DNA from: Escherichia coli O127:H6 str. E2348/69
Lineage (GTDB): Bacteria; Pseudomonadota; Gammaproteobacteria; Enterobacterales; Enterobacteriaceae
DNA: 64,000 nucleotides
Reading direction: 5' to 3' (one strand)
Assembly (NCBI RefSeq): GCF_000026545.1
Contig: NC_011601.1
Shown: positions 1 to 64,000 of the stretch, in pieces
Position numbering within the stretch: position 1 is the first letter of the stretch
Layout of the letters: every line of letters starts with the position of its first letter
Notes under the pieces: generated by a model
Seen by the model: the letters and a program-made list of their open reading frames with translations, nothing else
Database searches by the model: none
Told to the model about the DNA's origin: nothing
Made by a program: the position numbers and the translations under genes

Positions 1-60
1 TTAAGCGAAGTCATCCACGAAGCAGCAATGGCCTTGAATAATAAAGCATTACACGGATAA
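1..60 (+). CDS. Possible 3' end of an upstream gene truncated by the window edge (frame 1 ends ...LSEVIHEAAMALNNKALHG, stop at 58-60)
   Basis: Open frame from position 1 to TAA at 58-60, 21 nt before the RBS/ATG of the next gene; too short to identify; a different frame also ends at 39-41. Confidence 0.25.
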   Translation, partial: LSEVIHEAAMALNNKALHG

Positions 61-81
61 CACATACCACTGAGGGAATAT

Positions 82-1251
82 ATGAATTTACATGAGTATC
101 AGGCCAAATCGTTACTGGCTGGCATGGGGATGCCGTGTCCAAAAGAGATAGCCATCCAACAGATTTCGCAACTGGCAGATGCCTGGCAACATATTGCTTG
201 CCCGAGTAAAGGCGCGGTACTTAAAGCGCAGGTACATGCTGGTGGGCGCGGTAAAGCTGGCGGCGTAAAAGTGCTTAAGCAGCTGCCGGAAGCACAGGCT
301 TTTGTACAGCAAATGTTGGGATCGCAACTGGTGACTTATCAGACCGGGCCAGAAGGACAGTATGTCAGCAGTATTTTACTGTGCGAAAACATTTATCCGG
401 TACGCCAGGAACTCTATTTTGGCATGGTGGTGGATCGTGAAAGCCAGCGGGTCACGTTTATTGTCAGCCCGGAAGGTGGTGTGGAAATTGAAAAAGTCGC
501 CCATGAGACACCGGAGAAAATCAGCAGTGTCAGCATTGATCCACTGACAGGCGTGCAGCCTTGCCATATCCGAGAAATGTTTGCTGTTCTGCAACTGGAA
601 CACGGACTATTTGCTGCCTTTAGTCGCCTGGTTAATCAGGCGTGGAAAGCCTTTAACGAACTGGATTTTGCCCTGCTGGAAATTAACCCTCTGGTGTTGC
701 GGGAAACGGGCGAATTTATGTGTGCAGACGCGAAAGTATCGCTGGATGATAACGCGCTGTATCGTCACCCGGAACTCCAGGTGCTACGTGATGAAACCCA
801 GGAAGATCCACGCGAAAGCCAGGCAGCGAAGCTTGATCTTAATTATGTCTCGCTGGACGGAAATATCGGCTGCATGGTCAATGGTGCAGGGCTGGCTATG
901 GCAACCATGGACATCATCAAGCTATACGGTGAACAACCCGCAAACTTCCTGGATGTTGGCGGTGGCGCAACCCAGGAGCGCGTCAGTGAAGCCTTTCGGC
1001 TGATTGTTTCCGACGGCAAAGTGAAAGCCATTCTGGTTAATATTTTTGGTGGGATTGTCCGTTGCGACATGATCGCCAGAGCCATTATTCATGCTCTGAA
1101 TGAGGCCCGTATCACCCTGCCTGTCGTGGTGCGTCTCTCCGGTAATAACGCTGCCGAAGGGCAGCGGTTACTGGCAGAAAGTGGCCTGACGGTGGAAGCC
1201 GTCAATTCTCTGGATGATGCCGCTAAACGCATCATTGCGTTACTGAATTAA
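82..1251 (+). CDS. Succinyl-CoA synthetase beta subunit paralogue (ADP-forming, SucC-like), accessory island
   Basis: 389 aa; N-terminus MNLHEYQAKSLLAGMGMP is the classic SucC start; ATP-grasp-like sequence throughout; GAGGGAA RBS upstream; immediately followed by a SucD-like gene. Confidence 0.9.
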   Translation: MNLHEYQAKSLLAGMGMPCPKEIAIQQISQLADAWQHIACPSKGAVLKAQVHAGGRGKAGGVKVLKQLPEAQAFVQQMLGSQLVTYQTGPEGQYVSSILLCENIYPVRQELYFGMVVDRESQRVTFIVSPEGGVEIEKVAHETPEKISSVSIDPLTGVQPCHIREMFAVLQLEHGLFAAFSRLVNQAWKAFNELDFALLEINPLVLRETGEFMCADAKVSLDDNALYRHPELQVLRDETQEDPRESQAAKLDLNYVSLDGNIGCMVNGAGLAMATMDIIKLYGEQPANFLDVGGGATQERVSEAFRLIVSDGKVKAILVNIFGGIVRCDMIARAIIHALNEARITLPVVVRLSGNNAAEGQRLLAESGLTVEAVNSLDDAAKRIIALLN

Positions 1252-1263
1252 CAGGAGGTTAAG

Positions 1264-2136
1264 ATGAGCGTTTTGATCAACAAACACACGCGGGTACTGG
1301 TGCAGGGCATTACCGGCAAAAACGGCACATTTCATACAGAGCAGGCTATTGCGTATGGCACGCAGATTGTGGGTGGAGTGACGCCAGGTAAGGGCGGGCA
1401 ACGGCATCTGGATCGCCCGGTTTTTGATTCAATGAAAGAAGCGATGCGACAAACTGAGGCTGATGCCAGCGTGATTTATGTGCCTGCACCGTTTGTGCTG
1501 GATTCTGTTGTTGAGGCTATTGAAGCTGGCGTCAAATTGGTTGTGGTGATCACTGAAGGTGTACCGACACTGGATATGGTGAAAGTTCGTCGGCTGCTTG
1601 ACTGCCACCCGGATGTGCGGCTGATTGGGCCAAACTGCCCAGGAGTTATCACGCCGGGTGAGTGCAAAATCGGGATTATGCCTGGTGAAATCCACCGCCC
1701 AGGGCGTATTGGGATTGTTTCCCGCTCCGGTACATTAACCTACGAAGCTGTAGCGCAAACCACGGCGCTGGGACTTGGGCAATCCACCTGTATTGGTATT
1801 GGCGGCGATCCGGTTCCGGGGACTAACTTTATTGATGCGCTGCGTTTATTCGAAAATGATCCGCAAACAGACGCGGTAATTATGATCGGTGAAATTGGTG
1901 GTAATGCGGAAGAACGGGCCGCGGAATTTATTCGTCATGAAATGAATAAACCGGTCGTAGGTTATATTGCCGGTGTTACTGCACCAAAAGGAAAACGCAT
2001 GGGACACGCCGGAGCCATTATTTCTGGCGGTAGCGGCAGTGCGGAGGATAAATTCCGGGCGTTCGATAAAGCAGGCATGGCATGGACACGAAATCCAGCA
2101 TTACTTGGCGAAACGTTATGGAATGTTATTAAGTAA
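1264..2136 (+). CDS. Succinyl-CoA synthetase alpha subunit paralogue (SucD-like)
   Basis: 290 aa; CoA-binding N-terminus ([15 protein letters not shown]) and phospho-histidine loop GHAGAII; AGGAGG RBS at 1254-1259; 12 nt after the beta subunit stop. Confidence 0.9.
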
Positions 2137-2153
2137 TCCATAAATGAATATCA

Positions 2154-2179
2154 AGGGAGCATATCGCTCCCTTTTTTTA
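2154..2179 (+). terminator. Rho-independent terminator after the sucCD-like pair
   Basis: GC hairpin (GGGAGC...GCTCCC) followed by a run of seven T. Confidence 0.55.
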
Positions 2180-2212
2180 TCTGTGTGGTAAGGGAATCAT
2201 CTTTTAATAACT

Positions 2213-2230
2213 GTGCGGAAAACCGCGCAT
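2213..2230. promoter_or_regulatory. Palindrome TGTGCGGAAAACCGCGCA, candidate enhancer (UAS) for a sigma-54 activator
   Basis: Near-perfect inverted repeat about 65 bp upstream of the sigma-54 -24 element at 2292; sigma-54 activator sites are typically palindromic and upstream. Confidence 0.3.
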
Positions 2231-2291
2231 AAAATAAAAAGGATAAATAGCTAACTCATTAAATAACAAAGCGTTATTAAAAAATTAAAGA

Positions 2292-2307
2292 TGGCATAGC
2301 TCCTGCA
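2292..2307 (+). promoter_or_regulatory. Sigma-54 (RpoN) -24/-12 promoter, TGGCAT-N5-CTGCA, for the transporter/dehydrogenase genes
   Basis: GG at 2293-2294 and GC at 2305-2306 with exact 10-nt spacing; about 40 bp upstream of the transporter start; a sigma-54 activator is encoded nearby (4921-6279). Confidence 0.55.
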
Positions 2308-2347
2308 ATAGCCAGGCAGGTTTTTTATTTTTCACAATGAGGTGAAT

Positions 2348-3847
2348 ATGTCATCAATATCCCATGGCGCACCACAAAAGCGTCGAATTATCCCTAATCC
2401 CGGCCTGTGGTTGGCGATCATTGCCGGAATTATTATTACCCTTCTGCCACTGGGCGATACCTTGCCCGTCGCCGGACAAAATATGATCGCCATTCTGGTG
2501 TTTGCCATTATTGTCTGGATCAGCGAAGCGATGGATTACACCGCCAGTGCAATTGTTATTTCCGCACTGATTATCTTTATGGTTGGTTTTGCCCCGGATA
2601 TGAATCACCCGGACACGATCCTTGGCACCGCGAAAGCGCTGAAAATGACTCTGTCGGGTTTTTCTAATTCTGCTCTGGCGCTGGTGGCAGCAGCAATGTT
2701 TATCGCGGCGGCAATGACCATTACCGGGCTGGATAAACGCATTGCGCTGTTTACTATGTCGAAAATAGGTGCCAGCAGCCGCAGCATTATTATCGGTGCC
2801 ATTGTGGTGACCATCGTCCTGAGCCTGGTCGTACCCAGTGCCACTGCCCGTACGGCTTGCGTGGTGCCGATTATGATGGGGGTCATTGCGGCATTTAAGG
2901 TGGATAAACATTCACGTTTAGCGGCGTCAATGATGATTGTTATCGCCCAGGCGACCAGTATCTGGAAAGTTGGTATTCAAACTTCGGCGGCGCAAAACCT
3001 GCTTTCTATCGGTTTTATCAATAAAACTTTCGGCGCCGGGCATTCTGTCAGCTGGCTTGACTGGCTGTTAGCGGGCGCGCCCTGGAGCCTCACCATGTCG
3101 GTGATCCTCTATTTCCTCGCACGTAAATTGTTGCCGCCAGAAACGGAAGCTGTTGAAGGGGGGAGCGAGGCCATTAAAAAAGCACTCGCAGAGTTAGGGC
3201 CAACCACCGGTAAAGAAAAACGCTTGATCGGTATTTCGCTGTTGTTACTGCTCTTTTGGTCTACTGGCGGAAAATTGCACAGTATTGATACCACCTCTGT
3301 CACCCTTGCCGGACTGGCGATTATGTTGCTGCCAGGCATCGGTGTAATGAGCTGGAAAGAGGTCGAAAAACGTGTGCAGTGGGGCACGTTGCTTATGTTT
3401 GGTATTGGTATCAGCCTGGGGTCCACGTTGCTTGATACACAGGCAGCTTCATGGATGGCGAACTATGTGGTGAAAGGTTTTGGTCTCGATGGCTTGCCAT
3501 CATTAGCCATCTTCGCGATTCTCGCCGCTTTCTTGATAATCATTCACCTGGGGTTTGCCAGTGCCACTGCGCTAACTGCCGCATTGCTGCCCATCCTGAT
3601 TAGCCTGTTAAGCAGTCTGCCGCCAGAACTCGGCGTTAACCCGGTCGGCATGACCATTCTGCTCGCCTTCAGTGTCAGTTTTGGCTTCATCCTGCCGATT
3701 AACGCGCCACAAAATATGGTGTGTATGGGTACGGATACCTTCACGCCACGCCAGTTTACCCGTGTGGGACTGTACCTGACGGTGATCGGCTACCTGTTGT
3801 TGCTACTGTTTGCCGCCACCTGGTGGAAAATTTTAGGTCTAATGTGA
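2348..3847 (+). CDS. Anion transporter, probably divalent anion:Na+ symporter (DASS/CitT-like) family; candidate alpha-ketoglutarate/dicarboxylate importer
   Basis: About 499 aa, highly hydrophobic with many predicted TM helices; ATG at 2348 preferred over in-frame GTG at 2342 (AGG RBS at 2340-2342); family assignment from overall resemblance, not a search. Confidence 0.75.
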   Translation: MSSISHGAPQKRRIIPNPGLWLAIIAGIIITLLPLGDTLPVAGQNMIAILVFAIIVWISEAMDYTASAIVISALIIFMVGFAPDMNHPDTILGTAKALKMTLSGFSNSALALVAAAMFIAAAMTITGLDKRIALFTMSKIGASSRSIIIGAIVVTIVLSLVVPSATARTACVVPIMMGVIAAFKVDKHSRLAASMMIVIAQATSIWKVGIQTSAAQNLLSIGFINKTFGAGHSVSWLDWLLAGAPWSLTMSVILYFLARKLLPPETEAVEGGSEAIKKALAELGPTTGKEKRLIGISLLLLLFWSTGGKLHSIDTTSVTLAGLAIMLLPGIGVMSWKEVEKRVQWGTLLMFGIGISLGSTLLDTQAASWMANYVVKGFGLDGLPSLAIFAILAAFLIIIHLGFASATALTAALLPILISLLSSLPPELGVNPVGMTILLAFSVSFGFILPINAPQNMVCMGTDTFTPRQFTRVGLYLTVIGYLLLLLFAATWWKILGLM

Positions 3848-3858
3848 GGAAACCAACG

Positions 3859-4932
3859 ATGTCATTACAAATTGCTGTTGAAAAAGTGCGTTGGTTAGCT
3901 GCCGGGCTGCTGGAACTTAATGGCTGTGATGCCGATATCGCTCAGGATGTGGCGGAACATATGATTGAAGCGGAACGTTATGGTTTTGCCAGCCACGGCG
4001 TCACGCTGCTACCGAAATATCTGGAAAATATCGCTCGTGGCGATGTAACCGCGAATGCCCGCCCGGAATGCTTAACAAGTGAAGGTAATTTACAACGTTT
4101 TCATGCCCACAATGGCTTTGGTCAACACGCCGGAAAAGTGGCGGTAAATGCTGCCATCGAACAAACAAAACACCGCGGTTTTTGCCTGTTAACGTTGTGC
4201 CATGCGCATCATTTAGGGCGTATGGGGCATTACGGGCAAATGGTTGCTGATCAAGGCCTGGCGATGCTGGCCATGAGTAACGTCACCGGGCGTCCGGCAC
4301 TGGTCGCCCCGTGGGGCGGTGCGGAACCGCGTATGACCACTAACCCTTTCTGCTTTGCCTGGCCGTTCAGTGATGGGCGTCCGCCGATTCTGGTTGATTT
4401 TGCCACCAGTAGCATGGCGCTAAATAAAGCACGGGTAATGTCGTCCACCGGGAAGCAGGCCGCGCCGGGACAATTGATCGATGCACAGGGGAATCCAAGC
4501 AATGATCCTGGGGTGTTATTCAGCAATCCTCCAGGGGCGTTACTGCCATTTGGTGAGCATAAAGGATTTGGCCTGGCACTGATGATTGAAATGATGGCGG
4601 GGATCTTATCTGGTGGTGACACGATCGCCGAAGATCATCAGACGGATGGATCTGCGCATAATCATCTTTTTGCGTTGATTATCGATCCTGATCAATTCAC
4701 CGATCTGGCAGGGGAGAAAGGGCAGTTCTTTGCGGATTATCTGTTAGCTACGCAGCCTCAACCTGGCGGCAATCCGGTGATTTACCCCGGTATGCCAGAA
4801 GCTGCCAACCGGGAACGCAATGCGAAGATGATTACGATCCCGGTATCATTCTGGTCCTGGGTAGTTGAACATTACGCCCGCAAAGGTATCGATTTGGGGT
4901 TACATCCTCAGGAATCAGCATTAGCTGGATGA
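3859..4932 (+). CDS. Ldh2-family (malate/L-lactate/ureidoglycolate dehydrogenase-like) NAD(P)-dependent oxidoreductase
   Basis: 357 aa from ATG 3859, with GAGGAA RBS 9 nt upstream and 11 nt after the transporter stop; the track ORF 3721-4932 has an N-terminal extension overlapping the transporter and is rejected; conserved HGxxxxPKY-type region (FASHGVTLLPKY). Confidence 0.75.
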   Translation: MSLQIAVEKVRWLAAGLLELNGCDADIAQDVAEHMIEAERYGFASHGVTLLPKYLENIARGDVTANARPECLTSEGNLQRFHAHNGFGQHAGKVAVNAAIEQTKHRGFCLLTLCHAHHLGRMGHYGQMVADQGLAMLAMSNVTGRPALVAPWGGAEPRMTTNPFCFAWPFSDGRPPILVDFATSSMALNKARVMSSTGKQAAPGQLIDAQGNPSNDPGVLFSNPPGALLPFGEHKGFGLALMIEMMAGILSGGDTIAEDHQTDGSAHNHLFALIIDPDQFTDLAGEKGQFFADYLLATQPQPGGNPVIYPGMPEAANRERNAKMITIPVSFWSWVVEHYARKGIDLGLHPQESALAG

Positions 4933-6279
4933 TTCTGGTCGATAAACTTGCGGTTGAATCTGATGTTTGTTGAGTTTGTCATATAAAGTCTTGCGCGGCA
5001 GCTGTAATAGCCGCGCTGTCAAACTGACCTGGCCTTCCGTTTGTCGCAGCATATCTTCGATTAACTTTTTCTCGAAAGCATCAATGCAGGCGGTAAGGCC
5101 ACTCTCTTCTTGCTGAGTCATTGGTACTGGCTGGTGGTGGGTCAGTAAACCGAGAACAAAACGCTCTGCATTGTGTTTAAGTTCACGTACATTGCCAGGC
5201 CAACTTTGTGACTGCAACCAGGCCAGTAACATGGGAGAAATATCAGGCAGAGGACGATTATATTTTTGTGCCGCCTGACTGGCGAACCAGTAAAACAGTT
5301 CAGGGATATCTTCTCGTCGTTGGCGTAGAGGTGGAATATTCAGGCTAACCACATTCAGACGATAATAGAGATCGAGACGAAACAGATGTTCTTCGCTGCG
5401 ACGCAGTAAATCTTCCTTGGTCGCTGCAATAACACGGCAATTCACCGGAATTAATTGATTGGCACCTAATCGTTCAATGGTTCTTTCCTGCAATACACGT
5501 AGCAGTTTTACCTGCATTCCTGATGGCATTCCCTCTATTTCATCGAGAAATAACGTACCACCATTTGCATGTTCAATTTTTCCAATACGCTTTTTAACCG
5601 CACCGGTAAATGCGCCCGCCTCATGACCAAATATTTCGCTTTCAAACAACGTTTCTGGTAAGCCTGCACAGTTTAAGGCAACAAACTGCCCCTGACGGCG
5701 GGTACTCCAGTGATGCAGCATTCTGGCGACGACTTCTTTACCACAACCTGTTTCACCATAAATAAGGACATCGGCACCGGTATCTGCGACATTAAGGATC
5801 ATTTTACGCAGTTGTTGCATCTGCGGACTACGACCAATCAGCACCGGGCCATTTTCCTGTTGCAGATTCGCCAGTAATTGCTGATTTTCTAAAACCAATC
5901 GCCGTTTTTCTACCGCTCTGGCAATAATACTCAATAATTTATCTGAGCTACTTGGTTTCTCAATGAAATCGAATGCACCATTACGCATGGCATCCACCGC
6001 CATTTCCACGTCACCGTGTCCGGTAATTAAAATAACCGGAATTTTGCTATCCATTTCGTTGATGTAACTGAGGAGCTCTAGTCCTGATATTCCAGGTAAC
6101 CTGACATCGGTCAGTATAATAATGTTGGCCTGACTTTGAATAAGGGGAATACTGTGTTCTGCATCGCAACAGGAAATAACACGATAACCAGCCAGCGTGA
6201 GCGTTTGTTCACAGGCAAAACGTACATCGTCACTATCCTCAATATAAACTATAGTAATTTCACTGGATTTATTATTCAT
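4921..6279 (-). CDS. kguR: Sigma-54-dependent response regulator (NtrC family: receiver + AAA+ sigma-54 activator + HTH); consistent with KguR
   Basis: 452 aa; receiver domain with conserved D (IIILTDVRLPG); Walker A GETGCGKE; GAFTGA sigma-54 contact motif; C-terminal HTH; stop overlaps the 3' end of the convergent dehydrogenase gene. Confidence 0.8.
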   Translation of the reverse strand: MNNKSSEITIVYIEDSDDVRFACEQTLTLAGYRVISCCDAEHSIPLIQSQANIIILTDVRLPGISGLELLSYINEMDSKIPVILITGHGDVEMAVDAMRNGAFDFIEKPSSSDKLLSIIARAVEKRRLVLENQQLLANLQQENGPVLIGRSPQMQQLRKMILNVADTGADVLIYGETGCGKEVVARMLHHWSTRRQGQFVALNCAGLPETLFESEIFGHEAGAFTGAVKKRIGKIEHANGGTLFLDEIEGMPSGMQVKLLRVLQERTIERLGANQLIPVNCRVIAATKEDLLRRSEEHLFRLDLYYRLNVVSLNIPPLRQRREDIPELFYWFASQAAQKYNRPLPDISPMLLAWLQSQSWPGNVRELKHNAERFVLGLLTHHQPVPMTQQEESGLTACIDAFEKKLIEDMLRQTEGQVSLTARLLQLPRKTLYDKLNKHQIQPQVYRPESSS

Positions 6280-8092
6280 GTTCTTCTCCCCATTCAGGCC
6301 AGGTTAATGTCATTACTGCGCCGCCTTCAGGATGATTACTGGCGTGGAGTGCGCCGTTCGAATTTCGGACAATTTCGCTGACTATTGCCAGTCCCAACCC
6401 CATTCCTCTACGTTTAGTGGTAAAAAATGGTTCAAATATGCGATCGACAACTTCAGGTGCAAAACCGCCACCGCTGTCTTTAATGGTAATAATAACTTTG
6501 TTATTTGCCTGGCGAATGGCGATATCCAGTCGTTTGTAAGAGCTACCTTCCATAGAATCTAAGGCGTTGCTAATTAAATTACTGAATATCTGTTCAAGAC
6601 CGAGCTCATCGCAATTGACAAATAACGGCATGGATGGGGCTTTTATTCGTCGCTCAATATTATTTTTCTCCATGCTGTGATTAAGTAACGCCACGGCGCT
6701 ATACATCACTTTGATGACATCGGCAGAACCTTTAGGTACGCGATGGCGCGAGGCAAATGCTTTAAGTTCGGAAATGAGCTGCGTCATCCGCTCAATCACT
6801 GAAATAATGTGTTTCAGATTCTGTTCAACCTGCGGATACATCTCTTTTTTTAGCATAGTACGCGCGTTATCAGTAAGTGCGTGAATGGCGGCTAACGGTT
6901 GATTTTGTTCATGGGCAATTTCGGTTGCCATCTGTCCAAGCGCCGCCAGTTTGCTGGACTCTGCCAGTTCACTACGCGTAATTTGTAATACTTGTTCAGC
7001 CTGACTGCGCTCTTTTATCTCCTGTATTAATTTTTGATTGATCAATTCCAGGGCAGATGTACGCTCTTTAACCTGTTTCTCTAATGTTTCATTCGCCAGT
7101 GTTAATAATTGTTGTGCATGAGATCGCATTCTCCAGTATTTAATAAATAACAAAAACAGCAGGTAAATAATTAGCGTAATGACTAACGAAATAGCCCATG
7201 ACCAGTACAGGTTATCTAAGGGGACCATAATTGTCATTTTCCAGTTAAATTCTGGAATGGCTATTTGTTGCGTATAATATTGCGGGAATAAACAGAGTTG
7301 TTCTTTTTTATCTTTCAGGAAAGTAAAATTGCTCACGGTATAACAGGGATAATAATCCGCCGGTAAAAGATTGTCGAGACTATATTGGCGGGTAGATTGT
7401 AGTTTTTGTTTTGCCTGAACAGGTAACGGTTGCAGTGTTCGCATTCGCCATGGCGATTTTGAACTTAAAAATATAATCCCATGTTCATCATTCACGATAA
7501 TATTTTCAGGACCTTCGGCCCATGCTTTTTCAATTTCATTAAGACTTATTTTTACTACTACAACACCGACAATTTTTCCTTTATCTTTTATACTTGTAGA
7601 GAGGAAGAATCCCGGTGTATTCGTAGTGCTACCAATACCGTAAAAGCGTCCATTTAAGCCAGACATGGCGTGTTTATAATAGGGGCGATAGCTATAATTT
7701 TGCCCTACATAGCTGCCGGGGTCCTGCCAGTTGCTAGAAGCGATGGCCTTACCTTGGGTATCCAGAATAAATATTGCTGCGGTTTTGAGTTGAGTATTGA
7801 AATGTGCAATTCGTTGATTGAGTTCGCTGGACATCATATCGTCAGGCGTAATTACCGCCTGACGGATGATATGGTCTGTTGAGAGCATATAGGGTAAAAC
7901 ATAAAATTGCTCGATGGTGGAATATAATGTGGACTTATACATTTCAAGCCGCATTTTATCGGTACCGGACAAGGTATTAAAACGCAAGTGCAAAAAAGCG
8001 ATTGAAACCGCGAGCATGATAAGAAAAAGTGAAATGCTTGTAATGTGAAATCGCCATTTGTTCTTAAATATATAATTCCACGATATTTTCAT
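6272..8092 (-). CDS. kguS: Membrane sensor histidine kinase with periplasmic sensing domain; consistent with KguS
   Basis: 606 aa; two TM segments flanking a roughly 260-aa periplasmic region; H-box (ATEIAHEQNQPL) and HATPase_c motifs; 8-nt overlap with the downstream regulator gene. Confidence 0.8.
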   Translation of the reverse strand: MKISWNYIFKNKWRFHITSISLFLIMLAVSIAFLHLRFNTLSGTDKMRLEMYKSTLYSTIEQFYVLPYMLSTDHIIRQAVITPDDMMSSELNQRIAHFNTQLKTAAIFILDTQGKAIASSNWQDPGSYVGQNYSYRPYYKHAMSGLNGRFYGIGSTTNTPGFFLSTSIKDKGKIVGVVVVKISLNEIEKAWAEGPENIIVNDEHGIIFLSSKSPWRMRTLQPLPVQAKQKLQSTRQYSLDNLLPADYYPCYTVSNFTFLKDKKEQLCLFPQYYTQQIAIPEFNWKMTIMVPLDNLYWSWAISLVITLIIYLLFLLFIKYWRMRSHAQQLLTLANETLEKQVKERTSALELINQKLIQEIKERSQAEQVLQITRSELAESSKLAALGQMATEIAHEQNQPLAAIHALTDNARTMLKKEMYPQVEQNLKHIISVIERMTQLISELKAFASRHRVPKGSADVIKVMYSAVALLNHSMEKNNIERRIKAPSMPLFVNCDELGLEQIFSNLISNALDSMEGSSYKRLDIAIRQANNKVIITIKDSGGGFAPEVVDRIFEPFFTTKRRGMGLGLAIVSEIVRNSNGALHASNHPEGGAVMTLTWPEWGEEHE

Positions 8093-8272
8093 TCATCATC
8101 CATTGAATGCATTTATATTTATCATCAGTATATTCCCTGAACAATGTTTGCGAGAACCAAAAGAGTGCCATTGTGTGAATGTGTAAGCAGAATAACCGTG
8201 GCAATGTGTGGTTTATCGCACAGGTATTCCAAATGTGATCATGCTCTTTTTATGTGACAAATCCGCAGATAA

Positions 8273-9082
<810 letters not shown>

Positions 9083-9087
9083 CAGAG

Positions 9088-9124
9088 CGGGAGAGCGTAA
9101 TACTCTCCCGAATGCTGTTTTTTT
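9088..9124 (+). terminator. Rho-independent terminator after aphA
   Basis: Hairpin CGGGAGAG...CTCTCCCG followed by a T-run. Confidence 0.6.
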
Positions 9125-9192
9125 AATCACACCTTTATCCTTTCGCTGTCTTGCTGCAAACTGATTAAGAGAGTTTTATCAAGGAGCAGCAC

Positions 9193-9609
9193 ATGTGGTA
9201 TCAAAAGACGCTCACGCTTAGCGCCAAATCTCGTGGGTTTCATCTGGTAACGGATGAAATTCTGAATCAGCTGGCTGATATGCCGCGCGTTAACATCGGC
9301 TTACTGCATCTGTTGCTGCAACATACCTCCGCCTCTCTGACACTTAATGAGAACTGCGATCCCACCGTACGCCACGACATGGAGCGTTTTTTCCTCCGCG
9401 CCGTTCCCGATAACGGAAATTATGAGCATGACTATGAGGGAGCAGACGATATGCCTTCTCATATCAAATCCTCAATGCTGGGAACATCGCTTGTATTGCC
9501 GGTGCATAAAGGGCGTATTCAGACCGGCACCTGGCAAGGCATCTGGCTGGGGGAACATCGCATCCACGGCGGATCGCGTCGCATCATCGCGACACTACAA
9601 GGGGAGTGA
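9193..9609 (+). CDS. yjbQ: UPF0047 family protein YjbQ
   Basis: 138 aa, recognised sequence and K-12 position. Confidence 0.85.
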
Positions 9610-9612
9610 AAA

Positions 9613-9969
9613 ATGACCATTTCGGAGTTGCTACAATATTGCATGGCAAAACCAGGCGCAGGACAGAGCGTGCATAACGACTGGAAAGCGACGCAGATCA
9701 AAGTGGAAGATGTGCTGTTTGCGATGGTGAAAGAAGTAGAAAATCGCCCAGCTGTTTCGCTGAAAACCAGCCCGGAGCTGGCGGAGCTGCTACGTCAGCA
9801 GCACAGCGATGTGCGTCCAAGCCGCCATCTGAATAAAGCGCACTGGAGCACCGTGTATCTCGACGGTTCGCTGCCGGATTCGCAAATCTATTATCTGGTG
9901 GATGCGTCTTATCAGCAGGCGGTGAATTTGCTGCCGGAAGAAAAACGTAAATTGCTGGTGCAACTCTGA
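9613..9969 (+). CDS. yjbR: Conserved protein YjbR (MmcQ/YjbR family)
   Basis: 118 aa, 4 nt after yjbQ; K-12 position. Confidence 0.85.
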   Translation: MTISELLQYCMAKPGAGQSVHNDWKATQIKVEDVLFAMVKEVENRPAVSLKTSPELAELLRQQHSDVRPSRHLNKAHWSTVYLDGSLPDSQIYYLVDASYQQAVNLLPEEKRKLLVQL

Positions 9970-9975
9970 AAGAAG

Positions 9976-9998
9976 AAGGCCGCTCTGAAAGCGGCCTT
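9976..9998. terminator. Bidirectional terminator hairpin between convergent yjbR and uvrA
   Basis: Perfect hairpin AAGGCCGCT-CTGAA-AGCGGCCTT. Confidence 0.55.
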
Positions 9999-10003
9999 AA
10001 CGA

Positions 10004-12826
10004 TTACAGCATCGGCTTGAGGAAGCGCGCCGTATGCGAAGCTTCGCACTCTGCGACGGTTTCTGGCGTACCGGAGACGAGGATTTCGCCGCCCCCACTG
10101 CCGCCTTCCGGTCCCAGGTCGACAATCCAGTCAGCGGTTTTGATCACGTCGAGATTGTGCTCAATTACCACAATGGTATTGCCCTGATCGCGCAGTTTAT
10201 GCAGTACGTCGAGCAGTTGCTGAATATCGGCGAAGTGCAGACCGGTGGTCGGCTCGTCGAGAATATACAGCGTCTGCCCGGTGCCGCGTTTTGACAGCTC
10301 ACGCGCCAGCTTCACGCGCTGGGCTTCACCACCAGAAAGTGTGGTTGCGGACTGCCCGAGGCGAATGTACGTCAGGCCAACATCCATCAGCGTTTGCAGC
10401 TTACGCGCCAGAGCTGGCACCGCATCAAAGAACTCACGCGCCTCTTCGATGGTCATATCCAGCACTTCGTGGATGGTTTTGCCTTTGTACTTAATCTCCA
10501 GCGTTTCACGGTTATAGCGTTTGCCTTTGCACTGGTCGCACGGTACGTAAATGTCCGGCAGGAAGTGCATCTCCACTTTGATCACGCCGTCGCCCTGACA
10601 GGCCTCGCAGCGTCCGCCACGGACGTTAAAGCTGAAACGTCCTGGCGTATAGCCGCGCGCACGGGATTCCGGTACGCCCGCAAACAGTTCGCGCACAGGT
10701 GTAAACACGCCGGTATAGGTCGCCGGGTTAGAACGAGGAGTACGACCAATTGGGCTTTGGTCGATATCGATCACTTTATCGAAATGCTCCAGTCCCTGAA
10801 TATCGCGATACGGTGCCGGTTCGGCGATGGTCGCACCATTCAACTGGCGTTGGGCAATCGGGAACAGTGTGTCGTTAATCAGCGTGGATTTACCGGAACC
10901 CGAAACCCCAGTAATACAGGTAAACAGACCAACTGGCAGCGTTAGCGTCACATCTTTCAGGTTGTTGCCGCGTGCGCCCGTCAGTTTCAGCACTTTTTCC
11001 GGATTTGCCGGAACGCGTTTCTTCGGCACTTCAATCTTGCGTTTACCGCTCATGTACTGCCCGGTCAACGACTCAGGCACCGCCATAATTGCTTCCAGTG
11101 GACCTTCCGCGACCACTTCACCGCCGTGAACACCCGCACCCGGACCGATATCGATCACATGATCAGCGGCGCGAATCGCGTCTTCGTCGTGCTCCACCAC
11201 AATCACGGTATTACCGAGATCGCGCAGATGGATAAGCGTACCCAACAGGCGCTCGTTATCGCGCTGGTGCAGGCCGATAGACGGCTCATCCAGCACGTAC
11301 ATCACGCCAACCAGGCCTGCACCAATCTGGCTCGCCAGACGAATACGCTGGGCTTCACCGCCGGAAAGTGTCTCTGCCGAGCGGGAAAGTGTCAGGTAAT
11401 TCAGGCCGACGTTAACGAGGAATTTCAGACGATCGCCGATCTCTTTAAGGATTTTTTCTGCAATCTTCGCCCGCTGACCTGCGAGTTTGAGATTGTTGAA
11501 GAATTCCATCGCATGACCGATGCTCATGTCGGAGATGGCGGGCAGCGGCGTATTCTCGACATACACGTGGCGTGCTTCCCGACGCAGACGGGTTCCTTCG
11601 CAGCTGGCGCACGGACGATTGCTGATAAACTTGGCTAATTCTTCACGTACCGCACTGGATTCCGTCTCTTTATAACGGCGCTCCATATTGTGCAGCACGC
11701 CTTCGAACGGATGACGACGAATGGAGGTATCGCCACGATCGTTCATGTATTTGAATTCAATATTTTCTTTGCCAGAACCGTACAACACCACTTTATGCAC
11801 GTTCGCGCTCAGGCTGCCCCACGGCGCTTCGACGTCGAACTTATAGTGATCTGCCAGCGATTTCAGCATCTGGAAATAATAGAAGTTGCGGCGATCCCAG
11901 CCACGGATCGCACCGCCAGCCAGCGACAATTCCGGATTCTGGATCACGCGGTCAGGATCGAAATATTGCTGTACGCCAAGACCGTCACAGGTCGGGCAGG
12001 CTCCCGCCGGGTTGTTAAATGAAAACAGGCGAGGTTCCAGCTCGCGCATACTGTAACCGCAAATCGGGCAGGCAAAGTTGGCGGAGAACAGCAGCTCTTC
12101 CGCTTTCGGGTCGTCCATATCCGCCACTACCGCGGTACCACCGGAAAGCTCCAGCGCGGTTTCAAACGACTCGGCAAGACGTTGGGTAAGATCGTCACGC
12201 ACTTTGAAGCGATCAACCACCACTTCAATGGTATGTTTCTTTTGCAGTTCCAGTTTCGGCGGATCGGAAAGATCGCAGACTTCGCCATCAATACGAGCAC
12301 GGATGTAACCCTGGCTTGCCAGGTTCTCCAGCGTTTTGGTGTGTTCGCCTTTGCGCTCTTTAATGATTGGCGCGAGCAGCATCAGACGCTTGCCTTCCGG
12401 CTGGGACAACACGTTATCCACCATCTGACTGACGGTTTGCGCCGCCAGCGGTACATCGTGGTCCGGGCAGCGTGGCTCACCAACGCGAGCGTACAGCAGA
12501 CGCAAATAGTCGTGGATTTCGGTGATTGTCCCCACCGTAGAGCGCGGGTTATGAGACGTCGATTTCTGCTCAATTGAGATGGCAGGAGAAAGCCCTTCAA
12601 TATGGTCGACGTCCGGCTTCTCCATCAGTGACAGAAACTGCCGCGCGTAGGCGGAAAGGGATTCAACGTAACGGCGCTGCCCTTCGGCATATAAGGTGTC
12701 GAAAGCGAGCGAGGATTTGCCAGAACCCGAAAGCCCGGTCACGACAATAAGCTTGTCGCGGGGGATAACGAGGTTGATGTTTTTGAGATTATGGGTGCGG
12801 GCGCCCCGAACTTCGATCTTATCCAT
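10004..12826 (-). CDS. uvrA: Excinuclease ABC subunit A (UvrA)
   Basis: 940 aa; N-terminus [19 protein letters not shown]; two ABC ATPase modules and zinc-finger cysteines. Confidence 0.97.
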
Positions 12827-12909
12827 TCACCTTTCCCGGATTAAACGCTTTTTTGCCCGGTGGCATGGTGCTACCGGCGATCACAAACGGTTAATTATGA
12901 CACAAATTG

Positions 12910-12929
12910 ACCTGAATGAATATACAGTA
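12910..12929. promoter_or_regulatory. LexA (SOS) box shared by divergent uvrA and ssb promoters
   Basis: ACCTGAATGAATATACAGTA, i.e. CTG-N10-CAG with AT-rich centre; lies in the uvrA-ssb divergent intergenic region. Confidence 0.75.
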
Positions 12930-13080
12930 TTGGAATGCATTACCCGGAGTGTTGTGTAACAATGTCTGGCCAGGTTTGTTTCCCGGAACCGAGGTCACAA
13001 CATAGTAAAAGCGCTATTGGTAATGGTACAATCGCGCGTTTACACTTATTCAGAACGATTTTTTTTCAGGAGACACGAAC

Positions 13081-13617
13081 ATGGCCAGCAGAGGCGTAAA
13101 CAAGGTTATTCTCGTTGGTAATCTGGGTCAGGACCCGGAAGTACGCTACATGCCAAATGGTGGCGCAGTTGCCAACATTACGCTGGCTACTTCCGAATCC
13201 TGGCGTGATAAAGCGACCGGCGAGATGAAAGAGCAGACTGAATGGCACCGCGTTGTGCTGTTCGGCAAACTGGCAGAAGTGGCCAGCGAATATCTGCGTA
13301 AAGGTTCTCAGGTTTATATCGAAGGCCAGCTGCGTACCCGCAAATGGACCGATCAATCCGGTCAGGATCGCTACACCACAGAAGTCGTGGTGAACGTTGG
13401 CGGCACCATGCAGATGTTGGGTGGTCGTCAGGGTGGTGGCGCTCCTGCAGGTGGCAATATCGGTGGTGGTCAGCCGCAGGGCGGTTGGGGTCAGCCTCAG
13501 CAGCCGCAGGGTGGCAATCAGTTCAGCGGCGGCGCGCAGTCTCGCCCGCAGCAGTCCGCTCCGGCAGCGCCGTCTAACGAGCCGCCGATGGACTTTGATG
13601 ACGATATTCCGTTCTGA
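13081..13617 (+). CDS. ssb: Single-stranded DNA-binding protein SSB
   Basis: 178 aa; [28 protein letters not shown]... with Gly/Gln-rich tail and C-terminal DFDDDIPF. Confidence 0.97.
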
Positions 13618-13680
13618 TTTGTCATTAAAACAATAGGTTATATTGTTTTAAGGTGGATGATTAAAGCATCTGCCAGCCAT

Positions 13681-13712
13681 AAAAAAGAAGCCTCCGTTAT
13701 GGAGGCTTCTAC
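13681..13712. terminator. Terminator hairpin between convergent ssb and yjcB
   Basis: Hairpin GAAGCCTCC-GTTAT-GGAGGCTTC flanked by A-run. Confidence 0.5.
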
Positions 13713-13715
13713 ATA

Positions 13716-13997
13716 TCAAGTCAAAATCATTGGCCATTGTGGCGGTGTCTGATTCATCTCTTCTACCATCACCGACTCGATGTTGTGCCAGATGGCGGTG
13801 ATATCCGCCATTGTGATGCCAAGCAACCCCATTGCGAACCAGCAGGCGGAAACTACGCCTAGACCGCTGCTGATCACTGCAAGCCCGACATAATCAGCCC
13901 GACGAAAACGGATGTTGAGCGTGCTAGCCAGAAACATCATTACGGCACTAAGAAGTTGCCAGCGAAGAAGAACCACGCCAGTGGTGAGGGTAGCCAT
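13716..13997 (-). CDS. yjcB: Small inner-membrane protein YjcB
   Basis: 93 aa from MATLTTGVVLLRW; hydrophobic; K-12 position; longer track ORF rejected. Confidence 0.7.
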   Translation of the reverse strand: MATLTTGVVLLRWQLLSAVMMFLASTLNIRFRRADYVGLAVISSGLGVVSACWFAMGLLGITMADITAIWHNIESVMVEEMNQTPPQWPMILT

Positions 13998-14425
13998 CAA
14001 ACAATTCCTCGGAAAAGAGCTGATGCCCTGGACAGCGCGGCGTTGTTCACGGGAGGCGTGATACACTCTGGCTATCGCGGGGCTTGCAGAACACAAAAAT
14101 GAAACACTCTGTTTGTTTCATGAATTTTGTGAACTATATCACAATTGGTTGTTTGTTAGCCAGATTAGGCCGTGACTTTTATTGCCGTACAGATTATGTG
14201 TTTTTTCAGCGGCATTAAGGGTATATCTTTCCGCCGCCTCTGCATTCCTGAAGGTGATTAATTTTTAAGATCAATGAATTATCGTCATCCTGGTGACGAT
14301 TAAAAAGGTCTCAATTTTATATCAGGCAAAAGTGCTATTTATACCGTAAGATTTATCTAAAGACGTCGGTAGCCAGGGTTTCACCTTGCAATAACCGGGT
14401 ATAAACAGGCAGGGAATTGATAGCA

Positions 14426-15979
14426 ATGAGTCATCGTGCACGACACCAATTACTGGCGTTTCCGGGCATTATCTTTTTAGTTCTCTTTCCCATCATTCTG
14501 TCGCTATGGATTGCCTTCTTTTGGGCAAAATCAGAAGTGAATAATCAGCTCCGAATCTTTGCTCAGCTGGCGTTGGATAAATCTGAGCTGGTCATTCGTC
14601 AGGCAGATTTAGTGAGCGATGCAGCTGAACGCTATCAGGGGCAAGTTTGCACTCCAGCCCATCAAAAGCGAATGTTGAATATTATTCGTGGCTATCTTTA
14701 TATTAATGAATTGATTTATGCTCGTGATAACCATTTTTTATGCTCATCGCTGATAGCGTCTGTAAATGGCTATACGATTGCACCGGCCGATTATAAGCGC
14801 GAACCTAACGTTTCTATCTATTATTACCGTGATACGCCTTTTTTCTCTGGCTATAAAATGACCTACATGCAGCGGGGAAATTATGTGGCGGTTATCAACC
14901 CTCTCTTCTGGAGTGAAGTGATGTCTGATGATCCGACATTGCAATGGGGTGTGTATGATACGGTGACGAAAACCTTTTTCTCGTTAAGCAACGAGGCCTC
15001 GGCAGCAACGTTTTCTCCGCTGATTCATTTGAATGATTTAACCGTACAACGAAATGGCTATTTATATGCGACAGTTTATTCGACAAAACGCCCAATTGCA
15101 GCCATTGTTGCGACTTCATATCAACGTCTTATAACTCATTTTTATAATCATCTTATTTTTGCGTTGCCCGCCGGTATTTTGGGGAGTCTTGTTCTGCTAT
15201 TACTCTGGCTACGTATTCGACAAAACTATTTGTCTCCCAAACGCAAATTGCAACGCGCCCTCGAAAAACATCAACTTTGCCTTTATTACCAGCCAATAAT
15301 CGATATCAAAACAGAAAAATGTATCGGCGCTGAAGCGTTGTTACGTTGGCCTGGTGAGCAGGGGCAAGTAATGAATCCGGCAGAGTTTATTCCGCTGGCA
15401 GAAAAGGAGGGGATGATCGAACAGGTAACTGATTATGTTATTGATAATGTCTTCCGTGATTTGGGCGCGTATCTGGCAACACATACCGATCGCTATGTTT
15501 CTATTAACCTGTCAGCCTCCGATTTTCATACCTCACGGTTGATAGCGCGAACCAATCAGAAAACAGAGCAACATGCGGTGCGCCCGCAGCAAATTAAATT
15601 TGAAGTGACTGAACATGCATTTCTTGATGTCGACAAAATGACGCCGATTATTCTGGCTTTCCGCAAGGCCGGTTACGAAGTGGCAATTGATGATTTTGGT
15701 ATTGGCTACTCTAACTTGCATAACCTTAAATCATTGAATGTCGATATTTTGAAAATCGATAAATCGTTTGTTGAGACGCTGACCACCCACAAAACCAGTC
15801 ATTTGATTGCGGAACACATCATCGAGCTGGCGCACAGCCTGGGATTAAAAACGATCGCTGAAGGTGTCGAAACTGAGGCGCAGGTTAACTGGCTGCGCAA
15901 ACACGGCGTGCGCTATTGCCAGGGATGGTTTTTTGCGAAGGCGATGCCGCCGCAGGTGTTTATGCAATGGATGGGGTAA
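14426..15979 (+). CDS. pdeC: Cyclic-di-GMP phosphodiesterase PdeC (CSS sensory domain + EAL)
   Basis: About 517 aa from ATG 14426 (track start 14417 is a TTG); N-terminal TM, periplasmic CSS region, second TM, C-terminal EAL domain; exact C-terminus not verified against K-12. Confidence 0.85.
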
Positions 15980-15981
15980 TT

Positions 15982-16005
15982 ACCCGCGCGGGAGTTAACG
16001 CGCGG
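15982..16005. terminator. Bidirectional terminator hairpin between convergent pdeC and soxS
   Basis: Hairpin CCCGCGCG-GGAGTTAA-CGCGCGGG. Confidence 0.55.
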
Positions 16006-16014
16006 GCAATAAAA

Positions 16015-16338
16015 CTACAGGCGGTGGCGATAATCGCTGGGAGTGCGATCAAACTGCCGACGGAAAACGCGGGAGAAGGTCTGCTGAGAGACATAACCCA
16101 GGTCCATTGCGATATCAAAAATCGGACGCTCGGTGGTGCGCAACTCAACGGCGGCCAGTAACAGACGGCGCTGGCGAATGTAATCGCCAAGCGTCTGATG
16201 CGTCACCGTGCGGAACATCCGTTGCAAGTACCACTTTGAATAGCCAGATTTTTTTGCGACGACATCAATGTTAAGCGGCTGGTCAATATGCTCGTCAATC
16301 CATGCGATAAGATCCTGAATAATTTTCTGATGGGACAT
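16015..16338 (-). CDS. soxS: Superoxide-response transcriptional activator SoxS (AraC family)
   Basis: 107 aa; MSHQKIIQDLIAWIDEHIDQPLNIDVVAKKSGYSKWYLQRMF... Confidence 0.97.
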   Translation of the reverse strand: MSHQKIIQDLIAWIDEHIDQPLNIDVVAKKSGYSKWYLQRMFRTVTHQTLGDYIRQRRLLLAAVELRTTERPIFDIAMDLGYVSQQTFSRVFRRQFDRTPSDYRHRL

Positions 16339-16394
16339 AAATCTGCCTCTTTTCAGTGTTCAGTTCGTTAATTCATCTGTTGGGGAGTATAATT

Positions 16395-16412
16395 CCTCAA
16401 GTTAACTTGAGG
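16395..16412. promoter_or_regulatory. SoxR operator in the soxS promoter spacer
   Basis: Perfect 18-bp palindrome CCTCAAGTTAACTTGAGG in the soxS-soxR divergent intergenic region. Confidence 0.85.
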
Positions 16413-16423
16413 TAAAGCGATTT

Positions 16424-16888
16424 ATGGAAAAGAAATTACCCCGCATTAAAGCGCTGCTAACCCCCGGCGAAGTGGCGAAACGCAGCGGTGTGGCGGTATC
16501 GGCGCTGCATTTCTATGAAAGCAAAGGGTTGATTACCAGTATCCGTAATAGCGGCAATCAGCGGCGATATAAACGTGATGTGTTGCGATATGTCGCAATT
16601 ATCAAAATTGCTCAGCGTATTGGCATTCCGCTCGCAACCATTCGTGAAGCGTTTGGCGTGTTGCCAGAAGGGCATACGTTAAGTGCGAAAGAGTGGAAAC
16701 AGCTTTCGTCCCAATGGCGAGAAGAGTTGGATCGGCGCATTCATACCTTAGTGGCGCTGCGTGACGAACTGGATGGATGTATTGGTTGTGGCTGCCTTTC
16801 GCGCAGTGATTGCCCGTTGCGTAACCCGGGCGACCGATTAGGAGAAGAAGGTACCGGCGCACGCTTACTGGAAGATGAACAAAACTAA
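16424..16888 (+). CDS. soxR: Redox-sensing [2Fe-2S] MerR-family regulator SoxR
   Basis: 154 aa; MerR HTH N-terminus and C-terminal [12 protein letters not shown] cluster-binding motif. Confidence 0.97.
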
Positions 16889-17021
16889 AGCGCCACAAGG
16901 GCGCTTTAGTTTGTTTTCCGGTCTTTGTCTTTCTCTCTATCCCGCTGGTACACAGGAGGGTTTCCCCCGACGTCAACACACCTCATTCGAGCACGTGGTG
17001 GAGGTTCCGGTTGGTGTTGAT
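16882..17021 (-). ncRNA. ryjA: Candidate small RNA RyjA/SraL, antisense to and overlapping the soxR 3' end
   Basis: K-12 has an sRNA of about 140 nt here from memory; a TACAAT -10-like hexamer on the minus strand at 17033-17028; hairpin + T-run at 16887-16917 serves as a shared terminator; boundaries approximate. Confidence 0.4.
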
Positions 17022-17161
17022 GCTTTAATTGTATGTTACCGGCGTTTCTTCGCCAGTGTAAAAGTACACTTTTTAGCCGCAATATTTTTGTCATCTCAGA
17101 CGATTTTTTATCGCAATCCTGAACGGTATACGGCTCGATAACGCTGCAATCTTGCGCATCG

Positions 17162-17177
17162 ACGATAACGTTTGCGC
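17162..17177. promoter_or_regulatory. PurR-box-like palindrome upstream of ghxP
   Basis: ACGATAACGTTTGCGC matches ACGCAAACGTTTGCGT at 13 of 16 positions; weaker copies near 17304-17319 and 17264-17279. Confidence 0.35.
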
Positions 17178-17434
17178 ATCAATTGCCTGGTTTTTCATCG
17201 TCAAGACAATAAAAGAGAAAAAAGCAGCAAACTTCGGTTGAAAAAGCCGCTATGATCGCCGGATAATCGTTTGCTTTTTTTACCACCCGTTTTGTATGCG
17301 CGGAGCTAAACGTTTGCTTTTTTTGCGACGCAGCAAATTGTCGCAAACCTGGAGCAGGAAGATAACGTTTCGCTGGCAGGGGATTGTCCGCCACGCATCT
17401 TGACGAAAATTAAACTCTCAGGGGATGTTTTCTT

Positions 17435-18784
17435 ATGTCTACGCCATCAGCGCGTACCGGCGGTTCACTCGACGCCTGGTTTAAAATTTCACAACGTGGA
17501 AGCACTGTCCGTCAGGAAGTGGTTGCCGGGTTAACAACGTTTCTGGCGATGGTCTACTCGGTTATCGTCGTTCCAGGCATGCTGGGTAAAGCGGGCTTCC
17601 CGCCTGCGGCAGTTTTCGTTGCAACCTGTCTGGTTGCCGGACTCGGTTCTATCGTGATGGGTCTGTGGGCTAATCTGCCGTTGGCGATTGGTTGCGCCAT
17701 CTCTCTGACGGCGTTTACCGCATTCAGTCTGGTGCTGGGGCAACATATTAGCGTACCTGTCGCGCTGGGTGCCGTGTTCCTGATGGGTGTGCTGTTTACG
17801 GTAATTTCTGCCACGGGTATCCGTAGCTGGATTTTGCGCAACTTGCCGCACGGTGTGGCGCACGGCACGGGGATTGGTATCGGTCTGTTCCTGCTGCTGA
17901 TTGCTGCTAATGGTGTCGGTCTGGTGATTAAAAACCCACTTGATGGTCTGCCCGTCGCGCTGGGGGATTTCACGACCTTTCCGGTGATGATGTCGTTGGT
18001 GGGGCTGGCAGTGATTATCGGCCTGGAAAAACTGAAAGTCCCTGGTGGCATTCTGCTGACCATTATCGGTATCTCAATTGTCGGTTTGATCTTCGATCCT
18101 AACGTCCATTTCTCCGGCGTTTTTGCCATGCCTTCATTGAGCGATGAAAACGGCAATTCACTGATTGGCAGCCTGGATATTATGGGCGCGCTGAATCCTG
18201 TAGTCCTGCCAAGCGTTCTGGCGCTGGTGATGACGGCAGTATTTGATGCCACCGGCACTATCCGCGCCGTCGCCGGTCAGGCGAACCTGCTGGATAAAGA
18301 CGGGCAGATCATCGACGGCGGGAAAGCACTGACCACTGACTCCATGAGCAGCGTTTTCTCTGGCCTGGTGGGTGCAGCTCCGGCAGCGGTATACATCGAG
18401 TCTGCGGCGGGTACGGCGGCGGGCGGTAAAACCGGGTTGACGGCTATCACCGTTGGCGTGCTGTTCCTGCTGATTCTGTTCCTCTCTCCGCTCTCTTACC
18501 TCGTTCCGGGGTACGCAACGGCTCCGGCGCTGATGTACGTTGGCCTGCTGATGCTGAGCAACGTGGCGAAAATCGACTTTGCTGATTTTGTTGATGCGAT
18601 GGTGGGTCTGGTTACGGCGGTATTCATCGTGCTGACCTGTAACATCGTAACAGGCATCATGATCGGCTTCGCGACTCTGGTGATTGGTCGTCTGGTTTCC
18701 GGCGAATGGCGCAAGTTGAACATCGGTACGGTCGTTATTGCCGTGGCGCTGGTGACCTTCTATGCGGGTGGCTGGGCTATCTAA
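17435..18784 (+). CDS. ghxP: Guanine/hypoxanthine permease GhxP (NCS2/AzgA family)
   Basis: 449 aa; polytopic membrane protein; K-12 yjcD position. Confidence 0.9.
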
Positions 18785-18802
18785 TCTTACATAGGATTCT
18801 GA

Positions 18803-18834
18803 AAACGGGTGGCAATGGCTGCCCGTTTTTATTT
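18803..18834 (+). terminator. Rho-independent terminator after ghxP
   Basis: Hairpin AACGGG...CCCGTT followed by TTTTTATTTT. Confidence 0.55.
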
Positions 18835-18934
18835 TCTCCGCACATTGTGTGAGCTTTTGCGATATTCTGAAAAAATGAGAATTCAGGCATAACGCCTTTC
18901 TCAGATCATAAAAAACATCGCAAACAGGGAACGC

Positions 18935-20584
18935 ATGGAAATCTTCTTCACCATACTGATAATGACCCTCGTGGTCTCGCTGTCCGGGGTGGTCACTCGT
19001 GTCATGCCCTTTCAGATCCCGCTTCCGCTTATGCAAATCGCCATCGGTGCGCTACTGGCGTGGCCGACGTTTGGTTTGCATGTGGAGTTTGATCCTGAAC
19101 TCTTTTTAGTCTTGTTTATCCCGCCGTTGCTGTTCGCTGATGGCTGGAAAACGCCGACCCGTGAATTTCTCGAACATGGGCGAGAGATTTTCGGCCTCGC
19201 GCTGGCGCTGGTGGTGGTCACCGTGGTCGGCATTGGCTTCCTTATTTACTGGGTGGTGCCGGGCATTCCGCTGATCCCCGCCTTTGCGCTGGCTGCGGTG
19301 CTTTCTCCGACCGATGCTGTAGCGCTCTCCGGGATTGTTGGCGAGGGGCGCATCCCGAAAAAAATCATGGGCATTTTGCAGGGCGAAGCGTTGATGAATG
19401 ACGCCTCCGGCCTGGTGTCGTTGAAGTTTGCCGTGGCAGTGGCGATGGGGACAATGATCTTCACCGTCGGCGGTGCGACGGTCGAATTTATGAAAGTGGC
19501 AATAGGCGGTATTCTCGCCGGTTTTGTGGTGAGCTGGCTGTATGGTCGCTCGCTGCGATTCCTCAGCCGCTGGGGCGGTGATGAACCCGCGACGCAGATC
19601 GTTCTGCTGTTCTTGCTGCCATTCGCTTCTTATCTGATTGCGGAACATATTGGCGTTTCCGGCATCCTCGCTGCGGTTGCCGCCGGGATGACCATCACCC
19701 GCTCCGGTGTGATGCGCCGTGCGCCGCTGGCAATGCGCCTGCGCGCAAACAGCACCTGGGCGATGCTGGAATTTGTCTTTAACGGCATGGTGTTCCTGCT
19801 GTTAGGTCTGCAGTTGCCGGGGATTCTGGAGACGTCGCTGATGGCGGCAGAAATCGACCCTAACGTCGAAATCTGGATGCTGTTTACCGATATTATTCTG
19901 ATATATGCGGCGCTGATGCTGGTCCGTTTCGGCTGGCTGTGGACGATGAAAAAGTTCAGCAACCGCTTCCTGAAGAAGAAGCCGATGGAGTTTGGTTCGT
20001 GGACTACACGAGAAATCCTGATCGCGTCTTTCGCCGGGGTGCGTGGGGCGATCACTCTGGCCGGTGTGCTCTCTATCCCGCTTCTCTTGCCGGATGGTAA
20101 CGTCTTCCCTGCGCGCTATGAGTTGGTGTTCCTGGCGGCTGGCGTCATTCTCTTCTCGTTGTTTGTCGGCGTGGTGATGTTGCCTATTCTGCTACAACAC
20201 ATAGAAGTCGCGGACCATTCGCAACAATTGAAAGAGGAACGTATTGCACGAGCGGCAACGGCAGAAGTGGCAATTGTGGCGATCCAGAAAATGGAGGAGC
20301 GTTTGGCGGCGGATACCGAAGAGAATATCGATAACCAGCTGCTCACAGAGGTTAGTTCTCGCGTCATTGGTAACCTGCGTCGTCGCGCCGATGGACGTAA
20401 TGATGTAGAAAGTTCAATCCTGGAAGAGAACCTGGAGCGTCGCTTCCGTCTGGCGGCATTGCGTTCTGAACGTGCTGAACTGTACCATCTGCGCGCCACG
20501 CGGGAGATCAGTAACGAAACGCTGCAAAAATTACTGCACGATCTCGATTTGCTTGAAGCGTTGCTGATTGAAGAGAACCAATAA
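18935..20584 (+). CDS. yjcE: Na+/H+ exchanger family protein YjcE (CPA1)
   Basis: 549 aa; polytopic membrane N-terminal domain and soluble C-terminal domain; K-12 position. Confidence 0.9.
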   Translation: MEIFFTILIMTLVVSLSGVVTRVMPFQIPLPLMQIAIGALLAWPTFGLHVEFDPELFLVLFIPPLLFADGWKTPTREFLEHGREIFGLALALVVVTVVGIGFLIYWVVPGIPLIPAFALAAVLSPTDAVALSGIVGEGRIPKKIMGILQGEALMNDASGLVSLKFAVAVAMGTMIFTVGGATVEFMKVAIGGILAGFVVSWLYGRSLRFLSRWGGDEPATQIVLLFLLPFASYLIAEHIGVSGILAAVAAGMTITRSGVMRRAPLAMRLRANSTWAMLEFVFNGMVFLLLGLQLPGILETSLMAAEIDPNVEIWMLFTDIILIYAALMLVRFGWLWTMKKFSNRFLKKKPMEFGSWTTREILIASFAGVRGAITLAGVLSIPLLLPDGNVFPARYELVFLAAGVILFSLFVGVVMLPILLQHIEVADHSQQLKEERIARAATAEVAIVAIQKMEERLAADTEENIDNQLLTEVSSRVIGNLRRRADGRNDVESSILEENLERRFRLAALRSERAELYHLRATREISNETLQKLLHDLDLLEALLIEENQ

Positions 20585-20602
20585 CGCTTTGGCGGTGTAA
20601 TC

Positions 20603-20636
20603 GGTAAAAAGGTGCAGTACATCGCACCTTTTTACC
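20603..20636. terminator. Bidirectional terminator between convergent yjcE and actP
   Basis: 13-bp stem GGTAAAAAGGTGC...GCACCTTTTTACC. Confidence 0.6.
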
Positions 20637-20666
20637 GTTGGTCAGGTGAGCAGAGGCTAGCGGAGA

Positions 20667-22630
<1,964 letters not shown>

Positions 22631-22708
22631 AGATTCTCCAGAGGTAATGTAGGGATTGTTTTAATTCCCGCTCCCTTATGGGAGAAGGTTAACGCTTGGG
22701 TAACCCTT

Positions 22709-22918
22709 GCCGAATGTAGGCCGGATAAGGCGTTATACGCCGCATCCGGCAATCAATGCCGGATGCGACGCTGTCGCGTCTTATCAGGCCTACAGCCGTT
22801 GCCGAATGTAGGCCGGATAAGGCGTTCACGCCGCATCCGGCAACCAGCGCCTGATGCGCCGCTGTCGCGTCTTATCAGGCCTACAAACCGTTACCGACTC
22901 GCATCCGGCAATTGTGGG
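22709..22918. repeat. REP/BIME cluster: two tandem units of about 92 bp plus a partial third
   Basis: Repeated GCCGAATGTAGGCCGGATAAGGCGTT...CGCATCCGGCAA...CTTATCAGGCCTAC palindromic units between yjcH and acs. Confidence 0.9.
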
Positions 22919-24877
22919 TTACGATGGCATCGCGATGGCCTGCTTCTCTTCAAGCAGCTTCTCGACTACGCCAGGATCGGCAAGCGTCGAGGTATCGCCC
23001 AGGTTGCTGGTATCGCCCGCCGCAATTTTGCGCAGAATACGGCGCATAATTTTGCCGGAGCGGGTTTTAGGCAGGGAGTCGGTCCAGTGCAGCACGTCTG
23101 GCGTCGCCAGCGGGCCAATCTCTTTACGCACCCAGTTGCGGACTTCTGCGTACAGTTCTGGTGACGGTTCCTCCCCGTGATTAAGCGTGACGTAGGCGTA
23201 GATCGCCTGACCTTTAATATTGTGCGGAATACCGACCACAGCGGCTTCGGCAATTTTCGGATGCGCCACCAGCGCCGACTCAATCTCTGCCGTCCCCAGG
23301 CGGTGACCGGAGACGTTCAGCACGTCGTCAACGCGCCCGGTGATCCAGTAATAGCCATCTTCATCGCGACGCGCGCCGTCGCCGCTGAAATACATATTTT
23401 TGAAGGTGGAGAAGTAGGTCTGCTCAAAACGTTCGTGATCGCCAAACAGCGTACGCGCCTGACCCGGCCAGGAGTCGGTGATCACCAGACTGCCTTCGGT
23501 GGCCCCCTCCAGCGGGTTACCTTCGTTATCGACCAGCGCTGGTTGCACGCCGAAGAACGGACGTGTTGCCGAACCGGCTTTCAGCTCGGTAGCGCCAGGC
23601 AGTGGCGTGATCATGAAACCGCCAGTTTCGGTCTGCCACCAGGTGTCGACCACCGGGCATTTCTCGTTGCCGATCTTCTTCCAGTACCACTCCCACGCTT
23701 CCGGGTTAATTGGCTCGCCCACGGAACCGAGAATGCGCAGCGACGAACGGTCGGTGCCTTCGATCGCTTTATCGCCTTCCGCCATCAGCGCGCGAATCGC
23801 CGTGGGCGCGGTATAGAGAATATTGACCTGATGCTTGTCCACCACTTGCGCCATACGGGCAGGCGTCGGCCAGTTCGGTACGCCTTCAAACATCAGCGTG
23901 GTCGCGCCGCAGGCCAGCGGGCCATACAGCAAATAACTGTGTCCGGTAACCCAGCCCACATCGGCGGTGCACCAGTAGATGTCGCCCGGATGATAATCAA
24001 AGACATATTTAAAGGTCAGCGCCGCGTACACCAGATAACCGCCGGTAGTGTGCAGCACGCCTTTTGGCTTACCGGTAGAACCGGAGGTATAGAGAATAAA
24101 CAGCGGGTCTTCGGCGTTCATCTCTTCCGCCTGGTGCTGATCGCTCGCTTGCTCAACCAGGTCGTGCCACCACAGGTCGCGCCCTTCCTGCCAGTCAATT
24201 TTCCCGCCAGTACGCTTCAGTACCACCACATGCTCTACGCTGGTGACGTTCGGGTTTTTTAGTGCGTCATCGACGTTTTTCTTCAGTGGAATGCTGCGCC
24301 CGGCACGCACACCTTCGTCGGAAGTGATCACCAACCGTGAGTTGGAATCGATAATGCGTCCGGCAACGGCTTCCGGCGAGAAGCCGCCGAAAATTACCGA
24401 ATGCACCGCGCCAATGCGGGCGCAGGCCAGCATCGCGACCGCGGCTTCCGGCACCATCGGCATATAAATCGCCACCACATCACCTTTTTTAATGCCCAGC
24501 TCGAGCAGGGTATTGGCGAAGCGGCAGACGTCGCGGTGCAGCTCTTTATAGCTGATATGTTTGCTCTGGCTGGCGTCGTCGCCTTCCCAGATGATGGCGG
24601 TACGATCGCCGTTTTCTTGCAGATGGCGGTCAAGGCAGTTTGCCGCCAGATTCAGCGTGCCGTCCTCGTACCATTTAATGGACACATTACCGGGGGCAAA
24701 GGAGGTGTTTTTCACCTTCTGGTACGGTGTGATCCAGTCGAGAATTTTTCCCTGTTCGCCCCAGAAGGTATCTGGTGCGTTAATAGATTGTTGATACATC
24801 GCCTCGTACTGCTGAGGGTTTATCAGGCAACGGTCTGCGATGTTGGCAGGAATGGTGTGTTTGTGAATTTGACTCAT
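22919..24877 (-). CDS. acs: Acetyl-CoA synthetase Acs
   Basis: 652 aa; [31 protein letters not shown]...; AMP-binding motifs. Confidence 0.97.
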
Positions 24878-25128
24878 GCTTTTGTTCTCCTTGTAGGATG
24901 TTAATAATATGTGGCATAAGCGTTAAATGTAGGGGTATTGGCAGTTTTGTTTAGTATTTGGGCGACAGATCACGCAAAAGTAGAATTGTGCAAATAAACG
25001 GCAGGGTAATTTTTGAAGGTCAGCAACAAAAGTTGATTAATTCTTTGAAGAACATGCAGTTATGCATGCTGTTGAAAAAGAGGAAGATACTGACTAACTC
25101 TAAAGTGGTATTTTACATGCACTTACAA

Positions 25129-25143
25129 TTGATTAAAGACAAC
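25129..25143. promoter_or_regulatory. FNR-like half-palindrome TTGATTAAAGACAAC in the nrfA promoter region
   Basis: Partial match to TTGAT-N4-ATCAA about 125 bp upstream of the nrfA start; exact boundaries uncertain. Confidence 0.3.
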
Positions 25144-25262
25144 ATTCACAGTGTGGTTATTTGTTACACATAGGGGCGAGCAATGTCATGACAGTGTAGG
25201 TGCGGTTACTGTCGTGAAAAACAATAAAAACCGCCATTGCAACAATGGCGCAATTCGGATGA

Positions 25263-26705
<1,443 letters not shown>

Positions 26706-26749
26706 CCCCGTTCCGCCTCGCAAGGGGCGGAAAACACAATGGAGTGAAT

Positions 26750-27316
26750 ATGAGCGTATTACGTTCGTTATTAACTGCCGGGGTGCTGGCGTCGGGCCTG
26801 TTGTGGAGCCTGAACGGAATTACCGCTACCCCTGCGGCGCAGGCATCTGATGATCGCTACGAAGTTACCCAGCAGCGTAACCCGGATGCCGCCTGTCTGG
26901 ACTGTCATAAGCCAGATACCGAAGGTATGCATGGCAAACATGCTTCTGTTATCAACCCGAATAACAAACTGCCGGTCACCTGCACCAACTGCCACGGTCA
27001 GCCATCACCGCAACACCGCGAAGGGGTGAAAGATGTGATGCGCTTTAACGAGCCGATGTACAAGGTTGGAGAGCAGAACAGCGTCTGTATGTCCTGCCAT
27101 CTGCCGGAACAGTTGCAAAAAGCGTTCTGGCCGCACGATGTCCACGTAACCAAAGTGGCGTGCGCCAGCTGCCATTCCCTGCATCCACAGCAAGATACGA
27201 TGCAGACGTTAAGTGACAAAGGACGGATTAAGATTTGCGTCGATTGCCACAGCGATCAGCGCACCAATCCGAACTTTAACCCGGCGTCTGTTCCGTTGCT
27301 TAAGGAGCAGCCATGA
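26750..27316 (+). CDS. nrfB: Pentahaem cytochrome c NrfB
   Basis: 188 aa from ATG 26750; five CxxCH motifs. Confidence 0.95.
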
Positions 27317-27984
27317 CCTGGTCTCGTCGCCAGTTTCTCACCGGCGTCGGCGTGCTGGCAGCCGTCAGCGGCACCGCAGGACGCGTGGTGGCGAAAACGT
27401 TGAATATCAATGGGGTGCGTTACGGCATGGTGCATGACGAGTCGTTATGCATCGGCTGTACCGCCTGTATGGATGCTTGTCGGGAAGTGAACAAGGTGCC
27501 GGAAGGCGTCTCGCGCCTGACGATTATTCGTAGCGAGCCGCAGGGCGAATTTCCTGATGTGAAATATCGCTTCTTCCGTAAGTCTTGCCAGCACTGCGAT
27601 CATGCGCCCTGCGTTGACGTCTGCCCGACCGGTGCGTCTTTTCGCGACGCTGCCAGTGGGATTGTCGATGTTAATCCGGATCTCTGCGTCGGTTGTCAGT
27701 ACTGCATCGCCGCCTGTCCGTACCGCGTGCGCTTTATCCATCCGGTCACGAAGACGGCGGACAAATGCGATTTCTGCCGTAAGACCCATTTGCAGGCCGG
27801 TAAGCTGCCCGCGTGCGTCGAGGCTTGCCCGACGAAGGCGCTGACGTTTGGCAATCTGGACGATCCCAGCAGTGAGATTTCGCAACTGCTGCGCCAGAAG
27901 CCCACTTACCGCTACAAGCTGGCGCTGGGAACCAAACCGAAGCTGTACCGCGTACCGTTTAAATACGGGGAGGTGAGCCAATGA
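27313..27984 (+). CDS. nrfC: 4Fe-4S ferredoxin-type subunit NrfC
   Basis: 223 aa; Tat-like RRQFL signal; multiple CxxCxxCxxxCP motifs; 4-nt overlap with nrfB. Confidence 0.95.
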
Positions 27985-28937
27985 CGCAGACTTCCGCATT
28001 TCATTTTGAATCGCTGGTGTGGGACTGGCCGATTGCCATCTACCTGTTTTTGATTGGTATTTCTGCCGGTCTGGTGACGCTGGCCGTGCTGTTACGTCGT
28101 GTCTACCCGCAGGCGGGCGGTGCAGACAGTACGTTGTTGCGCACCACGCTGATTGTCGGGCCTGGCGCGGTGATCCTCGGTCTGTTGATCCTCGTCTTCC
28201 ACCTGACAAGACCGTGGACCTTCTGGAAGCTGATGTTCCACTACAGTTTTACCTCGGTGATGTCGATGGGGGTGATGCTGTTTCAGCTTTACATGGTGGT
28301 GCTGGTGCTGTGGCTGGCGAAAATCTTTGAACATGATTTGCTTGCCCTGCAACAACGCTGGTTGCCGAAGCTGGGGATCGTGCAAAAGGTCTTGAGCCTG
28401 CTGACGCCCGTTCATCGCGGACTGGAAACATTGATGCTGGTGCTGGCGGTGTTGCTGGGGGCTTATACCGGCTTTCTGCTGTCGGCGCTGAAATCGTATC
28501 CGTTCCTCAATAACCCGATCCTGCCGGTGCTGTTCCTCTTCTCCGGCATCTCGTCTGGTGCGGCGGTGGCGCTGATCGCCATGGCGATACGCCAACGCAG
28601 TAACCCGCATTCCACGGAAGCGCACTTTGTACACCGTATGGAAATCCCCGTGGTATGGGGTGAAATCTTCTTGCTGGTGGCGTTTTTTGTCGGTCTGGCG
28701 CTGGGCGATGACGGTAAAGTGCGTGCGCTGGTGGCGGCATTGGGCGGCGGTTTCTGGACGTGGTGGTTCTGGCTTGGTGTCGCCGGGCTGGGGCTGATTG
28801 TGCCAATGTTGCTCAAACCGTGGGTCAATCGCAGTTCCGGCATTCCTGCCGTGCTGGCTGCGTGTGGGGCCAGCCTGGTCGGCGTGTTGATGCTGCGCTT
28901 TTTCATTCTCTACGCCGGGCAGTTAACGGTGGCGTAA
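27981..28937 (+). CDS. nrfD: Membrane quinol dehydrogenase subunit NrfD
   Basis: 318 aa polytopic membrane protein; 4-nt overlap with nrfC. Confidence 0.95.
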   Translation: MTQTSAFHFESLVWDWPIAIYLFLIGISAGLVTLAVLLRRVYPQAGGADSTLLRTTLIVGPGAVILGLLILVFHLTRPWTFWKLMFHYSFTSVMSMGVMLFQLYMVVLVLWLAKIFEHDLLALQQRWLPKLGIVQKVLSLLTPVHRGLETLMLVLAVLLGAYTGFLLSALKSYPFLNNPILPVLFLFSGISSGAAVALIAMAIRQRSNPHSTEAHFVHRMEIPVVWGEIFLLVAFFVGLALGDDGKVRALVAALGGGFWTWWFWLGVAGLGLIVPMLLKPWVNRSSGIPAVLAACGASLVGVLMLRFFILYAGQLTVA

Positions 28938-29016
28938 GCCAGAACAGAGGTGGTTTCTGGACGTATTCCTTCCTGAAGTCGGTTTTCTGGCGTTGTTGTT
29001 AAGTCTCGGGGTCAAC

Positions 29017-30675
29017 GTGTTGACCCCGTTGACGGCCTTCGCGGGAGTGCGGTTGCGCTGGCCTGCCATGATGCGACTCACTTGCATCGGCATTCTGGCG
29101 CAGTTCGCGCTCCTGCTGCTCGCCTTTGGCGTACTGACGTATTGTTTTCTCATCAGCGATTTCTCGGTCATTTATGTCGCCCAACATAGCTATAGCCTGC
29201 TGTCGTGGGAACTCAAACTGGCGGCGGTGTGGGGCGGTCATGAAGGTTCGCTGCTGCTTTGGGTGCTGCTGCTTTCCGCCTGGAGCGCGCTGTTTGCCTG
29301 GCATTATCGACAGCAAACCGATCCGCTATTTCCGCTGACGCTAGCCGTTTTATCTCTCATGCTCGCCGCACTGCTACTGTTTGTGGTGCTGTGGTCCGAT
29401 CCCTTCGTACGGATATTTCCGCCAGCAATCGAAGGCCGCGATCTCAATCCGATGCTGCAACATCCCGGTCTTATCTTTCATCCACCGCTGCTTTATCTCG
29501 GCTACGGCGGTTTGATGGTGGCGGCGAGCGTGGCGCTGGCGAGTTTACTGCGCGGCGAGTTTGATGGTACCTGCGCCCGAATTTGCTGGCGTTGGGCACT
29601 ACCTGGCTGGAGCGCATTAACAGCGGGGATCATCCTCGGTTCCTGGTGGGCCTATTGCGAACTGGGCTGGGGCGGCTGGTGGTTCTGGGATCCGGTGGAA
29701 AACGCCTCTTTACTACCCTGGCTTTCTGCCACAGCGCTGCTGCACAGTTTATCCCTGACACGCCAGCGGGGGATTTTCCGCCACTGGTCGCTGTTGCTGG
29801 CGATAGTTACTCTGATGCTGTCGCTGCTGGGCACGTTGATTGTCCGTTCTGGCATTCTGGTTTCGGTTCATGCGTTCGCGCTGGATAACGTCCGCGCCGT
29901 GCCGTTGTTCGGCCTGTTTGCACTGATTAGCCTTGCGTCTCTGGCTCTGTATGGCTGGCGAGCGCGGGACGGTGGCCCGGCGGTGCGTTTTTCGGGGTTA
30001 TCGCGGGAAATGTTAATCCTCGCTACGCTGTTGCTGTTTTGCACAGTGCTACTGATCGTGCTGGTGGGAACGCTTTATCCGATGATTTACGGCCTGCTGG
30101 GCTGGGGACGCCTCTCCGTTGGCGCACCGTATTTTAACCGCGCGACGTTACCGTTTGGTATGTTGATGCTGGTGGTGATTGTGCTGGCGACGTTTGTCTC
30201 TGGCAAACGCGCGCAGCTTCCGGCGCTGCTGGCGCATGCGGGCGTGCTGTTATTTGCCGCGGGGATCGTGGTTTCCAGCGTCAGCCGTCAGGAGATCAGC
30301 CTGAATTTACAGCCGGGTCAGCAGGTGATGCTGGCAGGATACACCTTCCGTTTTGGGCGCCTCGATCTGCAAGCCAAAGGCAATTACACCAGCGAAAAAG
30401 CGATAGTGGCGCTGTTTGACCATCAGCAACGCATTGGTGAATTAACGCCGGAGCGGCGTTTTTACGAAGCACGTCGTCAGCAAATGATGGAACCGTCAAT
30501 TCGCTGGAATGGCATCCATGACTGGTATGCGGTCATGGGCGAGAAAACCGGAGCGGATCGTTACGCTTTTCGTTTGTATGTACAAAGCGGTGTGCGCTGG
30601 ATCTGGGGGGGAGGATTGTTGATGATTTCGGGCGCATTGTTAAGCGGATGGCGGGGAAGGAAGCGCGATGAATAA
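29017..30675 (+). CDS. nrfE: Haem lyase NrfE (CcmF-like)
   Basis: About 552 aa from GTG 29017; the track ORF begins at a TTG at 28993, start uncertain; WGGWWFWDPVEN haem-handling motif. Confidence 0.9.
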   Translation: MLTPLTAFAGVRLRWPAMMRLTCIGILAQFALLLLAFGVLTYCFLISDFSVIYVAQHSYSLLSWELKLAAVWGGHEGSLLLWVLLLSAWSALFAWHYRQQTDPLFPLTLAVLSLMLAALLLFVVLWSDPFVRIFPPAIEGRDLNPMLQHPGLIFHPPLLYLGYGGLMVAASVALASLLRGEFDGTCARICWRWALPGWSALTAGIILGSWWAYCELGWGGWWFWDPVENASLLPWLSATALLHSLSLTRQRGIFRHWSLLLAIVTLMLSLLGTLIVRSGILVSVHAFALDNVRAVPLFGLFALISLASLALYGWRARDGGPAVRFSGLSREMLILATLLLFCTVLLIVLVGTLYPMIYGLLGWGRLSVGAPYFNRATLPFGMLMLVVIVLATFVSGKRAQLPALLAHAGVLLFAAGIVVSSVSRQEISLNLQPGQQVMLAGYTFRFGRLDLQAKGNYTSEKAIVALFDHQQRIGELTPERRFYEARRQQMMEPSIRWNGIHDWYAVMGEKTGADRYAFRLYVQSGVRWIWGGGLLMISGALLSGWRGRKRDE

Positions 30676-31051
30676 AGGGCTTCTCACGCTACTGCTGTTA
30701 TTTACCTGTTTTGCGCGCGCTCAGGTTGTAGACACCTGGCAATTCGCCAATCCGCAACAACAGGAACAGGCGTTAAATATTGCCAGCCAGTTACGTTGTC
30801 CGCAGTGCCAGAATCAGAACTTACTGGAATCCAATGCGCCGGTGGCAGTCAGTATGCGCCATCAGGTTTACACCATGGTGGAAGAGGGGAAAAGTGAAGT
30901 CGAAATCATTGACTGGATGACCGAACGCTACGGAGATTTTGTTCGCTATAACCCACCGTTAACGGGTCAGACGCTGGTGTTGTGGGCGCTGCCAGTAGTG
31001 TTGTTACTGCTGATGGCACTGATCCTCTGGCGAGTGAGGGCGAAGCGATGA
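30668..31051 (+). CDS. nrfF: NrfF (CcmH-like thiol-disulfide protein)
   Basis: 127 aa; signal peptide; LRCPQC motif; overlaps nrfE end. Confidence 0.95.
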
Positions 31052-31644
31052 AACAGCCCAAAATACCGGTGAAAATGCTGACAACACTCACGATTTTGAT
31101 GGTATTTCTCTGTGTCGGCAGTTATCTGTTAAGTCCAAAATGGCAGGCGGTACGTGCGGAGTATCAGCGTCAGCGCGATCCGCTGCATCAGTTTGCCAGC
31201 CAGCAAACCCCGGAAGCGCAGCTTCAGGCATTGCAGGATAAAATCCGTGCTAATCCACAAAACAGCGAACAGTGGGCGTTACTGGGCGAGTATTATCTGT
31301 GGCAAAACGATTACAGCAATTCGCTGCTGGCGTACCGTCAGGCGTTGCAACTACGTGGTGAGAACGCTGAACTGTATGCGGCGCTGGCGACGGTGCTTTA
31401 TTACCAGGCCAGCCAACATATGACCGTCCAGACTCGCGCAATGATCGACAAAGCCCTCGCGCTGGACTCTAACGAAATCACCGCTCTGATGCTGCTGGCT
31501 TCCGATGCGTTTATGCAGGCGAATTACGCGCAAGCCATCGAACTATGGCAAAAAGTGATGGATCTCAACTCACCCCGGATCAACCGGACACAGCTGGTCG
31601 AGTCGATTAATATGGCGAAATTGTTGCAGCGGAGATCAGATTAA
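31048..31644 (+). CDS. nrfG: NrfG (TPR-repeat haem lyase accessory protein)
   Basis: 198 aa from ATG 31048 (ATGA overlap with the nrfF stop); track start 30982 rejected. Confidence 0.9.
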
Positions 31645-31986
31645 TCATCTGGTGATGAAGATTATGTTATTGAGCTGAATAAAAAATAATCGAACGAACA
31701 TATAATTAAAAATAATCACTAATCAGTATTATTGCAGATTAAATAAATAAAAATCCTTCTATAACAAATGGTTATTCATTAATCCTGCCATAAACTCGCG
31801 TTATTATGCATTAATGCAGCGAAAAGCTCTGTTGTTAAAGGGTTGCGCAACATACCGCGCAAATGATACTGATCATAAGCGTTAAAAAAATCTACAAACC
31901 AACGCAACACAATTCATGCCCTGGCAGTATGTCACGTTCTCGCGTTTCTGAACGGGGAACGGCGCTCCATTGAGGAAGTTATTCTG

Positions 31987-33300
31987 ATGAAAAATATAAA
32001 ATTCAGCCTGGCCTGGCAGATTCTGTTTGCTATGGTGCTGGGCATTCTCCTGGGAAGCTACCTGCACTACCATAGCGACAGCCGCGACTGGCTGGTCGTC
32101 AATTTGCTCTCTCCGGCGGGTGATATCTTCATCCATCTGATCAAAATGATTGTTGTGCCGATTGTGATCTCCACGCTGGTGGTGGGTATCGCGGGTGTTG
32201 GTGATGCCAAACAGCTCGGGCGTATTGGTGCGAAAACCATTATCTACTTCGAGGTGATCACCACCGTCGCCATCATTTTGGGGATCACTCTGGCGAACGT
32301 CTTCCAGCCTGGTGCCGGGGTGGATATGTCGCAGCTGGCGACCGTCGATATCTCGAAATATCAGAGCACTACGGAAGCGGTACAAAGCAGTTCCCACGGC
32401 ATTATGGGCACGATTTTGTCGCTGGTGCCGACGAACATCGTGGCGTCGATGGCGAAAGGCGAAATGCTGCCGATCATCTTCTTCTCGGTGCTGTTTGGTC
32501 TGGGGCTTTCATCCCTGCCCGCGACGCATCGTGAACCGCTGGTGACCGTTTTCCGCTCCATCTCTGAAACCATGTTTAAAGTGACTCACATGGTGATGCG
32601 TTATGCGCCGGTGGGTGTGTTTGCGCTGATTGCGGTGACGGTGGCTAACTTTGGTTTCTCTTCTCTGTGGCCACTGGCGAAACTGGTGCTGTTGGTGCAT
32701 TTCGCCATTCTGTTCTTCGCGCTGGTAGTGCTGGGAATTGTGGCGCGCCTGTGCGGGTTAAGTGTCTGGATCCTGATTCGTATTCTGAAAGATGAGCTGA
32801 TTCTGGCGTACTCCACTGCCAGCTCTGAAAGCGTGCTGCCGCGAATTATTGAGAAGATGGAAGCCTACGGAGCACCGGCGTCGATCACCAGTTTCGTGGT
32901 GCCGACCGGTTACTCTTTTAACCTTGATGGTTCGACGCTGTATCAAAGTATTGCCGCTATTTTCATCGCGCAGTTGTATGGCATTGACCTGTCCATCTGG
33001 CAGGAAATCATTCTGGTGCTGACGCTGATGGTGACCTCGAAAGGGATTGCTGGCGTGCCGGGCGTGTCGTTTGTGGTGTTGCTGGCAACGCTGGGCAGCG
33101 TAGGGATCCCGCTGGAAGGTCTGGCGTTTATTGCCGGTGTTGACCGTATCCTCGACATGGCGCGTACTGCGCTGAACGTGGTGGGTAATGCGCTGGCGGT
33201 GCTGGTGATTGCCAAGTGGGAACACAAATTTGACCGTAAGAAAGCGCTGGCTTATGAGCGTGAAGTGCTGGGCAAATTTGATAAAACTGCGGATCAGTAA
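31987..33300 (+). CDS. gltP: Glutamate/aspartate:proton symporter GltP
   Basis: 437 aa; MKNIKFSLAWQILFAMVLGILLGSYLHYH...; preceded by an AT-rich promoter region. Confidence 0.97.
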   Translation: MKNIKFSLAWQILFAMVLGILLGSYLHYHSDSRDWLVVNLLSPAGDIFIHLIKMIVVPIVISTLVVGIAGVGDAKQLGRIGAKTIIYFEVITTVAIILGITLANVFQPGAGVDMSQLATVDISKYQSTTEAVQSSSHGIMGTILSLVPTNIVASMAKGEMLPIIFFSVLFGLGLSSLPATHREPLVTVFRSISETMFKVTHMVMRYAPVGVFALIAVTVANFGFSSLWPLAKLVLLVHFAILFFALVVLGIVARLCGLSVWILIRILKDELILAYSTASSESVLPRIIEKMEAYGAPASITSFVVPTGYSFNLDGSTLYQSIAAIFIAQLYGIDLSIWQEIILVLTLMVTSKGIAGVPGVSFVVLLATLGSVGIPLEGLAFIAGVDRILDMARTALNVVGNALAVLVIAKWEHKFDRKKALAYEREVLGKFDKTADQ

Positions 33301-33309
33301 CTGAAGATT

Positions 33310-33377
33310 GCCGGGGTTATCCCCCGGCAATGTGTTGATGCCTGATGCGACGCTTGCCGCGTTTTATCAGGCCTACC
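33310..33377. repeat. gltP terminator hairpin followed by a REP element
   Basis: Hairpin GCCGGGGTTATCCCCCGGC, then GCCTGATGCGACGCTTGCCGCGTTTTATCAGGCCTAC. Confidence 0.8.
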
Positions 33378-34067
33378 TTAACCGTTAGTTAATTTTTCAA
33401 ACTCTTCACACCCGGTATCAAACCCTTCCATACAGCTCAGATTCAACCAGTGCAGCGCCTTTTGTTTGTTCTTCTCGATAAAACCCTCTTCACCGTTTAA
33501 GAACATCATTCCCGCCCAGTATTCGGAATAACCGGTTCGGGAAATCGCGGAGCTACGTTTGAAATACCAGGTTGCTTTGTCATCGTCGGCCTTAATGCCC
33601 ACGCCGTTGGCGTAAATCAAACCAAGCAGCATTTGGGCATCGACGGCAGAGTCGTTCTCCAGATCTTCCGAGGCGTTTTCTAACAGCGAAATCGCCTTTG
33701 GATAATCCGGTTTACCCGCTTGCGTATTTACCAGAATATGCGCCAGCGTTACTTCACCTTCTTTACTGCCCGCTTGCGCTGCTTTCTCGGCAAGCACTTT
33801 TGCTTGTGGATAGTCCAGACTGACCGGATTGGTGATTTTGATCTGCGCCAACAGCGCGCAGGCATCGGCATCACCGCTGTCGGCGGCTTTCTGTGCCCAA
33901 TATTCGGCTTTGCTCAAATCGCCGGAGCTAAACCAGCTGTCGGCAAGAAAATATTGTGCGCGTCGGTCTCCGGCCTCTGCTGCCTTTAAATACTGGCTGC
34001 CAGGCTCGGAGTCGTTCGCGTGGGCAAAGAATGTCAAAAATAACATCAAAGTGATAATTTTTTTCAT
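33378..34067 (-). CDS. yjcO: Sel1-repeat (TPR-like) secreted protein YjcO
   Basis: 229 aa from MKKIITLMLFLTFFAHA signal peptide; repeated Sel1-type motifs. Confidence 0.85.
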   Translation of the reverse strand: MKKIITLMLFLTFFAHANDSEPGSQYLKAAEAGDRRAQYFLADSWFSSGDLSKAEYWAQKAADSGDADACALLAQIKITNPVSLDYPQAKVLAEKAAQAGSKEGEVTLAHILVNTQAGKPDYPKAISLLENASEDLENDSAVDAQMLLGLIYANGVGIKADDDKATWYFKRSSAISRTGYSEYWAGMMFLNGEEGFIEKNKQKALHWLNLSCMEGFDTGCEEFEKLTNG

Positions 34068-34177
34068 TTTGATAATGAAGTTTGGTAGGGGAGAGACAGT
34101 ATAAAGTGTTCGGGTGGACAAAAAAACAACTGTAAAAAGACCTGAAAGCAGAATGAATTAATGCAATGTCAGGTTTT

Positions 34178-34882
34178 TTAATCCATCCGATGTTCCCCCT
34201 TTTCCATGGCGTCGCGATCAAAAAATCGCTGAATTTTTCCCTCGGACATCAATGCCGCTCGATCAGACATATGCGCGATGACATCGGCATCGTGACTGAC
34301 CAGCAGATATGTCATTTGGTGTTCCAGCTTAAGTTGATTCAACAAATTAAGGATTTCCGCTTGTACCGACATATCCAACGCCGAGGTGGGTTCATCCAGC
34401 AGAAGAAGTTGTGGTCGTAACAACAGGGCGCGAGCAATAACCACACGTTGCCGTTGACCACCGGAAAGCTGGTGTGGGTAGCGACGAGCGGCGTCGAAAG
34501 GCAAGCCAACCTGTTCCAGTGCAGTCTGGACGCGTTTTTCTATTTCTCTTTCGCCACGAATTTTGAGTGGTTCAGCCAGCGTTCGCCACAGAGTATGATT
34601 GGGATGCAACGAGGCATAGGGATCCTGAAACACCATTTGCACATTGCGGCGGAGATCGCCCTGAAAACGCATTCCTGGTTTGATGGTGTGCCCAAACAGT
34701 GACACCTGACCGTGCCAGTCGCGCTGTAATCCAGCAATTACGCGCAAAATCGTGGATTTTCCGCAGCCTGATTCGCCAATTAAACTAAATGTCTCTCCGG
34801 CATTAACCGAAAAACTGGCGGCAGAAACTGCGGTTTTCTCAGCAAAAGTCACCTGTAAGTGATTAATTTCAACAATCGTCAT
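34178..34882 (-). CDS. ABC transporter ATP-binding protein (DppF/OppF-like), accessory operon
   Basis: 234 aa; Walker A GESGCGKST, signature LSGGQRQR, Walker B LLLLDEPTSALD. Confidence 0.85.
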   Translation of the reverse strand: MTIVEINHLQVTFAEKTAVSAASFSVNAGETFSLIGESGCGKSTILRVIAGLQRDWHGQVSLFGHTIKPGMRFQGDLRRNVQMVFQDPYASLHPNHTLWRTLAEPLKIRGEREIEKRVQTALEQVGLPFDAARRYPHQLSGGQRQRVVIARALLLRPQLLLLDEPTSALDMSVQAEILNLLNQLKLEHQMTYLLVSHDADVIAHMSDRAALMSEGKIQRFFDRDAMEKGEHRMD

Positions 34883-35705
34883 GGTATTTCTCCGGCGTCA
34901 TTGCCGTCCTGTCCAGCGTCGGCAGCATCTGCCCGTAAGTTTGTGCATTTGGGCGGCAAGTCCACAGTGTGCGCGTGTAAGGATGCGTTGCTGTAGGTAG
35001 CGCAGCAGCGTGCATTTCATCCACCTTATTTCCCTGATACATCACCAGCACCCGATGGCAAAATTGGGCAACTAATGGCAGGTCGTGACTGATCAGCAAC
35101 ATTGCCATCTGACGTTGTTCACACTGGGTAACCAGCAGTTCCAGAATCTGATTACGCAGGCGCACATCCAGTGCTGATGTTGGCTCATCGGCAATCAATA
35201 CCCGGGGATCGTTGATGAGCGCAATTGCAATCATCACTCGCTGCCCCATGCCGCCAGAAAGTTCACGAGGATAGCTTTGCAGTACTCGCGTATTGAGGCC
35301 GACAGCCTGAATTGCGGTGTTTATTTTCTCTTCTTTCTCGCGGCGGTTCAGACGTTGATGGAGCGTAAGCGCCTCTTCCAGTTGCGCTTTTACTGTCTTT
35401 ACTGGATTAAGCGCGTAACGCGGATCTTGCAATACCATCGCGATATCGTTACCGCGCAACTGTTGCCATCCACGCGCGTTAAGGGTGAGTGCATCACGCC
35501 CCAGAATGTTAAGTGTGTCCGCGGTTACTACACCCGGTTTACGCACCAGCCCCATCAGGGCGCGGGCGGTCATGGACTTACCTGAACCCGACTCACCGAC
35601 CAGCGCCAGACGTTCATTGCCTAATGTAAAACTGACATTGTTGACGACCCGGGACTCCGGATAATCGACGCAGAGATTGTTGATACTAAGACGTGAGTCA
35701 GTCAT
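34869..35705 (-). CDS. ABC transporter ATP-binding protein (DppD/OppD-like), accessory operon
   Basis: About 278 aa from ATG 35705 (MTDSRLSINNL); Walker A GESGSGKS, signature LSGGMGQR; track start 35765 would overlap the upstream permease. Confidence 0.8.
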   Translation of the reverse strand: MTDSRLSINNLCVDYPESRVVNNVSFTLGNERLALVGESGSGKSMTARALMGLVRKPGVVTADTLNILGRDALTLNARGWQQLRGNDIAMVLQDPRYALNPVKTVKAQLEEALTLHQRLNRREKEEKINTAIQAVGLNTRVLQSYPRELSGGMGQRVMIAIALINDPRVLIADEPTSALDVRLRNQILELLVTQCEQRQMAMLLISHDLPLVAQFCHRVLVMYQGNKVDEMHAAALPTATHPYTRTLWTCRPNAQTYGQMLPTLDRTAMTPEKYHDDC

Positions 35706-36531
35706 GTTGAGGCTCCAGAACATCGCGCAAGCCATCACCCAGCAGATTAAAGGCCAGACTGGCAATTAAGATAATTGCGCCGGGAGCGGCGGCAATCCAC
35801 CATTGATCAAAAATGACCTGCATACCGTCGGCGATCATGGCTCCCCATTCCGCCATTGGCGGGCGAGCACCAAGCCCAAGAAAACCCAGGCCAGCAGCCG
35901 CCAGAATGATACCCGCTAAATCCAGCGCCAGACGGACAATGGCAGATGGCAGGCACAATGGCAAAATATGACCAGCCAGCAGACGCCTGCCGCGGATGCC
36001 CATCATTTCTGCGGCGGCAAGATAATCACTGTGTCGCAGACGTTGGATCTCACTCCGTGCCTGACGCGCATAAGCAGGCCAGGTGGTTAATGCCAGCGCC
36101 AGTGCGCCGTTAACCAGCCCCGGCCCCAGCATGGCAACAAAAGCAAAAGCCAGAATTAAACGCGGCATTGACATTACTACGTCAGTAAAACGCATCAGCA
36201 CGCGTTCCAGCCAGCCGCCGTAGTACCCGGCTAAAATGCCAATCAGCAGACCGACCGGGAGTGTAATGATTGTCACCAATGCCACCAGCCCCAGTGCCGG
36301 GCGGCTGCCGTAGATTAAACGTGAAAGTAGGTCTCGCCCGTAACTGTCAGTGCCGAGCCAGTGCTGACGACTCGGTGCTTGTAACCGCGCCGCCGCATCC
36401 TGCCAGTTAGGATCGTGAGGTGCCAGCCACGGCGCGAAGAGCGCAATTAGCATCAATAACAGGATAATTATCAACCCGCAAAACGCGGCGGGTGAATGGC
36501 GTAAACGGCGTAAAAAGAGAAACATCGGCAT
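35698..36531 (-). CDS. ABC transporter permease (DppC/OppC-like)
   Basis: 277 aa; six predicted TM helices; ends 2 nt after the next gene's start codon. Confidence 0.85.
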   Translation of the reverse strand: MPMFLFLRRLRHSPAAFCGLIIILLLMLIALFAPWLAPHDPNWQDAAARLQAPSRQHWLGTDSYGRDLLSRLIYGSRPALGLVALVTIITLPVGLLIGILAGYYGGWLERVLMRFTDVVMSMPRLILAFAFVAMLGPGLVNGALALALTTWPAYARQARSEIQRLRHSDYLAAAEMMGIRGRRLLAGHILPLCLPSAIVRLALDLAGIILAAAGLGFLGLGARPPMAEWGAMIADGMQVIFDQWWIAAAPGAIILIASLAFNLLGDGLRDVLEPQHD

Positions 36532-37580
36532 CAGCGTAACCTCGGATCGGTCAGCCGGACCAGCAGGTCGGTTAAGTTATTTATCAACACAAAGCAGACG
36601 CCAATCAGCAGCGTTCCTCCCATGATTGCTGTGGTATCACCCGCGAAGAGCGCTGTAGTGAGGTAGCGCCCAATACCTGGCCATGAAAAGACGGTTTCTG
36701 TCAGTACCGCGCCTTCCAGCATTGATGTATAGGCGAGGGCGATAACGGTGAGTAAGGTGCCGCGAATGTTGGGTAAAACATGACGTAGCAAAATTGTCAT
36801 CTCGCTGGCCCCTTTGGCGCGCGCCAGCAGAATATATTCTTTATTCATTTCGCCAAGACAGACGGAACGAGTCAGGCGCGTAATACTGGCGAGCGAGAAG
36901 TACGCCAGTAATAAAACCGGAAGTATCAAATGGTTGATTGCATTGGTAAATGCCTCGCGATCGCCAGAAAGCCACGTATCAATCAGCGCAAATCCGCTGC
37001 GGGGTTCTATGGTGAATTGATAAATATCATCCAGCCTGCCCGGCCCGGCACTCCATTGCAGTCTGGCGTAGAACAGCGCCAGCATCAGCAGACCAAGCCA
37101 AAAAACAGGGACGGAATTTCCCAGTAGAGTTAATGTTCGCACGGTGAAATCCAGCGGAGAACCGACATAACGGGCGCAAAGTACACCCGCAATGACGCCG
37201 ACAACAGCACCGACAATAAGCGCCAACGTTGCCAGTTCAATGGTCGCCGGGAATGCTGATAGCAAGTCCTGGAGTACCGGTTGCCCGGTGGAGCTGGCGA
37301 TGCCCAGATCGCCGTGTGCCAGATTCATCAGGTAATGCCAGAACTGGACGGCTAACGGTTGATCCAATCCTAACTGGTGGCGTACCTGATCATAGGTGGA
37401 CTGGCTGGCGTGATCGCCAACGATTTGTAGTACGCGATCGACCGGTGAGAGAGCCGAAAGCGCAAAGGTAATCAGCAGCAGGCCGAGTAGCGTCAGAGCA
37501 ACGGTAAACAGCCCTTGCAACAGCGCGAGCAGAGGGCGTTTGCCTCGCCATCTCGCGCGAGTGGAAAAAACGACAGACAT
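36531..37580 (-). CDS. ABC transporter permease (DppB/OppB-like)
   Basis: About 349 aa from ATG 37580 (GGAAAG RBS); in-frame ATG at 37673 would add 31 aa and lacks an RBS; start uncertain. Confidence 0.75.
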   Translation of the reverse strand: MSVVFSTRARWRGKRPLLALLQGLFTVALTLLGLLLITFALSALSPVDRVLQIVGDHASQSTYDQVRHQLGLDQPLAVQFWHYLMNLAHGDLGIASSTGQPVLQDLLSAFPATIELATLALIVGAVVGVIAGVLCARYVGSPLDFTVRTLTLLGNSVPVFWLGLLMLALFYARLQWSAGPGRLDDIYQFTIEPRSGFALIDTWLSGDREAFTNAINHLILPVLLLAYFSLASITRLTRSVCLGEMNKEYILLARAKGASEMTILLRHVLPNIRGTLLTVIALAYTSMLEGAVLTETVFSWPGIGRYLTTALFAGDTTAIMGGTLLIGVCFVLINNLTDLLVRLTDPRLR

Positions 37581-37679
37581 GATCTTTCCATACAGTGATA
37601 AATCAGCGGCTGGCCTGCAATACAGGCCAGCCCTGGTACCGCGCCCGGTAATATGGCTGGACGCGAGTTGCATACAGGG

Positions 37680-39248
37680 TTATTTGGTTACCTGATCAAA
37701 CCAGACCATATCGGCATTCAACCCTTGTTGATACCCCTGCACATTATCACGCATGACAATTTGCGTTTTGCCTTGATCAATAAAGACATACGGGGAACTA
37801 CGTTGTAGTTCTTGTTGCATTTTCTTATACAAATCAAGACGTTTAGCGCTATCAGGTTCAGCGATGGCCGCCAGCGTTTCTTTGTTCAGTTCCGGGATTT
37901 TCCAGCCGTTTAACCCGGCAACGGTGCTGGATTTGCCATCGTTATAGGCGAAAGAGCTGGCGTTGGAATGTGCGTCAAAATAATCAGGCAACCACATACG
38001 AATGGCCCCCTGATGCTGGTGGGCGCGAACGCGAGAGTAGACCTGACTCCCTGCGGCTGGCAGCAAATCAACTTTTACACCGCCCTGAGCAAAGCTGGCC
38101 TGAATTGACTGCGCGATGGTAATAAATGGCGGTTTATTTTCGACATCAAGCGTGAAGTGCGGGTCTTTGATTCCGGCTTTAGCGAGGATCTCTTTTGCTT
38201 TGGCTGGATTAAAGGTAAACGGTGTTTCTTCCAGTGCTCCAGGAAAGCCCACGGGCAGGAAACTTTGATGGGTAAAATATTGTCCTTTTAAGAGATTTTT
38301 GGTGATGCCGTCGTAATCGACCAACCAGCGAGCGGCCTCCCAGAACGCAGGATTACTCATCAGCGGGTTATCCTTGTTACCGGTATTGAAGGCCAGGTAG
38401 TTCTGTTCGGCGGAGGCAATGCTCATCACTTTTACGCCAGGTTTACCCTGTAATGCATCGATTTGATCGGCTCCCAGATCACGAGCCATATCAGCATCAC
38501 CTTGTTGGATCAGCAGGCGACGCGTTGCCGGATCGGGAACATTTTTGATGATGACGTTTTTCAGTTTCGGGGCGCCGGTTGGTGAGCTGGCGTTGGCTTC
38601 CATCACGATGGCCTGATGCGGTTGGTAAGTACGCATTTTAAACGCGCCGCTGCCAGCGGAATGCATCTTCAGCCATTCATTACCAAAGTCGTTATTTTTG
38701 GCGTTTGGCGCAACCAGCTTCTCGTCAACAATTGAGGCGATTGGTGTGGAGAGAATATTCAGTGCCAGCGCCGGGCTGACGTCGGCACTCCATTGCACCT
38801 GGACGGTATGGTCATCGATTTTCTTCAACTGGCTGGCGATATTTTCCGGCTGCCATCCCAGCACATTGAGAATAAACGCACCGGATTTATTCAGTGTGAC
38901 AGCCCGGACATAAGAGTAAATCACATCTTCCGGGCGTACCGGATTACCAGAGGCAAATTTCGCATCGCTTTTCAGTTTTATGGTTAGCGTTTTGGCTGCT
39001 GGGTCAGCCTGCCAACTTTCCGCCAGAATCGGAGTGATTTTCGTCGGATCATTACGGTCCGGTTGTACTACGCGTTGATACAGACTTGGTACAGTCTGAA
39101 TACTTGAGAGTTCATTAGCTTCTGCCGGGTCCAGACTCACAATATCATCCAGTCCCTGGGCTACAACCAACGTATTAGGCGGTGTAGCGGCAACGGTTGT
39201 GGCGGAAATTGTGCTTAAAACCAGTAAAGGTAATAGTTTTTTAATCAT
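37680..39248 (-). CDS. Periplasmic substrate-binding protein, family 5 (peptide/nickel/opine type)
   Basis: 522 aa; signal peptide MIKKLLPLLVLSTISATTVAA; size and composition typical of DppA/OppA-like proteins; clearly not NikA-like at the N-terminus. Confidence 0.8.
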   Translation of the reverse strand: MIKKLLPLLVLSTISATTVAATPPNTLVVAQGLDDIVSLDPAEANELSSIQTVPSLYQRVVQPDRNDPTKITPILAESWQADPAAKTLTIKLKSDAKFASGNPVRPEDVIYSYVRAVTLNKSGAFILNVLGWQPENIASQLKKIDDHTVQVQWSADVSPALALNILSTPIASIVDEKLVAPNAKNNDFGNEWLKMHSAGSGAFKMRTYQPHQAIVMEANASSPTGAPKLKNVIIKNVPDPATRRLLIQQGDADMARDLGADQIDALQGKPGVKVMSIASAEQNYLAFNTGNKDNPLMSNPAFWEAARWLVDYDGITKNLLKGQYFTHQSFLPVGFPGALEETPFTFNPAKAKEILAKAGIKDPHFTLDVENKPPFITIAQSIQASFAQGGVKVDLLPAAGSQVYSRVRAHQHQGAIRMWLPDYFDAHSNASSFAYNDGKSSTVAGLNGWKIPELNKETLAAIAEPDSAKRLDLYKKMQQELQRSSPYVFIDQGKTQIVMRDNVQGYQQGLNADMVWFDQVTK

Positions 39249-39533
39249 ATGCTTCCCAATCCCTAAAATTACTTTGAGGTTATTAATATGCTATCAGACG
39301 GGGGTTCGCTGCATTAATCGCGCCAGAATATCCCGTTAATAGAACGAGTTAAACGGTCGATGATTTCTCACCTTACCGAAATTTTGTTTATCAAATGTAA
39401 AGTATTATTACGTTAGGCCGCGATGAGAATTGAGTAAAGATAATTCTCATTTGCAATCGTGACAGGAATAGAAGAACAACCGAGAAGACGTCGCTAATAA
39501 CCAGAATGGGCTGGTTTGACTGCGCAGGTATGT

Positions 39534-39569
39534 ATAAAAAAATCCGGAAACAGAGAGTCGTTTCCGGAT
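39534..39569 (-). terminator. Rho-independent terminator of fdhF
   Basis: Hairpin ATCCGGAAAC-AGAGAGTC-GTTTCCGGAT followed on the minus strand by a U-run. Confidence 0.65.
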
Positions 39570-39622
39570 TGATACAAAGGCGTTGGGTAATATCGCCGCT
39601 TTTAACGTGAGTTTACGCGGTA

Positions 39623-41770
39623 TTACGCCAGTGCCGCTTCGCGCAGGCGAGTTTTCAACTTGTTGTACTCGTCAATCACGTACTGCTCGGCGGCGCGCTG
39701 ATCGGCGATCGGCTCGACGCGCACGGCGCAGTATTTGTATTCCGGCGTTTTCGTAATCGGGCTTAAGTTTTCGGTAACCAGCTCGTTACAGGCACCAATC
39801 CACCACTGGTAGGTCATGTAAATCGCCCCTTTGTTCGGACGATCGCTGACCTGCGCACGGGTGATAATTTTGCCTTTACGCGAGTGCACCCAAACCAATG
39901 CCTCATCTTCAATACCCAGACGTTTGGCGTCTTCGGTATTGATTTGTGCGTAGCCAGGTTCATCAGCCAGCGCCGCCAGTGCCGCACAGTTACCGGTCAT
40001 CGAACGGCAAGAGTAGTGACCAACTTCACGCACCGTTGACAGTACCATCGGGTACTCGTCGGTGAGTTTGTCGATTGGCGCGACCCAGTCGCAGGTGAAG
40101 AACTGCGCCAGACCGTTCGGGGTATCAAACTTCTCTTTAAACAGATAAGAAGTCCCCTGATCGGCATCTGAAGTATCCCGGCAAGGCCACTGAATGAAGC
40201 CCAGTTCGCCCATTTTTTCGTAAGTCGCACCGTAGAAATCCGGGCACAGATGACGCAACTCATCCCAGATCTCCTGGGTGTTGTTGTAGTGCATCGGATA
40301 ACCCATACGGGTGGCGATTTCACTGATAATCTGCCAGTCCGTTTTCAGATCCCATTTCGGTTCAACCGCTTTGAAGAAACGCTGGAAGCCACGGTCAGCC
40401 GCAGTAAACACGCCTTCATGCTCGCCCCACGACGTTGACGGTAAAATAACATCCGCCGCCGACGCGGTTTTGGTCATAAAGATGTCCTGAACGATGACCA
40501 GTTCCAGATCTTCAAAGGCTTTACGTACTGCCGACAGCTCCGCGTCAGTTTGCAGCGGATCTTCGCCCATAATGTACGCGGCACGCACTTCGCCATGCGC
40601 TGCGCGGTGCGGCAGCTCGCTGATGCGATAGCCGGTATGAGCAGGCAGGCTTTCCACGCCCCAGGCTTTGGCGAATTTCTCGCGGTTAGCCGGATCTTTC
40701 ACGTACTGGTATCCCGGATACGTATCCGGCAGCGCGCCCATATCGCAGGCACCCTGCACGTTGTTCTGACCACGAACCGGGTTTACACCCGCATGCGGCT
40801 TACCGAGGTTACCAGTCAGCATCGCGAGGCTGGTCAGAGAACGCACGGTTTCCACGCCCTGGTAGAACTGGGTTACACCCATGCCCCACAGGATGGCGGC
40901 GCTTTTCGCCTGGGCATACATCCGCGCCGCCTGACGAATCTCACTGGCGCTGACGCCGGTGATATCTTCAACCGACTCCGGCGTGTAGCCTTCAACGATT
41001 TTACGATACTCTTCAAAGCCTTCTGTACGGGAAGCGACGAAAGCTTTGTCGTACAGGTTTTCTTCAATAATGACATGGCCCATCGCATTCAACAGCGCGA
41101 TGTTCGAGCCGTTTTTCAGTGCAATGTGCATGTCAGCAATGCGCGCGGTTTCAATTTTGCGCGGATCGCAGACGATAATTTTCGCCCCGTTACGTTTAGC
41201 GTTAATTACGTGATTCGCCACGATTGGGTGGGAATCCGCCGGGTTGTACCCGAAAACGAACACTAAATCGGTATTATCAATTTCGTTAATAGCATTGCTC
41301 ATTGCGCCATTACCGACCGATTGGTGCAGACCTGCAACCGATGGGCCGTGTCAGACACGAGCGCAGCAGTCAACGTTATTGGTACCAATAACGGCGCGCG
41401 CAAATTTTTGCATTACATAGTTGGTTTCGTTACCCGTACCACGCGAGGAGCCGGTCGTCTGGATGGCATCCGGACCGTACTTCTCTTTGATGGCGCTCAG
41501 GCGCTCGGCAACGTAATTCAGTGCCTCATCCCAGGAAACAGGTTCGAGTTTGCCGCCACGCTGGCGACGGATCATGGGGGTTTTCAGGCGCGGGGTCAGG
41601 ATCTGGGTATCGTTAATGAAATCCCAGCCATAATAACCCTTCAGACACAGGGTACCCTGGTTGGTTTTCCCCTGCGCTGCCTCCGCCCGGACGATTTTGC
41701 CGTTATCGACGACCAGGTTGATTTTGCAACCTGATGCGCAATAGGGGCAAACCGTGACGACTTTTTTCAT
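39623..41770 (-). CDS. fdhF: Formate dehydrogenase H (FdhF), selenocysteine-containing molybdoenzyme
   Basis: 715 codons with in-frame TGA at 41351-41353 (codon 140, selenocysteine); the two track ORFs 41351-41770 and 39623-41302 are one gene; N-terminal Fe-S cysteines CPYCASGC. Confidence 0.95.
41305..41350 (-). other. SECIS mRNA hairpin directing selenocysteine insertion at the fdhF UGA
   Basis: Minus-strand sequence immediately 3' of the UGA reads CACGGCCCATCGGTTGCAGGTCTGCACCAATCGGTCGG, a stem-loop matching the fdhF SECIS as I remember it. Confidence 0.8.
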
Positions 41771-41821
41771 CGGTCTCGCTCCAGTTAATCAAATCACGCA
41801 TACGCGCTCTCGACTACAGTA

Positions 41822-41837
41822 TGCATCTTTTATGCCA
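41822..41837 (-). promoter_or_regulatory. Sigma-54 promoter of fdhF (minus strand TGGCAT-N5-ATGCA)
   Basis: Reverse complement of 41822-41837 is TGGCATAAAAGATGCA with GG-N10-GC spacing, about 55 bp upstream of the fdhF ATG. Confidence 0.75.
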
Positions 41838-41967
41838 CATTTTATTTGGGGTCATTCCCTGATATTACGGGCACTATTTATTCAAAACTCTGACGAAAAA
41901 CAGGCTGTCGTCAGTTTTGACGTGACGAAACGAAATACCGCGTGACAGCCATCACGCGGCAGACATT

Positions 41968-43434
41968 TTATTTTTTCTCGACGACGGGAGCCGCCTGATA
42001 CCCGCCGCCCAGCGATTTCATCAACTGAATGCTTTGGATCACCCGGCGGCTGTCCAGCATCAGTAATGACATCTCTTCGGCAAGTACTGGCAACCGGGCT
42101 TCAGTGGCCTGTAAGCGGCTGGTTAAGCCGCGTTGATAGGCGGCCTCGGCAGCGCGCTGGGTGAAGCGCGTTGCTTCCACGCGTTCAGCCTGCATCTCTC
42201 GCTCGTCGTTGAGCGTTTGCAGACGCGTGCCGTTGACGGCAACGTCGCGCACCGCATTCAGCACTGACTGGTTGTAACGTTCAATCATCATGTTGCTGGC
42301 GGCGCGAATGCCTTCGAGATTGGCATTCAACCGTCCACCGTCAAACAGCGGCAATTTCAGACCCGGGATAAAGTTGAACTGGCGACTGGTTTTTTTGAAT
42401 AAGGTATCCAGGTGGATAGAATCCAGGCCGAAAAACGCTTTGATATCAAAGCTCGGGTAGAACAACGCCCGCGCGGAATCCACCTGATCTAATGACGCCT
42501 GAACATACCAGCGCATCGCTTGCAGATCCGGGCGTCTGGCGAGCAACTCATAAGAGAGTGTCGCCGGAATACCGGTCTGGACTCGTGGTAATGCCACCGG
42601 TTTGATCTCCGGCATATCGCTGGCTCCCGCGCCAATCAATGCGCGCAGAGATTCCCGCGTTTCAGTGATTTGCCCTTTGACGGCAGCAATTTGTTTATCG
42701 ACCGCCAGAATCTGTGCCCGCGCGCCGTGGAAAGGCACTTGCGCTTCCAGACCGTGCGCCACTTTACTCTGGTGCGCTTTCACCGCGTAATCAATCACAT
42801 CGCGAGTTTGTTCTAACAGATCGAGCATCTGATAGCTGGCCTGCATACTGTAATAAAGCTGCGCTACGCCCGTGGTCAGCGATAGCTCTACTGCTGCGGT
42901 TTCTGCCAGCGCGGCATTATGCGCGCCAATGGCGGCAGCAACCGCTGAGCGATGCACACCCCACAAATCGAGATCCAGTCCGGCAAACAAACCGACTGTG
43001 GCTTCCGTATAGTACGGCCCGTCCATCCCCAGTGCGGGCGCATCCATCGCATAAGGGCTTAAAAAGCCGTTCGCCGAGACACGTTGGCGGTTGAGCATCC
43101 CTAACGCTGCGACCTGTAATTGTGAACCGGCATCTAACAAATCGGCCTGCGACTGCGCTTTTTCTTCCCGCAGTTTCGCTTCGGCGAGGGTGTGTGAACC
43201 ACTTAGCGTCTGTTGGACCAGTGCATCCAACTGCGGGTCATTGAGTTGTTTCCACCACTGCGCCTGCGGCCAACCGGAGCTGGCAAGATGAATATCATCG
43301 GCCAGTTTGATTTGTTCCGGTTTGAGCTGTTGATGAGGCGCAGAATCCTTACGTACCAGGGCACAGCCGGAAATCAGCGTCGTGCTGCCGAGAATGCTGC
43401 ACAACAGCAGGCGTGAAAGTTGACGATTGATCAT
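41968..43434 (-). CDS. mdtP: Outer-membrane efflux channel MdtP (TolC/OprM family lipoprotein)
   Basis: 488 aa; lipoprotein signal LISGCAL; K-12 operon position. Confidence 0.9.
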   Translation of the reverse strand: MINRQLSRLLLCSILGSTTLISGCALVRKDSAPHQQLKPEQIKLADDIHLASSGWPQAQWWKQLNDPQLDALVQQTLSGSHTLAEAKLREEKAQSQADLLDAGSQLQVAALGMLNRQRVSANGFLSPYAMDAPALGMDGPYYTEATVGLFAGLDLDLWGVHRSAVAAAIGAHNAALAETAAVELSLTTGVAQLYYSMQASYQMLDLLEQTRDVIDYAVKAHQSKVAHGLEAQVPFHGARAQILAVDKQIAAVKGQITETRESLRALIGAGASDMPEIKPVALPRVQTGIPATLSYELLARRPDLQAMRWYVQASLDQVDSARALFYPSFDIKAFFGLDSIHLDTLFKKTSRQFNFIPGLKLPLFDGGRLNANLEGIRAASNMMIERYNQSVLNAVRDVAVNGTRLQTLNDEREMQAERVEATRFTQRAAEAAYQRGLTSRLQATEARLPVLAEEMSLLMLDSRRVIQSIQLMKSLGGGYQAAPVVEKK

Positions 43435-45482
43435 TGCGTGGCTCCTTGTACCTGTTCCGTGGCGGGCGTTAATGCCGGGGCTGTCCAGTCTGGCAAGCGG
43501 GCGAAAAGCTGGCAGACGTGTTGCTCCTGTTTTAATAAGGTCGGCAGGATGGCCTGCGAGGCGGGTGTTTCTTCAAGCGTTATTTGAGGAGAACGGCTGA
43601 GTGCAGTTGCCAGACCGGCGGCGTATTTCTCCAGTGCGTCGGCAAACTGACCTGCTCTGTCCGGCTGTAGTGCGTTATCCAGAGCCTGCGCCGAGTTCCA
43701 GGTTGCATCCCAAGCGTGAAGAATATCGCGGCCCTGACGAATAACCGTTTGCGAACGTTCAATCAGTAAAGCGCGTTCTTCGCTGTCCAGTTGACGCTCC
43801 AGCGCCACGCGTTGGCACATCTCTTCACAGGCATTAAACGCCGCATGCAGACCTATGCGAATTTGCAGATAAGTGCGCAGAGCCGTGACTTCCTGCTGGC
43901 GTGGGATCCGCATTACTTTACTCAACATACCCAGCGCGCCAGCCAGTTTTTGCGGCAGCGTGCGCGCTTCACTTTCAGGCCAGACAAAGGTGTAAATCAC
44001 CGCGGACACCACGGTACCAATGATGATACCCAGGGCGCGATCGCGAATTTCCACCAGGTCGTACACCGGGCCAAAAACGTTTTCGAGCGTGGCGAGCGCG
44101 AAGGTGACCACCATCTGTGTGCCGATATAAGAAGAGCGTTCAGAGCTGGTGGCAATCCATGCGCCCAACAGGAAAATCGGTGCCAGCACAAACAGCAATT
44201 CGACAATATTGTCCAGCCAGGGCATGACCAGCAGCGTGAATAACAGCGCCAGAATTGCACCGCAGAAGGCACCGCCAAAACGCAGCGCCATTTTCTGATA
44301 CGACGAACCAACATTCGGGTTAGCGACGATCACGCAGGTCAGCATACAGGTGTGAATGCCTTCCCAGTCCACGCCGCTGTAGAAGGTGTAACAGATCAAA
44401 CAGGCGAGCAGCGTTTTTACCGCGTAGCGCATATAGTCTGGATTGGTAAAAGCGTCGGCGACCATTGATGGCGGTTTGGCGGCGGGCGTTGGCGGCGTAT
44501 TCGGGTCCATCTGACCCAGTTGCAATAACGTCTGGCAGATATTCTCCAGGTTACATTCCCGTGCCGCCATCGCTTCACTTTCACTGATCCGCCAGTCGCT
44601 TTGCCAGCACTGACCTTCGGTAATGGAATGCTGCAGCTTGTTGATTTCTGAAGCTAATTTTTGTCGGAATTCAATAATTGCCTGAGAATCAGCAAAAGAG
44701 GTGGGATCGTAGCGATTCAGCGTCGAGTAAATGTAGGTTACCGTTGTCACGCAGCTTTGCCACCATGCGCTCTGGGTTCGCCAGTTGGCATCGTCCGCGA
44801 GGCAAAAGACATTGAGTTTTTGCAGCGCCAGCGCCTCTCTTTCAATCCGCGTTTCGGGTAGCGGTGCGAGGCTGTCCGTCAGGTGGCTAATGGCATCATC
44901 AAGCCGATCATTAAGCGCCTGATGCATCTGCGTAATGGCACGACTGGGAAACCACAGCACGCCGATTAACGTCATCAGCAAGGTTGGATAGAGGCCAACA
45001 ACGATACACCAGAGCGTTAAGCGCACGACCACTTCCGGATAGTCGAGCATGGCGGGGAAGGTTTGCCCGTAAATAGCGACAATGGCGACGGCGAAAAAGA
45101 CCAGCCCCAACCGATGGGTGCGCATCAAAAACATACCGCCCATCAGGATCGGTCCGGCGATGATCAATCGGATCAACGGTTCGCCGTATGACCATTTGTA
45201 GATCAAAAACAGGCTGCCGATCTCCAGCATCGTGGCGACCACAAACAAGATCGCCACAAATTTGGTGTAAAACGCGTTGGACTGAATACCGTAAAACAGC
45301 ACTGCCAGCGATAACGCCACAAAAGGGATCTCAAAAGTCATCGAGATCAGAATCACCAGCAGGCAGCCTACCCAGAGTTGCATAGTCTGCGGCACGCGGC
45401 CTGGTCGCCGCTCGCTTAACTCTTCATGAAAGAACGCCAGCAGCCTGACCACCGGTAATGGCAGGGAGTTGAGCGCGCTCAT
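43431..45482 (-). CDS. mdtO: Efflux pump membrane protein MdtO (FUSC/AaeB-like)
   Basis: 683 aa; 4-nt overlap with mdtP. Confidence 0.9.
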   Translation of the reverse strand: MSALNSLPLPVVRLLAFFHEELSERRPGRVPQTMQLWVGCLLVILISMTFEIPFVALSLAVLFYGIQSNAFYTKFVAILFVVATMLEIGSLFLIYKWSYGEPLIRLIIAGPILMGGMFLMRTHRLGLVFFAVAIVAIYGQTFPAMLDYPEVVVRLTLWCIVVGLYPTLLMTLIGVLWFPSRAITQMHQALNDRLDDAISHLTDSLAPLPETRIEREALALQKLNVFCLADDANWRTQSAWWQSCVTTVTYIYSTLNRYDPTSFADSQAIIEFRQKLASEINKLQHSITEGQCWQSDWRISESEAMAARECNLENICQTLLQLGQMDPNTPPTPAAKPPSMVADAFTNPDYMRYAVKTLLACLICYTFYSGVDWEGIHTCMLTCVIVANPNVGSSYQKMALRFGGAFCGAILALLFTLLVMPWLDNIVELLFVLAPIFLLGAWIATSSERSSYIGTQMVVTFALATLENVFGPVYDLVEIRDRALGIIIGTVVSAVIYTFVWPESEARTLPQKLAGALGMLSKVMRIPRQQEVTALRTYLQIRIGLHAAFNACEEMCQRVALERQLDSEERALLIERSQTVIRQGRDILHAWDATWNSAQALDNALQPDRAGQFADALEKYAAGLATALSRSPQITLEETPASQAILPTLLKQEQHVCQLFARLPDWTAPALTPATEQVQGATQ

Positions 45483-46513
45483 TATTGCGGCTCAAGATTA
45501 GCGACTGCCGAAGCGCCGATGCGGAACATTTCCGGGTCAGGTTTTTCAACCATGATTTTGACCGGAAAACGCTGGGCAACGCGGACCCAGTTAATAGAAC
45601 GAGACACTTTCGGCAGGCCGCCCAGCACCAGGCCGCCGTCATCCGGTAGCACGCCGTAGCCAATCGAATCCACTTTACCCTCGAAGGTTTTGCCGCTGTT
45701 GCTCATCAGGCGAATCGTTGCGGGTGTACCTGAGCGAATATTTTTCAGTTCGGTTTCGCGGAAGTTGGCAATCACGTACCAGTGACGAGTGTCGATTAGG
45801 GTGAAAATAGGGCGCATCGCAGATGCAAACTGCCCGACGGAGGTTTTGAGGGAAATGACCCGGCCATCAAACGGCGCGCGAACGGTCGCCATTTCCAGAT
45901 GCAGTTTGGTCAGGGCAATATCTGCTTCCACTGCCGCACGCTGGGCAACTAATGCATCCACGCCGCTAACGGCGCTGGCGGCTGACTGCGCTTGTAACAA
46001 TACGGCATTAAGGTCCGCTTCTGCCGCACGCTGTGCGGTTCTTGCACGGTCAACCTCTTCCGCAGAAACAAAACCTTCTCGCAGTAGCGGTTCGGTACGG
46101 CGTAACGTATCGCTGGCTTGTTTAGCGGCGGCACGGGCTTTTTCTACCGTGGCATTAACCGAGTCGGCACCAAACTGTTGTGCGTCAACGCTACGCTGGG
46201 TGAGCATAATTTGCTTATCCAGCGCTGCGAGGGAGGCTTCAGCTTTCGCCAGATTGGCTTCGTACGGGCGCGGATCAATGCGGAACAGCAAATCGCCCTG
46301 TTTCACCGCCTGGTTGTCGGTGACCGCCAGTTCTACAATGCGACCGCTGACTTCCGGCACCACATCAATGGTATCTGCTGACGCGTAAGCGTCATTAGTT
46401 GATGGCGCACTGTCTACGCGCCAGATAACGAAAACAAGGGCAACCAGCGCCAACGCAACCACTAACAGAGCAGGGAATTTACTGCGAGGAGCTTTTTTCG
46501 GCGTACTTTCCAT
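45482..46513 (-). CDS. mdtN: Membrane fusion protein MdtN (HlyD/EmrA-like)
   Basis: 343 aa; single N-terminal TM then coiled-coil periplasmic domain. Confidence 0.9.
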   Translation of the reverse strand: MESTPKKAPRSKFPALLVVALALVALVFVIWRVDSAPSTNDAYASADTIDVVPEVSGRIVELAVTDNQAVKQGDLLFRIDPRPYEANLAKAEASLAALDKQIMLTQRSVDAQQFGADSVNATVEKARAAAKQASDTLRRTEPLLREGFVSAEEVDRARTAQRAAEADLNAVLLQAQSAASAVSGVDALVAQRAAVEADIALTKLHLEMATVRAPFDGRVISLKTSVGQFASAMRPIFTLIDTRHWYVIANFRETELKNIRSGTPATIRLMSNSGKTFEGKVDSIGYGVLPDDGGLVLGGLPKVSRSINWVRVAQRFPVKIMVEKPDPEMFRIGASAVANLEPQ

Positions 46514-46531
46514 GAGCGCGTCTCAAATAGA

Positions 46532-46807
46532 TTAGAAAAATACCAGCCAGAACAGCATGGCGTAGAGAGCAAAAAGGGCGGTATAAATAATTCCGACAAA
46601 TGCCAGATTGATATTTGTCCGCTGAATAATTCGCCTCGTGATGAGCGTCAAAATAAGGCTGGCAATGGCGCAGAAAAACCAGCCGGGATAATAAGCGCCG
46701 ATCACCGGGATTGCCGGAGATAATGAGCATCCCGAAACCATGAAGACGGGAATTATCCAGGCTGTTTTTTTGAGTTGCATCGCCATGCGAGAGAGAACTG
46801 TTGGCAT
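46532..46807 (-). CDS. ytcA: Small lipoprotein YtcA
   Basis: About 91 aa from MPTVLSRMAMQLKKTAWIIPVFMVSGC (lipobox); first gene of the mdtNOP operon. Confidence 0.75.
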   Translation of the reverse strand: MPTVLSRMAMQLKKTAWIIPVFMVSGCSLSPAIPVIGAYYPGWFFCAIASLILTLITRRIIQRTNINLAFVGIIYTALFALYAMLFWLVFF

Positions 46808-47015
46808 ATTAAATACATCCTGTCTGCTGCGAACAATATCTGTAGTGAATATCAATATCCATTGAAGGCGTCAGTATGGCTATTTTCTCGATGAATAAAA
46901 ATAGCTTTATTCAGCCACCACATTCATAACTTATATATTTTATGTATTAATTTGCTGTATATATTTTTAAAATAAATGTTTTTGGGGGCTTCAGCGCCCC
47001 CAAAAGCGAGTGACA

Positions 47016-49001
47016 TTAATTTGGGGTTACGATATTCACCCACAAATCGAAATTATCCAGACAGGCGATAATTTCTTCCAGTTTCGCGCCATTGCCAATA
47101 ATTTTGGCTTTCTTCGCTTTCACCAGATCGGCCATTTTTGCCTGTCCGGTCAGCACGGCGTGCAGATCTTCACGGCTGATGTAGAAAGAGGCGTCAGCTT
47201 GCGGTTGCAGTGTTTTACGGTAGTTAAGCACGCTATTGTTGAGTGAGAGGTTCAGGTTATCGTTGTCAGAGAGATTGAAGTTCAGGCTGATGGATTTGCC
47301 CGCGGCTTTCTCACTGTCCAGACGAACAGCCATGTAATCAAACAGCATCTCGACAGTCATACTCTTGATAGTGTCAGGAGAGGCGGTGCTGGCGTGTTCG
47401 ATTTTCTTCACGCCCTCACGAAGTTCTTTCGCTCCCGTCAGGTAGAAGCCGCGCCAGGTCGCTGATTCGGCCTGATAACCCAGTTGTTCGAAGGTATCGG
47501 CCTGTAGGTTTTTCGCCACCTGGTCTCCCGGATTGGCAGCAATCACCTGTTTCAGCAGTTCAGAGGCCCAGCGGTAGTCGCCCTGGTTATAGGCTTCACG
47601 CGCCAGATTGATAGCATGTGCGGAACCTCCCAGCGCTTTGACATAACGTTTACCCATATCGACCTGGCCATACGGATTCAGGTTTGCTGGGTTACCGTCG
47701 TAGTAGCCGAGGTAAAAGTTATATACCGCGCGAGCGTTATGACTGACGGAGCCATAATAGCCATGGCTGGCCCAGTTTTTATCCAGCGTTTCCGGCAGAT
47801 GAATCATGTTGCCGATTTCATTCATGGTGTAACCCTGGTTCGCCAGGTGCAGGGTTTGGTCGTGAATATACCTGATGGTGTCGCGATATTTTCCAATATA
47901 ATCATTGATATGCTGATTACCCCAGACCGGCCAGGTGTGCGGCATAAACAGTACTTCTGCTTGTGATCCCCACTTATCCAGCGTTTCGTTTAGGTAATTG
48001 GTCCACTTCGCGGTATCGCGGGTTTTCGCGCCACGCAGGGTGTAGAAGTTATGCAGGGTATGGGTGCTGTTTTCCGCTGTGCACAGGGCTTTCAACGCCG
48101 GAATATAGAGGTGCATTTCAGACGGCGCTTCGCTGCCTGGAGCCATCAGGAATTCGAAATCCAGCCCGTCGATATTGAGTTTCTCACCTGTCTTGGTGAT
48201 AGATCGCGTCGGCGCGATAATTGTCGGGTCGCCGGTAGTAAGCGTAACACCCAGCCCGTTGCCGATATCTCCCTGTGCATTATGCGGGAGTAGCAGGCCG
48301 TAAGAGTAAAATGCACGGCGACTCATGATATTACCCGCCAGCACGTTTTCACTGATGGCTTCGTCCATAAAGCCTGCCGGGGCGATGATCTGCACTTTGC
48401 CTGCTTTTACATCGGCTTCTGAGATAATACCTTTTACGCCGCCATAGTGGTCAGTGTGGCTGTGGGTGTAGATAACGGCCACAATCGGTTTTTGTGGGCG
48501 GTGTTTGAAATAGAGATTAAGGCTGGCTTTTGCTGCATTTGGCGTCACCAGCGGGTCAATGACGATGATGCCCGTATCACCTTCAATGAAGGTGATGTTC
48601 GAGATATCCTGGCTGCGCACCTGATACATGCGGTCGGTGACTTTAAACAGACCGGAGATGCCGTTTATCTGCGACTGACGCCACAGGCTGGGGTTTACGG
48701 TTTCCGGCGCAGCGGCATTAATATCAAATTTGTAATCGTCCGCGCGGTAGTAAACTTTACCGTTCGCATCACGCAGAATACCTTCATCCAGCAGCGGAGC
48801 GATAAATCCACGCTGCGCATCGTCAAAATCCTGACGATCGCTAAACGGTAATGATTTGGCGTAATTCTGATTAACCTGTTGGGTATATTGAGTGGCGGCT
48901 TTCGCTTCATCTGTTGCGTAAGCGGTATTTATCATCATGCCGCTGGCGGCAGTGAACGCAATAACAATCCTGCTCAAACGGAATAACCGAGAGTTATTCA
49001 T
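47016..49001 (-). CDS. yjcS: Metallo-beta-lactamase-fold alkyl/aryl sulfatase YjcS
   Basis: About 661 aa; signal peptide; HSHTDHYGG metal-binding motif. Confidence 0.9.
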
Positions 49002-49273
49002 ATAAATCTCCATTTATCATTTATGTCGTAAATATGTAATCCATGCAAAATACGTCATTTAAAGCTGGCGTTATCATAATTGGGAATTTGCGAATTTAAT
49101 AAGTGGAAGTGTGAGCGGAACGATCCATTTCATTAGGTATTTGTGCTGAAGAGGGAAAATTGCAGTAGAACTATCATTTCTGGGAATAATATGGGCTGTT
49201 TTATGTAACTATTATATATATTGTACCTGTCGTTGGCACCGCGAGACATTGCGCTACTGTGCCAACGCTTTAC

Positions 49274-50882
<1,609 letters not shown>

Positions 50883-50892
50883 GTTCAATTCC

Positions 50893-51873
50893 TTACTTAC
50901 TGATAAGACGGTCAAGGGCGACAGCCGCGATAATTAATCCGCCCATCACCACCAGTTGGTAATAGGTTTGTACCTGCAAAATATTCAGACCGTTGTTGAT
51001 GGTGCCGATGATCAACCCGCCAATCACCACAGAGAAAATGCGCCCCTTGCCGCCGAAGAAACTGGTGCCGCCAATGATGGCGCTGGCAATGGCATAGGTT
51101 TCAAAACCCATACCGGCAAGCGGTTCTGCGGCACCGAGTCGTGCAGTTGAGACGACGCCTGCCAGACCTGCACAAACACCGGAGATGATAAACACCACCA
51201 GAATGTGGAATTTCACGTCAATCCCGGAATAGAACGCCGAGTTTTTGTTGCCGCCCAGTGCGTAGATGTTGCGCCCGAGCCGCATACGCGTTGTCAGAAA
51301 CCAAAGGATGAGCGCGACAATTAGCGAGAAGATAACGGGGACAGGTATCCCAATTACGCTGGCGGCAAAGAAGTTCACGAAGTCAAATGAGAAGCCGTAT
51401 ACCGAGTTGGCATCGGAGATCACCAGCGTGATCCCACGGAAAATGGCGTTGGTACCAAGGGTGATAATAAATGGGTGTAGCCCCGTCCAGTTGACCAGGC
51501 AGCCGTTGATCGCCCCCAGTGCGCCGCCAACCAGTACACCGCCAATCAGCGCCGCGAGAAACGGGTCAACACCTGCCAACATCAGTTTGGCGGTCACCAT
51601 ACCGGAAAGCGCCAGAATCGCGCCAACCGAGAGGTCGATACCAGCGACCAGGATAGCGAAAAACTCGCCCATGCCGATCAATACCGTCACGGAGCTTTGC
51701 ACAAAAATCTGGGTAATATTATTGGTGGTCAGAAAATATTCTGGCGACAGCGAACCAAAAATGGCGACGATGATCGCCAGGATAAAAAAGGTGCCGTATT
51801 TATCCCAGAACAGCGCAAAGTTGAACGGTTTCTTCTCGCTCGCTTCGCTTTTTACTCGTGTGGTAAAGCCCAT
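50893..51873 (-). CDS. alsC: D-allose ABC transporter permease AlsC
   Basis: 326 aa polytopic membrane protein. Confidence 0.92.
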   Translation of the reverse strand: MGFTTRVKSEASEKKPFNFALFWDKYGTFFILAIIVAIFGSLSPEYFLTTNNITQIFVQSSVTVLIGMGEFFAILVAGIDLSVGAILALSGMVTAKLMLAGVDPFLAALIGGVLVGGALGAINGCLVNWTGLHPFIITLGTNAIFRGITLVISDANSVYGFSFDFVNFFAASVIGIPVPVIFSLIVALILWFLTTRMRLGRNIYALGGNKNSAFYSGIDVKFHILVVFIISGVCAGLAGVVSTARLGAAEPLAGMGFETYAIASAIIGGTSFFGGKGRIFSVVIGGLIIGTINNGLNILQVQTYYQLVVMGGLIIAAVALDRLISK

Positions 51874-53384
51874 GCCATAATCTCCTCTTCGCTCATGTCA
51901 TCGCGATTGGTCAGGATTTGCGTCAGTCGTCCTTCGCAGAACACGGCGATGCGGTCGCAGACGGTGATAATTTCAGGTAGTTCAGATGACACCATCAGGA
52001 TGACTTTTCCGTCGTCCGCCAGTTGGCGCATCACTTTGTAAATTTCGGCTTTCGCGCCAACGTCGATGCCACGGGTAGGTTCATCGAAAATGATCACTTC
52101 CGGGTGACAGCACAGCCATTTGGAGATCAGGACTTTCTGCTGATTCCCCCCGGAGAGTTCGGTGATATTCTGGTTTATCGAATGACATTTCAGCGCCAGC
52201 AGTTCGCGTTGATTTTCAGCGGTACGTTGCTCGTCAACTTCATGAAACAAGCCCATCGCGCCTTTATAGCCGCCGTCTTTCAGACTGCGGCTGATCGCCA
52301 TGTTCTGAGCGATGGAAAAGTTGGGGAAAAAACCGTTATCCCGGCGGCTTTCAGTGATGTAAGCCATCCCTTTTTTCACGGCATCCAGGGGTGAGCGTGG
52401 AGAGATATCTTTGTCATTAAGACGGATTTCTCCGCCAGCGCGTTTATCAACGCCAAACAGGCAGTTCATCAGTTCAGTACGTCCGGAACCGACCAGTCCG
52501 GCAAAGCCTAATATTTCTCCCCGGCAGACGCTAAATGAGATATCCCGGACCTTTTTTCTGTCACGGCTGGTGACGTTGCGCACCTCAAAAACCGTATCGT
52601 GCGCAAGGTTGCTGACATTCTCCTTCATCGCGTTAAAACGGTTTTGCAGTTCGCGGCCTACCATCAGACGGACGATATCGTCATTTGACACATCGCTCAC
52701 CATGCCGCTGCAAACGCTGCTGCCGTCTTTCATCACCGTATAGCGGTCGCAAATACGGCGAATTTCCGCCAACTTATGCGAGATATAGACGATGGCCGTA
52801 CCCTCTTTACGCAACTGATTCATGATCAGAAACAGATAGTCCACCTCTTTATTGGTGAGTGAGGAGGTGGGTTCATCCATGATGATGACTTTGGCGTCGA
52901 GCATCAGCGTTTTGGCAATTTCCAGCATCTGCTTGTGGCTGATAGATAAGTTCGCCACTTTCTCATCTAAATCAACTTTCAAGCCCACGCGTAATAACAT
53001 CATGGCGGCGCGGACACGCATTTCTCGCCAGTCGATAATATTGACGCCACAGATTTTTTTCGTCAGATGACGACCAATATATAAATTTTCCAGTACGGTT
53101 AATTCATCAATAACGCTGAGTTCCTGATAAATGATCCCGATACCGAGTTGTGTCGCTAATTTATGATCCAGCTTGTTATAGTTAATGTTATTAATGGTAA
53201 TGGTGCCTTTGGTTGGCTCATGTATTCCGGATAACACTTTCATTAGCGTGGATTTACCCGCGCCATTTTCTCCTAGTAATGCATGTATTTCACCAGGATA
53301 AACCGTTAAATTAACCGACTTTAATGCGTGAACCGGACCAAAGGACTTGCCGATCCCCGCCATCGATATATATGGCGTGGCCAT
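51852..53384 (-). CDS. alsA: D-allose ABC transporter ATP-binding protein AlsA (duplicated ABC ATPase)
   Basis: 510 aa with two Walker A motifs (GENGAGKST, GLVGSGRTE). Confidence 0.92.
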   Translation of the reverse strand: MATPYISMAGIGKSFGPVHALKSVNLTVYPGEIHALLGENGAGKSTLMKVLSGIHEPTKGTITINNINYNKLDHKLATQLGIGIIYQELSVIDELTVLENLYIGRHLTKKICGVNIIDWREMRVRAAMMLLRVGLKVDLDEKVANLSISHKQMLEIAKTLMLDAKVIIMDEPTSSLTNKEVDYLFLIMNQLRKEGTAIVYISHKLAEIRRICDRYTVMKDGSSVCSGMVSDVSNDDIVRLMVGRELQNRFNAMKENVSNLAHDTVFEVRNVTSRDRKKVRDISFSVCRGEILGFAGLVGSGRTELMNCLFGVDKRAGGEIRLNDKDISPRSPLDAVKKGMAYITESRRDNGFFPNFSIAQNMAISRSLKDGGYKGAMGLFHEVDEQRTAENQRELLALKCHSINQNITELSGGNQQKVLISKWLCCHPEVIIFDEPTRGIDVGAKAEIYKVMRQLADDGKVILMVSSELPEIITVCDRIAVFCEGRLTQILTNRDDMSEEEIMAWALPHE

Positions 53385-53416
53385 AAATAACCTCTCTGCA
53401 CGAAATATCGTATTAT

Positions 53417-53505
53417 TGCCTGATGGGCTACACTTATCAGGTCTACGTTCAGGTTATTTTGTTGGCCGGATAAGACACTTCATTAGCATCACTATCCGGC
53501 ATCAT
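53417..53505. repeat. REP-like palindromic elements between alsA and alsB
   Basis: GCCTGATGGGCTACACTTATCAGGTCTAC and GGCCGGATAAGACACTT...TCCGGCATCA motifs. Confidence 0.65.
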
Positions 53506-53511
53506 TCAGTT

Positions 53512-54447
53512 TTATTGAGTGACCAGGATTGAATCGACCAGTTTAAATTCCGGTGCTTTATCCAGCGGGATAACCTTGCCGGATTTCTCAGCGTCAACCA
53601 TCAGCTTCAGACCCGTTGCACCGATATCCGCCGGGTTCTGGGCAACCGTCGCGGTCATTTGTCCGGCTTCCACCATTTTGCGGGCTTCCGGAATTCCATC
53701 TGTACCGACGACCAACACTTTGCCCGTTTTTCCAGCGTTTGCGACTGCCTGAGCAACACCCATTGCCATCGTGTCATTCGCGCAATAGATCGCTTTAATA
53801 TTCGGATTACGTTGCAACACGTTAGTGGCGACATCCAGTGCTTTAATGCGGTCCCAGTCGGCAGGCTGGCTGGCGACAAGCTTGATCTGGCTTGCTTTTT
53901 TGAAGGCTTCGGTGGCACCATTACGACGCGCTTCACCGGAGGCGTTACCGGCTTTACCCTCAATGATTGCGACTTCACCCCCTTCGGCACCCAGCTTGTC
54001 AATAATCAATGACGCGCCTTTCGCCCCGACGGCAACATTATCGGTGGTGACAAAACCTTCCACATTACCGCCTGCTTTTTTCAGATTATCCATGTCGATT
54101 TTTTCATCGAGATTGACCAGATAAATGCCTTTTTTCCATGCGCGGGCAACAGGCATGACCAGGTTCACTGAGGATAATGGTGCGAAGGCGATACCTTTGT
54201 AATTTTTATTACTGAGATCTTCAAATAACTGCAATTGAGATTGAAAATCGCCTTCTGAAGGAGAGGCAAAAATATCAACGCTGACGCCCAGCGTTTTTGC
54301 TTCATCTTCAATGCCTTTTTTCATATCTACCCAAAATGGATTGGAGAGTGTTTTCAATACGACGGCATATTCGGCGGCAGCAAAAGCGCTGGTTGACAAC
54401 ATTAAGCCCACGAGTGTGCCGCTGAAATATTTCAGATATTTATTCAT
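53512..54447 (-). CDS. alsB: D-allose periplasmic binding protein AlsB
   Basis: 311 aa from MNKYLKYFSGTLVGLMLSTSAFA. Confidence 0.92.
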   Translation of the reverse strand: MNKYLKYFSGTLVGLMLSTSAFAAAEYAVVLKTLSNPFWVDMKKGIEDEAKTLGVSVDIFASPSEGDFQSQLQLFEDLSNKNYKGIAFAPLSSVNLVMPVARAWKKGIYLVNLDEKIDMDNLKKAGGNVEGFVTTDNVAVGAKGASLIIDKLGAEGGEVAIIEGKAGNASGEARRNGATEAFKKASQIKLVASQPADWDRIKALDVATNVLQRNPNIKAIYCANDTMAMGVAQAVANAGKTGKVLVVGTDGIPEARKMVEAGQMTATVAQNPADIGATGLKLMVDAEKSGKVIPLDKAPEFKLVDSILVTQ

Positions 54448-54505
54448 AATCATGTTCTCACGGTAAGGGGAGAGGTAACTCCGCGATGGCGGAATTACCT
54501 TTTTC

Positions 54506-55396
54506 TTATTTCAGCGCGCCTGGTGAGAAGAAATCAACAATTGCGCCGGTTTTTTGCATATTAATATTAGCTTGTTCAATGTTGAGCTGGGCGACAGAGA
54601 CAAAAAACGCGTCCAGCAAAGTCAGTTGTAATATTCTTGCCGAGGCATTACGACCTAATAACGGTGTTTCCGGGGCCGGTGAGCAAATAATATAATCGGC
54701 CAGCTTCGCTATTGGTGAATGATAGCTATGCGTTATACAAATAATCTTTGCCCCGTTCTTTTTTGCCAGTTCTACAGCCGCTTTTACATCACTGGTTCGC
54801 CCGGAATGGGTCACCACCAGCACCACATCTCCTTCCTGTAACAACGAAGCAGACATCATCATGATGTGAGCGTCCGGATAGGCCTGGCAGCGTACGCCAA
54901 TGCGCAAAAACTTGTGCTGTACATCAGCACAGATAGCATTTGATCCTCCGGCACCGTACAAATCCCGCTGTCTGGCCTGATAGAAAAAGCGGGCGGCACG
55001 GTGGATCTCATCAACGTTGACGATCGACTGACCTTCCATAATGGTGCGTAAAGTGATGTTAAATACCTTATTCACCACATCCTGCGGCGCTTCATCAAAA
55101 GCCAACTCGGAAGGCAATACTTGTTCTGACTGAGAAAAATAATCTTCCAGCGCACTGCGTAAGTTACGAAAGCCGCTAAACCCCAGCAGCTTTGATACCT
55201 TAACGATCATCGCTTCAGATACCGCCAGAGCTTCTGCGACATCTTTAATTGCGGGTGCACAACTCAGGTTACCGGGTTTGAGTAACCACTCCACGATGCG
55301 GCTTTCGTTTTCTGTCATTCCTTCCTGCTTCATTCGCAGGTAAGGCGCTAACCCGATACCGTTCGGAAGCGCTGAATCAAACTCTGACTGGCTCAT
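54506..55396 (-). CDS. rpiR: RpiR/AlsR transcriptional repressor (HTH + SIS domain)
   Basis: About 296 aa from MSQSEFDSALPNGIGLAPYL; track start 55429 is an extension. Confidence 0.88.
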   Translation of the reverse strand: MSQSEFDSALPNGIGLAPYLRMKQEGMTENESRIVEWLLKPGNLSCAPAIKDVAEALAVSEAMIVKVSKLLGFSGFRNLRSALEDYFSQSEQVLPSELAFDEAPQDVVNKVFNITLRTIMEGQSIVNVDEIHRAARFFYQARQRDLYGAGGSNAICADVQHKFLRIGVRCQAYPDAHIMMMSASLLQEGDVVLVVTHSGRTSDVKAAVELAKKNGAKIICITHSYHSPIAKLADYIICSPAPETPLLGRNASARILQLTLLDAFFVSVAQLNIEQANINMQKTGAIVDFFSPGALK

Positions 55397-55749
55397 CACG
55401 TTCTCTTGTCCTTGAATTGAAGACGCCACTATATCACCACAGCAAGAACAGAAAAGATGCTGGCAACTTCACAAAAAAATAAAATTTATAAAGTTTGTTT
55501 TGTTGTGAATAATGGAGAGTGGCTTAAAATTTCATTTAATCACTTTAAAAACATGATGTTATTTGTTTTTCTGGTTTATTGGATGATAGATGTTGCTGGA
55601 TAGTGAGTGTCTTTAACGCTATTGCGCTGCCAGATGTAACTCTGTAAAACAGATCAGGAAGGCGGATTTCATCGATTTTGGGTGTTTTTAATTCATTTAC
55701 ATCACAAATGTTTTTTTATTGTGAAGTTTTGCGCGGGCGGGGAAGATGA

Positions 55750-56199
55750 ATGAAAAAGATTGCATTTGGCTGTGATCATGTCGGTTTCATTTTAAAACAT
55801 GAAATAGTGGCACATTTAGTTGAGCGTGGCGTTGAAGTGATTGATAAAGGAACCTGGTCGTCAGAGCGTACTGATTATCCGCATTACGCCAGTCAAGTCG
55901 CACTGGCCGTTGCTGGCGGAGAGGCTGATGGCGGGATTTTGATTTGTGGCACTGGCGTCGGTATTTCGATAGCGGCGAACAAGTTTGCCGGAATTCGCGC
56001 GGTCGTTTGTAGCGAACCTTATTCCGCGCAACTTTCGCGGCAGCATAACGACACCAACGTGCTGGCTTTTGGTTCAAGAGTGGTTGGCCTCGAACTGGCA
56101 AAAATGATTGTCGATGCGTGGCTGGGCGCACAGTACGAAGGCGGTCGTCATCAACAACGCGTGGAGGCGATTACGGCAATAGAGCAGCGGAGAAATTGA
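55750..56199 (+). CDS. rpiB: Ribose-5-phosphate isomerase B / allose-6-phosphate isomerase RpiB
   Basis: 149 aa; MKKIAFGCDHVGFILKHEIVAHL... Confidence 0.95.
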   Translation: MKKIAFGCDHVGFILKHEIVAHLVERGVEVIDKGTWSSERTDYPHYASQVALAVAGGEADGGILICGTGVGISIAANKFAGIRAVVCSEPYSAQLSRQHNDTNVLAFGSRVVGLELAKMIVDAWLGAQYEGGRHQQRVEAITAIEQRRN

Positions 56200-56267
56200 G
56201 ATTCATCCACTACTTGCATGGATGAGTAATGACTAATGTGGATAGAGTTTCTTTTTGAGGTTGGCTA

Positions 56268-56597
56268 ATGAAACGCTTTCCGCTATTTCTTTTATTCACC
56301 CTGTTCACGCTGTCCACCGTTCCGGCCCAGGCCGATATTATCGATGACACCATTGGCAATATTCAGCAGGCGATTAACGACGCTTATAACCCTGACCGTG
56401 GGCGAGACTATGAAGATTCGCACGACGACGGCTGGCAGCGTGAAGTGAGCGACGATCGGCGCAGACAATATGACGACCGCCGCCGCCAGTTTGAAGATCG
56501 CCGCAGGCAGCTGGACGATCGCCAGCGCCAGCTGGATCAGGAGCGTCGGCAGCTAGAAGATGAAGAGCGGAGAATGGAAGATGAGTATGGGCGGTGA
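56268..56597 (+). CDS. yjdP: Small secreted low-complexity protein YjdP
   Basis: 109 aa; signal peptide then charged D/E-RRRQ heptad-like repeats. Confidence 0.75.
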   Translation: MKRFPLFLLFTLFTLSTVPAQADIIDDTIGNIQQAINDAYNPDRGRDYEDSHDDGWQREVSDDRRRQYDDRRRQFEDRRRQLDDRQRQLDQERRQLEDEERRMEDEYGR

Positions 56598-56631
56598 TGT
56601 TGAGTTTAGAGCAGGCATCGCCCCTCACCCA

Positions 56632-57390
56632 TCACGCCACCCCAATCTCCATCCCATCAAACCCCGCCTCAAACCCCGACGGCAGTGCGTTTTCCATCAG
56701 CCACGCATCAAACTGGTGGTTGATATGGGTCAGAATCACCCGTGGCGAGCGGATAACCTGATTCAGCGCAAGCACGGTATTTAAATCACAGTGATTACGC
56801 GGTGCATCCTCGCGCGGCGGGTGGCTGCAATCAATCACCATTACCTGCGGCTGATTATTGCGTAAAAATTTCAGCGTTTTTTCCGGCAAGCCAGCGGTGT
56901 CAGACAGCCACGCCACCCGGCTGTGTGCCGTTTCCAGCAGATAACCGAAGGTCAGTTTTGAGTGGTTGAGCGGCAGGGGCGTGACCTGTAACCCCTGTAA
57001 ATCAAACACCACAAACGGTTCCATCGTGTGGCTGAAATCAAGCAGGCCCGGATGTTTAAACAGATCGTCGCAGCCCTGTTCATCCGGCGGGCCGTAGACC
57101 GGGATCTGATCGCCCACGCCCCAGCGCAGCGGAAACAGCCCCTGGACGTGATCCATATGATAATGCGTCAGCAAAAACTGCTGGAACGATCCGGGAGACC
57201 AGCGATCGGCGAGATCGTGCAGCCCGGCGTCGATCAGGGTGATCGCCCCGTTAAACTTCACTACGCCGCTGCACGGCTGGCGGCGATACTGCGGTGAGCG
57301 CAGCGCTCTGACGCAGGCTACGCACTCGCAGCCCCATGCCGGAACGCCCTGTGCGCCGCTGGTGCCGGTGAGCGTGAGGGTCAGGCTCAT
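56632..57390 (-). CDS. phnP: Phosphoribosyl 1,2-cyclic phosphate phosphodiesterase PhnP (metallo-beta-lactamase fold)
   Basis: 252 aa from [23 protein letters not shown]; HYHMDH motif. Confidence 0.92.
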
Positions 57391-57391
57391 A

Positions 57392-57826
57392 TTACAGCGC
57401 CTTGGTGAAGCGGAAGTGGCTCTGCTCGTAGCCTTCACGCAGGTAAAAACGGTGCGCGTCGTGGCGCTTGACGTTGGTGGAAAGCTCGGTCATTTCGGCC
57501 CCAGCCTGGCGGGCTTCTTCTTCTGCCCATGCCAGTAATTTACTGCCGACGTTCAGACCGCGTGCCTGCGGCATCACCACCAGTTCCTGAATTTCGCCGA
57601 TCCAGTTGACATGATGCAGATGAAACTGCAAATGCAGGCCGATCATGCCGACAACCTCGCCATCCAACAGCGCCAGATGGTAGCGCATATTCGGGTCACG
57701 CAGGTTGGCGTTAAAGCCCACGCGAAACGCCTGGTGGTCAAACTCCGCTTGTTTTAGCTCACAAATCAGCGCGTAAACCGCGTCGGTGTCGTACTGCGTT
57801 GCCGGGCGAAGCTCACAAGCAGGCAT
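57392..57826 (-). CDS. phnO: Aminoalkylphosphonate N-acetyltransferase PhnO (GNAT)
   Basis: 144 aa. Confidence 0.92.
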
Positions 57827-58370
57827 GGTGTTTCTCCTTCTGATGAATCAGCGTCAGCAGCGTGTCGACCGACTGGCGCAGGCTGCCGTCATTATTGAGC
57901 GTAAGACAATCCTGAGGAGTATAGCGGGCAGCGCGCGCCAGCCGGGCGTTAATTTCACTGGCATTTTCACGACCACGGTTTTCCAGGCGCTGGCGCAGGA
58001 TCTCTGGCGAAACCTGTAAACAAACGGGCAGCAGCGCCGATTGATAGCGCGCCCGCGCCTGCGGCAGATGGGCGCGTGAGCCGTTGACCACCACGTCAAA
58101 TCCAGCGTGCAGCCAGAGGTCAATCTCGACGCCGACGCCATAATACAGACCGTTAGCGTGCCAGCTTAAGGCCAGAAGGTTCTGCCCCGCGCGGGTAAAA
58201 AACTCCTGCTCGCTCAGGGCGATATGGTTTTCACTTCCGGCGCTGGCGGCGCGCGTGATGTAGCGATGCGCTACCAGTAGCTGAGTTTGTTCCCGCTGGC
58301 GGAGTTCCGTCAACAGACTGTCTTTTCCGGAGCCAGAGGCCCCCATTAACCAAATCAGTTTTCCCGTCAT
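57813..58370 (-). CDS. phnN: Ribose 1,5-bisphosphate phosphokinase PhnN
   Basis: 185 aa; P-loop GASGSGKDS. Confidence 0.92.
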
Positions 58371-59506
58371 CAGAACACCCTTTTACCCTGACGCCAAACG
58401 TGGTCGATATGAATGTGGTTGCCCTTGCGATGCGCCAGCACCAGGTCGGCGCGTTTGCCCTCGCCAATCACCCCACGATCCTGGAGATTCAGTGCCTGGG
58501 CCGGGTTTTTGGTCACCAGCCTCACCGCCTGCGGCAGCGTAAAGCGGTTGCTCTGGTCATCGGCCACGCGAAACGCCGCATCCAGCAGGCTGGCGGGGTA
58601 GTAGTCGGAAGAGAGGATATCCAGCAGGCCAAGCTGCGCCAGTTCACTGGCCGCCACGTTGCCGGAGTGCGAACCGCCGCGCACGATATTCGGCGCGCCC
58701 ATCAGTACGTTCATGCCGTGCTTGCGCGAGGCTTCTGCCGCTTCGAATGTGGTAGGAAATTCGGCGATCACGCTGCCAAGCTGATGGGATTGGGCTACGT
58801 GGGCGTGCGTGGCGTCATCGTGGCTGGCGAGCGCAATGTGTCGCGCGCGGCACATTGCGGCGATGGATTCGCGATTCGGCTGTGACCAGCGTGCGGCGAG
58901 CGCCAGTTGCTCCTCTTCGTACTGTTGCATCTGCGCATCGGTGAGCGAGTATTTGCCCTGATAATATTCACGATATTTTTCGCGGTTGGCGAACTGGCGC
59001 TGGCCCGGTGAGTGATCCATCAGCGACACCAGCGTTACCGGTTCGCGCTGTACCAGTTTTTCAAACAGCGGCAGCGTGGTGTGATGCGGCAGTTCGCAGC
59101 GCAGGTGCAGACGGTGCTCGGCACGGTTGACGCCGCGTTTCTGCGTCTCTTCGATGGCGTTGATCATCTTCTCCAGATTCTCCAGCCGATCGCCGCCGTC
59201 GCGTACATCACCAATCGCCACGGCGTCCAGCACGGTGGTGATGCCGCTCGCCACCATCAGCGCGTCGTGGCTGCTCATCGCCGAGTGGGCAGGCCAGTCA
59301 ACTTTCGGGCGCGGGGTGAAGAATTTATCCAGATTATCGGTATGCAGCTCAATCAGCCCCGGTAGCAGCCAGCCGCCTTCGCCGTCCATTGCTTCTGACA
59401 GGTGACTCTGGCTTTCGGCAAAGGCGCGGATTTCGCCGTCCTGCATCTCCAGAGAACCGTGTACCACCTCGTTTTCCAGCACCAGTTTGACGTTATTGAT
59501 AATCAT
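58370..59506 (-). CDS. phnM: RPnTP diphosphatase PhnM (amidohydrolase fold)
   Basis: 378 aa. Confidence 0.92.
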
Positions 59507-60183
59507 GAAGAGACTCCCATTGGGTGCAGGCGGTCGGCGACTTGCTCGCGTACGGCTTCGTCATGGAAGATACCGACGATGGCCGCGCCGCGGGCTTTGG
59601 CTTTGCGGATCAGTTCCACTACGGCGGCGCTGTTTTTAGCGTCCAGCGAGGCGGTAGGTTCGTCGAGCAGCAGAATGGGGTAGTCGACGATAAAGCCGCG
59701 GGCGATGTTGACACGCTGTTGTTCGCCGCCGGAGAAGGTCGATGGTGCCAGGTGCCACAGACGTTCCGGCACGTTCAGGCGCGTGAGCAGACGCGCGGCT
59801 TTAGCGGCACAGGCTTCACGCGGTACGCCGGTATCGAGCAGCGGCTGCATCACCACTTCCAGTGCCGAAATACGCGGGATGACGCGCAGAAACTGGCTTA
59901 CCCAGCCGACAGTGGTTTTGCGGATCTCCACCACTTTGCGTGCTGGCGCGGTGACCAGGTCGACCCATTCATCACCGTGTTTGATCTGGATTTGCCCTTC
60001 GTCGGGTAGATAGTTGGCATACAGCGAGCGTAGCAAAGTTGATTTTCCACTGCCGGAATGGCCGTGGAGTACCACGCATTCGCCGGCGTTGACGGTGAGT
60101 GAGGCGCCTTGTAATACAGGCAGGCGCACGCCGTTTTGCTGGTGCAGGATAAAGGTTTTACTGACGTTTTGTACGTTAATCAT
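59503..60183 (-). CDS. phnL: C-P lyase system ATPase PhnL
   Basis: 226 aa from [11 protein letters not shown]; Walker [10 protein letters not shown]; track ORF extends upstream through a REP and is rejected. Confidence 0.92.
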
Positions 60184-60200
60184 TTTTCGCCTCGTGGTTC

Positions 60201-60290
60201 GGGTGTCGGATGCGACGCTGATGCGTCTTATCCGACCTACGGGGAGCGCATTTGTAGGCCGGATAAGGTGTTTACGCCGCATCCGGCACC
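60201..60290. repeat. REP element between phnK and phnL
   Basis: GGATGCGACGCTGATGCGTCTTATCCGACCTAC ... TGTAGGCCGGATAAGG ... CGCATCCGGCA. Confidence 0.85.
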
Positions 60291-60293
60291 GGC

Positions 60294-61052
60294 TCAATTC
60301 TGCAAAACCGATGACACCAGCAACTGGGTATACGGATGGTGTGGGTCGTCGAGCACGCGGTCAGTTAACCCACTCTCCACCACTTTCCCTTGCTTCATTA
60401 CCAGCAAACGGTCCGCCAGCAGACGGGCGACGCCTAAATCGTGGGTGACAATCACTACCGCCAGGTTAAGCTCCATCACCAGACCGCGGAGCAGGTCCAG
60501 CAGGCGCGCCTGTACCGACACATCCAGCCCGCCAGTGGGTTCATCCATAAACACCAGCTTCGGATGCGTCACCAGGTTGCGGGCAATCTGCAAACGTTGC
60601 TGCATGCCGCCGGAAAAGGTGGTCGGCAGGTCGTCGATACGGTTAGCGGGAATCTCCACCTCTTCCAGCCACTTCTGCGCGGTGGCGCGAATATCGCCGT
60701 AATGACGCGCTCCGGTTGCCATCAACCGTTCGCCGATATTGCCGCCTGCCGACACCTGGCGGCGCAGGCCGTCAAGCGGATGCTGATGTACCACACCCCA
60801 TTCGGTGCGCAGCAGGCGACGGCGGTCGGCCTCGCTCATCGCATACAGCGAACGGTTCTCGTAGCGAATTTCCCCTTGCTGTGGCGTCAGGCGGGCGGAA
60901 ATTGATTTCAGTAGCGTGGTCTTCCCGGAACCGGACTCCCCAACAATGCCCAGAACTTCTCCCGGCCATAAATCAAAAGAGACATCGCTGAAACCTTTGC
61001 CCGGGGCATAAAGGTGGGTCAGGTTATTGACCGAAAGTAACGGTTGATTCAT
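60294..61052 (-). CDS. phnK: C-P lyase system ATPase PhnK
   Basis: 252 aa from [15 protein letters not shown]; Walker [10 protein letters not shown]. Confidence 0.92.
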
Positions 61053-61894
61053 TGGCTTTTGGCCTCGCTCTGTTGGCGGCAATAATCGGTATCGGAGCAG
61101 ACAAACATGCGGTTTCCGGCGTCATCCAGCACCACTTCATCAAGATAGCTGTGGGTCGATCCGCAGATGGCGCATGGTTCATCCCACTGCTGGACGGTGA
61201 ACGGATGATCATCGAAATCGAGGCTTTCCACGCGGGTAAACGGTGGCACGGCATAGATGCGCTTCTCGCGCCCCGCGCCAAACAGTTGCAGGGCGGGCAT
61301 CATGTCCATTTTCGGGTTATCGAATTTCGGGATCGGCGACGGGTCCATTACGTAGCGCCCGTTCACCTTCACCGGATAGGCGTAGGTGGTGGCGATATGA
61401 CCGAAGCGGGCGATATCTTCATACAGTTTCACCTGCATCACGCCGTACTCCTCCAGCGCGTGCATGGTGCGCGTTTCCGTCTCTCGCGGCTCAATAAAGC
61501 GCAGCGGTTCGGGGATCGGCACCTGGAAGATAACTATCTGATCTTCGGTCAGCGGCGTTTCGGGTATGCGGTGACGCGTCTGGATAAGTGTCGCATCGTC
61601 CGTGCGCTCGGTGGTGTTCACCCCGGTCACGCGCTTAAAGAAGTTACGAATCGACACGGCGTTGGTGGTGTCGTCTGCGCCCTGGTCAATCACCTTCAAC
61701 ACGTCGCTTTCGCCAATCACGCTGGCGGTGAGCTGAATGCCGCCGGTTCCCCAGCCGTAGGGCATCGGCATCTCGCGTCCGCCAAACGGCACCTGATAAC
61801 CGGGGATTGCCACCGCTTTTAAGATAGCGCGGCGGATCATGCGTTTGGTCTGCTCGTCGAGGTAAGCAAAGTTGTAGCCGCTCAGATTAGCCAT
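61049..61894 (-). CDS. phnJ: C-P lyase catalytic subunit PhnJ
   Basis: 281 aa from MANLSGYNFAYLDEQTKRMIRRAILKAV; four-Cys cluster near the C-terminus; track ORF start rejected. Confidence 0.92.
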   Translation of the reverse strand: MANLSGYNFAYLDEQTKRMIRRAILKAVAIPGYQVPFGGREMPMPYGWGTGGIQLTASVIGESDVLKVIDQGADDTTNAVSIRNFFKRVTGVNTTERTDDATLIQTRHRIPETPLTEDQIVIFQVPIPEPLRFIEPRETETRTMHALEEYGVMQVKLYEDIARFGHIATTYAYPVKVNGRYVMDPSPIPKFDNPKMDMMPALQLFGAGREKRIYAVPPFTRVESLDFDDHPFTVQQWDEPCAICGSTHSYLDEVVLDDAGNRMFVCSDTDYCRQQSEAKSQ

Positions 61895-62951
61895 GGTTCT
61901 GCTCCTGTTGCAGACGTTTGAGTAGCTCCAGTTCGGCCTGGAAATCGACGTAGTGCGGGAGTTTGAGATGCGAAACAAAGCCTGCGGCTTCGACGTTGTC
62001 GGCATGGGCCAGCACGAACTCTTCATCCTGTGCCGGACCTGTTGCGTACTCGCCGTATTCCGGTGCCTGCAACGCACGGTCAACCAGCGCCATCGCCATT
62101 GCTTTGCGCTCGCTCATGCCGAACACCAGCCCATAGCCGCGTGTAAAATGCGGTGGTTCATCCGGCGGGTCGATAAAACCGTTGACCATTTCACACTCGG
62201 TCATCAACAATTCGCCGACGTTCACCGCAAATCCCAGCTCTTCCGGCACAATAAATATATCGATATAGCCACTGCGAATTTCGCCTGCGAACGGGTGATT
62301 GCGCCCGTAACCGCGTTGGGTGGAGTAGGCCAGCGCCAACAAATAGCCTTCGTCACCGCGCATTAATTGTTGTAGACGGGAAGAACGCGAACAGGGATAA
62401 ACCGGCGGCGTGCGGGTGATGTCGTCCGGTTGTGCGCCGCTATCTTCTTCAAACTTCGCCAGCCCCTGACGCGCCAGCAGGCTGAAGACGTGTGGCGACG
62501 GTTGCTGTTCGCTGTCAGCGGTGGTCAGCGTTGGCGTTTCGCCGTTTGCCAGCAGGGTGAAATCGAGCAGGCGATGGGTGTAGTCGTAGGTGGGGCCAAG
62601 CAGTTGGCCGCCGGGAATGTCTTTATAAATTGCTGAAATACGCCGTTCTAGACGCATCCCGGTGGTGTCGAGCGGCTCACTGACCGCCAGCTTCGCCAGC
62701 GTGGTGCGGTAGGCGCGCAACAGGAAAATCGCTTCGACGTTATCGCCGCTGGCCTGTTTCAGCGCCAGCGCGGCCAGCTCGCGGTCGGCAATACCGCCTT
62801 CGGTCATCACGCGATCTACCGCGAGGTTAAGCTGCTGTTCAATCTGGGCGACGCTCAGTTCAGGCAAATCAGTATCGCCCCGGCGTCGGCTCTCTTGCAG
62901 GGCGTGGGCGGCGTCGATCGCCTTTTCGCCCCCTTTCACGGCAACGTACAT
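61887..62951 (-). CDS. phnI: C-P lyase core subunit PhnI
   Basis: About 354 aa from [12 protein letters not shown]; 1-nt TGATG overlap with phnH. Confidence 0.92.
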   Translation of the reverse strand: MYVAVKGGEKAIDAAHALQESRRRGDTDLPELSVAQIEQQLNLAVDRVMTEGGIADRELAALALKQASGDNVEAIFLLRAYRTTLAKLAVSEPLDTTGMRLERRISAIYKDIPGGQLLGPTYDYTHRLLDFTLLANGETPTLTTADSEQQPSPHVFSLLARQGLAKFEEDSGAQPDDITRTPPVYPCSRSSRLQQLMRGDEGYLLALAYSTQRGYGRNHPFAGEIRSGYIDIFIVPEELGFAVNVGELLMTECEMVNGFIDPPDEPPHFTRGYGLVFGMSERKAMAMALVDRALQAPEYGEYATGPAQDEEFVLAHADNVEAAGFVSHLKLPHYVDFQAELELLKRLQQEQNHG

Positions 62952-63535
62952 CAGCACACCTCCACATGAGTGGTTCGCGGAATAGCCAGCAGGCGCTCGC
63001 CGCAGGTCAGGATCAGGTCGATGCCGAGCGGGAACGGGTGCGGGCGCTCGGTAAGTTCATGAAGAATGCACTTTGGCAGTTGCGGGGCGATCATCCGTTC
63101 TTCGGCAATACCTGCGCCGGTGAGGCGCAACATACGCCCACCGCTCAGGCTGGTGACCTGTAAAATCAGCGTTGCGCCCGCTTCTGGTGCAACGGCAGTG
63201 CCGGTGGAAAGGGCGTTGAGCTGCTCGCTGGAGATCGCCTCATCTGTTACCGCGAAGGTCGCCTGTTTCGGCTGATTAACCAGCGGCGCGTTGGTATGAA
63301 AACGCAGGCTCTGATTGACGATATCGTTGCTCAATGGTGCGGCAAGCCACACCGGCGTGTCGTTATCGGCCAGCGTCAGCAGCACGCTGGTGGTGGCGAT
63401 ATTCAGCGGCTGCCAGCCGCGCTTGAGCTGATGCAGGGCGACAATCACGCCCGGCTCGCTCATGGCCTTTAACAGGCGACGAAAACTGTGCTGGGCATCC
63501 TGCACGGGAAGCATAAAAGCGGTTTCCAGGGTCAT
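62951..63535 (-). CDS. phnH: C-P lyase core subunit PhnH
   Basis: 194 aa; ATGA overlap with phnG. Confidence 0.92.
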
Positions 63536-63984
63536 GCGTTGTCTCCGCGAACCATCGTAAAGAAGTCGACCCGGCTGGCGTTCACTTCGGCCTGACGCGC
63601 GGCAATGCGTGCCATACGGTTAGCGTCCAGCGGGGCAATAAGGGTTTCTGATAAGTTTTGAAAATGGCGGGTTTGCTGCATCAGCGCGTCAATCAGCGCG
63701 CAGCGTTCGGCGTGCTGTTTGTCGCGCCCCAGTACCCAGCTATAGCCGAGTGTGCCGTCAGTCAGACGCACGGCGGCGCGGGTGAGCGTGGCGTCGCCAG
63801 CAAAAAAGCGTTCGCCGGTGCCGCCCATTCGCGCCTGAATCTGCACCAGGCCAGTTTCAGCGGCGCGGATCACCTCATAATCGGCGTTGATGTTCAGCGC
63901 CTTCAGGCGGGCTGCCAGTTCAGCCGGTTGGCTGTGCGCCAGCACGGACATCCAGTGCTGGCGGGTCGCGGTATCTGCGTGCAT
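63532..63984 (-). CDS. phnG: C-P lyase core subunit PhnG
   Basis: 150 aa; start at 63984, 16 nt from the window end. Confidence 0.9.
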
Positions 63985-64000
63985 TCAGTGCTCCATAGTG

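Follow-up and report, generated by a model that had tools for sequence, protein, structure and literature searches.

A perfect palindrome across the predicted promoter of an accessory ABC importer operon is a plausible candidate operator in Escherichia

The accessory ABC importer operon found between yjcO and fdhF in Escherichia coli is preceded by a perfect palindrome that straddles the -35 element of its predicted sigma-70 promoter and is invariant among the Escherichia alleles compared. From this position and conservation we infer an operator function, and there is about an even chance that it serves as the binding site of a repressor whose gene lies elsewhere in the genome. The candidate is plausible but ordinary: it belongs to a well-known kind of element, and current concepts are not challenged by it. 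The DNA analyzed was a 64,000-nucleotide stretch of the chromosome of E. coli O127:H6 strain E2348/69, referred to here as the window; all coordinates are positions in it unless another sequence is named (Table 1).

Table 1. Coordinates of the palindrome, the predicted promoter, and surrounding features in the window
Feature	Position	Strand	Remarks
Palindrome ATGAGAATT-N10-AATTCTCAT	39423..39450		Arms at -47..-39 and -28..-20 relative to the predicted start site; center at ~-33.5
Second, imperfect dyad CAAATGTAAAGTATTATTAC / GTAAAGATAATTCTCATTTG	39392-39411 and 39434-39453 (arms)		15/20 complementary; arms 22 nt apart
Invariant 66-nt block	39392..39457		Palindrome, -35, spacer, -10, and ~12 nt of transcript
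Predicted -35 hexamer TTTACT	39433..39438	-	In the palindrome loop; aligns with the ACTTTA.G block, ≥85% conserved in 13 non-Escherichia orthologs
Predicted -10 hexamer TAACGT	39410..39415	-	17 nt downstream of -35; predicted start site at ~39403
Putative Escherichia-specific leader, ~120 nt	39275..39402	-	Between -10 and the ribosome-binding site; not present in other genera (alignment)
Sigma-54-like element TGGCGCG-ATTA-ATGCA (TGGCGCGATTAATGCA)	39310..39325	-	In the leader; would put the palindrome center at ~-136
Five-gene ABC importer	34178..39248	-	Family-5 binding protein (37680-39248), two permeases, two ATPases
fdhF intrinsic terminator, segment-borne	39541..39570	-	Isolates the ABC promoter from fdhF transcription; another terminator occupies this place in K-12
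Accessory segment	34129..39615 (boundaries approximate)		Takes the place of 28 nt in the K-12 yjcO-fdhF spacer

The palindrome reads ATGAGAATT-GAGTAAAGAT-AATTCTCAT, a 28-bp inverted repeat with 9-bp arms free of mismatches and a 10-nt spacer. The initial annotation had described it in these terms and had placed it about 175 bp from the start codon of the binding-protein gene, and the sequence agrees on both points, its near edge lying 175 bp upstream of the ATG at position 39248 (minus strand). Perfect inverted repeats of at least 9 bp with a loop of no more than 20 nt number 21 in the window, compared with 4.6 ± 2.2 in shuffled sequences, and many of the 21 are terminators. Within the 288-bp promoter region, one or more such repeats would arise with a probability of 0.027, and shuffling gives a probability of 0.0062 (~0.006) for a perfect 9-bp dyad inside the 66-nt conserved block that surrounds this one. 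The full pattern, with up to three mismatches allowed, has a single occurrence in the window, where 0.01 would be expected. Chance statistics alone make the palindrome unusual only to a moderate degree.

The operon is carried on a segment of ~5.5 kb between yjcO and fdhF on the E2348/69 chromosome. It had been called accessory, and rightly so: K-12 lacks the segment, and about a fifth of complete E. coli genomes (1043 of 5426) have it. Carriers include E2348/69, Nissle 1917, IHE3034, LF82, NC101, and ST131 isolates, and E. albertii has the segment at the same chromosomal position. An fdhF terminator, the promoter region, and a 3' terminator all come with the segment, but a regulator gene does not. 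The five ABC genes are the only genes between the flanking yjcO and fdhF, which confirms the earlier statement that no regulator is adjacent, and no dedicated regulator adjoins the operon at any of the loci examined in E. coli and other genera. The first gene of the operon encodes a 522-amino-acid family-5 substrate-binding protein of a Dpp/Nik-type importer. This protein is a distant relative of DppA, NikA, and GsiB and is no closer to NikA than to DppA; its best solved relatives are of the DppA type (E value, ~1e-26), with NikA at 1e-13. The substrate could not be inferred from these relatives, and a literature search with the gene pair, the protein accession, and the motif returned nothing relevant to the locus.

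The promoter was located through orthologous operons whose binding proteins share 81 to 87% identity with that of E. coli (Enterobacter, Raoultella, Klebsiella, Yokenella, Kosakonia, and others). Three conserved islands lie upstream of 13 non-Escherichia Enterobacterales orthologs: TTAT.C-N7-GCATA; 17 nt further on, ACTTTA.G; and, after a variable 17-nt spacer, CCTA...TAGC. Within the last of these, the hexamer is TAACGT, TAATTT, or TACCTT, and its invariant T1, A2, and T6 form the signature expected of a -10 element. The signature common to the 13 orthologs, TTTAC(G/T)-N17-TAnnnT, is kept by Escherichia as TTTACT-N17-TAACGT, and an 11-mer, GGCCTAACGTA, is also shared by Escherichia and the other genera, whereas all else upstream has changed. 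The palindrome had been assigned to a region that must hold the operon promoter, and the comparison supports this, in that the palindrome overlaps the -35/-10 signature of the 13 orthologs and straddles a predicted -35 recognized by cross-genus conservation. The start site is likewise a prediction, from a promoter that a simple consensus scan did not report: the putative hexamers match the consensus at four of six (-35) and three of six (-10) positions. Such weak hexamers fit a regulator-dependent promoter, and arms that flank the predicted -35, with the hexamer in the loop, would place the palindrome in a repressor-type position.

Conservation within Escherichia was assessed with an alignment of eight alleles, from five E. 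coli genomes, two metagenomic E. coli contigs, and E. albertii. Variation occurs in 63 of the 382 columns, and the palindrome is invariant. The 66-nt block is the longest invariant run in the alignment, a length reached in none of 20000 permutations. Among 1044 E. coli records, 1033 have the block unchanged, in comparison with 5 and 365 for the flanking 66-mers, and 1039 have an identical 50-nt segment that contains the palindrome. Intergenic positions that differ between E. coli and E. albertii number 55 of 382 (14%), and 25% of the four-fold degenerate sites in the adjacent gene differ; at this neutral rate, the probability that the 18 arm bases would all be unchanged is 0.0055. Changes in the most divergent E. 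coli allele (strain PU-1) fall just outside the arms, and the promoter spacer is invariant in Escherichia while freely variable among other genera. These comparisons indicate that the palindrome is under purifying selection in Escherichia. The absence of any variation in the block leaves selection on the symmetry indistinguishable from selection on the promoter or on other sites within it. The outer arms of the imperfect dyad, CAAATG and CATTTG, coincide with the ends of the same invariant block, and this dyad may mark a third half-site, ATGTAAAGT, at ~+1 to +9.

Conservation of the motif in orthologous loci is divided: E. coli and E. albertii have it in invariant form, and the 13 loci from other Enterobacterales lack it. 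These other genera carry a different element, TTATGC-N7-GCATAA, which ends ~17 nt upstream of the -35, is centered ~26 nt upstream of it, near -62, and is absent from Escherichia. Since the palindrome is missing and a different box is present in the other genera, the Escherichia site appears to be lineage specific. A T-N11-A form and a position near -62 are typical of LysR-type activator sites, and the box of the other genera looks like one (loci L008 to L019 and L022, of Enterobacter, Raoultella, Klebsiella, Yokenella, and Kosakonia); it lies ~60 to 80 nt upstream of the predicted start, with no adjacent LysR gene. Any likeness to LysR-type boxes (T-N11-A, e.g., ATAC-N7-GTAT) belongs to this element and not to the Escherichia palindrome, which differs in sequence, is longer, and is centered on the -35 rather than at ~-62. 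In protein searches, the Escherichia cluster stood apart from relatives at ≤87% identity; two matches at 93%, considered as intermediate lineages, turned out to be E. coli contigs that carry this same promoter. The upstream regions of more distant orthologs (Serratia, Proteus, and Yersinia) are unrelated.

On the preferred reading, transcription would be driven by the weak sigma-70 promoter TTTACT-N17-TAACGT, inherited with the operon, around which the sequence in Escherichia would have become a 9-10-9 dyad with one arm on either side of the -35. A repressor attached to both arms as a dimer or tetramer would occupy -47 to -20 and so block access of RNA polymerase, and a signal, presumably tied to the transported substrate, would release it. 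Operators of TetR-type, LacI-type, and ribbon-helix-helix repressors that lie over the -35 or the spacer are alike in dyad symmetry, single copy, and co-conservation with the promoter, and the palindrome's predicted position, on the core promoter, would also be like theirs. The palindrome differs from this class in its wide half-sites, with arm centers 19 bp apart and the -35 between them, and in having no adjacent regulator gene. The proposal that any such operator is served by a factor encoded elsewhere gains from the position of the site and its conservation in Escherichia, and it loses from the absence of the motif in other genera and from a search that found neither a factor nor a regulon. 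More tentatively, Escherichia may have acquired the operon without a regulator, lost the LysR-type box, and evolved the 9-10-9 operator around the inherited -35, with a repressor encoded elsewhere, possibly in the core genome. The contrast between the boxes of Escherichia and of other genera is a small testable case of the rewiring of an acquired operon; were this scenario true, it would illustrate cleanly how acquired genes come under new regulation, and the site could serve as bait for de-orphaning an uncharacterized E. coli transcription factor. The conserved candidate operator and the predicted promoter together offer a handle on the regulator and the inducing signal of the operon.

Candidate binding proteins were sought with ~55 transcription factor consensus sequences, matches to which are leads only, and none of them matched the dyad. 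The best match to the Fur box was 12/19, to GATAATGATAATCATTATC at 39436-39454 (0.15 expected in the region), which is below the level of ~13/19; a Fur box would call for that level or for three GATAAT-like hexamers, and Fur was set aside. The E. coli NikR operator at nikA is GTATGA-N16-TCATAC, and the palindrome resembles it in its 28-bp length, its outer geometry (ATGAGA-N16-TCTCAT), its place at the promoter of a Nik/Dpp-family importer, and half-sites about two helical turns apart. Unlike the NikR operator, its in-register half-sites, ATGAGA and TCTCAT, match at only 3/6 positions each, and the importer's binding protein is as distant from NikA as from DppA; the NikR pattern finds its best match in the region (8/12) at another site, and NikR was rejected. 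A direct repeat, TGTTTA-N5-TGTAAA (39385-39401), lies just downstream of the predicted start site and matches ArcA at 12/15 and PhoP at 10/12 positions; its first repeat is not conserved in E. albertii, and neither factor was retained.

Further copies of the palindrome were not found in the window (≤3 mismatches), in any of the non-Escherichia loci retrieved, or in the 5426 E. coli genomes, the last at BLAST sensitivity, which requires ~20 identical bases and misses diverged operators. A repetitive element of the REP, BIME, or ERIC type was rejected, as the sequence occurs at one place per genome in 1043 genomes and in none of the rest. Among viral contigs, the arms with spacers of 8 to 12 nt gave 19 matches in ~8 unrelated families, none with a 10-nt spacer. 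GC-rich prophage contigs (L035, 5537-5563; L039, L042, L043, and L044) contain a 27-bp palindrome, ATGAGAATTTTTCnGAAAAATTCTCAT, with the same 9-bp arms and a 9-nt spacer. It lies between divergent genes beside a CI/LexA-type repressor gene, in a CI-type immunity region, and is probably an unrelated phage operator. In metagenomes, exact arms with a loop constraint that excluded the present locus gave 33 unrelated matches, which is about the chance level, and none appeared enterobacterial.

The main competitor of the operator reading, with perhaps half its probability, is that the dyad as such is without function. The block would then be kept as a core promoter with overlapping sites for other factors, such as those of nucleoid proteins silencing AT-rich acquired DNA, and its symmetry would be coincidental. 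The base composition of the block (32% G+C, in a promoter region of ~40%) is typical of H-NS-bound acquired DNA, and the block offers no variation with which to test the symmetry. The lack of a second copy or a cognate factor in the window, the E. coli genomes, and the consensus scan points the same way, and ~5 perfect 9-bp dyads are expected by chance per 64 kb. Against coincidence, a perfect dyad within this particular 66-nt block is improbable at the level given above, and this one is centered on the -35. In addition, spacer positions occupied by the downstream arm are invariant in Escherichia and free elsewhere, for which contacts with RNA polymerase alone are insufficient.

A less probable alternative, which we regard as unlikely, is that the palindrome is an upstream activating sequence through which an enhancer-binding protein drives a sigma-54-like promoter, TGGCGCG-N4-ATGCA, with a start at ~39298. 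GG and GC are correctly spaced in the element, which departs from TGGCACG-N4-TTGCW at two positions, and its E. albertii counterpart, TGGCGCAACAAATGCA, keeps TGGCGC, ATGCA, and the GG/GC spacing with an altered spacer between them. Enhancer sites at sigma-54 promoters typically lie at about -136, so that the dyad would be at a usual distance from the GG-N10-GC element. The gene immediately upstream, fdhF, is itself a sigma-54 gene. Matches of equal quality are not enriched, however (16 expected in the window, 10 observed), and the resemblance to a sigma-54 promoter is weak. No gene for an enhancer-binding protein was found in the segment or its flanks, no IHF-like site was seen between the dyad and the element, and the dyad is unlike the activator sites compared with it: patterns for NtrC, NifA, GlrR, and PrpR did not fit it. 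Nor would a sigma-54 promoter explain the sigma-70 signature retained within the dyad.

The leader that contains this element is a further difference between Escherichia and the other genera, in which ~45 nt lead to the ribosome-binding site. A riboswitch or other structured leader was rejected, as there was no Rfam family match and no stable fold. The predicted fold is not unusual (z = +0.66), and an Rfam scan of 39100-39750 at permissive E values gave chance-level hits only (best E values, 1.2 to 1.8, far below gathering scores). No other copies of the ~120-nt leader occur in E. coli genomes.

Slightly less probable again is that the palindrome is an activating transcription factor site, for example, a response regulator box abutting the -35; TGAGAATTATCTTT loosely resembles the RcsB-type box TaAGaatatTCctA. 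On the minus strand, a match to the RcsAB box (9/14, with 7/8 in a loose core) occupies 39436-39449, where it adjoins the -35 on its upstream side and extends into it. Weak promoter hexamers would suit an activator, as would the upstream activator box that other genera appear to use. Against this, the match is a weak one, 0.04 to 0.2 being expected in the region for one motif among the ~55 tried; the second arm, in the spacer, is left unexplained, and activators do not usually have a dyad centered at -33.5.

It is very improbable that the palindrome acts in fdhF readthrough transcripts as an RNA hairpin, be it a terminator, an attenuator, or a processing site: a 9-bp stem could form (-9.3 kcal/mol; z = -1.9), but it is AT rich rather than G+C rich, lacks a U tract, was not called as a terminator by the scan, has no Rfam match, lies 90 nt downstream of a strong fdhF terminator, and is outside the operon's own transcript if the predicted start site is right. 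A 19-codon open reading frame starting from an ATG in an arm (minus strand) was likewise discarded, having no Shine-Dalgarno sequence and a stop that is not conserved in E. albertii.

Several minor observations concern the segment and its surroundings. The segment exchanges the K-12 fdhF terminator, a GCCTCC...GGAGGC hairpin, for AATCCGGAAAC...GTTTCCGGATT (39536-39622 compared with L002, 1327-1419) and is not a simple insertion; no direct repeats were found at its junctions in this comparison. The only "plasmid" copy is a chromosomal fragment ridden with frameshifts. fdhF (39623-41770, minus strand) appears as two open reading frames of 559 and 139 amino acids split by an in-frame stop, which we take to be the expected selenocysteine UGA of formate dehydrogenase H and not the mark of a pseudogene.

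The neighbors of the orthologous operons vary. Those in Enterobacter are a divergent GNAT acetyltransferase gene and bet genes; in Serratia and Yersinia they are argI and pyrBI or nrdD, and in Proteus, the opp operon. A GNAT acetyltransferase gene is divergent from the ABC operon in most non-Escherichia genera (L008, 7086-7817, with equivalents in L009, L010, L012, L013, L015, L019, and L022) and is not part of the Escherichia segment; it may be a clue to the substrate, e.g., an acetylated peptide-like compound. In Serratia (L027, 7001-8569), argI and pyrBI flank a lone orthologous binding-protein gene, which lacks the accompanying permease and ATPase genes. The first permease open reading frame of E2348/69 (36531-37673) can be read as 380 amino acids; the RefSeq annotation gives 349 amino acids (36531-37580), with a gap of ~100 nt after the binding-protein gene.

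Follow-up and report, generated by a model that had tools for sequence, protein, structure and literature searches.

Does the TGA codon within fdhF of Escherichia coli O127:H6 str. E2348/69 end a gene, or does it belong to the coding sequence? In the stretch of 64,000 bases analysed here (hereafter the window), a plain scan for open reading frames (ORFs) splits fdhF at this codon, and a preliminary description drawn from the letters alone had proposed that the in-frame UGA is a selenocysteine codon accompanied by its SECIS hairpin and not the mark of a pseudogene. This proposal was upheld by the identity of the read-through protein, by a match to the SECIS_2 family, by the sel genes of the genome and by the conservation of the element. 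We conclude that positions 39623-41770 of the minus strand almost certainly carry an intact fdhF in which UGA140 is recoded as selenocysteine (Sec) through SECIS and SelB. The UGA codon and SECIS of fdhF are already known, and constitute a canonical, experimentally characterised case of recoding.

A single reading frame encompasses both ORFs

The window corresponds, at every base, to the reverse complement of NZ_CP059840.2:4456264-4520263 from strain E2348/69. The 2.2-kb region containing the gene is 100% identical to three E2348/69 records (99.4% for the next closest record), and for a 25-kb piece, 100% identity is reached by the three E2348/69 records alone (98.8% for the next closest). Translation of the whole span 39623-41770 of the minus strand yielded one frame of 716 codons including the TAA stop, in which the sole internal stop is the TGA at codon 140 (41353-41351, minus strand), codon 716 being TAA. 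The gene and its recoded codon are as follows:

39623..41770, minus strand: fdhF CDS coding for the 715-aa formate dehydrogenase H (single frame, protein identity, TIGR01591 match and RefSeq annotation)
41351..41353, minus strand: UGA codon 140, read as selenocysteine (the only internal stop, aligned with a non-standard residue 140)

The list of ORFs contains the two pieces into which, according to the preliminary description, the TGA splits fdhF: an ORF of 139 aa (41351..41770, minus strand) ending in the TGA at 41353-41351, and an ORF of 559 aa (39623..41302, minus strand). Since the span 39623-41770 translates as one frame with stops only at codons 140 and 716, the two pieces lie in the same frame, as had also been claimed. 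A downstream ORF out of frame with the upstream one had been named as the observation that would overturn the selenocysteine interpretation; we looked for this, and the pieces are in frame. The 559-aa ORF begins at an internal methionine (ATG at 41302) located 17 codons past the TGA, and the 16 codons separating the TGA from this ATG are open and devoid of ATG, GTG or TTG.

For strain E2348/69, RefSeq reports one CDS of 2148 nt ('fdhF, formate dehydrogenase subunit alpha') without a pseudogene flag. The expectation that automated annotation would miscall the gene was therefore too broad: PGAP/RefSeq gives one correct CDS, but plain ORF callers do split fdhF. Each of the two pieces, in its exact 139-aa or 559-aa form, has been deposited as a protein in its own right on at least 1000 contigs; the protein clusters of the split pieces comprise 2374 (139-aa) and 11377 (559-aa) members, and the same split occurs in records of Citrobacter, Klebsiella, Enterobacter and Raoultella. 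One of the Raoultella assemblies lacks any call for the N-terminal piece of fdhF.

Sequences flanking fdhF

Four elements were found around the coding sequence:

41779..41782, minus strand: GGAG resembling a Shine-Dalgarno sequence, 8 nt upstream of the start codon (ATG at 41770; read from the sequence)
41822..41837, minus strand: sigma-54-type (-24/-12) promoter-like site TGGCATaaaagATGCA, 52-67 nt upstream of the start codon
41882..41920, no strand assigned: candidate FhlA enhancer region, lying upstream of the sigma-54-type site and containing TCAAAAC(N0-2)TGACGA twice, in inverted orientation
39541..39570, minus strand: terminator-like hairpin with a T run after its 12-bp stem, 53 nt past the fdhF stop (consensus scan only)

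In the window, TGGCAYN5WTGCW is matched by TGGCATaaaagATGCA alone; a mean of 0.66 matches is expected by chance, so that the count by itself is not significant. fdhF has been listed among the sigma-54- and FhlA-dependent genes (PMC4987338), and the position of TGGCATaaaagATGCA, a candidate promoter, fits this known dependence. The two copies of TCAAAAC(N0-2)TGACGA (41882-41896, plus strand, and 41908-41920, minus strand) are the only matches to this motif in the window; the motif was derived post hoc from the same sequence, and the estimate of its occurrence by chance is biased. No match to the published FhlA consensus palindrome CATTTCGTACGAAATG was found within three mismatches, and a generic repeat search for an FhlA enhancer returned nothing.

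The read-through product is formate dehydrogenase H

The product obtained by reading through codon 140 is identical at 715 of 715 residues to the Formate Dehydrogenase H (FDH-H) chains 1aa6, 1fdi, 1fdo, 2iv2 and 7z0t of the PDB, the search query having been written with X at position 140, where 1aa6_A also carries X. The alignment to E. coli FdhF with Sec at residue 140 that had been suggested as a check thus gave full identity, with the special residue in the predicted place: the deposited FDH-H chains contain a non-standard residue at 140, aligned with the UGA codon. In the crystal structure of FDH-H, residue 140 is the active-site residue that ligates Mo. At the protein level, there is no difference between the product encoded in the window and this Mo-bis-PGD/4Fe-4S selenoenzyme of the formate hydrogenlyase complex. 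The translation contains the N-terminal 4Fe-4S cysteine motif (Cys8, Cys11, Cys15 and Cys42), and the orthologous 139-aa piece matches PF04879 (Molybdop_Fe4S4). The NCBIfam equivalog TIGR01591 (Fdh-alpha) matched with 1089 bits (cut-off, 666.25 bits), residues 6-685 aligning with profile positions 1-672 of 672.

The alpha subunits of FDH-N and FDH-O (FdnG and FdoG) belong to the same superfamily as FdhF and share the same UGA/SECIS/SelB mechanism. Homology of FdhF to this type was detected (PDB 1kqf, E = 5e-45; TIGR01553, 247.8 bits), but the TIGR01553 score lies far under the cut-off of 814 that defines a match to that family. FdnG and FdoG are periplasmic, Tat-exported respiratory enzymes of approximately 1015 aa encoded elsewhere in the genome.

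These results bear directly on whether the UGA is a true terminator separating two proteins, namely an Fe-S protein of 139 aa and a molybdopterin protein of 559 aa translated from the ATG at 41302. Both ORFs exist, and the recoding reported in vivo for a fragment of fdhF that spans residues 130-179 is approximately 30-40% (PMC4513850), so that release factor RF2 terminates a sizeable share of ribosomes at the UGA and the 139-aa product is probably made. Against two separate proteins, however, the solved E. coli structures consist of one continuous chain of 715 residues that is identical to the read-through product and includes the 16-residue segment joining the UGA position to the internal methionine; TIGR01591 matches as a single stretch over residues 6-685; and the 16 intervening codons are in frame and conserved in three genera (see below). 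Since the continuous 715-aa polypeptide has already been crystallised from E. coli, we rejected the two-gene interpretation and consider its probability negligible.

A SECIS hairpin encloses the UGA codon

The preliminary description had recognised the stem-loop immediately 3′ of the UGA as the fdhF SECIS. A search of both strands of the window with Rfam revealed a match of SECIS_2 (RF01988) at 41358-41304 of the minus strand, extending over model positions 1-55 of 55 and scoring 87.1 bits (gathering score, 70 bits; E = 1.8e-17, computed for the whole window and both strands). The match in fdhF is far past chance, and no second SECIS besides that of fdhF was found on either strand of the 64-kb window. 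The element and its core are located as follows:

41304..41358, minus strand: SECIS hairpin (SelB-binding recoding signal), full SECIS_2 span (RF01988 match, with the same helix in the minimum free energy fold)
41323..41339, minus strand: 17-nt upper stem-loop GGUUGCAGGUCUGCACC, which forms the minimal SECIS (nt 15-31, the U of the UGA being nt 1)

The UGA is located within the 5′ arm of the hairpin. Counting its U as nt 1, nt 4-14 form an 11-nt spacer (CACGGCCCAUC) ahead of the 17-nt stem-loop, which displays a bulged U at 17/18 and a GGUC loop with G23 and U24. ViennaRNA places the bulge at U18 instead of U17, the two registers being equivalent. The anatomy of the E. coli fdhF SECIS and the SelB contacts U17, G23 and U24 have been described as they are found in the window (PMC8659212, section 13). 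The stem-loop had thus been correctly identified, with a SECIS_2 score of 87.1 bits above the threshold and with the published spacer and stem-loop. The interval given for it, 41300-41353, covers the element but misses 5 nt upstream of the UGA that are paired at the base of the Rfam model.

Comparison with known elements revealed few departures. Over 131 nt surrounding the UGA, the window is 100% identical to K-12 MG1655, the strain in which the element (Sec140 and SECIS of fdhF) was characterised, and it therefore carries the same element without any difference. The hairpin deviates from the Rfam consensus in one place only, model position 2, where the basal pair of the helix is U-G and not C-G. 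Relative to other B2 strains, most of the gene-wide difference of 0.6% falls outside the SECIS.

Folding of the sequence following the UGA had been proposed as a further check. The minimum free energy (MFE) fold does reproduce the SECIS helix, but its stability is no better than that of dinucleotide shuffles: the 54 nt originally delimited (41300-41353) gave an MFE of -14.9 kcal/mol (z = -0.01; 93 of 200 shuffles fold equally well), and the 55-nt Rfam span an MFE of -19.7 kcal/mol (z = -1.23; 25 of 200 shuffles). Stability above that of shuffled sequence was not seen for either the 54-nt or the 55-nt span, and because the energy is no better than that of shuffles, formation of a stem-loop is by itself weak evidence. 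Thermodynamics brings no independent support here; folding energy alone cannot identify a SECIS and is not a criterion that defines the family. The SECIS is identified by its match in sequence, structure and spacing, together with its identity to the characterised element.

The UGA and SECIS are conserved within E. coli

Of 5426 complete E. coli genomes, 5419 contain the 131-nt piece with the UGA and SECIS. We compared it with two control pieces of equal length from the same gene:

41270-41400: UGA and SECIS piece, at least 99% identity in 5419 of 5420 records
40470-40600: control piece of fdhF, at least 99% identity in 2836 of 5419 records
41500-41630: control piece of fdhF (N-terminal), at least 99% identity in 5301 of 5420 records

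Of the three, the SECIS piece is the most conserved, and the N-terminal region is also strongly conserved. Some of this local conservation would arise in any case, as the region encodes the active site of the protein. Among 20 evenly spaced rows, 19 (K-12 MG1655 being one of them) are 100% identical over the 131 nt. The sole divergent record, strain 14EC007, contains four changes, all at synonymous third positions. Two of them lie inside the hairpin, one converting the basal U-G pair to C-G and the other falling in an unpaired UAAU stretch.

These data are difficult to reconcile with a pseudogene created by a nonsense mutation in codon 140, an interpretation encouraged by the plain ORF scan, which splits fdhF into pieces of 139 and 559 aa, and by the public collections that list both pieces as separate proteins. 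The TGA resides in the very 131 nt that are at least 99% identical in all but one of the 5420 records, and a TGA also occupies codon 140 in Citrobacter and Raoultella, so that the stop is not strain-specific. Furthermore, the 575 downstream codons are open and encode the same residues as the crystallised enzyme, without any decay; codon 140 is followed by a SECIS; and RefSeq assigns no pseudogene flag. The pseudogene interpretation is contradicted by the conservation data and was rejected, its probability being vanishingly small.

Conservation in Citrobacter and Raoultella

The outgroups consisted only of the orthologues of Citrobacter koseri and Raoultella ornithinolytica, which were reached through the cluster of the mis-split 559-aa protein. 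Their fdhF genes share 90% (C. koseri) and 84% (R. ornithinolytica) nucleotide identity with that of E. coli, and both retain the TGA at codon 140. At the orthologous positions, SECIS_2 scored 86.3 bits in Citrobacter and 84.3 bits in Raoultella. Not one base of the 17-nt upper stem-loop, its six third-codon positions included, differs between E. coli, Citrobacter and Raoultella, and the 16 codons following the UGA are conserved and in frame in the three genera.

Gene-wide, 32% of the four-fold sites differ from E. coli in Citrobacter and 44% in Raoultella. Codons 144-155 contain no four-fold site change in either genus. The unchanged run of four-fold sites over the SECIS amounts to 13 sites in Citrobacter, the longest of the gene, and to 9 sites in Raoultella, where it is joint-longest. 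Such a pattern at synonymous sites is what should be expected of constraint at the RNA level over coding constraint, as seen in two outgroup genera only.

The selenocysteine machinery is complete in E2348/69

Neither sel genes nor tRNA genes are present within the 64-kb window. The following genes are annotated without a pseudogene flag on NZ_LT827011.1, a chromosome of E2348/69 that shows 100% identity to the window across the 25 kb compared:

3893001-3894845: selB
3894842-3896233: selA
3986720-3986814: tRNA-Sec (selC), with the anticodon TCA according to ARAGORN
1910711-1911754: selD

The preliminary description had called for selABCD elsewhere in the genome, and all four genes are indeed intact in E2348/69.

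Reading of the UGA need not in principle involve Sec-tRNA(Sec): the codon could be read through mainly by a standard tRNA, such as near-cognate Trp or Cys tRNA, and low-level near-cognate suppression of UGA occurs in E. coli. However, the genome encodes a complete and intact Sec machinery, the determinants of SelB binding and their spacing are exactly those of the characterised element, and the deposited FDH-H chains carry a non-standard residue at 140. On these three grounds we rejected near-cognate read-through, which we regard as extremely unlikely to account for reading of the codon.

Proposed recoding of UGA140

Insertion of Sec at codon 140 would proceed as established for K-12. FdhF is the formate-oxidising subunit of the formate hydrogenlyase complex. 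During its translation, the upper stem-loop of the SECIS, starting 11 nt past the UGA, would be bound by the elongation factor SelB, by analogy with the K-12 element. SelB is expected to carry Sec-tRNA(Sec), whose tRNA is the product of selC with the anticodon UCA; this tRNA would be charged with serine, which SelA would then convert to Sec using selenophosphate supplied by SelD. SelB tethered to the SECIS would bring Sec-tRNA(Sec) to the UGA in the A site, in competition with RF2, and after insertion of Sec the remaining 575 codons would be translated. Binding of SelB, insertion of Sec and competition with RF2 are inferred here from the established K-12 work on the same sequence. Experiments on the K-12 sequence, which is identical, have established both that SelB binds and that read-through depends on selenium (PMC4513850; PMC8659212).

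Because recoding reaches only the in vivo efficiency given above, most ribosomes should release a 139-aa fragment containing the full 4Fe-4S cysteine motif. It seems to us very unlikely that the fragment, instead of being waste, is stable and has its own function, such as handling Fe-S or signalling selenium status.

The case described here is textbook recoding of a bacterial stop codon, in a sequence identical to that used to work out the mechanism, and it brings no new biology. It is usable as a positive control, a real recoding signal having been recognised from raw sequence alone. Its practical value lies in the quality of annotation: public protein collections still carry thousands of copies of two artificial halves of fdhF, a gene that must be called as one selenoprotein of 715 aa.

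Distribution and annotation of fdhF

In the collection of complete E. coli genomes, a match to fdhF was missing in 7 of 5426 genomes and a single genome carried two copies, while four plasmid-labelled records also contained a match. In Raoultella ornithinolytica GCA_901420735.1, the 559-aa part is the sole called piece of fdhF, and the N-terminal part of 139 codons (positions 233-652 of L010, the stretch holding the orthologue) is left without any gene call. This uncalled part is a second type of annotation failure at selenocysteine genes. Two open reading frames from the ORF list lie antisense within fdhF in the window:

40550-41266, plus strand, antisense ORF of 238 aa
41321-41734, plus strand, antisense ORF of 137 aa

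Neither shows any sign of being a gene, and both appear to be shadow ORFs arising from coding DNA with a high G+C content.

An accessory transporter operon adjoins fdhF

34178-39248, minus strand, five-gene ABC transporter operon between fdhF and yjcO

The operon codes for a substrate-binding protein, two permeases and two ATPases. It was found in only 1043 of the 5426 complete E. coli genomes, nearly all of these carriers sharing at least 99% identity, and is thus accessory in E. coli. The operon is not known to occur in the gene order of K-12.

Other features of the window

1-8092, cluster of annotated metabolic and regulatory genes
16881-17021, minus strand, Hfq-binding small RNA sraL (Rfam RF01408, matched over its full length; score 153.3 bits, gathering threshold 39)
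22719-22790, plus strand, first of two neighbouring naRNA4 matches (RF02564, 70.7 bits)
22811-22881, plus strand, second naRNA4 match (RF02564, 73.8 bits)

The cluster at the start of the window contains additional copies of sucC, sucD and lpdA together with genes coding for a DASS anion symporter, an Ldh-family oxidoreductase, a sensor kinase and a sigma-54-dependent regulator. Uropathogenic E. coli carries an island for alpha-ketoglutarate utilisation, KguS/KguR, which this cluster probably resembles. The sraL gene is an ordinary feature for E. coli, and both naRNA4 matches, located in the acs-yjcH intergenic region, are REP/BIME-type repeats.

selC and the LEE in the source genome

Two loci of the E2348/69 chromosome record NZ_LT827011.1 lie on the stretches L005 and L007:

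3945946-3946905 (L005 40947-41906), gene annotated as 'reverse transcriptase family protein'
3986720-3988333 (L007 31721-33334), selC junction region of the annotated record

The former, outside the 64-kb window and flanked by slmA and pyrE, may be a retron. At the latter, the tRNA-Sec gene directly borders the remnant of an IS3 element and the LEE, a type III secretion island whose genes include espF, escF, eae and tir. selC is the classic insertion site of the LEE, and the tRNA-Sec gene is intact in NZ_LT827011.1.

Follow-up and report, generated by a model that had tools for sequence, protein, structure and literature searches.

The fdhF upstream region of Escherichia coli E2348/69 very probably comprises a native sigma-54 promoter and an FhlA enhancer

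We conclude with high confidence that the sequence upstream of fdhF in E. coli E2348/69 is the native control region of this gene, composed of a sigma-54 promoter and an FhlA enhancer, and that it would be activated by formate. A control region of this kind at fdhF is already known and is ordinary. The initial annotation had called it expected biology, and we concur: it corresponds to the textbook fdhF sigma-54 promoter with FhlA enhancer, in the commonest E. coli form. The features are listed in Table 1, where positions are those of the window, the whole 64-kb stretch of E2348/69 DNA that was analysed, and negative numbers are counted from the predicted transcription start.

Table 1. Features in and around the fdhF control region of E2348/69
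Feature	Position	Strand	Description
Terminator-like hairpin after mdtP	41936..41961	-	CCGCGTGA/TCACGCGG arms, then T-rich TTTCGTTTCG
Distal GTCACG element	41941..41946	-	-135 to -130; 20 bp upstream of second GTCACG
Enhancer core TTTCGTCACGTCAAAACTGACGA	41908..41930	-	-119 to -97; two inverted TCGTCA hexamers and palindrome CGTCAAAACTGACG
Second enhancer block CCTGTTTTTCGTCAGAGTTTTG	41883..41904	-	-93 to -72; carries third TCGTCA
Conserved spacer block CCGTAATATCAGGG	41857..41870	-	-59 to -46; between enhancer and promoter
Sigma-54 -24/-12 element GTGGCATAAAAGATGCA (17-mer)	41822..41838	-	GG at -25/-24, GC at -13/-12
Predicted transcription start	41811	-	19 bp downstream of motif centre; 41-nt 5' UTR
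5' UTR	41771..41810	-	Small GC hairpin and Shine-Dalgarno GGAG (41782-41779)
Small GC hairpin GCGC-GTAT-GCGT	41796..41807	-	5' end of predicted fdhF transcript
fdhF coding sequence (formate dehydrogenase H)	39623..41770	-	715 codons
SECIS_2 (Rfam)	41304..41358	-	87 bits; begins at TGA codon 140
ABC-transporter island	34129..39617		5,489 bp replacing 27 bp of K-12 between fdhF and yjcO

Results

A sigma-54 promoter motif upstream of fdhF

The gene upstream of fdhF, mdtP, ends at 41968 and leaves an intergenic region of 197 bp. Inside this spacer, on the fdhF strand and pointing at fdhF, lies the 17-mer GTGGCATAAAAGATGCA. It includes TGGCATAAAAGATGCA (minus strand, 41837-41822), a match to TGGCAC-N5-TTGCW whose GG (41836-41835) and GC (41824-41823) doublets are 10 bp apart, giving the exact GG-N10-GC spacing. 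The end of the motif is 52 nt from the fdhF ATG (41770). A minus-strand sigma-54 motif with this spacing, about 55 bp upstream of the ATG, had been proposed in the initial annotation, and both the motif and the distance are borne out.

Taken alone, the -24/-12 match is at chance level for 64 kb. The pattern TGGCA-N7-TGCA was found twice in the window as compared to 1.26 occurrences expected from the shuffled window. When we scored the window with a sigma-54 matrix derived from 186 known promoters (Table 2 of PMC7658346), the fdhF site received 13.4 of a possible 21.3 bits and ranked fifth, and 14 of 20 shuffled windows attained the same score. One possibility raised by these numbers is that the GG-N10-GC match arose by chance and that fdhF is transcribed from another promoter. 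Several observations speak against this. The identical 17-mer upstream of fdhF in K-12 is occupied by sigma-54, being the ChIP-seq peak OS41, which has a fold-above-threshold score of 41, is flagged as experimentally confirmed in EcoCyc and has a predicted start 41 nt from fdhF (PMC4591121, Table 1). The match is intergenic and correctly oriented, its own predicted start likewise falls 41 nt from the start codon, and no sigma-70-type promoter was found in 41500-42200.

The motif is also conserved among orthologues. We compared 81 fdhF loci, 80 of them fetched from about 25 genera of Enterobacteriaceae and the last being the window itself. TGGYA-N7-TGCW was retained at 78 of the 81, at a distance of 51-84 nt from the ATG, while the spacer bases varied. 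We regard the -24/-12 motif as real because it is a ChIP-seq site in K-12, is conserved in orthologues and has a conserved enhancer upstream of it. The chance explanation is thus effectively refuted already, and we assign it a negligible probability.

The three fdhF-like loci with no recognisable -24/-12 element belong to Entomohabitans, Leclercia sp. 29361 and Enterobacter sp. BIGb0383. In one of them GG is replaced by TG, and another has no recognisable element of any kind at that position; all three retain the CCTGTTTTYCGTCAGGGTTT block. Their promoters may be degenerate, or these copies may be regulated differently.

TGGCA-N7-TGCA has one further exact match in the window, TGGCATAGCTCCTGCA (2292-2307, plus strand), which is also the best hit of the sigma-54 matrix there, at 16.1 bits. 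It lies ~35-50 nt upstream of a gene for a DASS-family anion symporter, which is followed by one for an Ldh-family oxidoreductase (genes to ~8100). Genes for a sensor kinase and a sigma-54-dependent regulator adjoin the symporter and oxidoreductase genes, and second copies of sucC, sucD and lpdA lie on the other side. TGGCATAGCTCCTGCA probably serves an accessory island as a genuine sigma-54 promoter, and we take this island to resemble the one for alpha-ketoglutarate utilisation (KguS/KguR) in uropathogenic E. coli.

Transcription start, leader and coding sequence

We placed the transcription start in the window by the rule given in the footnotes to Table 1 of PMC4591121, which sets it 19 bp past the motif centre. 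The exact start at 41811 is therefore a prediction. At the 5' end of the predicted transcript, the small GC hairpin keeps its stem but varies in its loop where the UTR is ~40-45 nt long, and it is absent from loci with predicted UTRs of 26-31 nt (e.g. Enterobacter, Kosakonia, Lelliottia).

Within fdhF, codon 140 (41353-41351) is an in-frame TGA that encodes selenocysteine, and the SECIS_2 element found there is the expected selenocysteine insertion hairpin. Elsewhere in the window the sraL small RNA (Rfam, 153 bits; 16881-17021, minus strand) and two tandem naRNA4 (REP-type) elements (22719-22881, plus strand) were detected.

A conserved enhancer footprint

To define the upstream footprint we aligned the 81 distinct fdhF upstream regions on the fdhF-sense strand. 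A conserved footprint was found at 41883-41946, 72-135 nt upstream of the predicted start, so that the conserved blocks lie within the ~70-150 bp typical of an enhancer for an AAA+ activator. The core is nearly invariant across the 81 regions, with the form TTCG-W-CACGTCA-N5-TGACGA (41929-41908, -118 to -97), which can also be given as TTCGWCACGTCA-N5-TGACGA. In the second block the conserved form is CCTGTTTTTCGTCAG (41904-41890) followed by N-GTTTTG, to 41883. The distal GTCAC (41946-41942) is 70-80% conserved. The core is most likely the main FhlA binding site.

The footprint is rich in repeats. TCGTCA/TGACGA occurs three times (41928-41923, 41913-41908 and 41896-41891), with hexamer centres 15 and 17 bp apart, so that the outer pair is separated by 32 bp (~3 helical turns). 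GTCACG occurs twice (41946-41941 and 41926-41921), and TTTCGTCA occurs twice, 32 bp apart. A direct repeat, TGACGAAA, with a spacing of 32 joins the third TCGTCA, in the second block, to the first, and the palindrome CGTCAAAACTGACG occupies 41922-41909. The three TCGWCA hexamers fit within 38 nt and form the sole cluster of at least three within 45 nt in the 64-kb window; 0.06 such clusters were expected, and any was seen in only 6 of 100 shuffles. The initial annotation had noted GTCGTCA/TGACG-type repeats in 41880-41950 and had named this stretch as the expected FhlA activator region. The repeats are present, and the conserved footprint falls inside the range, which is consistent with that role.

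A terminator-like hairpin of mdtP shares the distal element

A terminator-like hairpin of 11 pairs, 6 of them G-C, directly follows the mdtP stop codon, and its 3' arm contains the distal GTCACG. In Escherichia the sequence thus assigns this element to the mdtP hairpin as well. It could be argued that the repeats at 41880-41950 represent the mdtP terminator and no activator region at all, as the hairpin with its T-rich tail covers the upper 15 bases of this range. However, the hairpin does not reach the strongly conserved blocks (41883-41930), and of the 80 other fdhF loci only 14 have mdtP within 1.5 kb upstream, although the core is present at 73 of the 81 loci. In 64 of these 73, a GTCAC-type word (GTCAY/RTGAC) occurs in the 45 nt upstream of the core, mostly as GTCAC or GTCAT and 16-20 nt away. 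In genomes without mdtP the complete hairpin is not conserved. We rejected the terminator-only explanation for the core blocks because the core is kept at loci without mdtP upstream, and for the range as a whole we consider it very improbable. The distal element likewise belongs to fdhF control, because it is kept at loci that mostly lack mdtP upstream. In E. coli the terminator and activator-site functions probably overlap and are not mutually exclusive.

Assignment of the enhancer to FhlA

FhlA has been named as the activator of fdhF in E. coli, Salmonella and Proteus (PMC11841067, PMC3844500, PMC7658346), and FhlA binding and formate-dependent activation are stated for K-12 (PMC11291172, PMC11841067).

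Published descriptions of FhlA sites were of limited use for scoring the enhancer. With a 14-column FhlA matrix built from 13 sites (PMC7658346), the top intergenic match was the palindrome CGTCAAAACTGACG (41909-41922) at 8.56 bits; the window contained 103 hits of at least 8 bits, and in view of this low specificity we set the matrix aside as proof of a site. The 16-mer consensus CATTTCGTACGAAATG, which PMC4987338 quotes and attributes to Leonhartsberger et al. 2000, had 7 mismatches at its best position here and 5-7 at the known hyc/hyp sites, and so discriminates poorly. No natural site fits it well, the known ones included, and only its half-site was usable: TTTCGT was found 36 times across the window, 3 of them in 41880-41950. 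We also derived a rigid 25-nt matrix from the 81 fdhF enhancer cores. It recovered no known enhancer in the K-12 hyc, hyp, hydN and hyf regions and was rejected as a test for FhlA sites. The layout of the fdhF site is locus-specific, because this matrix misses the other FhlA-regulated enhancers.

The TCGWCA cluster rule was more informative. In 17 kb of K-12 DNA covering hyc and hyp, it marked the hycA-hypA and hycB-hycA spacers and, as a close pair, the region upstream of hydN. These are three of the four places with TCGWCA clusters or pairs in the 17 kb, the fourth being inside the hyc genes. Presumably the hycB-hycA spacer holds a known FhlA site. Like the fdhF enhancer, those of hycA-hypA, hycB-hycA and hydN consist of TCGWCA/TGWCGA clusters with TTTCG half-sites, and they sit ~100 bp or more from their sigma-54 promoters; the hexamer arrangement and spacing differ from those of fdhF. 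The same rule marks all three regions, and the hexamer signature is therefore common to the formate regulon, hyc, hyp and hydN being FhlA-activated operons (PMC3844500, PMC4987338).

Another possibility is that FhlA shares the enhancer with a second sigma-54 activator, such as its paralogue HyfR, or is replaced there by it. The identity of an activator is not readable from sequence alone, and the published FhlA models score the site only modestly. This must be set against the literature that names FhlA as the fdhF activator and against the hexamer signature that fdhF has in common with the FhlA-regulated hyc, hyp and hydN regions, and it leaves a role for HyfR highly improbable. We assign the enhancer to FhlA because of this literature, the near-identity to K-12, the position of the footprint at enhancer distance and the regulon-wide hexamer signature. 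The individual bases that FhlA would contact are inferred. An enhancer roughly 110 bp upstream of the start was reportedly described by Birkmann and Bock in 1989, which is consistent with the position found here.

The activator gene itself, fhlA, is present in E2348/69 (1093076-1095154 of NZ_CP059840.2, 692 codons, no pseudogene flag; the record labels it 'flhA'). It lies outside the window, as do hycA-I, hypA-E and hydN-hypF, which are annotated in the genome without pseudogene flags.

Comparison with K-12 and with other species

The stretch 33000-41800 matches the E2348/69 chromosome with 100% identity. In K-12 MG1655 fdhF occupies the same locus, mdtP flanks both regions, and 196 of the 197 intergenic bases are identical. 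The -24/-12 element, the enhancer blocks, the UTR and the start codon are all the same as in the window. The sole substitution is at 41846 (A in the window, C in K-12), at ~-35 and 9 nt upstream of the -24 element. It lies outside every conserved element, and A is found at this position in ~60% of the rows of the cross-genus alignment. Of 5,426 complete E. coli genomes, 5,419 contain the 197-bp region, with at least 99% identity in 5,289 of 5,420 matching records. Of 40 records sampled evenly through the ranking, 17 showed 100% identity to the window. The window therefore carries a common allele.

The fdhF region of Salmonella enterica (STM4285) has TGGCATAAAACATGCA, which as in E. coli lies at -67 from the ATG, with one spacer base of the -24/-12 element differing from E. 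coli. Its second block is the same, and its core, TTCGACACGTCAAAACTGACGA, matches that of E. coli except that its variable W position is A where E. coli has T; upstream of the core the two species differ in sequence. In Salmonella LT2 the TGGCATAAAACATGCA site is bound by sigma-54, and fdhF is up 29-fold with a constitutive activator (PMC3844500). The fdhF and hyf promoters of Proteus mirabilis, a different genus, have the same logic according to their published description: there is an RpoN site with two predicted FhlA sites, and in a reporter assay the promoters were formate-induced and lost activity in fhlA and rpoN mutants (PMC7658346).

The neighboring island lies beyond the 3' end of fdhF

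K-12 lacks the 5.5-kb ABC-transporter island that E2348/69 has downstream of fdhF. Homology to K-12 ends 5 nt beyond the stop codon of fdhF, at 39618, and picks up again at 34128. The island has five ABC-transporter genes, for one substrate-binding protein, two permeases and two ATPases. Among 5,426 complete E. coli genomes, about 1,043 match 80% or more of an 8.8-kb stretch containing the island. Because the island adjoins the 3' end of fdhF, ~2.2 kb from the promoter, it never put the promoter at risk.

This bears on the claim in the initial annotation that the locus is regulated intact despite the neighboring insertion. The comparison with the published fdhF promoter revealed no mutated element, and by sequence identity the cis elements are intact. 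Such identity speaks to cis elements and not to working regulation, and the word "despite" was misplaced given where the island lies.

Two further features of the island were observed. A terminator-like hairpin just inside it (~39565-39535) now follows fdhF. A sigma-54-like motif, TGGCGCGATTAATGCA (39310-39325, minus strand), scored 13.0 bits, similar to the fdhF site. The first gene of the island, which encodes the substrate-binding protein, has its ATG (39248) 62 nt downstream of this motif. An 8-bp inverted repeat, TGAGAATT...AATTCTCA, is located a further ~100-125 nt upstream of the motif (~39450-39420). The island contains no activator gene, and the TGGCGCGATTAATGCA motif could be due to chance.

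Discussion

The arrangement described here suggests the following mechanism. RNA polymerase carrying sigma-54 would bind the -24/-12 element (41838-41822) as a closed complex that is unable to start alone. The formate-sensing AAA+ activator FhlA would bind the enhancer at 41883-41946, 72-135 nt upstream of 41811, through TCGWCA/TTTCG half-sites ~15-17 bp apart, of which the outer two, separated by 32 bp, are predicted to lie on one face of the helix. Formate-bound FhlA would then hydrolyse ATP, loop the DNA to contact the polymerase and open the promoter, and a transcript with a UTR of ~41 nt would read into fdhF. For E2348/69, sigma-54 occupancy and dependence on FhlA and formate are expected by analogy, from the literature on K-12 and its relatives.

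Parts of the region may have additional roles. The spacer block CCGTAATATCAGGG shows 70-90% column conservation across genera and is separated from the -24/-12 element by an A-rich stretch; no match to the IHF consensus with at most one mismatch was found in 41771-41967. It could be speculated that CCGTAATATCAGGG or the UTR hairpin is an undescribed cis element and that the overlap between the distal FhlA element and the mdtP hairpin lets read-through and activator binding interfere with one another in E. coli. We consider this doubtful. If it were true, CCGTAATATCAGGG could bind a DNA-bending protein or a second regulator that tunes looping, and the hairpin could stabilise the mRNA.

The cross-genus footprint sharpens the picture of which enhancer bases are constrained, namely TTCGWCACGTCA-N5-TGACGA, CCTGTTTTTCGTCAG and the distal GTCAC, and this could help in applications of the fdhF promoter as a formate biosensor. 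For E2348/69 itself, our results indicate that this pathogenic E. coli strain very probably carries the standard formate-responsive fdhF control region, and that the adjoining island does not touch it.

Follow-up and report, generated by a model that had tools for sequence, protein, structure and literature searches.

YjdP of Escherichia coli: a predicted periplasmic protein with a fixed number of charged heptads and a candidate RcsB-type promoter

Among the genes that are still without a function in the best-studied bacterium is yjdP, which encodes a small protein with a conspicuous series of charged heptads. What kind of structure do these heptads build, in which compartment would it be found, and under which conditions is it made? 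We address these questions for the yjdP copy in a window of 64,000 nucleotides of Escherichia coli O127:H6 str. E2348/69 (GCF_000026545.1, contig NC_011601.1), the window being the whole stretch of DNA that was analysed; all coordinates refer to it. YjdP and its heptads are already known, and are named in NCBIfam, Pfam and RefSeq. The repeat having been catalogued before, the finding as worded in the first-pass annotation, which was made from the letters alone, adds nothing new. The new elements reported here are a conserved RcsB-type promoter, a fixed heptad number and, within the signal peptide, a separate 9-nt repeat. Our overall reading, to which we give a probability of about 0.5, is that YjdP would be a Sec-exported periplasmic protein of three modules, one of them a charged helix, which is switched on through RcsB and has a binding or spacer role.

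The gene, its family and its neighbours

The first-pass annotation had named the gene yjdP, and this name is confirmed by an identity of 100% to E. coli E2348/69 between 56200 and 56640 and by the RefSeq annotation, in which the product is called 'DDRRRQL repeat protein YjdP'. The NCBIfam equivalog model of the same name, NF041443, matches the protein with E = 2e-43 and 146.8 bits (curated cut-off: 90 bits), and the alignment is full-length, with YjdP residues 1-103 on profile positions 1-101 of 101. The E2348/69 protein is a member of this family (NF041443/PF28054) also in its architecture and genomic position, and differs from most E. coli in having Phe13 and His52, where Leu and Arg are usual. 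Pfam PF28054 (YjdP) is precomputed on all yjdP homologues; an older Pfam-A release, which predates PF28054, gave no significant match to YjdP. Two further labels given by one source, 'Skp family' and 'RuvC/YqgF', are unsupported, as no such Pfam or NCBIfam match was found up to E = 10. Rfam returned no match in 55700-57000 on either strand. In the literature on yjdP we found no paper that describes the protein: the mentions are entries in tables, a map landmark and an unrelated use of the name in rice papers.

The variable sites of 15 gap-free orthologues of 109 aa are distributed over codon positions 1, 2 and 3 as 36/25/95 in yjdP as a whole and as 10/3/41 in the repeat region alone. Judged by this pattern and by its family match, yjdP is a real coding gene on the + strand, and conserved in Enterobacteriaceae. 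An antisense ORF of 84 aa (56374..56628) was ruled out as a gene, given that the substitutions track the + frame; long antisense ORFs stay open here because of base composition.

In a HMMER scan of 1.84 billion cluster representatives, 52 YjdP matches were obtained. A scan of one genome per species yielded 75 yjdP loci from about 20 genera of Enterobacteriaceae, among them Escherichia, Citrobacter, Yokenella, Raoultella, Klebsiella (K. oxytoca), Kosakonia, Pluralibacter and Atlantibacter, and likewise Buttiauxella, Kluyvera, Phytobacter, Trabulsiella, Leclercia, Pseudocitrobacter, Dryocola and Entomohabitans; the same scan returned no Salmonella locus. Alignments of 15 and of 26 orthologues reveal a common plan: a signal peptide is followed by a D(I/V/L)(I/V/L)DDAIGNIQQAINDAY segment, a variable linker rich in Asp, Ser and Arg, the heptads and an acidic tail that contains an aromatic residue. 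The architecture by which a family member is recognised, namely the conserved segment ADIIDDxIGNIQQAINDAY, then an acidic linker and then DDRRRQL heptads, is present.

The gene order in E2348/69 (RefSeq) is alsR, rpiB and yjdP, followed by phnP-phnO-phnN on the opposite strand. The 5' neighbour of yjdP varies between lineages and may be alsR-rpiB, an LmvK-like hybrid histidine kinase, an acetyltransferase or another gene. The 5' junction lies immediately upstream of a conserved block, and this block moves with yjdP. Although this flank varies, yjdP is placed tail-to-tail with phnP in about 63 of the 75 loci, over about 20 genera, and one may ask whether YjdP assists in phosphonate (C-P lyase) metabolism. 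The missing yjdP match in Salmonella would agree with this, as Salmonella is not known to have this phn operon. However, the two genes are not co-transcribed because they are convergent, the yjdP promoter has by eye nothing like a Pho box and carries an RcsB-type box instead, and the induction of yjdP comes with envelope stress (see below). Several genera, moreover, keep yjdP without an adjacent phnP (four loci), and in some lineages the two are separated by inserted toxin-antitoxin genes or repeat elements. On these grounds we consider a functional link between YjdP and phosphonate use very improbable. Folding of the yjdP-phnP spacer gave no convincing terminator (z = -1.6).

Table 1. Features of the yjdP locus, with positions in the 64,000-nt window
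Feature	Position	Strand	Remarks
RcsB-box-like element TGAGATTCATCCAC	56197..56210	+	14 bp, begins TGAGA; the rpiB stop codon forms its first three bases
-10-like hexamer TAATGT	56234..56239	+	TAnnnT after the box; putative transcription start near 56246
Shine-Dalgarno GAGG	56257..56260	+	7 nt before ATG; GAG conserved in the upstream alignment
yjdP CDS	56268..56597	+	109 aa and stop, ATG start; ORF list, NF041443 match, RefSeq annotation
Signal peptide, residues 1-22, MKRFPLFLLFTLFTLSTVPAQA	56268..56333	+	predicted cut before Asp23; n, h and c regions, AQA before D
9-nt tandem repeat TTCACCCTG (Phe-Thr-Leu)	56295..56318	+	in signal peptide core; Tandem Repeats Finder (TRF) period 9, 2.7 copies
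N-terminal amphipathic helix, residues 23-40, DIIDDTIGNIQQAINDAY	56334..56387	+	predicted; AF2 helix 21-40 with low pLDDT; conserved
Acidic linker, residues 41-61	56388..56450	+	length and sequence vary between genera; pLDDT <50 for 44-50
Six 21-nt / 7-aa repeats, residues 62-103	56451..56576	+	TRF, lag identity, AF2 helix
Degenerate seventh unit EDEYGR and stop	56577..56597	+	holds the conserved acidic-aromatic tail

Modules of the protein and history of the repeats

A clear signal peptide had been noticed in the first reading of the sequence, and it is borne out: the n-region MKR is followed by a hydrophobic core of 15 residues (FPLFLLFTLFTLSTV) and by PAQA in front of the Asp at which the mature protein would begin. 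The peptide has the features of a Sec signal cut by signal peptidase I, and YjdP contains neither a Cys nor a lipobox nor a twin-Arg motif. A small-x-Ala motif before Asp or Asn is found in 26 of 26 orthologues, as Ala-x-Ala in 25 and as Thr-Arg-Ala in one (Atlantibacter). A peptide of the signal peptidase I type throughout the family lends support, at the level of prediction, to the description of YjdP as secreted or periplasmic, in which 'secreted' should be read as periplasmic, and we infer that YjdP is exported to the periplasm. The papers that mention yjdP contain no proteomic or fractionation report of its export.

The core of the signal peptide is itself repetitive at the DNA level. Its 9-nt unit is expanded in other E. 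coli, in alleles of 112, 118 and 121 aa, and copy-number variation of the contingency type is seen for this unit only and not for the heptads.

The predicted mature YjdP has 87 aa, a pI of about 4.6, a net charge of -9, 54% charged residues and a GRAVY of -2.27. The view that it is made largely of repeats is correct for 42-48 of these 87 residues; the other half consists of the amphipathic helix and the acidic linker, which together (residues 23-61) carry a net charge of -8. The segment of residues 23-40 has a hydrophobic moment of 1.91, compared with 0.74 +/- 0.37 in shuffles (p ~0.002). Its Ile residues alternate at spacings of three and four and occupy successive a/d positions, and in the family alignments it is the best-conserved mature segment apart from the repeats.

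The heptads had been listed as running from DDRRRQY to EDEERRM, and they are exactly as translated: from residue 62 onwards the in-register units are DDRRRQY, DDRRRQF, EDRRRQL, DDRQRQL, DQERRQL and EDEERRM. Behind them the family keeps a [DE][DE][DE][YF] motif, which stands at the C-terminus or close to it. Identity at a lag of seven residues amounts to 26/41 in residues 62-109, compared with 7.7 +/- 2.3 in shuffles, and 0 of 100,000 shuffles equalled it. The DNA has a self-identity of 0.62 at lag 21 and again at lag 42, and of 0.2-0.4 at most other lags; with Tandem Repeats Finder the period comes out as 21 nt, in 4.1 copies (56451-56536), and a DNA repeat search finds 42-nt copies at 21-nt steps. 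An origin by internal duplication, as had been suggested, is supported by this 21-nt periodicity of the DNA and by alleles that differ by clean units of 21 or 42 nt. An allele of 102 aa has five heptads and is short of one clean 21-nt unit; its exact junction occurs in 16 complete E. coli genomes, and the allele is present on many draft assemblies. The E. albertii allele of 123 aa has eight heptads, that is two extra units. A further 157 matches to the query for the 102-aa junction were rejected as register-shifted alignments to ordinary 109-aa alleles (e.g. NU14).

Such clean differences of 21 and 42 nt are what one would see if the heptad array were a rapidly changing contingency repeat, with a copy number that varies from strain to strain. 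A comparison of repeat number across strains, which the first-pass annotation had proposed as a check, makes this scarcely credible. When hydrophobic residues at intervals of seven are chained, the longest chain contains exactly six of them in 71 of 74 species (five in two), and the first heptads (r1 to early r4) have an ungapped match in about 5380 of 5426 complete E. coli genomes (~99%), against the 16 genomes with the 102-aa junction. The truly variable repeat is the 9-nt unit of the signal peptide. Codon sharing among the heptads is at chance level (13 observed versus 12.5 expected from regional codon usage), and the duplication should therefore be old. Individual heptads are also kept in their places across genera, such as DERQRQL in the fourth and DQERRQL in the fifth. 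Because six heptads are found in 71/74 species, the array is to be regarded as old and constrained and not as fast-changing. As judged from the family alignments, it is a structure of fixed length, in which five- and eight-heptad alleles are rare; the same comparisons show that the heptads were duplicated long ago, that each of them keeps an identity of its own and that their number is fixed.

Predicted structure of the repeat helix

An AlphaFold2 (AF2) monomer model, for which the alignment of 15 sequences served as input, consists of a helix at residues 54-108 with a pLDDT of 88-97, a low-confidence helix at residues 21-40 and a disordered stretch at residues 41-53. Its pTM is 0.37, so that no tertiary packing is predicted for YjdP. 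The first-pass annotation had called the protein 'coiled or intrinsically disordered', and each half of this description holds in part: the repeats are predicted to be helical, and residues 41-53 to be disordered. AF2 is prone to draw helices for charged repeats. Moreover, of the 17 acidic residues of the YjdP repeats 10 are Asp, which favours a helix less than Glu does.

The order of the charges bears on the question how such a helix could be held together. In the repeats, opposite charges outnumber like charges by 17 to 2 at i+3 and by 19 to 2 at i+4 (36 versus 4 in total). The corresponding charge-order score is 32, compared with 0.9 +/- 6.3 in shuffles, and 0 of 100,000 shuffles reach 32. 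With 69% charged residues, the region of residues 62-109 has the charge content, and with these pairs also the charge order, that are typical of a charged single alpha-helix.

Could the mature protein be an intrinsically disordered polyampholyte, which acts by its bulk charge as a sink for cations or cationic peptides, or as a hydrophilin-like protectant? Its high proportion of charged residues, low GRAVY and negative net charge would suit such a role, and so would the predicted disorder of the linker, the low confidence of the N-terminal helix, the Asp-rich repeats and the co-induction of yjdP with osmotic and desiccation genes. On the other hand, the charge order is far from random, as intrahelical salt bridges require, and the register, the number of heptads and their residues are kept over about 20 genera, which bulk charge would not demand. 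The pLDDT of 88-97 in the repeats also speaks against disorder. Gly makes up 4 of the 87 residues (4.6%), which is under the hydrophilin threshold of >6%, whereas in hydrophilicity (GRAVY -2.27) YjdP does qualify as a hydrophilin. We hold this explanation to be quite unlikely.

With Leu placed at d, the heptad register reads a = R, R, R, Q, R, E; b = R; c = Q; d = Y, F, L, L, L, M; e = D/E; f = D; g = R/E. A canonical coiled coil has hydrophobic residues at both a and d. The YjdP repeats fail to conform because d is the only hydrophobic core position; a is never hydrophobic in the six heptads, and the conserved hydrophobic stripe on the repeat helix is one residue wide.

Nevertheless, the six heptads could form a parallel coiled-coil homo-oligomer, either a dimer or trimer of the leucine-zipper kind, and thus an Lpp-like bundle and not a monomeric rod. 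The hydrophobic residue at every seventh position is nearly invariant in the family. Placing Leu at d brings Arg to g and Asp or Glu to e, the attractive g-e' pairing that is classical for parallel zippers; that every heptad position is strongly conserved suggests an interface as well. Furthermore, Ile occupies a and d in the N-terminal helix, a combination which favours oligomers under the rules for coiled coils. What weighs against an oligomer is that Arg, Gln or Glu occupies a in all six heptads, so that half of the canonical core is gone. Modelling two copies in tandem (paired alignment) also brought no gain in confidence: the pTM is 0.45, and the pLDDT of the helix falls to 77-89 from 88-97 in the monomer. 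This run was uninformative, and it speaks neither for self-association nor against it. Foldseek searches of the PDB with the monomer and tandem models gave nothing significant, the best structural match included, and a sequence search of the PDB found no solved YjdP homologue. The best PDB sequence match, an M-protein coiled coil (E = 0.006), was set aside as compositional. We regard a coiled-coil oligomer as unlikely.

In the models the repeat helix is closer to a charged single alpha-helix than to a canonical coiled coil, because only d is hydrophobic and a is Arg, and the repeat region would accordingly be read as a monomeric, rod-like helix. At the same time, the Leu stripe and the strict conservation of nearly all seven positions exceed what a single alpha-helix would need. 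These features of the sequence hint at a specific interface, whether with further copies of YjdP or with a partner.

Promoter, proposed role and comparison with known systems

A scan with the sigma-70 consensus found no yjdP promoter, and the promoter described here came from phylogenetic footprinting. In an alignment of the upstream 110 nt from 25 orthologues, an invariant block TTGAGATTCCTCCGCTAC is followed by a variable stretch, TAnCGT and the Shine-Dalgarno sequence. By eye, this block is unlike CpxR, PhoB, sigma-E and BaeR sites, and only the RcsB box fits. The box of the RcsB homodimer has been given as TN(G/A)GAN4TC(T/C)NA (PMC7913699). This box has a low information content. The element upstream of yjdP (TGAGATTCATCCAC) agrees with the published box at 7 of 8 specified positions, the exception being the last, where it has C and the consensus A.

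In all of the 68 orthologous upstream regions the box core is found 70-75 nt ahead of the ATG; being orthologues, these regions are not independent observations. Among these regions, box positions 1, 4, 5, 10 and 11 are invariant. Changes are found at positions 3, 6, 8, 9, 12 and 13 and rarely at 14, all of them degenerate sites with the exception of 14; at the latter, 66 of the 68 regions have C in place of the consensus A. The distance from the box to the TAnnnT hexamer is 23 nt in 58 loci and 24 nt in seven, and thus 23-24 nt in 65 of 68 orthologues. The promoter of rprA is known to carry an RcsB box (PMC7913699); in MG1655 this box, TGAGACGAATCTGA, is centred at -42.5 and stands 23 nt from a TACTAT hexamer. 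In the 64-kb window the box core occurs seven times, compared with about 30 expected from shuffles, and the composite of box and TAnnnT occurs once, at 56197. Because of the conserved box, its spacing of 23-24 nt, the geometry shared with rprA and the single composite in the window, we infer that the yjdP promoter is activated by RcsB, and yjdP becomes a conserved candidate target of Rcs.

Published expression data can be compared with this prediction. Under a LolCDE inhibitor yjdP was up 9.5- and 10.6-fold in RNA-seq, in one induction set with osmB, bdm, wca, ivy, mliC, spy and cpxP, and the authors ascribed the response to Cpx, Rcs and RpoS together (PMC5105897). The induction of yjdP is consistent with an RcsB-type promoter, and it is not specific for Rcs, because the inhibitor also activates Cpx and RpoS. 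A decomposition of transcriptomes by ICA places yjdP together with rpiB in the Crp-2 iModulon, and not in an Rcs module (PMC6892915 supplement). The interval between rpiB and yjdP has no terminator-like site on the + strand, and for this reason, together with the rpiB/CRP grouping, read-through from the upstream gene is a plausible second input. Overproduction of CsiR lowered yjdP 3.5-fold (PMC5217608).

Taken as a whole, our reading of the locus is as follows. A precursor of 109 aa would enter the Sec pathway and, going by its sequence, be cut by signal peptidase I after Ala22, which would leave an acidic periplasmic protein of 87 aa with three modules. The first, the amphipathic helix of 18 residues, is probably a docking or oligomerisation module, and the second, the Asp-rich linker, would be disordered. 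The six in-register heptads would form one helix of about 55 residues and about 8 nm, held by Asp/Glu-Arg salt bridges at i+3 and i+4 and with the d stripe flanked by Arg at a and g, and this helix would be a stiff charged rod rather than a canonical coiled coil. The Rcs envelope-stress phosphorelay may switch on the gene's own promoter, with read-through from the upstream gene (here rpiB) besides. The weakest step concerns the role. YjdP may act in the stressed periplasm as a binding protein or spacer and not as an enzyme; the N-terminal helix could dock either on a partner or on itself, and the rod of fixed length could give reach or an electrostatic surface.

A bolder form of this proposal, which we consider unlikely, sees in YjdP an ancient direct target of RcsB and a rod formed by a charged single alpha-helix (six heptads, ~6-8 nm) that is tethered by the linker to the docking helix, and that would serve as a spacer, ruler or electrostatic binder when the outer membrane or the traffic of lipoproteins is damaged. 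If true, it would add a new structural class to the envelope-stress proteins. The conserved RcsB-type promoter predicts when YjdP is made, and the fixed helix of six heptads and the conserved docking helix point to what should be measured, namely whether the protein is a monomeric rod or an oligomer and which partner it binds. If the reading given above is confirmed, YjdP would be a conserved member of the Rcs envelope-stress regulon with an unusual design for a periplasmic protein.

Several known systems invite comparison. The promoters of rprA and yjdP both have a 14-bp box beginning with TGAGA, a spacer of 23 nt, a TAnnnT hexamer and a box centre near -42.5; in contrast to the rprA box, the candidate box of yjdP ends in C and not in A. 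Like the LTXXQ proteins Spy, CpxP and ZraP, YjdP is small, predicted to be helical and predicted to be exported, and envelope stress induced it along with them in one RNA-seq experiment. Spy, CpxP and ZraP are folded dimers of helical hairpins, whereas YjdP is a predicted repeat rod without similarity to them in sequence or profile: neither the Spy/CpxP/ZraP (LTXXQ) nor the Skp/OmpH profiles of Pfam and NCBIfam matched it up to E = 10.

A further comparison is with Braun's lipoprotein Lpp, a periplasmic trimeric coiled coil with 56 helical residues. YjdP shares with leucine zippers and Lpp strict heptads, Leu at d and charge pairs between g and e, and it would likewise be a small helical envelope protein with a helix of similar length. 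It differs in having Arg at a, in lacking both a lipobox Cys and a C-terminal Lys through which it could be attached to peptidoglycan, and in that the models do not support oligomerisation.

The last comparison is with the charged single alpha-helices of the ER/K motif, which are found e.g. in the medial tail of myosin VI and X and in caldesmon. In contrast to these, YjdP uses Asp and Arg instead of Glu and Lys and has one conserved hydrophobic residue per heptad; its helix has only about 55 residues, is predicted to be periplasmic and is conserved position by position, and the resemblance implies no homology. Nevertheless, like the ER/K helices, YjdP combines a very high density of charge with opposite charges at i+3 and i+4, and its repeats are predicted to form an isolated long helix without tertiary packing.

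Variable surroundings of yjdP on both sides

A comparison of the window with two yjdP-carrying loci from other genomes (L004 and L001) shows the region 5' of yjdP to be a hotspot of replacement. It is occupied by alsR-rpiB in the window; O157:H7 and Citrobacter instead have an LmvK-like hybrid kinase together with a sugar ABC transporter (OI-167, PMC10128022), and strain 14EC033 has an N-acetyltransferase (L088). On the 3' side, the spacer between yjdP and phnP measures only 34 nt in the window. In K-12-like genomes the spacer is 146 nt long (L084, 699-844) and includes a G-rich palindromic repeat, the counterpart of the G-quadruplex-hairpin element that PMC5100583 lists between the two genes. 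In Citrobacter a higB/higA-like pair is inserted at this place (L001, 6487-7157).

A record titled Chryseobacterium sp. 18061 (L012, CACSKA010000007.1) has the hybrid kinase, yjdP and the phn operon arranged as is typical of Enterobacteriaceae; this assembly is probably mislabelled or contaminated.

Features at yjdP in the window
Feature	Position	Description
5' flank of yjdP	54506-56199	
RcsB-box-like element and -10 hexamer	56197-56239	Upstream of yjdP; conserved
Inverted repeat TCATCCA/TGGATGA	56203-56225	Perfect, 7 bp; 9-nt spacer; overlaps the right half of the box
Second tandem repeat of yjdP	56295-56318	9-nt unit TTCACCCTG (Phe-Thr-Leu); 2.7 copies
yjdP-phnP spacer	56598-56631	

Length variation and disruption of yjdP

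The 9-nt repeat, which encodes FTL units, forms part of the signal peptide's hydrophobic core. Other E. coli alleles carry about four units (112 aa), six (118 aa, JJ2434) or seven (121 aa, FCI23), and expansion was seen in about 4 of 40 evenly spaced hits. Because the additional units lengthen the hydrophobic core, to approximately 24-27 residues in expanded alleles, the predicted signal of these alleles might act as a membrane anchor instead of being cleaved.

Natural knock-outs of yjdP exist: in E. coli FLI21 the gene is interrupted by an IS1 element (L085, 1569-2674). The copy of Citrobacter koseri NCTC10786 can be read only if several frameshifts are introduced (L079, 4920-5330), which reflects either a pseudogene or long-read indel errors.

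The RcsB-type promoter block

The degenerate RcsB-box core T-N-R-G-A-N4-T-C-Y is apparently depleted in the 64-kb window, where it occurs only seven times across the two strands together, compared to about 30 occurrences expected from mononucleotide shuffles. The inverted repeat that overlaps the box lacks conservation beyond E. coli and might act as a weak attenuator of transcription that reads through from rpiB.

The box contains a TGA that doubles as the stop codon of the 5' neighbour, whichever gene that neighbour is: rpiB here, whereas O157 and Citrobacter have a hybrid histidine kinase in this place. The distance between box and hexamer upstream of yjdP is equal to that in the RcsB-activated rprA promoter.

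Follow-up and report, generated by a model that had tools for sequence, protein, structure and literature searches.

The DNA analyzed here (hereafter, the window) is a 64,000-nt stretch that was 100% identical to the genome of Escherichia coli O127:H6 E2348/69. All ten genes from phnG to phnP (10/10) were detected at its right-hand end in the canonical order and on one strand (minus), running from position 63984 down to 56632 (Table 1). The gene names are those of the RefSeq annotation of the identical record, and they are matched by full-length protein family hits above the curated cut-offs for all ten proteins, i.e., NCBIfam equivalogs for PhnG, H, K, L, M, N, O, and P and Pfam families for PhnI and PhnJ, the two for which no NCBIfam match was obtained at E ≤ 1e-10. 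The gene identities proposed in an earlier note, which was made from the letters of the window, thus agree with both the RefSeq names and the NCBIfam/Pfam matches, all of which lie far above the cut-offs. The span that it gave for phnG-P (59503–63984) has to be corrected, as it covers only phnL to phnG (6 of the 10 genes); phnM-P lie at 56632–59506 and the full segment at 56632–63984. Its placement of phnC-F beyond the window holds for phnC-E, but not for phnF, the last 16 nt of which are inside. At the other end, phnP is the final gene of the operon and is convergent with yjdP.

Table 1 Features of the phn segment in the window.
Feature	Coordinates	Strand	Evidence or remark
phnF (regulator), last 16 nt	63985..64000	-	stop TGA 63985-63987 directly abuts phnG ATG
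phnG, 150 aa, C-P lyase core complex subunit	63532..63984	-	TIGR03293 178.5 bits vs cut-off 89; PF06754
phnH, 194 aa, core complex subunit	62951..63535	-	TIGR03292 205 bits
phnI, 354 aa, core complex subunit (ribose 1-methylphosphonate 5-triphosphate synthase/nucleosidase)	61887..62951	-	PF05861 510 bits, residues 1-350
phnJ, 281 aa, radical-SAM subunit cleaving C-P bond	61049..61894	-	PF06007 502 bits
phnK, 252 aa, ABC-type ATPase of complex	60294..61052	-	TIGR02323 411 bits
phnK-phnL intercistronic gap, 110 nt, two inverted REP elements (BIME)	60184..60293	-	hairpin, inverted arms, REP stem pattern
phnL, 226 aa, second ABC-type ATPase	59503..60183	-	TIGR02324 371 bits, model position 1 = Met1
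phnM, 378 aa, RPnTP diphosphatase (amidohydrolase fold)	58370..59506	-	NF011981 805 bits
phnN, 185 aa, ribose 1,5-bisphosphokinase	57813..58370	-	NF007485 354 bits
phnO, 144 aa, aminoalkylphosphonate N-acetyltransferase	57392..57826	-	NF007530 315 bits
phnP, 252 aa, phosphoribosyl cyclic phosphodiesterase (metallo-beta-lactamase fold)	56632..57390	-	TIGR03307 421 bits

For the roles of the proteins in the pathway we relied on PMC10574752 and PMC9947105. According to these, PhnI, with PhnG, PhnH, and PhnL, joins the phosphonate to ATP at the ribose, and pyrophosphate is released by PhnM. PhnJ performs the radical-SAM cleavage of the C-P bond within a Phn(GHIJ)2 core, on which the ATPases PhnK and PhnL act as a remodelling pair. 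PRPP is made from the cyclic ribosyl phosphate by PhnP and PhnN, and PhnO acetylates 1-aminoalkylphosphonates. The catalytic and interface residues inspected in PhnJ, PhnK, and PhnL were those named in PMC9947105. PhnJ retains its radical-SAM set (Gly32 and the four C-terminal cysteines Cys241/244/266/272) as well as E149 and Y158. PhnK has a Walker A motif at 38, an LVFMDE motif with the catalytic E171, and Y15, R78, R82, Q90, R116, Y118, D170, and H204, of which R78/R82/R116/Y118 are in contact with PhnJ. In PhnL the Walker A motif is at 41 and an ILLLDE motif includes the catalytic E175, and the HxHxDH motif of PhnP is intact (HYHMDH at 76–81).

All ten reading frames start with ATG and contain no internal stops. 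For the concatenated phn genes of E2348/69 and K-12, dN/dS was 0.051 and dS was 0.25, a substitution pattern that shows strong purifying selection on phnG-P. The highest dN/dS of the set (0.26) was that of PhnP, which differs from K-12 by 11 substitutions, and PhnM has 10 missense changes. The earlier description of these genes as intact is upheld by the K-12 protein lengths, by the 1–11 substitutions per protein, none of them at a checked residue, and by the overall dN/dS of 0.05. Among complete E. coli genomes, 5386 of 5426 carry phnG-P at ≥80% coverage, and at this core locus E2348/69 has an intact allele of the typical kind. With high confidence, the comparison of sequences identifies 56632–63984 (minus strand) as the last ten genes, phnGHIJKLMNOP, of the classical phnCDEFGHIJKLMNOP operon (14 genes) in strain E2348/69 (EPEC O127:H6), intact and with the junction architecture of K-12.

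Inspection of the junctions base by base confirmed exactly the seven overlaps that had been reported (7/7). Those of phnG/H, phnJ/K, and phnL/M are 4 nt long (ATGA), those of phnH/I and phnM/N 1 nt (TGATG), that of phnI/J 8 nt (ATGGCTAA), and that of phnN/O 14 nt. Start and stop thus overlap or abut at seven of the nine phnG-P junctions, and phnF and phnG abut as well. The reading frames of phnG-P are indeed uninterrupted, as had been described, but their overlaps do not form one continuous chain, which is broken by the 110-nt gap between phnK and phnL and by a 1-nt gap between phnO and phnP. Junction spacing is identical in K-12 at all nine junctions, and the overlaps are taken to be conserved rather than due to chance because this identity has persisted despite a synonymous divergence of 0.25.

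Overlaps of 1 and 4 nt (TGATG, ATGA) have the classical termination-reinitiation geometry, and from this geometry we infer that the phn cistrons may be translationally coupled. The overlaps would permit coupling within two blocks, phnF/G-H-I-J-K and phnL-M-N-O(-P), which the REP hairpin at the phnK/phnL junction would keep apart. Coupling cannot apply at phnK/phnL itself because of the 110-nt REP-filled gap. Alternatively, each cistron may have a ribosome-binding site of its own and be translated independently of its neighbors, with the overlaps reflecting mere genome compaction, which we consider possible but not probable. Purine-rich Shine-Dalgarno-like motifs (GGAG, GGAGG, AGGAG, GAGG, GGGAG, AGGAG) precede the start codons of phnH, I, J, K, L, M, and O by 6–10 nt, so that most cistrons have one of their own, which is equally compatible with this alternative, and phnL, 110 nt past phnK, clearly must start on its own. 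However, the termination-reinitiation geometry is unchanged between K-12 and E2348/69 despite the dS of 0.25, and the weak Shine-Dalgarno-like sequences at phnN (AAAGGG) and phnP (AAGG) favor a reliance on upstream ribosomes. Independent initiation and coupling are not mutually exclusive.

The gap between phnK and phnL is filled by two extragenic REP copies located inside the transcription unit and inverted relative to each other, together forming a larger hairpin. REP-1 (60254–60287) begins 6 nt past the phnK stop, and REP-2 (60205–60240) is followed by the phnL Shine-Dalgarno sequence (GAGG). The hairpin has a predicted folding energy of -53.1 kcal/mol (z = -6.1), and none of 200 shuffled sequences folded as well. 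A REP stem pattern with a variable loop, an imperfect palindrome of the conserved stem halves (GATGCG ... CTTATC), had six matches in the window versus 0.08 expected, two of them in the gap (60209–60232 on the plus strand and 60262–60283 on the minus strand). Neither gap copy matched the 37-nt REP consensus of fixed spacing with up to three mismatches, because the loop lengths differ. A scan of 55000–64000 against Rfam (E ≤ 1) placed the REP-derived naRNA4 in the gap at 39, 31, and 27 bits, below its gathering score of 59.5, and detected no other RNA family. Upstream of phnL, its frame runs on without a stop across both REPs as far as a TTG at 60297, which shares bases with the stop codon of phnK, giving a candidate PhnL of 264 aa; this longer form was ruled out, as position 1 of the PhnL equivalog model falls on the annotated Met1 (60183) and the added residues would be translated from the REPs.

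An alignment of 161 bases across the gap has two substitutions between E2348/69 and K-12, and the REP-filled layout is kept in K-12 and, among complete E. coli genomes, in about 89%. In about 10% of E. coli genomes a different palindromic repeat occupies the site; the presence of an unrelated palindrome points either to selection favoring a strong hairpin of one kind or another at this junction or simply to no other junction in phnF-P tolerating insertions. According to one statement in PMC12306157 (citing Liang et al. 2015), REPs less than 16 nt from a stop were reported to lower the translation of the gene that precedes them, and the 6-nt distance of REP-1 from the phnK stop is inside that range. 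It is conceivable, though rather improbable, that the REP pair past phnK acts as a functional divider of the operon, stalling ribosomes that terminate on phnK and/or shielding the phnC-K mRNA from 3' exonucleases. Were this so, the PhnK:PhnL ratio would be determined by the pair, and phnLMNOP would be expressed at a lower level than the core-complex genes.

In K-12 the phn operon has a Pho-regulated promoter upstream of phnC that is active under phosphate starvation. The 132 nt upstream of phnC in the identical genome record are the same as in K-12 (132/132), whereas the strict Pho-box consensus had no match there within three mismatches; Pho control is therefore presumed from the identity of the region to the K-12 promoter, and not from a motif match. 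Consensus scans of 56000–64000 for internal promoters and terminators revealed no excess over shuffled sequences (2 vs 3.0 and 8 vs 8.3, respectively), and a single 14-gene phn transcript has been described in K-12 under phosphorus starvation (PMC3734233).

As the earlier note anticipated, phnE is outside the window and could not be assessed from it. The check that it proposed, inspection of the 8-bp repeat to the right of the window, was made in the identical genome record (20732–21511), where the unit is present in two copies versus three in K-12, so that the K-12 insertion is absent and phnE is in frame and open over 259 codons. In K-12, phnE is restored when one 5'-GCTGGCGT unit is deleted, and the gene is functional in most E. 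coli isolates (PMC6469041). The annotation of the E2348/69 record gives phnC, D, E, and F as intact genes. With phnE and the phnC promoter region intact as well, the genome content predicts that E2348/69 should be Phn+, unlike K-12. It should thus be able to obtain phosphorus from phosphonates with no need of a prior slippage reversion in phnE, the predicted substrates being methylphosphonate, 2-aminoethylphosphonate, and, via PhnO, aminomethylphosphonate.

The pathway could nevertheless be inactive with all reading frames open, owing to a missense change (e.g., among the 11 in PhnP or the 10 in PhnM) or to a defect elsewhere (transport, PhoBR). Intact phnG-P genes are no guarantee of a Phn+ phenotype, given that K-12 is cryptic despite having them (PMC6469041), and the elevated dN/dS of PhnP is in line with such a loss; our literature search retrieved no paper naming E2348, phosphonate, and phnC together and no report of an E2348/69 phosphonate phenotype. 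We regard inactivity as very unlikely, however, considering the intact annotation of phnC-F, the phnE without the 8-bp insertion, the promoter region identical to that of K-12, and the presence of all catalytic residues checked, and the low overall dN/dS speaks against relaxed selection. That the genes only look intact because of an artefact of assembly or sequence, with consensus errors masking real frameshifts of the kind for which resequencing had been proposed as a check, can be practically dismissed, as three separate E2348/69 assemblies (NZ_CP059840.2, NZ_LT827011.1, and NZ_LT903847.1) are all 100% identical over 52000–64000 and the gene lengths equal those of K-12 and another B2-like strain.

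Few operons of E. coli are as well characterised as that of the phn C-P lyase, with its sequence, genetics, biochemistry, and cryo-EM structures all described. The phnG-P genes of E2348/69 are an ordinary, well-studied E. coli C-P lyase set, already known and with nothing new, and they have little consequence past correct annotation.

Compared with phnGHIJKLMNOP of K-12 MG1655 (b4101–b4092), the E2348/69 segment has the same ten genes, order, strand, protein lengths, and 110-nt REP-filled gap between phnK and phnL. Nucleotide identity between the two is 92–97%, with mostly synonymous differences and 1–11 amino-acid substitutions per protein. They differ in that K-12 has a palindromic repeat of ~112 bp between yjdP and phnP that E2348/69 lacks, and in that the K-12 phnE is a pseudogene with a third 8-bp unit that is absent from the E2348/69 gene. 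E2348/69 resembles the Phn+ operon of E. coli B type, which has an in-frame phnE, a likeness drawn by 8-bp repeat count only. The two inverted REPs between phnK and phnL, forming a stable mRNA hairpin, are similar to other intercistronic REP/BIME elements, e.g., those of malE-malF and nrdA-nrdB. With respect to the solved Phn(GHIJKL)2 complex (PDB 4XB6 and 7Z15–7Z19), the residues of the PhnJ-PhnK interface and of ATPase catalysis are present in E2348/69, and its PhnJ aligns with the E. coli chains 7z15_D/4xb6_D over residues 1–281 with 2–3 substitutions. The differences from the C-P lyase structures are strain-level substitutions only, none of them at the named functional positions.

The ten distal genes of the 14-gene C-P lyase operon (phnCDEFGHIJKLMNOP) were placed using the RefSeq annotation of the E2348/69 record NZ_LT827011.1 (L001), which is identical to the window over 52000-64000 and reaches past its right edge (window coordinate = L001 coordinate + 43,999). 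phnG-P occupies 56632-63984, and the span of 59503-63984 claimed for it in the earlier note covers phnL to phnG only (6/10 genes). The final 16 nt of phnF also lie inside the window, from 63985, with the remainder past the right edge, and the phnF stop codon immediately adjoins the phnG ATG. When translated from the window, all ten genes began with ATG, had no internal stops and encoded proteins of the same lengths as in the reference strain K-12 MG1655 (10/10), confirming that phnG-P is intact, as had been claimed. Frameshifts on resequencing, named in the note as grounds for rejection, did not emerge: positions 52000-64000 are 100% identical to three independent assemblies of E. coli O127:H6 E2348/69, NZ_LT827011.1 among them. 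At least 80% of the segment was found in 5386 of 5426 complete E. coli genomes, and phnG-P is core E. coli DNA.

Genes (RefSeq annotation), junctions and REP elements of phnG-P in E2348/69, in window coordinates
Feature	Coordinates	Strand	Description	Sequence
phnP	56632-57390	-	252 aa, ATG	
O/P junction			1-nt gap	TAATATG
phnO	57392-57826	-	144 aa, ATG	
N/O junction			14-nt overlap	ATGCCTGCTTGTGA
phnN	57813-58370	-	185 aa, ATG	
M/N junction			1-nt overlap	TGATG
phnM	58370-59506	-	378 aa, ATG	
L/M junction			4-nt overlap	ATGA
phnL	59503-60183	-	226 aa, ATG	
K/L junction	60184-60293		110-nt gap, REP pair	
REP-2	60240 down to 60205		reverse-oriented; mRNA strand	GTAGGTCGGATAAGACGCATCAGCGTCGCATCCGAC
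REP-1	60287 down to 60254		mRNA strand	GCCGGATGCGGCGTAAACACCTTATCCGGCCTAC
phnK	60294-61052	-	252 aa, ATG	
J/K junction			4-nt overlap	ATGA
phnJ	61049-61894	-	281 aa, ATG	
I/J junction			8-nt overlap	ATGGCTAA
phnI	61887-62951	-	354 aa, ATG	
H/I junction			1-nt overlap	TGATG
phnH	62951-63535	-	194 aa, ATG	
G/H junction			4-nt overlap	ATGA
phnG	63532-63984	-	150 aa, ATG	

Eight of the proteins (PhnG, H, K, L, M, N, O and P) gave full-length matches to NCBIfam equivalog models, far over the curated cut-offs. PhnI and PhnJ had no NCBIfam match at E ≤ 1e-10, and each matched a Pfam family over nearly the whole protein (PF05861, 510 bits, and PF06007, 502 bits, respectively). Against the E. coli PhnJ structures (chains 7z15_D and 4xb6_D), PhnJ aligned along residues 1-281 and differed by 2-3 substitutions. 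Relative to K-12, the phnG-P proteins carry 1-11 substitutions each, none at the functionally important residues named in a cryo-EM study (PMC9947105), i.e., PhnJ G32, E149, Y158 and C241/244/266/272, PhnK Y15, R78, R82, Q90, R116, Y118, D170, E171 and H204, and PhnL E175, every one of which is retained in E2348/69. The Walker A motifs and the PhnP HxHxDH motif are also intact. The dN/dS against K-12 (Nei-Gojobori) was 0.051 for the ten genes concatenated, and 0.017 to 0.082 for individual genes, save phnP (0.26).

In K-12 under phosphate starvation, the 14 phn genes form a single transcription unit (PMC3734233). PhnI together with PhnG, H and L yields ribose-1-phosphonate-5-triphosphate, PhnM takes off pyrophosphate, cleavage of the C-P bond falls to PhnJ with its SAM-dependent radical chemistry, the cyclic product is converted to PRPP via PhnP and PhnN, and PhnO acetylates 1-aminoalkylphosphonates (PMC10574752). 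The core complex is remodelled by PhnK and PhnL, which act together as a dual ABC ATPase (PMC9947105). At the level of the genes, we show that E2348/69 has an intact capacity for all C-P lyase pathway steps.

Inspection of the junctions showed that the seven overlaps listed in the earlier note (G/H, H/I, I/J, J/K, L/M, M/N and N/O) are all exact. Contrary to the note, the chain of overlaps is not uninterrupted from phnG to phnP, being broken by the gap between phnK and phnL; this junction and O/P were absent from the note's description. Spacing is the same in K-12 at every junction despite a synonymous divergence of 0.25 between the strains, which indicates that the junction architecture is conserved, not accidental. 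Overlaps of the ATGA and TGATG type would make termination-reinitiation coupling possible, and we infer from their geometry that it may be permitted within phn(F)GHIJK and within phnLMNO(P), where it would help to match the amounts of complex subunits. Because SD-like motifs also precede most phn cistrons, coupling and independent initiation are inseparable by sequence. The interpretation of phnG-P offered in the note is supported, with translational coupling as its inferred part.

The phnK-phnL gap is filled by two inverted REP elements (a BIME), which would divide the operon into phn(F)GHIJK and phnLMNO(P) blocks. The REP stem pattern occurs six times in the window (0.08 expected), two of the occurrences being this pair, and the repeat finder also reported the arms of the inverted pair. 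The gap folds into one long hairpin (-53.1 kcal/mol, z = -6.1), and Rfam gave only sub-threshold matches here, to the REP-derived naRNA4 model. A further BIME with the same stem pattern, consisting of four alternating REP copies, lies at 22724-22876.

Gap and flanks differ from K-12 at 2 positions in 161 aligned bases. With a 310-bp query that had the gap at its centre, 4840 of 5426 complete E. coli genomes (~89%) gave a match of ≥80% coverage, and the REP pair occupies the gap in these as it does in E2348/69 and K-12. In ~10% of genomes the match was split in two; strain EC19 is an example, with a gap of 176 nt (159-334 of the stretch examined, L005) taken up by a palindromic repeat of an unrelated kind (CCCCTCACCCC...GGGGAGAGGGTTAGGGTGAGGGG). 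The junction appears to be the sole insertion-tolerant spot inside phnF-P. REP-1 begins 6 nt past the phnK stop, and REPs <16 nt from a stop are reported, in PMC12306157 citing Liang et al. 2015, to lower translation of the upstream gene; REP-1 is within this range and may act in this way on phnK.

The phnL frame is open upstream across the whole REP pair, as far as a TTG that shares bases with the stop codon of phnK, giving a mechanical ORF of 264 aa (59503-60297, minus strand). This longer PhnL was rejected and the annotated start stands, because the first position of the PhnL HMM aligns to the annotated Met1 (60183). The open frame through the REP pair looks coincidental.

Beyond the window, phnC, D, E and F are each annotated as intact in L001. 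The earlier note was right that the window gives no means of judging phnE, which lies outside it. Its proposed check for the 8-bp repeat insertion that makes K-12 cryptic (PMC6469041) was run on L001: the alignment of the phnE region with K-12 has one gap only, of 8 columns, with two units in E2348/69 (GCTGGCGT GCTGGCGC) and three in K-12 (GCTGGCGT GCTGGCGT GCTGGCGC), and the insertion is absent. The yjdN-phnC interval (L001 23447-23578, 132 nt) is identical to the Pho-regulated promoter region of K-12 (132/132). The strict Pho-box consensus CTGTCATAWAWCTGTCAY had no match within 3 mismatches in this interval upstream of phnC, and the phnC Pho box evidently fits the consensus poorly. The phnD-phnE gap (L001 21512-21616) also contains two inverted REPs, with a near-identical counterpart in K-12, so REPs fill at least two junctions of the operon (D/E and K/L).

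Synonymous divergence from K-12 was higher in phnG-O (dS 0.18-0.34) than in the flanking alsR, phnC and yjdN (0.10-0.14), and gene-by-gene identity to the close relative FDAARGOS_1283 was patchy (phnO 96.3%, phnL 96.6%, phnJ 99.9%), which points to weak codon bias, recombination mosaicism or both in the phn region. As judged by identity, yjcS (alkyl/aryl-sulfatase, 47016-49001) is a strongly divergent allele, 85.6% identical to that of FDAARGOS_1283, and the divergence is limited to this one gene, with neighbouring genes at 97-99%.

Between the convergent genes yjdP and phnP lie 34 nt in E2348/69 (56598-56631) but 146 nt in K-12 (2199-2344 of the K-12 stretch, L002); the ~112 bp that K-12 has in addition form a palindromic repeat of the kind seen in the EC19 phnK-phnL gap. 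In the phn system itself, genes, order, lengths and junctions are all the same as in K-12, and every sequence-level membership feature of the C-P lyase gene set that we tested was found in E2348/69 phnG-P, which is the reference system itself in another strain.
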